Shown here: positions 1 to 20,000 of the stretch, piece by piece
Layout of the letters: every line of letters begins with the position of its first letter
How positions within the stretch are numbered: position 1 is the first letter of the stretch
Source of the DNA: an uncultured virus (IMG/VR IMGVR_UViG_3300042869_000273)
Taxonomy: Duplodnaviria; Heunggongvirae; Uroviricota; Caudoviricetes
Virus record (IMG/VR): IMGVR_UViG_3300042869_000273
DNA length: 20,000 bases
Strand: one strand, 5' to 3'
Translations under genes and position numbers: made by a program
Notes under the pieces: generated by a model
Databases searched by the model: none
Seen by the model: the letters and a program-made list of their open reading frames with translations, nothing else
What the model was told of the DNA's origin: nothing

Positions 1-344
1 ACATTAGGCCCAATTAGTTTAGGAATAGCATCACTAGCCCTAGGTCTTTGAACTCTAAAAAATTTACCTGCACTTTTATCTAAGTTATTAGAATGAAAAT
101 TAACAGCAGCATCCGCATAATCAGTAACAGAATTATTCACAATCATGTGAAGTTCTTTAGTGGCTCTTGTAACTTCTGGTTTAACATCAGATTTGATATT
201 ATTTTTTAATAAGTCTCTAAGTCTCTTTTGATGTCTACGGATACCTCTTGAAACATTTGTAGATGTCTCTGCCTCATATAACCTTGTATCAGCTAAGTGC
301 TGAATAATACGATCATAGAGATCTGTATTAATTGGTGTTGGCAT
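1..344 (-). CDS. Probable minor head/head morphogenesis protein (SPP1 gp7/Mu gpF-like), N-terminal part; runs off the window
   Basis: Not in ORF track. Manually read ATG at 344 after an AAGGAG RBS; frame open to window edge (MPTPINTDLYDRIIQHLADTRLYEAETS...). Product inferred from position after the portal. Confidence 0.55.
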   Translation of the reverse strand, partial: MPTPINTDLYDRIIQHLADTRLYEAETSTNVSRGIRRHQKRLRDLLKNNIKSDVKPEVTRATKELHMIVNNSVTDYADAAVNFHSNNLDKSAGKFFRVQRPRASDAIPKLIGPN

Positions 345-410
345 TTAAACTCCTTAATGTCACATAACAACTACATCGTGGATGTCCTTGATAGTAACTA
401 TTGTTTATAT

Positions 411-626
411 TTATTCAGGTTTATTAGGAAATACTACTTCACCTTCAGGAGGATTGTTCATAAGCTCAGTAATAGCAGACCTATACTCTGCCCACTGGTT
501 TCTAGTAACTCCACTTAAATCACTCGATGCTATCCACTCTGTTTTAGCTAGTATTTCAGTACACTTATCTATTAGATCAGTATTATCCTGTTGTGGTGCT
601 ACACGTTTAATTATTTTAGGCTCCAT
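411..626 (-). CDS. Small protein resembling phage tail-fibre assembly chaperones (71 aa)
   Basis: Likely start MEPKII at 626, overlapping the portal stop; C-terminal W-x-x-YR-x-A...P...FP-x-x-P pattern typical of this family. Confidence 0.5.
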   Translation of the reverse strand: MEPKIIKRVAPQQDNTDLIDKCTEILAKTEWIASSDLSGVTRNQWAEYRSAITELMNNPPEGEVVFPNKPE

Positions 627-2256
627 TATTATTCCGATCATCATTATTATTATTATTATTATTGTCAGGCCGCATATTATCTGTATTAGAGATAGATGAG
701 TCAATGCTCATTGCTTTTGTGTCTACAAGAGGATCACTCTGGATTTCTGCTACACCCTCTTCATCATTATATTCTGAAGGTAGTACATCATTGAACTTAG
801 CAATAGAGATAAAGGTAGAACGTGGAATAATACCTTGTTGATACCATTCTGTAACTAGCCTCATCCAATCTGCGCCTACTGGTGTAGGGTTAAAGTCAGC
901 ACTTAATGTAAACTTAATATCTGTTGGAAGAACCTCAATATTATATTTCCACTTAAGCATTACTGTAATAATCTGTCTCATTGTTTCTGAGATACGAGTA
1001 TTAAGCATACCTAACTGAGCAGTCTGGGCGGCATTACGGATTTCTAAACTTACACCTGACTCACCTGAAGAACCTTCGGGGGAGAGCATACGAATGCCCA
1101 TACGAGCCATCTCTTCGATAGTAGCGGCAATACTTGCCTCCATATCTTTTAGAGCACCTGTAGGTGTATCTAGTGCTTTGATATCATCTCCTGCACGAAG
1201 TTTAATCCATGAACCTAAACCAGCATCAACAATATTCTCAAACTCTTCATCAGTCATATCTGACATAACTACTGGAGTGTATGTTGCAGCACCATAGAGT
1301 AAATGGTTACGACGGCTAATTTTATTGTATAGAGCAATCTCACGATCAATTAAAGATTGTAGAATAGGTTCTACAGGATCAATCTGACCATTTAATGGAT
1401 AAGCTGGAATGAAATTCATTCTCTCATTATTCATTAAAGGTATTTCTGTACGTGTCTTGTTCCATGCTGCATTAGCATTATCTACTTGATACTTAGACGT
1501 AACATTACCGTTGATAACGTTAACAGACTCGTTAGTATCTCTTGTGTAGGTATCTACAACAAGCAATCCTGATTCATCTAGGTAGTAATGAGTAACTGTA
1601 TCTACATAGTCTGGATGGAATTGATTTTTAGAATAGTCTTCCATATAGTAACGGAAGAGTAAGCTAGTTAATACTTGTTTATTAGTATTACGGTCTTGAC
1701 CTCTACGCCAGTTAATAATATTCTCTGCTTGGATGAGCATAACATAAGGTGAAAGAGCCTTAGCTTCTTCCATTGTTAATGCGTCTGGATTAGCAACTGT
1801 AGGATAGTCTACTAAACACCAAGCTCTAGATGACTGTAGTTCTTCCCAGATAGCAGCATCTAAGAATCCATGTAGTGAAGTCCCATCAGAGCCAAAAGAA
1901 TTACGAATCCAATCTTCAGTTCCTTCAGGAAATAAGTTGTCTGGTAATTCAATTGATGCTTGTTTACGTAGTAATCCACCTACAAGTACTTTAGCATACT
2001 GTGCTGTTAGTCCTGGTAACTCACCTTCAGCACGATAAAAATTGTACTGTTGAGAACTCATTGTAGGAGAAAATGGTAATAGTAAGTTACTAAAATTTAC
2101 TGGGTCAATTGTATCATCGTATGCTCTTGCATGCGTCTGCCCATTTAGAACAGCTCTAGCTCTTTCCCAGAGTGGCCGCATAGACTCGTATGCAGCATTA
2201 GGGTCCCCAAGGCTTTTTGTCTTAGCCTTTGATGGGGTCGTTGTTAGGTTTGCCAT
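616..2256 (-). CDS. Portal protein (DUF4055/SPP1-like type), 546 aa
   Basis: Size, context near terminase, motifs (Y-x-x-MRPLW, YRAE, AENIINWR, ESGVSLEIR) and acidic low-complexity tail typical of DUF4055-type portals. Confidence 0.85.
   Translation of the reverse strand: MANLTTTPSKAKTKSLGDPNAAYESMRPLWERARAVLNGQTHARAYDDTIDPVNFSNLLLPFSPTMSSQQYNFYRAEGELPGLTAQYAKVLVGGLLRKQASIELPDNLFPEGTEDWIRNSFGSDGTSLHGFLDAAIWEELQSSRAWCLVDYPTVANPDALTMEEAKALSPYVMLIQAENIINWRRGQDRNTNKQVLTSLLFRYYMEDYSKNQFHPDYVDTVTHYYLDESGLLVVDTYTRDTNESVNVINGNVTSKYQVDNANAAWNKTRTEIPLMNNERMNFIPAYPLNGQIDPVEPILQSLIDREIALYNKISRRNHLLYGAATYTPVVMSDMTDEEFENIVDAGLGSWIKLRAGDDIKALDTPTGALKDMEASIAATIEEMARMGIRMLSPEGSSGESGVSLEIRNAAQTAQLGMLNTRISETMRQIITVMLKWKYNIEVLPTDIKFTLSADFNPTPVGADWMRLVTEWYQQGIIPRSTFISIAKFNDVLPSEYNDEEGVAEIQSDPLVDTKAMSIDSSISNTDNMRPDNNNNNNNDDRNNNGA
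643..663. repeat. (ATT)7 microsatellite encoding a poly-Asn run at the portal C-terminus
   Basis: Seven tandem ATT units; the portal ends ...PDNNNNNNNDDRNNNGA. Confidence 0.9.
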
Positions 2257-2982
2257 TTAAAGATTCTCCTCCATAAGCATCCTAACAATTCTAGCAACGA
2301 TGTCTGAACGAACAATATCGTCTACACCAAACTCGATGATAGGAATGTCAATGTTATGTTTTTTACATAGGTGGACAAATTTAAGTATGTCCTTACCACT
2401 ATTAATATCACTCTGGGCAGGATCGCCACAGAGGACCATTTTAGAGTTCTCCCCAAGGCGTGTTGTAATTGCCTTTAACTCTTCAAATGTTAAATTCTGA
2501 CACTCGTCTACAATGACAAGTGAGTTTTCATAAGATCGACCACGAATAGTTTCTAGTGGTTGGATCTCGATTGAACCTTTATTTACTAGGTATTGATAGA
2601 AGCCTAATCCAAAAGACTTCTCTAAAACACTAGTAATAGGCATTAACCAAGGAGCCATCTTATCAGCGATGGTCCCTGGAAAATGTCCTAAAGATTTTCC
2701 CGTAGCTACGTTAGCTCTGCTTAAAATTATTTTATCGTACTTCCCTGTTAAAAACAGAGAGGCTACCATAGATGAGGAGCAATAAGTTTTACCTGTACCA
2801 GCGCAACCAATAGTGACAGTGATAGGATAGTGGCGAATTGCAGTAAGCAAATTATCTTGCTTGTCATTTTTTGGTTGAACATGAAATGGCCTTGGAGCCT
2901 TAATAACTTTAACATTAGATTGATAATCCTCAATATGTGTAACTTGAGCTTGTTTACGTGGAACTCTACGGGGTTTATTCAT
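2257..2982 (-). CDS. phoH: PhoH-like ATPase
   Basis: Walker A GCAGTGKT, LGHFPG, IRGRS, Walker B IVDECQN, TRLGENSK, GDPAQSD, DIVRS: full PhoH motif set. Confidence 0.95.
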   Translation of the reverse strand: MNKPRRVPRKQAQVTHIEDYQSNVKVIKAPRPFHVQPKNDKQDNLLTAIRHYPITVTIGCAGTGKTYCSSSMVASLFLTGKYDKIILSRANVATGKSLGHFPGTIADKMAPWLMPITSVLEKSFGLGFYQYLVNKGSIEIQPLETIRGRSYENSLVIVDECQNLTFEELKAITTRLGENSKMVLCGDPAQSDINSGKDILKFVHLCKKHNIDIPIIEFGVDDIVRSDIVARIVRMLMEENL

Positions 2983-2995
2983 ATATGGTTAGTCC

Positions 2996-3109
2996 TTACT
3001 TCTTGAACTTAGATACTAGCTTGTCTTGTATTGTGATTGCCCATGATGGTTGCGGAACATGCCAACCAATAACAATACCTACGGCAATGCAAATTAATGC
3101 TGTTATCAT
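2996..3109 (-). CDS. Small membrane protein (37 aa, MITALICIAVGIVIGWHVPQPSWAITIQDKLVSKFKK)
   Basis: Below ORF-track cutoff; AAGGGG RBS, fills the gap, one TM helix plus basic tail. Confidence 0.7.
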   Translation of the reverse strand: MITALICIAVGIVIGWHVPQPSWAITIQDKLVSKFKK

Positions 3110-3118
3110 AATATCCCC

Positions 3119-3304
3119 TTATTTCTTAGTAGGTACTTCTGTACCTTCTAGCTTTTTATGTGTTTTAATTTCTTTACATACTTCCTTAGACTTTCCAGTC
3201 TTAGGGTCTTTAGTCTCTTTACAAACCTTTTTTGTTGTTTGTTCTGCAGAATGAACTGTAGGAACTATAAACATAAAGGCAAATAATAGTATAAACTTAT
3301 TCAT
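3119..3304 (-). CDS. Small exported basic protein with two Cys
   Basis: Signal-peptide-like N-terminus (...VHSA), Lys-rich body with two VCKE motifs, AAGGA RBS. Confidence 0.7.
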   Translation of the reverse strand: MNKFILLFAFMFIVPTVHSAEQTTKKVCKETKDPKTGKSKEVCKEIKTHKKLEGTEVPTKK

Positions 3305-3313
3305 TTGTATCCT

Positions 3314-3772
3314 TTAGATAAGGGGATGTTCTGGGTGAGGAGGTGCTAGTTTACCCCCATAACCTGTGGTTACAGTAGTCTCAGTAACTGTACGTTGTTG
3401 TTGTACTGCGGGATAACTTTGTCCATACTGTTGTGGTTGCTGATTACCCATGGACATACCCATAGGTTGTGGACCTGATGATACTCCTGCTATTTTCTCT
3501 TGACCTCTAGACCAGGCAGTAATACCTAATACAGCACCCATAGCCATATGAAACAAACCACCGCCCTGAAGGGTTAATGGAGCCCACTGTCTAAACGCAT
3601 CATTCTGAATAGCTACTTCCCAAAATTGTACAATAGTAAATCCAATAGGGAATATAATAAAGTCACATGCGCATACACACATATACATCATAGCCATTAG
3701 TGGACGCCATTTCTTTTGCATCCAACTTTCTTCTTCTTTCTTAGGTTCTTCAACCTTAGCTTCTTCTGCCAT
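3314..3772 (-). CDS. Putative holin (GTA 3TM-holin-like)
   Basis: W-x-x-x-WRP motif before hydrophobic helices, GAVLGITAWSRGQEK ending, located in the lysis cassette. Confidence 0.7.
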   Translation of the reverse strand: MAEEAKVEEPKKEEESWMQKKWRPLMAMMYMCVCACDFIIFPIGFTIVQFWEVAIQNDAFRQWAPLTLQGGGLFHMAMGAVLGITAWSRGQEKIAGVSSGPQPMGMSMGNQQPQQYGQSYPAVQQQRTVTETTVTTGYGGKLAPPHPEHPLI

Positions 3773-3781
3773 AAGAAATCC

Positions 3782-4330
3782 TTAAATTGTTAGGGGTAGC
3801 CATAGCCATATAGCTTGTGACATTAAGAATGCTGCTACAGCACCTACTCCAATACTTGCTTGGAATAATCTTCTATTAACTGCTAATATAGAAGCAGTAA
3901 GCAATACAATAGCAATCTGGAATAATGATCCAGCGTATGTATAAAACGGTGAACGCTGTTTAGCTACTGTTCTTTCAGCCTCTAGCTTACGAGCTTTAGC
4001 CATAAGTTCTTTCTTACCTTCACCTGTAGAAGGTTCTGACTCATATCTATCTATTTTCTTTTGAAGCTCTGCAGCTTTCTTAGTGTTACCCTTAGCTAAT
4101 GCATTCTCTTGAGAGATCTCAGCTAGGCGACTCTTAATATCTTTAGATTGATAAAATGACCATGTGTTATTAGCATCAATTGTGTTGTTGAGTACTTTAG
4201 AACTATTAGATCCACCCATTAAGGTGTTAATAGCAAGCAATGCAGCAAGCACTGTAATAACCCATCCAGCCTTATCTTTTAATAAAGCTTCTTTTTCGCT
4301 TCTACTCAATGGTTTAGTTTCTTCTGTCAT
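3782..4330 (-). CDS. DUF4337-like membrane protein
   Basis: N-terminal TM, ANNTWSFYQSKDIK motif, coiled coil, LFQIAIVL and two C-terminal TMs. Confidence 0.75.
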   Translation of the reverse strand: MTEETKPLSRSEKEALLKDKAGWVITVLAALLAINTLMGGSNSSKVLNNTIDANNTWSFYQSKDIKSRLAEISQENALAKGNTKKAAELQKKIDRYESEPSTGEGKKELMAKARKLEAERTVAKQRSPFYTYAGSLFQIAIVLLTASILAVNRRLFQASIGVGAVAAFLMSQAIWLWLPLTI

Positions 4331-4338
4331 AATACTCC

Positions 4339-4491
4339 TTAGAAGGGTAGGTACTTATTAATTAAGCCATTAACAATTCTATCTGAAAGATCATCAGGCA
4401 AGAATTTAAGAAAGCCTAATAAGTATAATGCTATTGAACCATAACAAAATATCTTTAAACAAAGATCAAAGGTCTTTTGATACTCGTTCAT
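4339..4491 (-). CDS. Small membrane protein (50 aa, MNEYQKTFDLCLKIFCYGSIALYLLGFLKFLPDDLSDRIV...)
   Basis: Manually read; ATGA overlap with the upstream gene's stop, fills the gap, one TM. Confidence 0.7.
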   Translation of the reverse strand: MNEYQKTFDLCLKIFCYGSIALYLLGFLKFLPDDLSDRIVNGLINKYLPF

Positions 4492-4985
4492 CTTCCGCAC
4501 CTATTACCTGTTTGGCAATACTGCATTAGCTCGTAACCACCAATAACCATTATAAATAAAACAAAGGAAACTACACTTAAAATAATAGCTAGTTCGTTTA
4601 GCTCTTCTTCTTTTTGCTTACGCTTACGTTCACTAGCATTAAAGAGTCTTAACTCTTGGGCATCATCAGCATCCATCTCTTCCTGACGAGCTTTAATCTT
4701 ATTCCATACATCTATCTTACCTGTTGTCATAAACAACATTTTTAATTCTTCTTCAAACGCTCTAGCTTGTTCTAAAGCCATCTCAATCTGTAAGGCAGTC
4801 CCCATATTGGAACCCTTGCCACTTTTCTTAGCTTGAATTAAAGCCTTAGTAGCTGTGCTCTTAGCATCAAACATCTTGCCTATCATAGGCGCAAGAGAGC
4901 CTAGGTCATTGGCTACTTTACTAGCTTTCTTAACCATTGATATAGCGGTTTGTATCCCCGCTAGGGCCGTCATTGGATCAATCAT
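4488..4985 (-). CDS. Hypothetical coiled-coil protein with C-terminal TM
   Basis: 165-aa ORF coupled to neighbours by ATGA overlaps; hydrophobic helix near the C-terminus. Confidence 0.75.
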   Translation of the reverse strand: MIDPMTALAGIQTAISMVKKASKVANDLGSLAPMIGKMFDAKSTATKALIQAKKSGKGSNMGTALQIEMALEQARAFEEELKMLFMTTGKIDVWNKIKARQEEMDADDAQELRLFNASERKRKQKEEELNELAIILSVVSFVLFIMVIGGYELMQYCQTGNRCGR

Positions 4986-5137
4986 TTTCTTTTCCCTTTA
5001 TTCGATTGGTCGTTGTTTCTCCATTCTAAACAACTAACCTTACGATTATAAACGGGACCTACCCATGTCCATCGTACACAGACGGGAGCTTTAGGATCGA
5101 TTCCTGCTAACATTAAGGTAAGAAGAAGAGTAGACAT
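4982..5137 (-). CDS. Small putative exported protein (51 aa, MSTLLLTLMLAGIDPKAPVCVRWTWVGPVYNRKVSCLEW...)
   Basis: Manually read; ATG directly after the endolysin stop, ATGA overlap with the next gene; hydrophobic N-terminus and a Cys pair. Confidence 0.65.
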   Translation of the reverse strand: MSTLLLTLMLAGIDPKAPVCVRWTWVGPVYNRKVSCLEWRNNDQSNKGKRK

Positions 5138-5752
5138 TTACACACCTAGTACATGGAGTGCATGTGCATAGTGCTTTTTACGGTCCTCGATACCTATGGT
5201 ACCTCCGTTAATTTTTCTTGTTAATGTCTCTATATCGCCTTGATCTGCCCATTTATTTAAGTTATTAGTCTCCCAGAACCAGCAAGCACTCTGTGCAGCA
5301 CCTTCAAAGGTACCCATATACTCACTAGCTTCCTCTGCGGAAATACCAATAGACTCAGCAAACCAAAAATAATTATCTTTACCTGTTAACTGTATTAGGC
5401 CTCTACCAGAGTACCTATATCCATCTCCTGAAGCCTCATCTCCATTACCCATACGATTAGCATAAACCTTATTAGCAATAGCTTCAGGCTTCTGAGCGAA
5501 CTGTTTAGCAAGCTCATCTGTAGGGAAATACTTAGGGAATATCTTACGGAGTGTCTCCCAACGATAGTTGAGATTTTCTTTAATCATTGTGAACTCACCT
5601 GACTCATGAGCACATTGAGCAACAAATGCTGCTATACGTCTCTCATTATCAATACCATAGTCAGGTAGTAATTGTTCTAAGGCATTATGCCAGTATGTAA
5701 CATGCTTGTTCTTTGGAATAAGCTGTTTAAGTTGGTCTAGTGATAGATTCAT
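5138..5752 (-). CDS. Endolysin, glycoside hydrolase family 19
   Basis: AAFVAQCAHESG, ENLNY, IANKVYANRMGNG, GDGYRYSGRGLIQLTGKDNY, TRKINGG motifs. Confidence 0.95.
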   Translation of the reverse strand: MNLSLDQLKQLIPKNKHVTYWHNALEQLLPDYGIDNERRIAAFVAQCAHESGEFTMIKENLNYRWETLRKIFPKYFPTDELAKQFAQKPEAIANKVYANRMGNGDEASGDGYRYSGRGLIQLTGKDNYFWFAESIGISAEEASEYMGTFEGAAQSACWFWETNNLNKWADQGDIETLTRKINGGTIGIEDRKKHYAHALHVLGV

Positions 5753-6012
5753 TTAAGTGCCTCAAAAAGTTTCTTTTGTTCGGTGTACCACTCATTCCAA
5801 GCATCTAATCGAATAGCGCATATGTGATATTCAGCATAGTTATGTAGAATAGTCTTAGTAAGCTCTGATAGTTCAGGCTTAGATTCAGCCTCTTTCAACT
5901 TAGCACATGCTACAGTTAGCTGACTAGGTACCTCTGGGAACTTAGCTACAACGGGTACTGTAGTAGAGCATCCTGATATCGTTAACAATAGAATAGCTAA
6001 TAGATATTTCAT
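5749..6012 (-). CDS. o-spanin (Rz1-like outer-membrane lipoprotein)
   Basis: Lipoprotein signal with lipobox ISG-C15, Pro-containing N-region, further Cys residues; between i-spanin and endolysin. Confidence 0.8.
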   Translation of the reverse strand: MKYLLAILLLTISGCSTTVPVVAKFPEVPSQLTVACAKLKEAESKPELSELTKTILHNYAEYHICAIRLDAWNEWYTEQKKLFEALK

Positions 6013-6398
6013 TGTGTAACTGCCTTATTATGTATAGTTATAACCTCTGGAGGAATCTTACATTGATCATTGTACTTAACGATCTCACGATCAACATATT
6101 GAATCTGCACCTCAGCAGCCTCTTTAACAATCTTTTCTTTTGTTAATACTTTTGTTACTATTTTAGTATTAACTATTTCTTTCTTAGCAGCTAACTCAGC
6201 TACTTTCTTTTCTAATTCAGTAACTCTATCTTGCCATACTTTATCAGCAGTTTTATAGCCTATTAAAAATAAAGATGCAAAGATTAATCCTACAGCAATA
6301 GGTCTGTAAGTTTCAAATTCTTTTATTAGCCATCCAAACAACCCTACCATTAGGGTAATAAACAATAGCCAAGTAGGTATATAGTTTAATATAAACAT
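6009..6398 (-). CDS. i-spanin (Rz-like inner-membrane protein)
   Basis: N-terminal TM segments, coiled coil, C-terminal Cys (QCKIPPE), ATGA overlap with the lipoprotein gene. Confidence 0.75.
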   Translation of the reverse strand: MFILNYIPTWLLFITLMVGLFGWLIKEFETYRPIAVGLIFASLFLIGYKTADKVWQDRVTELEKKVAELAAKKEIVNTKIVTKVLTKEKIVKEAAEVQIQYVDREIVKYNDQCKIPPEVITIHNKAVTQ

Positions 6399-6415
6399 TT
6401 AAATCCTTTAAAAGA

Positions 6416-6491
6416 AGAGTGATAGTGGGAGTCGAACTCACATTCCGAAGCAATTAAATCCTCGATTCTACCGATTGAATTATACCACTCT
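6416..6491 (-). ncRNA. Aberrant tRNA-like element (nominal anticodon UAA, no encoded CCA); possibly a pseudo-tRNA
   Basis: Cloverleaf: acceptor AGAGTGGTA/TATCACTCT, D arm ATTC-AATCGGTA-GAAT, T arm GTGAG-TTCGACT-CCCAC; irregular anticodon arm. Confidence 0.65.
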
Positions 6492-6536
6492 ATGACGCCT
6501 TTTACTGTAGCGACAACAGCCCTAAGGTGGGATCAT
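6492..6536 (-). ncRNA. Candidate compact structured RNA (two hairpins plus pseudoknot pairing)
   Basis: ATGAT-CCC-ACCTTA-GGG-CTGT-TGTCGCT-ACAG-TAAAAGGC-GTCAT; both loops are complementary to the 3' segment AAGGCG. Confidence 0.5.
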
Positions 6537-6579
6537 GCTGAATACCTCATGAACTTAATCACTTGGCTATCAGAAGGTT

Positions 6580-6655
6580 TGGTTGCGAAGGAAGGGATCG
6601 CACCTCCGACCTCTGGGGTATGAACCCAGCGCTCTTCTAACTGAGCTACCTCGCC
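6580..6655 (-). tRNA. tRNA-Met(CAT), initiator (fMet) type
   Basis: 76-nt cloverleaf with encoded CCA; anticodon arm CTGGG-TTCATAC-CCCAG with three consecutive G-C pairs; 1:72 mismatch (G:A). Confidence 0.92.
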
Positions 6656-6664
6656 TATTTAAAT

Positions 6665-6883
6665 TTATTTTTTCTCCTTTTGGGGATACATGATATCTGA
6701 TTGTTTATCAAAACAATATTTTGTAATAGTTGTTGTATTATTTACTACCATGTTAGCCCAAGCTGTTTGAGCATCAATAAAGTCATTAGCTACTTTATTT
6801 AGGGTAGTATCAGTGATGACCTTGTTAGTAAAGTCATGCTTAAGGCTCTGAAAAGAGTTAATATAAAATTGAGGTGTAAACAT
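6665..6883 (-). CDS. Hypothetical helical protein (72 aa)
   Basis: ORF with AAGGA RBS immediately downstream of terL. Confidence 0.7.
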   Translation of the reverse strand: MFTPQFYINSFQSLKHDFTNKVITDTTLNKVANDFIDAQTAWANMVVNNTTTITKYCFDKQSDIMYPQKEKK

Positions 6884-6892
6884 ATAGTTCCT

Positions 6893-8218
6893 TTAAAACA
6901 TAAAACCTTTAGTAACTGTCTTAGTTCCTGAACGAACAGGGAATAAGTATTCAACAGCATATCTTAGTGCATCTGTCCAATGTTCTACATTTTCAGACTT
7001 AGATATTTGTGCTGTGTTTGGATTGTTCTCAACCCATACAGTTCTTTCAAGGGATCGAATTGTGTGTTCTGCTCGTGGATGAATATACATGTCTATATCA
7101 CCATTAGCATTCTTAAACTTACGATTAACAGCAGCTACAGAGTCTACAATAGGAGGAGCAGCTCTATGCGCTCTACAGACAATGCCATAGCTCTCTAAGA
7201 TAGAGAAATCAGTGGCTCCAGCAACAGCACTAGTCTTTCTAGCACGTCCTGCAGGGTCTGGATAAGCAAATATCCTGTGTCCCTTGTCTTTAAATTGTGT
7301 CTTAAGCTTCTTAGCTAATTGTTCGGTATCGAGTACATTCTGCATGTCCTCTAAGATATGTATTTGGCCAGCTCTAACAGCAAATACTACTGCAGCCATA
7401 ATACCAATGTTAAAGTCGATAGCTACATGCACATCTTCTTTGTTTGCTGTCTCTACATTGAAGTAAGGGAGATCAGCAGTAACATGGGTTCTACGGTCAA
7501 ACATGTAGAATACTTTAGCACCAGAGTCTTCAAATGAACACTCATACTCTCGGGCAAACTTCATAGGATCAATCAGACGCTTAGTCCTCTCGATCTCTTG
7601 TACAGATAAAAAGGGAGAGTCTCTGTAAGTATATCTAAAGGTTTTCCAACGATTATCCATTGTCTCAAAGTTAGTCATGTCATAAAAGTAGTTCATACCT
7701 TTAGGAGTACCAATAATGAGAGCCTTATGATTACCTGCCCAACGTGTAGTCATAGCAGGTTGAATGATAGACTCCCAAGACTCTTTAAGTCCTGGTTGAC
7801 CTGTCCAGTCAGAGACCTCATCCCCAACAACAAAGTATTGACCTGATCCTCGCATCCGTTCAGATGCTTCATAAGACCATAACTTAAGCTTAACATTATT
7901 TGGAAACCAGAATGTTCCAGCTGTCTGGGAAGACTTTTCAGCATAATCCTCTAGACCTAAGTTATAGGCTAATAGTGGCCAATAAATATCTAATGACTGT
8001 TGATATGTAGGGCAGATGATAGACACATTCTTATTAGGAACATCTTCATCCATCTCTAGCAGCTCATGCACAGCCATTGTAGCGGCAACACTAGCAAGGT
8101 AACTCTTACCAAAGCCTCGTGAGGCTACTGTAGCAGCATATCTTGTGCCGCCCTTCTCAGAGAATAAATACTTTAATACTTCTGACTGACCTCTGTGTAA
8201 TTTAATTTCATTTGACAT
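6893..8218 (-). CDS. terL: Terminase large subunit
   Basis: Q motif (LHRGQ), Walker A SRGFGKS, Walker B FVVGDE, coupling motif GTPKG, nuclease acidic residues AIDFN, YPDPAG, HWTDALRY. Confidence 0.96.
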   Translation of the reverse strand: MSNEIKLHRGQSEVLKYLFSEKGGTRYAATVASRGFGKSYLASVAATMAVHELLEMDEDVPNKNVSIICPTYQQSLDIYWPLLAYNLGLEDYAEKSSQTAGTFWFPNNVKLKLWSYEASERMRGSGQYFVVGDEVSDWTGQPGLKESWESIIQPAMTTRWAGNHKALIIGTPKGMNYFYDMTNFETMDNRWKTFRYTYRDSPFLSVQEIERTKRLIDPMKFAREYECSFEDSGAKVFYMFDRRTHVTADLPYFNVETANKEDVHVAIDFNIGIMAAVVFAVRAGQIHILEDMQNVLDTEQLAKKLKTQFKDKGHRIFAYPDPAGRARKTSAVAGATDFSILESYGIVCRAHRAAPPIVDSVAAVNRKFKNANGDIDMYIHPRAEHTIRSLERTVWVENNPNTAQISKSENVEHWTDALRYAVEYLFPVRSGTKTVTKGFMF

Positions 8219-8422
8219 TTAAACGTATAAGTCTACACTATCCTTAGTTAAGACACCTTTTTTATTCTTTGCATTAATCTCTTCAAGTTTTCGATAGAAC
8301 TCTGCTATCTCCATTCTAGCTTGGAGGCCTTCTCGGAATACTTTATCAGAAGCTTCCTTGAGTGCATTGTATTGTTCTTGGTACTTCTTTATGCTGTATT
8401 CAGCAGATGCTTGGACTCTCAT
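8219..8422 (-). CDS. Hypothetical coiled-coil protein
   Basis: 67-aa ORF with AAGGA RBS, stop abuts the terL start. Confidence 0.7.
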   Translation of the reverse strand: MRVQASAEYSIKKYQEQYNALKEASDKVFREGLQARMEIAEFYRKLEEINAKNKKGVLTKDSVDLYV

Positions 8423-8488
8423 AGCTTATCCTTAAAAATGTATACTTTATTACTAAAAAACTAATATTTAATTAATTTGTATACTTTG

Positions 8489-8887
8489 TTATTCGTTTGT
8501 AAACACAATTTTAAGAGGCTTTTTGTCCTCAATCACTTGTTCGGTCTTCTCAGGAACCTGTCTGTAACCATAGCGCATTAACGTGTTCATCACATTAGTT
8601 TGTATGTTCAATAGATTAGCCATAGCAACAGCAGAGAACCTTGTCTTGCCTTCTTCCATGTCCGTAACCTTATCCTGTACAGTGTAGTAGTGCTCCACTA
8701 GCTTCTCAATAGGATCAAATCCCAGTGTCTGAAGCTTCTTAACAGACTCCTTAGAGTATATAGTGGTAGTTCCCTTTGGACGTCCTTGTCCAGGTCGCAA
8801 GCCTCCACGCTGACCATAAGTAGTTCTAGCTTTATAGTCTTTACTCGTGGGATCAGGTGAAGACACTTTTTCATCAGTGTCTGACAT
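8489..8887 (-). CDS. Putative terminase small subunit
   Basis: GGLRPGQGRPKG motif common in small terminases, helical core, beta-like C-terminus (KPLKIVF), two genes upstream of terL. Confidence 0.65.
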   Translation of the reverse strand: MSDTDEKVSSPDPTSKDYKARTTYGQRGGLRPGQGRPKGTTTIYSKESVKKLQTLGFDPIEKLVEHYYTVQDKVTDMEEGKTRFSAVAMANLLNIQTNVMNTLMRYGYRQVPEKTEQVIEDKKPLKIVFTNE

Positions 8888-8890
8888 AGT

Positions 8891-9190
8891 TTATTTTCCT
8901 TGCATTGGGTTCTTTGAGTTGCGTCTAGCCACTGGTTTAGCAGAAGTCTTAACAACAGGAACAATATTATTGCTGTGTAATTGGATCTTTAGATCAGAGA
9001 TCATAGTGAGTAACTCATCTTTATCTCTAAGCAGTTTGTCAACTTTACCCTCTAACTTCTTCACCTCTGACATAAGAAGCTCAGTAAGTTTATCATGGGC
9101 CTCTTGGCGCTGCTTATCTTTGTTATGCAGGTAAGTCCAGAAGGCACCAGTACTTAACACAACAATAGCCACTTGTACGATTGATTCCAT
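8891..9190 (-). CDS. Membrane-anchored coiled-coil protein (99 aa)
   Basis: Preferred start MESIV at 9190 with AAGGA RBS; N-terminal TM then heptad pattern; first gene after the putative late promoter. Confidence 0.7.
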   Translation of the reverse strand: MESIVQVAIVVLSTGAFWTYLHNKDKQRQEAHDKLTELLMSEVKKLEGKVDKLLRDKDELLTMISDLKIQLHSNNIVPVVKTSAKPVARRNSKNPMQGK

Positions 9191-9229
9191 TTTAATTCCT
9201 TTAATTTTGGCGATTTCTATACACATCGG

Positions 9230-9266
9230 GAGGTACCCTCTATTGGTCGGGAGCCAATAGTACCTC
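9230..9266 (-). other. Bulged stem-loop in the late leader
   Basis: GAGGTAC-TATTGG-(CTCCCGA)-CCAATA-[GAGG]-GTACCTC. Confidence 0.6.
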
Positions 9267-9289
9267 TACACAAATGTTACAGAAACATC

Positions 9290-9398
9290 TAAAATAATAT
9301 TTTAAAGTACTCTTTAAAGTACTCCTTAAAAATATTTTATAATATTATTTTAATAATAACAACAATAACAATAATAATTTAAATATTATTATAATTAA
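9290..9398. repeat. Very AT-rich tract with tandem 12-mer TTTAAAGTACTC x2 (9301-9324) and an (AAT/AAC)n run
   Basis: Directly visible; no ORF. Confidence 0.8.
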
Positions 9399-9428
9399 CC
9401 CCCTAAATCCCCCTTTTGGATGGGATTC

Positions 9429-9449
9429 TCTCTTTAGCGTCCCCTGGTA
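9429..9449 (-). promoter_or_regulatory. Putative phage RNA polymerase (SP6/T7-type) promoter, copy 1; predicted +1 at 9432
   Basis: TACCAGGGGACGCTAAAGAGA, identical to the copy at 10065-10085; resembles SP6 ATTTAGGTGACACTATAGA; immediately downstream of a terminator. Confidence 0.75.
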
Positions 9450-9458
9450 GTTTTTAGC

Positions 9459-9541
9459 AAAAAAAAAAAAAAAGAAACCCCTCCAGAGTACCCCCTAACC
9501 ACCATCCCGAAGGACAGTAGCTAAGGAGCACCCTGGAGGGG
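9459..9541 (-). terminator. Very long intrinsic terminator: 30-bp stem, UUCG loop, UUUC-U15 tail
   Basis: 9478-9541 folds fully on the minus strand (22 Watson-Crick + 8 G-U), followed by TTTC and 15 T. Confidence 0.85.
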
Positions 9542-9570
9542 AATATAGGGTTATAGGCCCCTATCTGCCT

Positions 9571-10047
9571 TTATTCATAAAATATATGGGAAGAAATCTT
9601 TACTTTCTTTTCCAATTTATTACTCCAATATGGTTTAACATATGAAGCATGGTAGTGTGTAGCACCATAGGTTGGGTCTTTGGTATTCCCTACTAATGTA
9701 TTAAATGCTATTTGTTTAGCTAGACTCTCAGCTTCTATTTCCTTGAGTCTACCTCGTATCTTTAGTTTATCTAGGGTCCACGAGAATGCATGTGGTTGAT
9801 AAACTACTTCACAGATACTGCTCCCATGTTTACCTGACTTAAGCCTATTCAGGGTTACATGAGCAACAGCCTCTTGCCCTTTAATTGGTTGATTCCTAGC
9901 TTCATGATAAATATTTCTAGTTAGACACTCAACTTCACTGTTGTCTATATCCTGAACTATTGGTAACGACTTTATAACTATATGCTGATGAGCAACAGTT
10001 AATAAAAGAACTAAACCAAGAAGGACGAGTATTAGTCGTCTAGTCAT
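9571..10047 (-). CDS. Cell-wall hydrolase, SleB/Hydrolase_2 family, with N-terminal TM
   Basis: CLTRNIYHEARNQ, AVAHVTLNR, ICEVVYQ...FSW, DPTYGATHYHA, HIFY motifs. Confidence 0.92.
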   Translation of the reverse strand: MTRRLILVLLGLVLLLTVAHQHIVIKSLPIVQDIDNSEVECLTRNIYHEARNQPIKGQEAVAHVTLNRLKSGKHGSSICEVVYQPHAFSWTLDKLKIRGRLKEIEAESLAKQIAFNTLVGNTKDPTYGATHYHASYVKPYWSNKLEKKVKISSHIFYE

Positions 10048-10064
10048 AATAGTTGATCCTTATT

Positions 10065-10085
10065 TCTCTTTAGCGTCCCCTGGTA
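10065..10085 (-). promoter_or_regulatory. Putative phage RNA polymerase promoter, copy 2; predicted +1 at 10068
   Basis: Exact 21-bp copy, intergenic, followed by an AAGGA RBS and the hydrolase ATG at 10047. Confidence 0.75.
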
Positions 10086-10098
10086 ACTTAAGCCAGCC

Positions 10099-10395
10099 TT
10101 AGAGATATTTTCTTTTGTCTGCAAGGTCTTTACCATAGCTGACAATACACATTTGTTTACGATTGTCTTTTGGGGTAATAGTCAAGGCTAATGCGCCTTT
10201 AGTGTCTCTAAAGCTAACCCAGATATTCTCATCTTGATCAATCCAAGATAATTCTACTACTCCTCCAATTTTATCTAGTACCTGTTGAGTATCATTACAG
10301 TATACCGCAACAACCCTTTTAGCGTATTCCTCAGCTGCTTGAGCTGTGCTAACCACTAACAAAGCAACCAACACAACTGATTTGAAATTAAACAT
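10099..10395 (-). CDS. Hypothetical exported protein
   Basis: Signal peptide (...TAQA), two Cys, AAGGA RBS. Confidence 0.7.
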   Translation of the reverse strand: MFNFKSVVLVALLVVSTAQAAEEYAKRVVAVYCNDTQQVLDKIGGVVELSWIDQDENIWVSFRDTKGALALTITPKDNRKQMCIVSYGKDLADKRKYL

Positions 10396-10404
10396 TTTAG
10401 TTCC

Positions 10405-10626
10405 TTAACTAATAAAAACTGCTTTTTCCTGTTTATTAAATGGGTAACTATTGTTAGGAGTTACTAATTCATGAGGACCATAGTACCACTCATTGTTAAT
10501 GTCTAATGCAATTGTGCATGGACCAGTTCCTGCGATCTCAGTAACCCCTCCCTCATAACCAGCCTTAACGACTATTACCTCGGGGTCTAACTTACTGAGT
10601 TGTTCAATTAACTCTTTAACTTTCAT
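10405..10626 (-). CDS. Hypothetical protein
   Basis: MKVKELIEQLSKLDPE start typical of small phage proteins; tight packing. Confidence 0.75.
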   Translation of the reverse strand: MKVKELIEQLSKLDPEVIVVKAGYEGGVTEIAGTGPCTIALDINNEWYYGPHELVTPNNSYPFNKQEKAVFIS

Positions 10627-10627
10627 C

Positions 10628-10807
10628 TTAACCTAATTCTTTTAGCTCAATTGTTGACCATTCTATATTATGGTCTTTTAATGTATTATCATATTCCATT
10701 TTAAAGTTTTCTGCACCTTCACGAGTACGAAACACTTCTTCAAAGTGAGTATATTTTATACTATTGTGTAAAAATAAACCTTTAAATAACCATACTACAT
10801 CTTTCAT
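10628..10807 (-). CDS. Hypothetical protein (59 aa, MKDVVWLFKG...)
   Basis: Manually read; ATGA overlap with the upstream gene, fills the gap. Confidence 0.6.
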   Translation of the reverse strand: MKDVVWLFKGLFLHNSIKYTHFEEVFRTREGAENFKMEYDNTLKDHNIEWSTIELKELG

Positions 10808-11001
10808 TTAATTTGCTCCTGTTCATAATTTAATCCTAATTCCCTAGCATTCTCTGCTTTCCTTTCTAAAGCGTCTTGAGCTTTATCAAACTCTTTATCA
10901 TGCTCTTTCTGGCCTTTATCACGACCAAAGATTAAGTCCCATCTAGCTTCATACTGTTCTTGAGCTACATTGAATGGCCTTGGTCTAGATCCTTTACTCA
11001 T
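10804..11001 (-). CDS. Hypothetical protein (MSKGSRPRPF...)
   Basis: Preferred start 11001, just after the upstream stop. Confidence 0.7.
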   Translation of the reverse strand: MSKGSRPRPFNVAQEQYEARWDLIFGRDKGQKEHDKEFDKAQDALERKAENARELGLNYEQEQIK

Positions 11002-11003
11002 AT

Positions 11004-11507
11004 TTAATCCCATAATGCTTGATAATACTTTCCAAATAGCCTAAATCCATTTTGGATTCTAGCCTCGTGTTTTTCTAGACCTTCCATATCTATCTTAAAG
11101 GTATCGTTTGGTCCTCTTACCATTTCAGAATAAAAAGGATATTCTTTTGATTTAATAAACTGGAGATCATGTGTCCCTGAATAAAACTCTTTATCATGAT
11201 CAATGTCAATTTTGGTTTTAAATGACCAGATCATTTCATCCATGATCCAGTCCCATCTCTTAAACCAATTTTCATCTGTATCCCACTCGTTTTCTTTAGG
11301 TGGGGCACTTGTACTTTTAAGATAATCAGGAACATCATCATCATCTATATTAGGACTACCCTGTTTCTTTTCTTTAAGCAAAAGAAGAGCAGGATGAATA
11401 ATATAGGCTAATGTATGATCTAGACTCCAGATATCATAGTTGTCAATTGTGACATCAATCTCTCGATCAAGGTCATCATCTCGATACTCTCCAATTAATA
11501 CTTTCAT
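11004..11507 (-). CDS. Hypothetical acidic phage protein
   Basis: 167-aa ORF coupled to neighbours; DIWSLDHTLA...RWDWIMDEMIWSF...GFRLFGKYYQALWD. Confidence 0.8.
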   Translation of the reverse strand: MKVLIGEYRDDDLDREIDVTIDNYDIWSLDHTLAYIIHPALLLLKEKKQGSPNIDDDDVPDYLKSTSAPPKENEWDTDENWFKRWDWIMDEMIWSFKTKIDIDHDKEFYSGTHDLQFIKSKEYPFYSEMVRGPNDTFKIDMEGLEKHEARIQNGFRLFGKYYQALWD

Positions 11508-11800
11508 ATAACCTTTGCGTTAATAAGATCACCTGTACTATCAAACTCTAACTCAAGATTCTCTATTTCACCATGAGTAGCTACTTTAAATATAGGTGCT
11601 CTGCCAATCTGGATTACACTATACCTATAAATTTTGTTTTTAGGCGTTTCTCTATACTCTACATTTTCATTAAAGCTAGGGAAATTACCACCCATTACTG
11701 ATAGTCTAGGCACATCAACCCATTCACCTAAGCTATAGTACTGAATTTGCTTATCTTCTAGATAGGCAATAATTAAATCATGATGAGGATGAATTTTCAT
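11504..11800 (-). CDS. Hypothetical protein
   Basis: 98-aa ORF overlapping neighbours in the operon direction. Confidence 0.7.
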   Translation of the reverse strand: MKIHPHHDLIIAYLEDKQIQYYSLGEWVDVPRLSVMGGNFPSFNENVEYRETPKNKIYRYSVIQIGRAPIFKVATHGEIENLELEFDSTGDLINAKVI

Positions 11801-12026
11801 ACATTTCCTGTGTAATATAGTTGTTTCTCATTAGCTGATTCCTTACATCGGTAGGTAAGAAATAAACACCATCATAGTCTTCTAGTTGCATATCTTTATC
11901 AAACCAAAGACCGCCTCCATTTTCGTCACCAACAATCTTATCTTCAAACCAACCATATCTAGCGTTAGTATTAATCCATATCTCAAACTTATTAGTTGAG
12001 AGGTTTATGCTTTGTGAATTCAACAC
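11778..12026 (-). CDS. Hypothetical protein
   Basis: 82-aa ORF filling the gap; start uncertain. Confidence 0.6.
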   Translation of the reverse strand: MLNSQSINLSTNKFEIWINTNARYGWFEDKIVGDENGGGLWFDKDMQLEDYDGVYFLPTDVRNQLMRNNYITQEMYENSSSS

Positions 12027-12621
12027 TTACCTCCTCTGGATAAACTAAATTGTAAATAGTATTTAATGTTTCAAAAGTACTATCAGACAATTGCCCAACT
12101 ACAACACTAGTAGTAATCCATCGATTTACTAAGTCTGGTCTACCTTCATGCCCAATACAAAATCCCTTTAACCGATCATGAATACCATCAGATGAAACAG
12201 CTTCATTATCTAGTTTAACAACTAAAATAGCTAAAGGTTTACTCTTACGAAACTCTAACTCATCCCTAAATACTTTAACTAGGTGTTGACGAGCATAGCC
12301 TTCATCAAGAATCTTTTCAATATGATTCGTTGATAAATGCTTTAGCTTTGCCCATACGAGTGGTCCTTTACCTTCTTTGCCATAAGTACCCCATCGAAGC
12401 CAATCACGAATTTTAGCATGGGGATCATCATCATAAACTGACAAGTCTTCTCCATTATCTTCATCATGCCATGTTCTACGAATGTACTGGACACCACCAT
12501 CCACCATATACAACTTACCATTAGCATCTGTGTGTTCTACGTAATCATGCACATGACAGGATTGTAGTACAGTACCGTCTGGTGTCCTCATTACATTAGC
12601 CAATAATTTACGTTCATTCAC
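11992..12621 (-). CDS. Hypothetical protein, probably two domains
   Basis: 209-aa ORF; N-terminal S-x-H-x-HDY...VDGG and C-terminal GH...ITTS...ETLNTIY segments. Confidence 0.75.
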   Translation of the reverse strand: MNERKLLANVMRTPDGTVLQSCHVHDYVEHTDANGKLYMVDGGVQYIRRTWHDEDNGEDLSVYDDDPHAKIRDWLRWGTYGKEGKGPLVWAKLKHLSTNHIEKILDEGYARQHLVKVFRDELEFRKSKPLAILVVKLDNEAVSSDGIHDRLKGFCIGHEGRPDLVNRWITTSVVVGQLSDSTFETLNTIYNLVYPEEVSVEFTKHKPLN

Positions 12622-12803
12622 TTAATATCTCCACTATTAGTTAGCCATTCAAATGTATTCCATAATTGTTTAAATTTTAAATCATAGTATTTTGCTAATA
12701 CTTCAAGATCATTCTCGTTATCTATTCTACGAATATCCTCAATCACATTCATACATGCAAGGATGTCTTGCTCAAGGTCGATTCTTGTGGTTTCTTTTTC
12801 CAT
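12618..12803 (-). CDS. Hypothetical protein
   Basis: 61-aa ORF overlapping the next gene by ATGA/GTGA-type coupling. Confidence 0.7.
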   Translation of the reverse strand: MEKETTRIDLEQDILACMNVIEDIRRIDNENDLEVLAKYYDLKFKQLWNTFEWLTNSGDIK

Positions 12804-12907
12804 ACAATATAAATTCCATTTGAGTTAAGTTTAGCCCATTCAATAGCCTCTTTACGAGTCTTGAATATCTTATCAGGATTTCCTTTTGTTCTACAAATCC
12901 ACTTCAT
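12749..12907 (-). CDS. Possible small protein (52 aa, MKWICRTKGNPDKIFKTRKEAIEWAK...)
   Basis: Manually read; fills the 12804-12890 gap but overlaps both neighbours. Confidence 0.45.
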   Translation of the reverse strand: MKWICRTKGNPDKIFKTRKEAIEWAKLNSNGIYIVWKKKPQESTLSKTSLHV

Positions 12908-13103
12908 TTTCAGCTTTCCAAATATTTATTTCAGATGGTGTCATATAGTATTCCAATATTGCTTGTATGTGAGGTAAAATACTTCTGTCTAAAACATTAT
13001 TATTTGAACTGTGAGTATTAATAAACTTATAGTTTGCCTTTAATTCTTCAACAATTATTAAGTCAATTTGTTCAGGTTCTAAATCAATAGTTACTCTAGT
13101 CAT
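12891..13103 (-). CDS. Hypothetical protein
   Basis: 70-aa ORF with ATGA overlap to the upstream small gene. Confidence 0.7.
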   Translation of the reverse strand: MTRVTIDLEPEQIDLIIVEELKANYKFINTHSSNNNVLDRSILPHIQAILEYYMTPSEINIWKAENEVDL

Positions 13104-13246
13104 TTTGCTGCTTCCATATATAATCCTACGTTACCTAATGCATAACCTACAAAGGCAATACCTAATCCTGTACTGCCCTTCATAAGTAAATCGATTGCTA
13201 CTACAGTGTATACAACACCTACTACTCCGATCAACCAGGCGCTCAT
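13100..13246 (-). CDS. Small two-TM membrane protein (48 aa, MSAWLIGVVGVVYTVVAIDLLMKGSTGLGIAFVGYALGNVGLYMEAAK)
   Basis: Manually read; ATGA overlaps at both ends, GAGGA RBS. Confidence 0.75.
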   Translation of the reverse strand: MSAWLIGVVGVVYTVVAIDLLMKGSTGLGIAFVGYALGNVGLYMEAAK

Positions 13247-13467
13247 TTTATTTCCTCATAAATAGTGTCATTATATGTGTCTTTAAAAGACCATACTCGA
13301 TTACAAGAAGAACAGCTTAACTTACCTGTAGTTACACTTAAGTCTACTGCTAAATTATTTCCTTCTTTATCATACATAGGTGCAGAATACCCACCTGTCC
13401 TAGCAGTATCAGTAAGCGTAAACTTACAGTCACTTCTCATACAGTCTAACAGTTTAAAAGTTTTCAT
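13243..13467 (-). CDS. Small putative Zn-ribbon protein
   Basis: C-x4-C and C-x2-C pairs in 74 aa. Confidence 0.65.
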   Translation of the reverse strand: MKTFKLLDCMRSDCKFTLTDTARTGGYSAPMYDKEGNNLAVDLSVTTGKLSCSSCNRVWSFKDTYNDTIYEEIK

Positions 13468-13769
13468 GTGTGTTCAATTATTTTAATACCAGCCTCTTTA
13501 ATAGCTGACATACATATCGGACAAGGTTTAGCATTTAATGGATCACCCTGTCTGCCGTATCTAGCTACAAAGATTCTGTAAGCTTTGTTTAAATCCTTAC
13601 ATTTAAGAATAGCATGTACCTCTGCGTGTAAATATATTTTGTATGGTTCACCAACCCCCACAGCATGTTTTGCCATAAGAGGGTGGCTTTTTACATAATT
13701 ATTTTGACCTACAGAAAGTACACGTCCCTTCTTATCATATAAGATAGCAGTCAGGGTGTGTTTAGTCAT
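13464..13769 (-). CDS. Cytidine/dCMP deaminase-like Zn-dependent protein
   Basis: HAE and PCPIC zinc-binding motifs. Confidence 0.85.
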   Translation of the reverse strand: MTKHTLTAILYDKKGRVLSVGQNNYVKSHPLMAKHAVGVGEPYKIYLHAEVHAILKCKDLNKAYRIFVARYGRQGDPLNAKPCPICMSAIKEAGIKIIEHT

Positions 13770-14056
13770 TACTCGTAATCGTAATCCCAGTCAATCTCTT
13801 TTTGGTTTAAAAATGCATCACTAATTTCATCAAGAATATCTTCTCTAATGATATCTGTAACATCTACCCCTTTAAGACTAACAGAGATTACATCTGCTAC
13901 CGCATCATAGTCTGGTTCAAGTTGTAAGCCTGTACCATATTCTCGAGAACCCTTTTCACCTGGCTCATACTCAATTTTACAATCAAGGAATAAACTTCCA
14001 TATTTAAAAGTATAATCATGTGTAAGATCTCTAAAATAAACTTTAGTTGTACTCAT
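13769..14056 (-). CDS. Hypothetical acidic protein
   Basis: 95-aa ORF, GAGG RBS, TAATG overlap with the deaminase. Confidence 0.7.
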   Translation of the reverse strand: MSTTKVYFRDLTHDYTFKYGSLFLDCKIEYEPGEKGSREYGTGLQLEPDYDAVADVISVSLKGVDVTDIIREDILDEISDAFLNQKEIDWDYDYE

Positions 14057-14057
14057 A

Positions 14058-14201
14058 TTACCTCATGTGTAAAGCTTGGATTAGGATATTAATGGACTGG
14101 ATTACCATTTGTTGTCGTTGGATTCCTAACTTATGCCAATCAGGTAAAGGCTCAGGCCATTTAGCACGAATAGCATCATAGTATTTTTCTACATCGCTCA
14201 T
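14058..14201 (-). CDS. Hypothetical protein (47 aa, MSDVEKYYDAIRAKWPEPLPDW...)
   Basis: Manually read; ATGA overlap, fills the gap exactly. Confidence 0.65.
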   Translation of the reverse strand: MSDVEKYYDAIRAKWPEPLPDWHKLGIQRQQMVIQSINILIQALHMR

Positions 14202-14416
14202 TCTAACTTCAACTCCATTTCACAATAAACATCATCATTGAAACGTTCAGCAACCCACTCTTCAGGATCACCTGTTCTAGCTTTCTTTATACCATAAGGT
14301 ATACCATCAAAATAGTATTCATAAAGGTCTTGAAATAATTCGTCTGACATATCCCATCTTTCTAAAAAATTAGGAATTTCTTTCTTGTGCTTTTCACATA
14401 TTTCAGTTAGTGTCAT
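14198..14416 (-). CDS. Hypothetical acidic protein
   Basis: 72-aa ORF; LYEYY...PYGIKKARTGDPEEWV. Confidence 0.7.
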   Translation of the reverse strand: MTLTEICEKHKKEIPNFLERWDMSDELFQDLYEYYFDGIPYGIKKARTGDPEEWVAERFNDDVYCEMELKLE

Positions 14417-14633
14417 AAATCTGTTCTGCTAAATTACAGATGTCCCAGAATGGTGCTCTACGGATTGATGCATTATCTGGCAATTCAATCCAAAAGTCAT
14501 TCCAGAAATAAGGAGTATTCATCTTCATATTGCGATCAATATAATACTTTCTTACAGTATTAAAAATATGAATATAGTAATCATGAGCATAAACTAACTC
14601 AACTACTTTTGCATGTTCTTCATCTGAGATCAT
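14403..14633 (-). CDS. Hypothetical protein
   Basis: ORF-track protein; ATG at 14633 preferred. Confidence 0.65.
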   Translation of the reverse strand: MISDEEHAKVVELVYAHDYYIHIFNTVRKYYIDRNMKMNTPYFWNDFWIELPDNASIRRAPFWDICNLAEQIYDTN

Positions 14634-14799
14634 ATTCAACCTTGTTTAAAAATACTTCTGCATCTTCTTTAGTTTTAAATGGTCCATAGATACTATCTGA
14701 ATCATAATGGTAAGCAGTAAATGTATTATCATTAGGGTCTTCAGTTACATCACCAATTGGATAGCCAAATAAATCTTCAAGAGTATAAACTACTTTCAT
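14620..14799 (-). CDS. Hypothetical protein
   Basis: Start 14799 gives an ATGA overlap with the upstream stop. Confidence 0.65.
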   Translation of the reverse strand: MKVVYTLEDLFGYPIGDVTEDPNDNTFTAYHYDSDSIYGPFKTKEDAEVFLNKVEYDLR

Positions 14800-15050
14800 A
14801 CTGTGTTTCCTAAAAATGTCCATGTTTTAGGTAATATAAATCCAAACTCTCTCTTGAATTTGAATCTCATAAATACCTGAAGTTCTTCAAATGTTTTATC
14901 TAGTAAAATCTTCTTTATAAAAATTTGTGCAAGTATTTGCCTTGTATTTCTATTTAAAAGTTGTACTTTAACTGTTCCATCTTTCTCTGGTTTAAAACGG
15001 TTGTATGCAATAATAACGTGTTCTAATTTAACATTTTTATTGGCGTTCAT
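14796..15050 (-). CDS. Hypothetical basic protein
   Basis: ORF-track protein; ATG at 15050 preferred. Confidence 0.6.
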   Translation of the reverse strand: MNANKNVKLEHVIIAYNRFKPEKDGTVKVQLLNRNTRQILAQIFIKKILLDKTFEELQVFMRFKFKREFGFILPKTWTFLGNTV

Positions 15051-15196
15051 TCTCAATTACCTTGTATAACTTTTTTCTAAGTAATGCTAATTCTTCTACG
15101 TTTTCAAGTGTTGCTTCTCCTGATATCTGTATTAAACTTAATAATAAAAATCTTTTAACAATTTTATTTTGCTCTCGAATTAATTTATCTACTATT

Positions 15197-15394
15197 TTAA
15201 TCAATCCAAGTTGCTCCTACTACTGATGGATAAAATCCGCTTACCATATTATTTTTCTTTACATATACTAATCCAGTAGAACTAGAGTTATGTGGTTTAA
15301 CGAAACTAACAATTTCACAAAGATCACCACGGAAGGTTTTAACTTTATCTCCTTCCATTACACAACGACCTGTATCATCATAAACTAGTTTCAT
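15197..15394 (-). CDS. Hypothetical protein
   Basis: 65-aa ORF with AAGGAG RBS right after the peptidase. Confidence 0.7.
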   Translation of the reverse strand: MKLVYDDTGRCVMEGDKVKTFRGDLCEIVSFVKPHNSSSTGLVYVKKNNMVSGFYPSVVGATWID

Positions 15395-15396
15395 GT

Positions 15397-16542
15397 TTAC
15401 TCCTTGTATAATATATCAAACAAATACTCAATTACTTGATGCTCTTCATAACCTACACGAATCATATCCTCTGCATCAAGAATAACTTCCTCTGTTAATG
15501 CATTTCTGTTTAAGAATTTAATTGCAGTATCTGGATTTTCAGGATGAATAAAGTTAGCTACTAAGTTTAATAACTCCGTCTTTAAACCAAACTTAGCATC
15601 TGCTAAACAATCAATCAACGCAGTAGCTTCTTCCGTATATGTTGTTGGACCTACAGGATCTTCATCGTTATCTAAACCATAATCAGCAGAAGGGGTTCCA
15701 TAGTTACTATAGCCATAAGCATCTTTATTATACGTAGGAAATGAGGTATAATAAGTAGGCGCAAGCTCATCTGGATCTGGTAAACTTGGATCACGAACTA
15801 CTGGTAATTTATCCCATTCAAGCTTTAATACTGCGTCTGCTAGATCTTTAAAATGAATCATATCTAGCTTCTCGTTAGAAGTATGCTCTGAATAATAGCC
15901 AACACTAATATTAGTACATTCAGGAATTATTCCAGAAAATTCAGCAGTATCAGTATAAACGCCAGTATCATCAGGAACATACATAAAATCACCGCATAAA
16001 TCGTTAAGCTGATCAGATAATGCGTAAGCAAAATCATCAGAACAAGTACGACCACACATTTGATGAGTAATAACACTGTGAGTTCCTTTACGATCGAATG
16101 TAATTGCTCTAGTAAACTGTTCAACTAGTTCTTGATCATTCAATGCAAGCCAGCTAGAACCGATACCACCCTTTTCTTCACCTTGAAAGAACACATAGTA
16201 ACCAGGTACTCTGTGATCAATCATATGAAGTAGAATAGCAACACCTGCACCATCATCAGCGCCTAGAGGTTTTCCTCCATCAGCTAATAAATAATCACCC
16301 TCATATTTAAAGAGATTTAATCCATCTTCACGATGTACAGTGTCTACGTGAGCAGTAAACATAGTCTCGTTAGATGAGTCATCTCTCATATCTACGTGGA
16401 TATTGCCACAAAAGTCTACGGATAGATCTCCCTCACCAACTCTTTCTACAATATAGTTGCAGAGGGCAGTTACCCCAGTACCACCATGTGGCCTCTTAAA
16501 GGATAATGCATATTCCAAGTCTTCAATCAACTGAGTAGTCAT
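15397..16542 (-). CDS. Zn-dependent peptidase/amidohydrolase, M20/M28/M42 clan
   Basis: Metal ligand motifs AHVDTVH, LGADDGAG, GEEKG, FDRKG, YTD, GYYSEH. Confidence 0.88.
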   Translation of the reverse strand: MTTQLIEDLEYALSFKRPHGGTGVTALCNYIVERVGEGDLSVDFCGNIHVDMRDDSSNETMFTAHVDTVHREDGLNLFKYEGDYLLADGGKPLGADDGAGVAILLHMIDHRVPGYYVFFQGEEKGGIGSSWLALNDQELVEQFTRAITFDRKGTHSVITHQMCGRTCSDDFAYALSDQLNDLCGDFMYVPDDTGVYTDTAEFSGIIPECTNISVGYYSEHTSNEKLDMIHFKDLADAVLKLEWDKLPVVRDPSLPDPDELAPTYYTSFPTYNKDAYGYSNYGTPSADYGLDNDEDPVGPTTYTEEATALIDCLADAKFGLKTELLNLVANFIHPENPDTAIKFLNRNALTEEVILDAEDMIRVGYEEHQVIEYLFDILYKE

Positions 16543-17888
16543 TCTGTTTCTTCCAATGTTACTGGCACATGTTCAGGGTGATAGGTCTTACCATTAAATT
16601 CTACTGGCTCTGCATCATCTACTAAATACCAAGTAAGTGATGCATAACAGCAATACACTTCATGTCTTGGATATGCCATACCATCATGCAAGAGTATCCA
16701 ATCTTTATCTGGACCTACATCAGTTTTTAATACACGGACATCGTCACTATTAGTCTCATATGTATCCTCTTCTTTGGCATATTCACCATCTTGTATCTCT
16801 ACTAAATCGTGATGATCTAAATACTCCATATGATAGTATTCCCCTTCAAAGCTAATCACATTATCCTCGTGAATACGCTCTTTGTAAAGACTATTATCTA
16901 CATAAGCCATCACATAATAATTGTCTGCACAATCGTAGCATACATCATCATCTTCATATACAGACCTCATATCATCTGAGTTATAGTACTCATCACAACA
17001 GTTACAATGACAATCAGCACTATTACAAGGATTACCATCAGTATTAGTGCATTCAAAGTCACCATCCTCACGGATAGCTAAACTATAAGACACTTCTTTA
17101 TAAGTACGACCACTTACCTTACTTACTCGTTGATAATTTCCATCAATATACGGAGCTAAGAACTCATTATTATGGTTAAATAGCTTTAAAGGTGTTCCAT
17201 CAGGCCATTCATCATACTTTTGATAACCTGTCTCTTTTAACCAGTACTCTAAAGACTCATCAGCATAGCTATAGTCAGTACCTCGTTTATAAGTACGAAC
17301 AAAACACTTTTCCTTATCATCAGATGAGTGCCATAATAATGCACGACCAGTAATTACTTTAGAATCAGCGTCAATCCTAACCGCTGCTTTCCAACCTAAT
17401 TCAGGGGCATATACACGATATGGGTGTAAGTAGTCAGGACAGTAGTCATCATGCCCAGGTGTATAGGCAGAATCCCAAGTCATGCAAGAACGTGGACCTT
17501 TCTGAACACTTAAAACAATACCATCTGAATCTTCCCAGATTTCAAAAGTATCATTACGACATCTAGTAGAATAGTCACGTATCTCATGATCTTTTAGTTT
17601 AGGAAACATTCTACGAATATAACGACCAAAGGTAGTTACAGTTTGACGATCATTTTCACCTGAACGCTCATCACGAGTATAAGCAACATTACTAGCATCC
17701 TTAATAGACTGATGAGGATACTCAAGTGCTAACAAGCGATAATTTTCAGGCACATGAGTCTTCATGATCTCTTTAATTACAGGATGAAAGTCATAAGCTT
17801 TCTGTTCTCTAGCATGCCAATCTCTTGACATACGAAGGATCTCTAATACTACAGGAAATTTAGTTTCTAATTCTTGAATTGTGATCAT
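16539..17888 (-). CDS. Hypothetical 449-aa protein with Cys/His-rich acidic C-terminal region
   Basis: Long ORF coupled to the peptidase (ATGA); SCM...GRALLW...RTY core and CHCNCC/CYDC clusters. Confidence 0.8.
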   Translation of the reverse strand: MITIQELETKFPVVLEILRMSRDWHAREQKAYDFHPVIKEIMKTHVPENYRLLALEYPHQSIKDASNVAYTRDERSGENDRQTVTTFGRYIRRMFPKLKDHEIRDYSTRCRNDTFEIWEDSDGIVLSVQKGPRSCMTWDSAYTPGHDDYCPDYLHPYRVYAPELGWKAAVRIDADSKVITGRALLWHSSDDKEKCFVRTYKRGTDYSYADESLEYWLKETGYQKYDEWPDGTPLKLFNHNNEFLAPYIDGNYQRVSKVSGRTYKEVSYSLAIREDGDFECTNTDGNPCNSADCHCNCCDEYYNSDDMRSVYEDDDVCYDCADNYYVMAYVDNSLYKERIHEDNVISFEGEYYHMEYLDHHDLVEIQDGEYAKEEDTYETNSDDVRVLKTDVGPDKDWILLHDGMAYPRHEVYCCYASLTWYLVDDAEPVEFNGKTYHPEHVPVTLEETE

Positions 17889-18213
17889 TTATTTCTCTCG
17901 AAAGATTTAAAATATAATTTGCTTTCTGGAAAACCCAAGGGTTTCTATGTGGTAGGTGTGCTCCAGTAGCACCATCCCAATCTCTAAATTCCCAATCGTA
18001 AAAATCGATTCTTAAACAACTTGGGTGTTCTTCTTGTAGTTTTTGTAATTCATCAGCCCATGCTTGCCACTGATGATCAGAGATTATGCTTTCATTTAGC
18101 TCATAATAGATACACGAATGTACTAACATTTGTGATCTTCGTCTTCTTACTAGTTCTACTAATTCAGGTAAACAAGTAGTTTTAGTAATCGTTATCTTCT
18201 TAGGTTTAGGCAT
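17860..18213 (-). CDS. Stand-alone protein resembling domain Ia of NAD+-dependent DNA ligase
   Basis: HSCIYYELNESIISDHQWQAWADELQKLQEEHP matches the H-x-x-x-YY-x-x-D-x-P-x-ISD-x-x-YD-x-L-x-x-EL-x-x-LE-x-x-HP pattern; no KxDG adenylation domain. Confidence 0.7.
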   Translation of the reverse strand: MPKPKKITITKTTCLPELVELVRRRRSQMLVHSCIYYELNESIISDHQWQAWADELQKLQEEHPSCLRIDFYDWEFRDWDGATGAHLPHRNPWVFQKANYILNLSREINDHNSRIRN

Positions 18214-18472
18214 CTTCCCTATTCAACATCATAGTCATTGCTTCGTATCTAAGCCTTGTAGGTGGGCCTTCCTCTAACAAATCCAATGTATCCTGAAACA
18301 ATCTGATCTGGTCCCAATCAAATGAATGGTTCCCATGAACTATACTGCTTGATTTAATTAAACGTAAAACTACATAAAACTGATACGTTGGTGGTCTAAA
18401 AAAATTACCCATAGTATCAACTGCATGCATCTCTTCCATTAAATCATTTGCTAATGCTACTAGAGTTTTCAT
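18206..18472 (-). CDS. Hypothetical protein
   Basis: ORF overlapping neighbours; ATG at 18472 preferred. Confidence 0.65.
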   Translation of the reverse strand: MKTLVALANDLMEEMHAVDTMGNFFRPPTYQFYVVLRLIKSSSIVHGNHSFDWDQIRLFQDTLDLLEEGPPTRLRYEAMTMMLNREDA

Positions 18473-18755
18473 GTTCACTTGTGATTTCCTTTATGATATA
18501 ACTTCTTACATCCATCATTGTAGATTGATATGGATTATAAGTATCCCTCCAACTAAATCTATCACCTTTTGATTCTATTTTCCTTCTACGTGTATTATTA
18601 ATATTACCTATGGCAAGAGTTATAATTTTATCTGCAAAAAAATGTTCTCTACCTAGATAATTTACTTTAGGTTTAAAATCCTTTACTCCTTCAAGTACTT
18701 TATATTCTCTAAGCATCTTCTTAGCTTCTATTGATAACATGTTTGATTTAGACAT
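18444..18755 (-). CDS. Hypothetical basic protein
   Basis: 103-aa ORF with AAGGA RBS. Confidence 0.65.
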   Translation of the reverse strand: MSKSNMLSIEAKKMLREYKVLEGVKDFKPKVNYLGREHFFADKIITLAIGNINNTRRRKIESKGDRFSWRDTYNPYQSTMMDVRSYIIKEITSEHENSSSISK

Positions 18756-18963
18756 TACTCATATCCTTCCTGCATAATGCACAAATTTTATTCAATTTAG
18801 GAAGTGAGTCTAATGCTTCAGAGAGACCCTCATAAGCATAGTGACTAGCACAGGCATAACCATTCTCGAAATCATTTTTAATATCATCTGTTTTACTTTC
18901 ATTTTTAAATCTATCTAAAAGTTTAAGTAGTAGTTTATAATTCTCGATTGGAATTGATATCAT
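18748..18963 (-). CDS. Hypothetical protein
   Basis: 71-aa ORF with GAGG RBS. Confidence 0.65.
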   Translation of the reverse strand: MISIPIENYKLLLKLLDRFKNESKTDDIKNDFENGYACASHYAYEGLSEALDSLPKLNKICALCRKDMSNV

Positions 18964-19135
18964 TTAACCTCTTTAAAATACGTGTGATTTGGCCAAGACT
19001 TTTATTATAAGAATGTTTAAGTTCCTCATCAGTACATAATGAATTAGAGAATTGCCAATAACTCTTTTCCATTTGTTGTTCTACTTCCTTTAGTTCATAA
19101 TGCAACCAATCTTCAATATCTTTTTCACTTATCAT
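18935..19135 (-). CDS. Hypothetical protein
   Basis: 66-aa ORF with AAGGA RBS. Confidence 0.65.
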   Translation of the reverse strand: MISEKDIEDWLHYELKEVEQQMEKSYWQFSNSLCTDEELKHSYNKSLGQITRILKRLNDINSNREL

Positions 19136-19146
19136 AGTATCCTTGA

Positions 19147-19178
19147 TAAAATAGCCCCAACTATTTCTAGTCAGGGCT
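19147..19178 (-). terminator. Intrinsic terminator-like hairpin after clpP
   Basis: AGCCCTGACTA-GAAA-TAGTTGGGGCT (11 bp, 2 G-U, GNRA loop) followed by ATTTTA. Confidence 0.7.
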
Positions 19179-19182
19179 TGGG

Positions 19183-19866
19183 TTACGGATTTTTAATCAC
19201 CTCATCTACAATACCATGTATAACTGCTTCATCTGGGGAGAAAAAGCAATCTGATTGTTGTAGTAAGTGTTTACGAATATATGCTACAGATTTACCTGTA
19301 CATTTACGATAATGGGTTAGCATTCTTGCGGAATCTAATTGAAAGTCTTTTGAAGCAGCAGCTATTTCATGTTCTTTACCAACTACTCCACGAGAGAATT
19401 GATGAGACATTACAGAACAATTTTCAGTAATAAACCGATTGCCTTTAGCTCCAGCCATTAATAACATTACCCCAGCAGATGCAATTTCACCTGTACCAAT
19501 AGTAGCTATTGGAATAGTAGACTGTTTAATAGTGTCAATTAAATGATATGCTGATGAAACAAAACCACCTGGACTGTTAATAAATAGTACTAATTTAGTT
19601 GGTTGATCTTCTTTAGCCATAAGATTATATTCCATAATAGCCATAATAATAGGCTGTACAGAATCGTCTTCTACTTCACCCATAAGATACATAATGCCAT
19701 TACGCATAATGTTCTTTCCAAACCAATAGTAATTACCTTCATTATCTTCAGGAATTACAGGTTGAGGTGGATTTGGGGACTCTGGCTCTTGAGGTGCTTT
19801 AGGTCTAGCCTTCGCATTAAATACACTTGAGTAGCTTTTGAACTGGCAACCGAATAGTTTGCTCAT
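19183..19866 (-). CDS. clpP: ClpP-like serine protease
   Basis: LFINSPGG, catalytic Ser in GEIASAG, His in VMSHQ, FFSPDEAVIHGIVDEV; start at 19866 has a TAAGGA RBS. Confidence 0.9.
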   Translation of the reverse strand: MSKLFGCQFKSYSSVFNAKARPKAPQEPESPNPPQPVIPEDNEGNYYWFGKNIMRNGIMYLMGEVEDDSVQPIIMAIMEYNLMAKEDQPTKLVLFINSPGGFVSSAYHLIDTIKQSTIPIATIGTGEIASAGVMLLMAGAKGNRFITENCSVMSHQFSRGVVGKEHEIAAASKDFQLDSARMLTHYRKCTGKSVAYIRKHLLQQSDCFFSPDEAVIHGIVDEVIKNP

Positions 19867-20000
19867 CTGATAATTCCTTAGTTGAAATAAATAGCTCTGC
19901 TGGTTCAAGATAAATATCTGCTGGAGTTGTTACTTTCCAACGACCAATAGATCCTGACCGATTAATAATTTTGTTGTTTAGTTCATTTAACGCAACTAAA
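19817..20000 (-). CDS. 3' end of a hypothetical gene entering from the right edge
   Basis: Open frame ...LVALNELNNKIINRSGSIGRWKVTTPADIYLEPAELFISTKELSDEQTIRLPVQKLLKCI*. Confidence 0.5.
   Translation of the reverse strand, partial: LVALNELNNKIINRSGSIGRWKVTTPADIYLEPAELFISTKELSDEQTIRLPVQKLLKCI

What the first reader, a model, noticed from the sequence alone, without database searches (positions are those of the whole stretch)
6492..6536. Compact double-pseudoknot-like RNA wedged between a tRNA and a tRNA-like element
Seen: the 45-nt minus-strand sequence AUGAU CCC ACCUUA GGG CUGU UGUCGCU ACAG UAAAAGGC GUCAU. It can form two adjacent hairpins (CCC/GGG; CUGU/ACAG) closed by AUGAU/GUCAU. Loop 1 (CUU or CCUU) and loop 2 (CGC) are complementary to consecutive parts of the 3' strand (AAG, GCG). 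It is GC-richer than the surrounding sequence, and its 3' end abuts the first base of the tRNA-like element. Known: phage tRNA clusters can carry small self-cleaving ribozymes (HDV-like theta ribozymes) and orphan ncRNAs. Inference: an uncharacterised ribozyme, nuclease-blocking element or regulatory RNA. I have an unverified recollection of similar CCCACCUUAGGG...AAGGCGUC sequences in aquatic phage intergenic regions.
Basis: partly seen in the sequence, partly recalled or inferred. Interest (0 to 1): 0.75.

Follow-up and report, generated by a model that had tools for sequence, protein, structure and literature searches.

The report
Portable pseudoknot RNA module beside phage tRNA-like gene
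The flagged 45 bases hold a real, very tightly conserved folded RNA unit (a hairpin plus one pseudoknot) that recurs in hundreds of uncultured water phages, matches no catalogued RNA family, and here sits on its own in front of an odd tRNA-like gene; what it does is still unknown.

Summary
The sequence is as quoted. Its conserved core is 39 nt (window 6493-6531, minus strand): hairpin H1 (CCC/GGG, loop ACCUUA) followed by an H-type pseudoknot (stem CUGU/ACAG; loop GUCGC pairs with GCGUC; A-rich third loop). It is the longest invariant run in a motif-blind alignment of 19 related phage loci (39/39 invariant; tRNA-like neighbour 36/75) and is single-copy per genome.

It belongs to a large RNA family absent from Rfam 15. 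In most members it is the 5' module of a pseudoknot-chain leader before phage hsp20. Here, and in a few other lineages, it stands alone in a tRNA cluster, 1-2 nt before a non-canonical tRNA-like gene, upstream of the lysis genes.

Covariation supports both hairpins and the loop-2/tail pairing. No ribozyme family fits, and self-cleavage is untested. Close relatives carry the tRNA-like gene without the module, so the module is an optional, portable unit.

Function is unknown. My best guess (about 0.3) is a cis-acting structural cap that protects or marks the RNA that follows it.

This scan has met the same family before on other DNA (five earlier findings).

The parts
6493..6531 (-). Conserved 39-nt core (module 1): hairpin H1 plus an H-type pseudoknot
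   Evidence: It is invariant in 27 of 27 IMG/VR contigs under three complementary patterns. It is the longest invariant run in a motif-blind clade alignment. The family covariance model R1 scores it 52.2 bits, E 4e-14, and it is the only copy in the window (the window row was in the seed).
6520..6531 (-). Hairpin H1: CCC (6529-6531) pairs with GGG (6520-6522); the loop is ACCUUA
   Evidence: The outer pair C-G switches to U-A consistently in 119 of 119 loci. The helix is 95.6% paired in A1. Loop bases CCUU are invariant in 79 of 79 aligned members.
6505..6519 (-). Pseudoknot stem S1 (CUGU 6516-6519 with ACAG 6505-6508) and its loop UGUCGCU (6509-6515)
   Evidence: Sixteen variants occur among 119 loci. 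Of 72 distinct sequences, 62 have a contiguous stem of 3-5 pairs, and the stem types form a covariation series.
6494..6498 (-). Pseudoknot strand S2b, GCGUC. It pairs with loop bases GUCGC (6510-6514), with a U.U mismatch at 6513/6495
   Evidence: helix 3: GC 98/98; AU 59, GU 3, U.U-type 36; CG 51, UG 43; GC 97; CG 49, UG 46, UA 1. In one search the pairing is 5/5 in 32 and 4/5 in 29 of 62 sequences.
6499..6504 (-). A-rich third loop (UAAAAG) of the pseudoknot
   Evidence: It varies in sequence and length across the family and is replaced by an inserted hairpin in some members.
6538..6573 (-). Separate 36-nt three-step hairpin 5' of the module
   Evidence: There are 10 distinct variants, all with 11 of 11 pairs, and 3 pairs show compensatory changes. 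It is absent in some relatives.
6580..6655 (-). tRNA-Met(CAT) with encoded CCA
   Evidence: ARAGORN; Rfam tRNA 54 bits. It is present in only some relatives.
6416..6491 (-). Non-canonical tRNA-like gene. The cloverleaf is 6417-6489, and the stem can extend to 9 bp (6483-6491 with 6416-6424)
   Evidence: Rfam tRNA 39.3 bits; ARAGORN calls it Leu(TAA). The anticodon arm is swapped among close relatives. The 9-bp stem appears in the MFE fold.
6009..6409 (-). First gene of the lysis cassette (spanin-like), with Shine-Dalgarno AAAGGA at 6404-6409
   Evidence: ORF list; PHROG spanin-type matches. The SD is complementary to the CCUU of the H1 loop, which is read directly from the sequence and is an inference only.

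Best explanation
What it is (confidence about 0.9). Window 6493-6531 (minus strand) is a stand-alone copy of 'module 1' of a large, uncatalogued RNA family of uncultured aquatic phages. Module 1 is a 3-bp hairpin with the invariant loop ACCUU(A), immediately followed by a classic H-type pseudoknot: stem 1 of 3-5 bp, a 1-2 nt first loop, a 5-position stem 2 (GNYGY:GCGUC), and an A-rich third loop.

In most members, module 1 is followed by a second pseudoknotted module and a ROSE-like hairpin before hsp20. Here the transcript order is tRNA-Met, a covarying hairpin, module 1, one base, then a non-canonical tRNA-like gene, then the lysis genes. All are on the minus strand in one direction.

How it most likely works (inferred, about 0.3). 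It folds on its own in the polycistronic late/tRNA transcript. It stacks on the helix that starts 0-2 nt after it. It then acts in cis as a compact 5'-proximal cap that shields or marks the RNA body behind it. That body is the tRNA-like RNA and/or the lysis mRNA here, and the hsp20 leader elsewhere. The cap would work against 5'-end-dependent decay or processing, probably through an unknown partner that reads the invariant loop and junction bases.

Shown: conservation, fold, modularity and contexts. Inferred: transcription as one RNA, stacking, protection and the partner.
For: Identity and fold:
- The core is invariant in 27 of 27 IMG/VR contigs under three complementary patterns.
- In a motif-blind alignment it is 39/39 invariant, against 36/75 for the tRNA-like gene, 359/612 for the endolysin gene and 194/390 for the spanin gene. 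The expected number of invariant runs of this length is 2e-4.
- In A1 (98 distinct sequences), 91.9% of cells are paired, against 77.2% in shuffles (0 of 500 reach it) and at most 42% when partners are slid.
- The H1 outer pair covaries in 119 of 119 loci. Stem-1 types form a covariation series. Stem 2 is 91.4% paired.
- Rfam has no family for it.

Autonomy of the module:
- The same module precedes different bodies: module 2 (most loci), tRNA-like elements (the window clade, L172/L272/L458 and a long-stemmed element in L432), another 3' domain (L437, L439, L449), and plain hairpins (L169).
- L427 and L429 carry the hairpin and the tRNA-like gene without the module.

Cap reading:
- In 31 loci an exact late-promoter-like TATAAATA ends 9 or 13 nt before H1. 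In 7 loci a tRNA 3' end lies 3-5 nt before it. Both imply a new RNA 5' end just upstream.
- A helix begins 0-2 nt after the module in every context seen.
- From my own recall, not from a call: 5'-terminal structures are known to stabilise bacterial mRNAs against RNase E.
Against: - A mere protective structure would not need near-invariant loop and junction bases.
- In about 73 of 239 loci another module ('module 0') lies upstream, so module 1 is not always 5'-terminal. In the window a 36-nt hairpin precedes it.
- No RNA ends could be observed. The only RNA runs available are assembled contigs.
- The thermodynamic fold is not better than shuffles.
- The module is optional in close relatives, so it is not essential for the tRNA-like gene.
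Confidence: 0.45

Rival explanations
1. Regulatory aptamer or anti-Shine-Dalgarno device. The module binds a ligand or protein, or its ACCUUA loop pairs with the ribosome-binding site of the next gene (AAAGGA at 6404-6409 here; AGGAG-type before hsp20). Either way it tunes translation of the lysis or hsp20 genes.
For: Its size and architecture (a roughly 40-nt hairpin plus an H-type pseudoknot with an A-rich loop) resemble small pseudoknot aptamers; this is my own recall. Loop and junction bases are near-invariant. CCUU is complementary to the AAGG of the downstream SD in all clade variants seen. In full-length members the same loop is complementary to the AAG(G)U loop of the last hairpin of module 2. 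L169 reuses ACCUUA next to its SD.
Against: There is no covariation for any pairing of the H1 loop, because both sides are invariant. A tRNA-like gene of about 75 nt lies between the module and the SD here. The downstream genes share no metabolic theme (hsp20, spanin, small ORFs). No alternative terminator/antiterminator pairing was seen.
Confidence: 0.2
2. Small self-cleaving ribozyme that trims neighbouring tRNA or tRNA-like ends. This would be a functional analogue of the HDV-like theta ribozymes, which sit with their cleavage site at phage tRNA 3' ends.
For: In 7 loci the module starts 3-5 nt after a tRNA CCA end. It is a compact pseudoknotted RNA with many invariant bases. Theta ribozymes set a precedent for ribozymes beside phage tRNAs (PMC10879173; passages read).
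Against: No ribozyme family of Rfam 15 matches at E<=10 on the window stretch or E<=1 on 26 family loci. By inspection, HDV-like topology cannot be threaded: there is no P1 of 6-7 bp starting at a G, and no P2 partner. In at least 31 loci it sits just after a promoter-like motif, where tRNA trimming makes no sense.
Confidence: 0.07
3. Trans-acting decoy or small RNA. The module, alone or fused to the tRNA-like body, is a stable RNA that titrates a host factor. Candidates are an RNA-binding protein, a nuclease of a defence system, or SD-like sequences, given the loop's likeness to an anti-SD.
For: It is portable across unrelated phage types, from 51 kb to 353 kb contigs, and is single-copy. It is fused to tRNA-like bodies whose anticodon arm is swapped between close relatives or replaced by a plain hairpin. 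In G002 and G003 that tRNA-like gene is the only tRNA-family hit in a complete genome. T4 sets a precedent for stable late RNAs of unknown function, RNAC and RNAD (PMC9697503; passages read); that they lie in the T4 tRNA region is my recall.
Against: No partner is known. Nothing shows that the RNA accumulates. The module also occurs as part of an mRNA leader, which suggests a cis role.
Confidence: 0.12
4. DNA-level element. It would be a recombination or cassette-exchange anchor, or a protein-binding site, and its invariance would come from homogenisation rather than RNA function.
For: The 5' edge of the module is a hot spot where cassettes differ: empty, tRNA-Pro, or a SET-domain ORF. The window clade and the unrelated L169 share an identical 39-mer, although the wider family tolerates many variants. 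Inverted repeats would also be kept by a dimeric DNA binder.
Against: G.U intermediates in stems (CUGU/ACGG; C-to-U opposite G in stem 2: UG 43 and 46 of 98) keep pairing only on this strand as RNA. The pseudoknot pairing has no DNA rationale. It is single-copy per genome. The central 22-mer is absent from 185,579 prokaryotic species genomes.
Confidence: 0.06
5. Functionless remnant. It would be the 5' stump of a full-length hsp20-type leader RNA, left behind when a tRNA-like gene replaced the rest.
For: Module 2, the ROSE-like hairpin and hsp20 are all missing here. HSP20 is found in 0 of 3 complete clade genomes and in 2 of 2 T4-sized genomes tested.
Against: The stump is the best-conserved stretch of the locus: 39/39 invariant while its neighbours vary. 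The same truncation point (...GGCGUCA) recurs in separate lineages with different bodies.
Confidence: 0.08

Closest known systems
Pseudoknot-chain leader RNA before phage hsp20
   Same: The window core is the same module in both sequence and fold. R1 scores 52.2 bits for the window and 36-67 bits for other members.
   Different: Here module 2, the ROSE-like hairpin and hsp20 are absent. A tRNA-like gene follows instead.
HDV-like theta ribozymes beside phage tRNAs (PMC10879173; passages read)
   Same: Both are small pseudoknotted RNAs next to phage tRNA genes. In some relatives the module begins a few nt after a tRNA 3' end.
   Different: There is no Rfam HDV-type hit, and no P1/P2 nested double-pseudoknot topology. 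It also occurs right after promoter-like motifs. Cleavage is untested.
Classic H-type pseudoknots with an A-rich third loop (viral frameshift pseudoknots, small pseudoknot riboswitch aptamers, the T4 gene 32 leader pseudoknot). These examples are named from my own recall, not from a call.
   Same: The layout matches: stem 1 of 3-5 bp, a first loop of 1-2 nt, a 5-position stem 2, and an A-rich loop crossing stem 1.
   Different: It is not inside a coding frame. No ligand or protein partner is known. An extra invariant-loop hairpin precedes it.
T4 RNAC and RNAD, late stable RNAs of unknown function (PMC9697503; passages read). That they lie in the T4 tRNA region is my recall.
   Same: Both are phage-encoded non-coding RNAs associated with tRNA genes, with no known job.
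   Different: No sequence similarity was found. blastn of the window stretch against 50,697 phage records hit only tRNA genes, and a full-length member hit nothing. No structural comparison was done.
ROSE-like RNA thermometers (Rfam ROSE_3, RF02523)
   Same: Full-length relatives end in a hairpin with weak ROSE_3 likeness: 22.7-27.6 bits against a gathering score of 43.
   Different: That part is absent from the window. Module 1 itself has no ROSE likeness.
Upstream pseudoknot domain plus tRNA-like structure of plant RNA virus 3' ends (named from recall)
   Same: Both place a pseudoknot unit directly 5' of a tRNA-shaped element.
   Different: This is a DNA phage, the position is internal to an operon, no CCA end is encoded, and no homology was shown. 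The Tymo_tRNA-like model gave only chance-level hits, 18 bits against a gathering score of 40, and those fall on ordinary tRNAs.

Membership tests
Phage hsp20-leader pseudoknot-chain RNA family (uncatalogued), module 1 | Hairpin H1 with an ACCUU-containing loop | tested here: met
   Window 6520-6531. CCUU is invariant in 79 of 79 aligned members. H1 covaries.
Phage hsp20-leader pseudoknot-chain RNA family (uncatalogued), module 1 | H-type pseudoknot: a 3-5 bp stem directly after H1, with its loop pairing to GCGUC | tested here: met
   The window has CUGU/ACAG and GUCGC:GCGUC, which is 4 of 5 pairs. The same U.U variant occurs in 36 of 98 members. R1 scores 52.2 bits (the window was in the seed).
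Phage hsp20-leader pseudoknot-chain RNA family (uncatalogued), full-length form | Module 2: helix Pa, pseudoknot Pb, and hairpin Pc with an AAG(G)UAA loop | tested here: not met
   In the window, GGCGUCA is followed by the tRNA-like gene. Module 2 is well supported elsewhere: Pa 99%, Pb 99.7%, Pc 100% paired.
Phage hsp20-leader pseudoknot-chain RNA family (uncatalogued), full-length form | A ROSE-like hairpin and an hsp20 gene downstream | tested here: not met
   HSP20 (PF00011) is found in 0 of 3 complete clade genomes and in 2 of 2 T4-sized genomes. The next gene here is spanin-like.
HDV-like / theta self-cleaving ribozymes | Match to Rfam HDV-type covariance models | tested here: not met
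   No such hit at E<=10 on 6380-6700, nor at E<=1 on 26 family loci. Whether Rfam 15 holds a theta-specific model was not checked.
HDV-like / theta self-cleaving ribozymes | Nested double pseudoknot: P1 (6-7 bp from G1) and P2 enclosing P3/P1.1 | tested here: not met
   By inspection of the sequence and the family alignment, there is no complement for a P1 starting at the 5' G and no P2 3' strand. No descriptor search was run.
HDV-like / theta self-cleaving ribozymes | Site-specific self-cleavage that depends on a catalytic cytosine | not testable with these tools
   This needs in vitro transcription and a cleavage assay.
tRNA (reading the whole 89-nt spacer 6491-6579 as a degenerate long-arm tRNA) | Cloverleaf recognised by a tRNA model, with a conserved acceptor pairing | tested here: not met
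   No tRNA hit in the spacer at E<=10, and ARAGORN finds none. The putative acceptor 5' strand varies without compensation, and the two halves are separated by a tRNA-Pro or a 500-nt ORF in relatives.
H-type pseudoknot (structural class) | Stem 1, a short loop 1, stem 2 formed by the hairpin loop with downstream bases, and loop 3 crossing stem 1 | tested here: met
   Loop 1 is U or UU in 46 of 62 sequences. This is comparative support only; there is no probing.

The most novel reading that the evidence does not exclude
Module 1 is a portable 'head' domain that phages graft onto different RNA bodies: a second pseudoknot module, tRNA-shaped elements with meaningless anticodon arms, and other hairpin domains. 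In this reading it is a new class of RNA device. One option is a bacterial-virus counterpart of nuclease-resistant or factor-recruiting viral RNA caps, so that the module plus tRNA-like chimera accumulates as a decoy for a host tRNA-directed or 5'-end-directed nuclease. The other option is a new small ribozyme.
Probability: 0.15. Interest if true: 0.85.

Novelty: new variant of a known kind. Interest (0 to 1): 0.6.

Why it matters
A roughly 40-nt RNA unit is kept almost letter-perfect across unrelated uncultured phages, from about 50 kb to over 350 kb contigs, and is reused in front of different RNA bodies. That points to a specific molecular partner or activity that is not yet known. It adds a well-supported orphan family to the short list of phage structured RNAs.

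The stand-alone copy in this window is the smallest natural context for testing what the module does by itself. The whole construct is about 125 nt: module plus tRNA-like element.

If the module protects or marks RNA ends, it could also be useful as a compact stabilising tag. If it is catalytic or a decoy, it would open a new chapter in phage tRNA-cluster biology.

Tried and rejected
1. Whole 89-nt spacer as a degenerate long-arm tRNA. Rejected: there is no tRNA model hit, the acceptor pairing is not kept, and the two halves are separable.

2. Repeated phage promoter or operator. Rejected: there is one copy in the window and one per complete genome. The sigma-70 scan shows nothing at the site.

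3. Copy of a host sequence (attachment core, CRISPR repeat mimic). The central 22-mer has 0 hits in genome contigs. Only that 22-mer was tried, so shorter shared pieces are not excluded.

4. Known phage isolates. blastn of 6300-6760 against 50,697 records hit only tRNA genes in 27 records. A full-length family member had no match.

5. Expression evidence. Twenty-two metatranscriptome runs hold parts of 5100-8300, all as assembled contigs. I laid four of them. Contigs from RNA libraries cover the tRNA/module stretch and show the relatives' variants: a joint skipping 6530-6575, and loose ends at 6536 that match the ORF-bearing variant. RNA libraries can contain DNA and contigs show no ends, so this is inconclusive for transcription or cleavage.

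6. See the observation check.

7. HDV-like threading by eye failed. No formal descriptor search was run.

8. Relatives with 73-80% identical endolysin (60 loci, L076-L135). They have 0 ARAGORN tRNAs and only chance-level blastn matches to the motif, so the tRNA/module cluster is clade-specific.

9. One search used a mistyped pattern for the tRNA-like T arm, with one base too many. It therefore found only 3 loci of a variant form, two of which happened to be informative. How widely the tRNA-like gene occurs without the module was therefore not surveyed.

10. Literature. Searches found no description of this RNA. I saw listings and abstracts only, except for passages of PMC10879173 and PMC9697503. 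Subscription journals are not covered.

Full report
**Observation.** ARAGORN and Rfam place a tRNA-Met(CAT) at 6580-6655 and a weak tRNA-like gene at 6416-6490 / 6417-6489 (39.3 bits; 'Leu, TAA'). Nothing else in the window reaches an Rfam gathering score. A permissive search of 6380-6700 at E<=10 adds nothing.

By energy alone the 45-mer is unremarkable: -8.6 kcal/mol, z -0.15, and 82 of 200 shuffles fold at least as well. The core is GC-richer (0.54) than the window (0.36).

All long ORFs of the window run on the minus strand. The neighbours are a large terminase (6893-8218) and a small ORF upstream. Downstream are spanin-like genes (6009-6398, 5749-6012), a GH19-type endolysin (5138-5752), PhoH and the portal.

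**Conservation in the phage clade.** An exact 27-mer, a pattern with all stem positions free, and a pattern with all loop positions free each found the same 27 IMG/VR contigs. IMG/VR therefore holds no single-substitution variant of the 39-nt core CCCACC...GGCGUCA (window 6493-6531).

I also fetched loci through the endolysin, that is, blind to the motif. The 21 loci with at least 93% identical endolysin all carry the core. In an alignment of the 19 distinct ones, the core is the longest invariant run, 39 nt against 23 nt for the next. It is 39/39 invariant, while the adjacent tRNA-like gene is 36/75, the endolysin gene 359/612 and the spanin gene 194/390. Under independence, 2e-4 such runs are expected.

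The 60 loci with 73-80% identical endolysin have no ARAGORN tRNA and no motif. The core is single-copy in the window and in complete 77-80 kb genomes.

Around the core the locus is modular:
- tRNA-Met is present or absent.
- A 36-nt hairpin (window 6538-6573) is present or absent.
- Between that hairpin and the core, relatives have nothing, a tRNA-Pro, or a SET-domain ORF.

**A much larger family.** They carry 16 versions of that hairpin. In most of them the core continues into a conserved 60-nt second module and then a hairpin, a ribosome-binding site and a gene.

In five 130-170 kb genomes the element is single-copy. In three of them the next ORF is an alpha-crystallin-type small heat-shock protein; in the other two a 67-69 aa ORF comes first. 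PF00011 confirms hsp20 about 0.3-0.5 kb downstream in the two large genomes tested.

It showed 72 different versions of the 45 nt upstream, which gives a view of module 1 not biased by its own sequence.

No Rfam 15 family matches 26 such loci at E<=1, apart from tRNAs and weak ROSE_3 likeness of the last hairpin (22.7-27.6 bits against a gathering score of 43). blastn of a full-length member against 50,697 phage records found nothing.

The scan's own notes show that this family was met before on other DNA. It was described there as a pseudoknotted leader of phage hsp20, and one note says a module also occurs alone in tRNA clusters. My results were reached independently and agree.

**Structure.** On 98 distinct sequences (A1) a model with seven helices is 91.9% paired. 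Column shuffles give 77.2% (0 of 500 reach the observed value), and sliding the 3' partners gives at most 42%.

Module 2 is very well supported:
- Pa is 99% paired.
- The pseudoknot Pb is 99.7% paired, with double changes at all 4 pairs.
- Pc is 100% paired, with double changes at all 4 pairs.

Module 1, which is the window's core:
- H1 is 95.6% paired. Its outer pair switches C-G to U-A with no exception in 119 of 119 loci (11 U-A, 108 C-G).
- The stem of the second hairpin forms a covariation series: CCGU/ACGG 26, CUGU/ACGG 13, CCGUU/AACGG 7, CUGUU/AACGG 5, CUGU/ACAG 4, and others. Of 72 distinct sequences, 62 have a contiguous 3-5 bp stem. The other 10 have a 3-bp stem with a terminal mismatch.
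- The loop of that hairpin pairs with GCGUC: G-C 98/98; A-U 59, G.U 3, U.U 36; C-G 51, U.G 43; G-C 97; C-G 49, U.G 46, U-A 1.

The layout is that of a textbook H-type pseudoknot: a 1-2 nt first loop, a one-base second loop and an A-rich third loop. The window has the U.U variant.

The loop is invariant, while the partner A31 is A in only 55 of 98 sequences (A32 in 89, G33 in 96). The linker is replaced by an inserted hairpin in some members. The closing helix AUGAU/GUCAU is not conserved, and it competes with the pseudoknot.

A covariance model of module 1 (R1) scores the window copy 52.2 bits, and other members score 36-67 bits. The window sequence was in the seed alignment.

**The module is autonomous.** Besides the window clade, it occurs without module 2 in several places:
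- L172, L272 and L458: a different phage lineage, also in front of a tRNA-like gene, with the compensated U-A pair.
- L169: directly after a tRNA-like CCA end, followed by two hairpins and a small gene.
- L432: three bases after a tRNA-Ala CCA end, and one base before a long-stemmed structured element (-28.1 kcal/mol, z -3.84) that Rfam does not call a tRNA.
- L437, L439 and L449: followed by yet another 3' domain.

L427 and L429 are relatives of the L172 lineage. They have the same upstream hairpin and the tRNA-like gene but no module. The module and the tRNA-like gene are therefore independent units, and the module is optional.

The complete 77-80 kb clade genomes have no hsp20 (0 of 3). In G002 and G003 the tRNA-like gene beside the module is the only tRNA-family hit.

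Across 239 loci (the two scans may overlap), I tallied what lies upstream:
- An exact TATAAATA, which I recall as the T4-type late promoter consensus, ends 9 nt (18 loci) or 13 nt (13 loci) before H1.
- A tRNA 3' end lies 3-5 nt before H1 in 7 loci.
- Another structured module lies upstream in about 73 loci.

In every context a helix starts 0-2 nt after the module.

**Mechanism.** What is shown is a conserved, autonomously folding hairpin-plus-pseudoknot unit that phages place at or near the start of different RNA bodies.

My preferred reading (about 0.3) is a cis-acting cap. It would stack on the following helix and protect or mark the downstream RNA at a freshly made 5' end, probably through an unknown partner that reads the invariant loop and junction bases. 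The need for such a partner is inferred from the excess of sequence conservation over what a fold alone requires.

Rivals are an anti-SD or aptamer-type regulator, a trans-acting decoy, a ribozyme, a DNA-level recombination anchor, and a dead remnant. G.U intermediates argue for RNA over DNA. The invariance argues against a remnant. Ribozyme models and HDV-like topology do not fit, but cleavage was not testable.

The RNA-seq resources gave only assembled contigs, so no transcript ends could be read.

**Comparison and novelty.** The closest relatives are the hsp20-leader RNAs of the same uncatalogued family. The window copy meets the defining features of module 1 but lacks module 2, the ROSE-like hairpin and hsp20.

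It works, at most, 'like' three known things:
- Theta ribozymes, in lying beside phage tRNAs (PMC10879173; passages read).
- T4 RNAC and RNAD, as orphan phage RNAs (PMC9697503; passages read).
- Pseudoknot-plus-tRNA-like ends of plant RNA viruses (recalled).

It is a member of none of these. My three literature searches found no description (listings and abstracts only).

I rate it a new variant of a known kind: a structured, pseudoknotted phage RNA of unknown function. It is of real interest to RNA biologists. The interest is tempered by the unknown function and by the fact that this scan had already met the family.

Noticed in passing
window 6538-6573 (-): A separate 36-nt three-step hairpin (CUGAUAGCC...GGUAUUCAG) lies between tRNA-Met and the module. 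It has 10 distinct variants, all with 11 of 11 pairs, and 3 pairs show compensatory changes. It is absent in some relatives, and the L172 lineage has an unrelated hairpin at the same place.
   Followed up: partly
window 6416-6491 (-); relatives L056-L075, L085: The anticodon arm of the tRNA-like gene is swapped between very close relatives: ARAGORN calls Leu(TAA) or Stop(TTA), or makes no call. The loops are non-canonical. The stem can extend to 9 bp and no CCA is encoded. In complete genomes G002 and G003 it is the only tRNA-family hit. It may be a tRNA-shaped RNA rather than a decoder.
   Followed up: partly
L085 1154-1720 (also L021, L023, L027, L168, L171, L173-L177): In some relatives an ORF with SET-domain-like motifs (my reading of the translation; it was not scanned against Pfam) is inserted exactly between the 5' hairpin and the module. 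In others a tRNA-Pro(TGG) sits there. This is a cassette insertion hot spot.
   Followed up: no
L437, L439, L449: The module is followed by a third kind of 3' domain: a GGCGGCUGCUGCC hairpin and then a conserved AAAGUGAGCAUUU stretch. This occurs in contigs of 37-250 kb and is not characterised.
   Followed up: no
L432 (51.5 kb contig): The order is two tRNAs, then the module 3 nt after a tRNA-Ala CCA end, then one base later a long-stemmed structured element (-28.1 kcal/mol, z -3.84). That element has a T-arm-like motif but no Rfam tRNA hit.
   Followed up: partly
about 73 of 239 family loci, e.g. L185, L191, L197: A further conserved structured unit ('module 0', containing GGGAUGGGAA) often precedes module 1 in the hsp20 leaders. 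I did not analyse it here.
   Followed up: no
G007 39.8-49 kb: In one 170-kb genome the leader RNA and hsp20 lie about 1 kb upstream of a cluster of 28 tRNA-family hits. In G006 the tRNA cluster is more than 50 kb away.
   Followed up: no
window 6660-6674 (-) and relatives: The string AAATAAATTTAAATA directly precedes the first element of the tRNA/module cluster in all clade variants, whichever element comes first. It could be a promoter-like or boundary signal. I did not test it.
   Followed up: no

Follow-up and report, generated by a model that had tools for sequence, protein, structure and literature searches.

A stretch of 20,000 nucleotides from an uncultured tailed virus, referred to here as the window, carries two identical copies of a 21-mer, TACCAGGGGACGCTAAAGAGA, and the question raised by this locus is whether the pair represents promoters and, if so, which RNA polymerase (RNAP) reads them. 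Both copies are on the minus strand, one at 9429-9449 and the other at 10065-10085, and an earlier reading of the sequence alone had correctly described them as an exact 21-bp direct repeat. No third copy occurs in the window at up to 3 mismatches, and the chance expectation derived from 200 dinucleotide-preserving shuffles is a mean of 0.00 matches. In a scan that found 35 direct-repeat families in the window, the twin copies form family D13, with a spacing of 636, which is the sole 100%-identical pair among the 20 families listed, the remaining ones being 73-94% identical. The copy at 10065-10085 is inside the 51 nt that separate the ATG at 10047 from the stop of ORF 10099-10395, and the copy at 9429-9449 is inside the 344-nt gap between ORF 9571-10047 and ORF 8891-9226; all the long ORFs of the window are on the minus strand, and the ORF map therefore confirms that both copies are intergenic and oriented with the genes, as had been claimed. 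On the evidence set out below, the twin copies are very probably middle/late promoters of the T7/T3/SP6 type, recognized by a free single-subunit RNAP of 722 aa that is encoded by close relatives of the phage.

The extent of the element can be deduced from its conservation. Flanks were analysed at 79 unique IMG/VR sites holding the 15-mer core of the repeat, where they are unconstrained by the search; they are conserved solely at -17 to -15 (T/c, A, C) and at +2 to +6 (AGAGA), and conservation falls to background by -18 and +7, which defines one contiguous block of 23 bp from -17 to +6. T7-group promoters are likewise contiguous 23-bp elements with the same span. For the uncultured clade to which the window belongs, related to the Naomviridae, this gives a concrete promoter consensus, TACCAGGGGACGCTAAAGAGAGA, in which +1 is the G of AAAG. 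The downstream copy, promoter P3 (9427-9449, minus strand), is TACCAGGGGACGCTAAAGAGAGA itself, with 0 mismatches and a predicted +1 at G 9432, and the upstream copy, promoter P2 (10063-10085, minus strand), is TACCAGGGGACGCTAAAGAGAAA, with 1 mismatch and a predicted +1 at G 10068. Transcription would begin at these two positions, which the motif alignment places exactly where the sequence-only reading had predicted them. The 15-mer taken by itself is found at 122 sites in 118 IMG/VR stretches, but 31 of the 122 sites have at most 3 of the 8 flank matches, and the acceptance of all 118 stretches as members of the family was rejected.

The comparison with known promoters shows both likenesses and differences. 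The SP6 genome site L153 8410-8432 agrees with the motif at 12 of the 15 positions from -13 to +2, which upholds against a real SP6 site the match proposed earlier, and at 13 of the 23 positions from -17 to +6. The core from -5 to +1 is CTAAAG, as in the T3 promoter, and the initial transcribed sequence (GAGAGA) is purine-rich as in the T7 group. In contrast, the consensus is not known to equal that of T7, T3, SP6 or K11, and the positions from -17 to -13 are not A+T-rich, unlike those of T7-group promoters. By the criteria examined, the element would be a promoter of the T7 group with a consensus of its own, apparently tied to the compact RNAP of a Naomviridae-like siphovirus.

The distribution of the motif was followed in 14 motif-bearing IMG/VR records (G001-G014). 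In each of the complete relatives G005, G002 and G003, a scan with the 23-mer gives 5 sites at up to 5 mismatches on the coding strand and none on the opposite one, so that the random or either-orientation placement that the sequence-only reading had regarded as evidence against promoters is not seen; the next-best matches in these genomes have 7-8 mismatches and fall on both strands, and the score distribution is sharply bimodal. In five records scanned with the 15-mer at up to 2 mismatches, 21/21 matches are on a single strand per record, which is the RNAP gene's strand in the four records that bear one, and a reversed control pattern of the 15-mer has 0 matches in the same five. The motif is also the sole 11-mer family repeated at least 3 times at intergenic sites in G005. 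The relatives carry their copies on the coding strand, and those of the close relatives are intergenic; ORFs were called there by a crude longest-ORF procedure, whose short ORFs take in 2 of the 3 sites of G004 as well as P3 of G005 and P3 of G002. Every copy lies 18-232 nt ahead of the next called ORF start or directly after a terminator hairpin.

These observations bear on the reading of the repeat as something other than a phage promoter, namely a site for the host RNAP or for a DNA-binding regulator, or a signal for recombination, packaging or replication. Such a role is very unlikely: all copies are gene-oriented and placed ahead of ORF starts or after terminator hairpins, no inverted repeat is read within the 23-mer, and the co-occurrence with a cognate RNAP gene offers a simpler account. 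A host sigma-70 promoter, in particular, is disfavored by conservation that forms a single uninterrupted 23-bp block and includes no separate -35 element, and by the fact that 0/11 sigma-70-like matches in 8800-10500 overlap 9427-9449 or 10063-10085.

The position of the promoters along a whole genome can be described in G005, whose gene order was obtained from ORF calls and PHROGs. The order starts with small early genes, the RNAP gene and promoter P1, and continues with about 23 kb of replication and nucleotide-metabolism genes, P2, the gene of a SleB-like hydrolase, a terminator and P3; the packaging, tRNA, lysis, PhoH, portal, MuF-RNAP, scaffold, capsid and tail-tube genes follow. P4 lies between the major tail protein gene and the tape-measure gene, and the tape-measure and tail genes are followed by P5 and the tail fibres. 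In G005, G002 and G003, the early genes and the RNAP gene have no 23-mer site ahead of them. As for P1, 22 of the 23 IMG/VR loci with an RNAP at least 63% identical to that of G005 have, as scored by eye, a variant of the promoter that starts 3-25 nt past the RNAP stop codon, against 0/13 loci with an RNAP at most 59% identical. The P1 variant of the close clade is TACCAGGGTACGCTAAAGCAC, while in more distant members its place is taken by CGCTTAAG, ACATTAAAG or CGATAAAG, and tandem pairs occur at two loci. A first promoter directly after the RNAP gene recalls phi1.1A of T7, whose start is annotated 26 nt after the stop of gene 1. Just five promoters per genome of roughly 80 kb are present here, which differs from the T7 group.

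The polymerase itself was sought in the relatives with the PF00940 HMM that the sequence-only reading had proposed; the search was validated on the cultured roseophage DSS3_VP1 (E 1.3e-82). The nearest record, G001, is 99.7% identical to the window over 17,797 bases and has both copies of the repeat; no PF00940 match is found in this 24-kb fragment, rated 30% complete. Over 18,877 aligned bases, the 80,335-bp genome of G005 (CheckV 100%) agrees with the window at 92.3% identity, and a genome scan reveals in it a PF00940 protein of 722 aa (E 5.3e-81). G012, a 34-kb contig, matches about 14.8 kb of the window at 94-98.6% identity, shares its hydrolase allele and joins on one contig the RNAP gene (PF00940, E 3.2e-80), a P1 variant directly after it, P2 and P3. 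The claim of a single-subunit RNAP encoded outside the window is thus supported in near-identical relatives, which are molecules other than that of the window. Altogether, the free RNAP is present in 8 of the 14 motif-bearing records (E 1e-44 or better) and in 5 of the 6 rated at least 90% complete. Three of the six records without it (G001, G013 and G014) are 18-25-kb fragments of this phage group. The other three have one copy each, in G007, which is rated complete, with flanks matching at 1/8 positions, in G006 (76% complete) at 3/8 and in G009 (45% complete) at 5/8; the flank agreement is poor, and the single copies are probably chance matches to the 15-mer.

The free RNAP aligns with residues 391-883 of T7 RNAP (E 8.7e-63) and keeps the equivalents of D537, K631, Y639 and D812, together with a homologue of the specificity loop. 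Its 722 aa are 161 fewer than the 883 of the T7 enzyme, and about 160 residues in the N-terminal domain of T7 RNAP have no counterpart in it. In the proposed mechanism this enzyme, encoded about 23 kb upstream of the coding-strand start of the window, would read both copies.

By sequence alone there are two candidate readers, since these phages also encode a second RNAP-like protein. In the relatives, a protein of ~1472 aa placed right after the portal gene combines a MuF domain (PF04233, E 9.6e-11) with a divergent C-terminal PF00940 domain (E 4.8e-7; values for G005). The window contains the first 114 codons of this gene (3-344, minus strand), directly after the portal gene and not part of the promoter pair; their product is 82% identical over 114 aa to the N-terminus of the 1472-aa protein of G005. 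The RNAP-like fusion had been missed by the sequence-only reading. In the phage collection, the C-terminal domain has homologues only in DSS3_PM1 and DSS3_VP1 (60%), where they are annotated as minor head or head morphogenesis proteins, and in EBPR siphovirus 1 (35%), and the next matches are solely T7-type RNAPs at 21-22%.

It is conceivable that the motif is a promoter read by this capsid-associated fusion instead of the free enzyme, since the fusion is present in every motif-bearing relative covering the region and its RNAP domain retains motifs of the RGRVY, DASSSG, FYGAG and HDAF types, which can be aligned with the catalytic motifs of T7 RNAP. This assignment is nevertheless improbable. 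The motif heads the replication, packaging and structural blocks and is absent before the early genes, a placement expected of a polymerase made after infection; together with the likeness of the 23-mer to T7-group promoters, it makes the reader very probably the free RNAP, which is far closer to T7 RNAP than the fusion is (E 8.7e-63 versus 4.2e-5, phmmer against PDB chains). A separate 34-nt early motif, AAGTGAGAAAAATGAYGTATCTATAATAGAAGAA, suits a capsid-borne enzyme better. This motif was found by reading intergenic stretches and then scanned for; it occurs solely upstream of early genes and of the free RNAP gene, with 1 copy in G005, 1 in G002, 2 in G003, 3 in G004 and 2 in DSS3_VP1; no copy lies on the opposite strand or in the window. 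A 9-mer search of the 4.2 kb before the RNAP genes gave no shared second repeated motif. The separate placement of AAGTGAGAAAAATGAYGTATCTATAATAGAAGAA and of the 23-mer indicates two promoter classes, and AAGTGAGAAAAATGAYGTATCTATAATAGAAGAA is the better candidate for the signal of the capsid-borne enzyme.

With the free RNAP as the preferred reader, P2 would drive a unit of one gene. The gene between P2 and P3 (9571-10047, minus strand) encodes a SleB-like cell-wall hydrolase of 158 aa with a hydrophobic N-terminus, matching Pfam Hydrolase_2 (PF07486, E 4.6e-24) and the phrog_938 endolysin (E 1.3e-25). The predicted P2 transcript has a leader of 21 nt with an AAGGA ribosome-binding site, followed by the ATG at 10047. 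The unit would end at a predicted terminator (9459-9541, minus strand), composed of a 30-bp hairpin at 9478-9541 with a UUCG loop and a U-run at 9459-9477 that ends 9 nt ahead of P3. The RNA fold of 9450-9575 has an energy of -67.7 kcal/mol (z -8.15), with 0/200 shuffles folding equally well; a simple terminator scan had missed the hairpin, which was revealed by folding. The 30-bp hairpin is conserved in G005, G002 and G003, and in the sequences of G002 and G003 a hairpin and a T-run are also read directly ahead of P4. The same structure would probably block read-through from the replication-gene unit of roughly 23 kb as well, and thus close both the middle unit and the hydrolase unit, while P3 would restart transcription at once into the late operon.

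The order P2, hydrolase, terminator and P3 is common to the window, G005, G002, G003 and G012. In the latter four, a site homologous to P3 is found and the P2 site keeps its position and orientation; the DNA upstream of P2 is unrelated among them and the 23-mer is retained. Two allele types of the hydrolase gene exist among the relatives, and the segment 9542-10398, comprising ORF 10099-10395, P2 and the SleB gene, is swapped between lineages, so that its conserved flanks may serve recombination, a point in favor of a non-promoter role of the repeat.

The operon that P3 would transcribe comprises an untranslated leader, small ORFs, the large terminase, two tRNAs, lysis genes, PhoH, the portal and the MuF-RNAP fusion. 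The leader has 206 nt (9227-9432, minus strand) and ends before the ATG at 9226. A hairpin is found at its 5' end (about 9405-9428), and the predicted transcripts each open with a small 5' hairpin; promoter-gene-terminator units and such hairpins are further likenesses to the T7 group. Another hairpin (about 9232-9264) precedes the ATG directly, and in an alignment of four leader sequences 4 of the 55 predicted pairs, all in this 3' hairpin, have compensatory changes. The leader also contains a direct repeat, two copies of GTACTTTAAA. A search of Rfam gave no family for the leader or the terminator, the two tRNAs being the sole matches. At about 9335-9400, the A+T content of the leader rises up to 93-95% in 40-nt windows. 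The primary origin of T7 has promoters followed by an A+T-rich region, and P3 too precedes an A+T-rich stretch. This stretch counts for a replication signal, and P3 may have an added role at an origin. As for expression, four metatranscriptome runs contain 5-7% of the sampled words, and each gave 2-3 short contigs of relatives at a likeness of at least 85%; the contigs, of low word depth (2.3-11.1), cover 8500-9334 and two short stretches within 9605-9872, and neither promoter, yield no transcript starts or ends, and bear neither on the promoters nor on the habitat.

The lineage of the phage was deduced from Pfam and PHROGs searches of 28 ORFs of the window. The annotated genes include a DUF4055-type portal, PhoH and a T4-type large terminase (TerL), a lysis cassette with a GH19-type endolysin, a LysC/Rz1-like spanin and a holin, and also a dCMP-deaminase-family protein, an M28 peptidase, an Nlig-Ia ligase fragment and a ClpP-like protease, in addition to the two tRNAs. 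TerL (441 aa; 6893-8218, minus strand; PF03237, E 2e-10) is the first large gene after P3 and is 59.6% identical in amino acids to that of DSS3_PM1 and 58.9% to that of DSS3_VP1; the portal is 44% identical to that of DSS3_VP1. By protein, the nearest cultured phages are these two, followed by the Pelagibacter phages Kolga and Aegir and by EBPR siphovirus 1, and megablast of 8000-12000 of the window against the phage collection gave no nucleotide match. The earlier claim that the virion and packaging module is not Autographiviridae-like holds. The genome is of the siphovirus type, with tape-measure and major tail protein genes, and differs in this from the T7 group.

DSS3_VP1, the type of the Naomviridae, shares with the group of the window TerL, the portal, the free RNAP, the MuF-RNAP, PhoH and the dCMP-deaminase-family gene, with all genes on one strand, and among the annotations of its record are a tape-measure protein, a T7-like DNA polymerase, a primase/helicase and a 732-aa 'RNA polymerase'. 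Judged from these shared genes and layout, the phage of the window is a Naomviridae-like siphovirus, a relative and not a formal assignment. DSS3_VP1 is a siphovirus by morphology according to its authors, and the Naomviridae are siphoviruses with a T7-like RNAP, DNA polymerase and primase-helicase (PMC8323127). RNAP genes in siphoviruses are described as very rare yet known in another study, which names the Xp10 group, Colwellia 9A and Shewanella KASIA (PMC9145550). The hybrid lineage suggested by the sequence-only reading is therefore real and not new, since it had already been described as the Naomviridae (PMC8323127).

The presence of two RNAP-like proteins also invites the comparison with coliphage N4, in which transcription passes from a virion RNAP to RNAPII and then to the host RNAP. 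Two phage-encoded polymerases of the T7 family and two promoter classes are present in the group of the window as in N4, and one enzyme would probably be delivered with the virion and the other made after infection. The differences are that the candidate virion enzyme here is an RNAP-like domain of ~570 aa on a MuF head protein, against a 3500-aa protein in N4, that the free enzyme is a single chain, and that the motif of the window is linear and T7-like, unlike the hairpin of N4. A broader and tentative proposal, to which we give slightly less than an even chance, regards the twin promoters as the middle/late arm of a relay needing little or no host RNAP. The capsid-carried MuF-fused RNAP would read the early motif shared across the family and turn on the free RNAP of 722 aa, which would then read the five 23-bp promoters; the promoter-gene-terminator-promoter cassette would double as a recombination module exchanging hydrolase alleles between lineages, and the compact RNAP and the 23-bp element that it reads would form a pair orthogonal to the systems of T7, T3, SP6 and K11.

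T7-like promoters in a phage with a T7-like RNAP are unsurprising per se; they are an expected feature of a known phage family and not a new kind of system. No published promoter for the Naomviridae was found in the literature searched, and a search for the motif string returned nothing relevant among the matches listed. The main text of the founding paper, as far as available, mentions no RNA polymerase or phage promoter, the RNAP appearing solely in supplementary annotation tables (PMC8323127). The analysis adds a full predicted map of transcription units for an uncultured clade and extends the T7-style layout, in which a promoter directly follows the RNAP gene, terminators adjoin promoters and transcripts carry 5' hairpins, to a siphovirus of roughly 80 kb. 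Furthermore, the 722-aa RNAP and its promoter are a reasonable candidate for an orthogonal expression tool, owing to the reduced size of the enzyme and to a promoter that is not known to match the T7, T3, SP6 or K11 consensus.

The closest cultured relatives, DSS3_VP1 and DSS3_PM1 (Naomviridae, Noahvirus), offer a last comparison. Their free RNAP has 50% and their MuF-RNAP 49% amino acid identity to the proteins of the group of the window, and they share the two-RNAP gene set and the one-strand layout. DSS3_VP1 has a homologous promoter class, TAATAGGTTACGTTAAAGAGGGG, with 12 sites at up to 6 mismatches on the coding strand and none on the opposite one, 8/12 being intergenic by annotation and 4/12 inside annotated small genes. 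This variant differs by AAT for ACC at -16 to -14, by T for C at -5 and by GGGG for GAGA in the start region. The residues of the specificity loop differ between the two clades as the promoters do, two clades being no test of co-variation. The G+C content is 47.5% in DSS3_VP1 versus 36% in the window. The DSS3_VP1 phosphoesterase gp041, presumably its dTMP phosphatase, has no homologue at E 1e-3 in G005, G002, G003 and the window, and dU-DNA is for this reason not inferable for the phage of the window; a Dcd homologue (37% aa) is encoded in G005, G002 and G003.

A further motif, conserved and roughly 34 nt long (AAGTGAGAAAAATGAYGTATCTATAATAGAAGAA), is found in relatives of the window only, without a copy within the window itself, and is placed only upstream of early genes and of the gene for the free RNAP, the stand-alone PF00940 polymerase. 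It occurs at coding-strand positions 10524 in G005, the 80,335-bp relative that is 92% identical to the window, and 68923 in G002, at 23813 and 24019 in G003, at 813, 1397, and 3762 in the more distant G004, and at 35793 and 36240 in the roseophage DSS3_VP1; across the family it is more conserved than the late 23-mer, the predicted promoter motif found in the window. In G005, G002, and G003 a terminator hairpin directly precedes the motif, which is a candidate early promoter.

In G004 the free RNAP gene (6386-9412, coding strand) is broken after the motif-B region (TLGYGGTAYGMG), and some 770 nt separate the two resulting ORFs; this arrangement suggests an intron or inserted element. The TerL gene of DSS3_VP1 is interrupted in a similar way, by an endonuclease-bearing insert.

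A divergent T7-like RNAP domain, in which counterparts of the catalytic motifs are kept, is fused to a MuF head-protein domain in a product of about 1472 aa (MuF-RNAP), encoded by the gene after the portal. The window holds only the first 114 codons of this gene (3-344, minus strand), which in G005 spans 28853-33271 of the record (L142:8853-13271, minus strand). In a phage collection search, close homologues of the RNAP part were found only in EBPR siphovirus 1 and in DSS3_VP1/PM1; in the two roseophages the annotation is that of a minor head protein or a head morphogenesis protein. The fusion is a candidate virion-delivered RNAP.

The 206-nt leader (window 9227-9432, minus strand) downstream of P3, one of the two predicted promoters of the window, is conserved in relatives. 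It comprises a 5' and a 3' hairpin, the latter with four compensatory pairs in an alignment of only four sequences, as well as a GTACTTTAAA direct repeat and a stretch whose A+T content reaches 95%. The origin of T7 consists of a promoter plus an A+T-rich region, and by analogy the leader could be a putative replication origin; it could also be a processing or stability element, or a terminase site.

The alignment between the window and G005, 92% identical elsewhere, is interrupted at window 9542-10398, a segment containing the ORF 10099-10395, the other promoter (P2), and the SleB-like hydrolase gene. This hydrolase exists as two allele types (amino acid identity 65–69% within a type, 39–45% between types), with the window paired with G003 and G005 with G002, contrary to the backbone similarity; the segment looks like a cassette exchanged by recombination.

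The window's clade has two dCMP-deaminase-family genes (window 13464-13769, minus strand; G005 20400-20813, coding strand), one of them with 37% identity to the deoxycytidylate deaminase gp070 of DSS3_VP1. A DSS3_VP1 enzyme characterised as a dCTP deaminase (PMC12697855) is taken to be gp070. For the phosphoesterase gp041 of DSS3_VP1, a search of G005, G002, G003, and the window gave no homologue at E 1e-3.

The G005 record, given as "linear", has both its ends (coding-strand 78185-80335 and 1-1908) inside a long Ala/Ser-rich repetitive stretch adjoining the tail-fibre genes; they probably represent an assembly break at the repeat and not a physical genome end.
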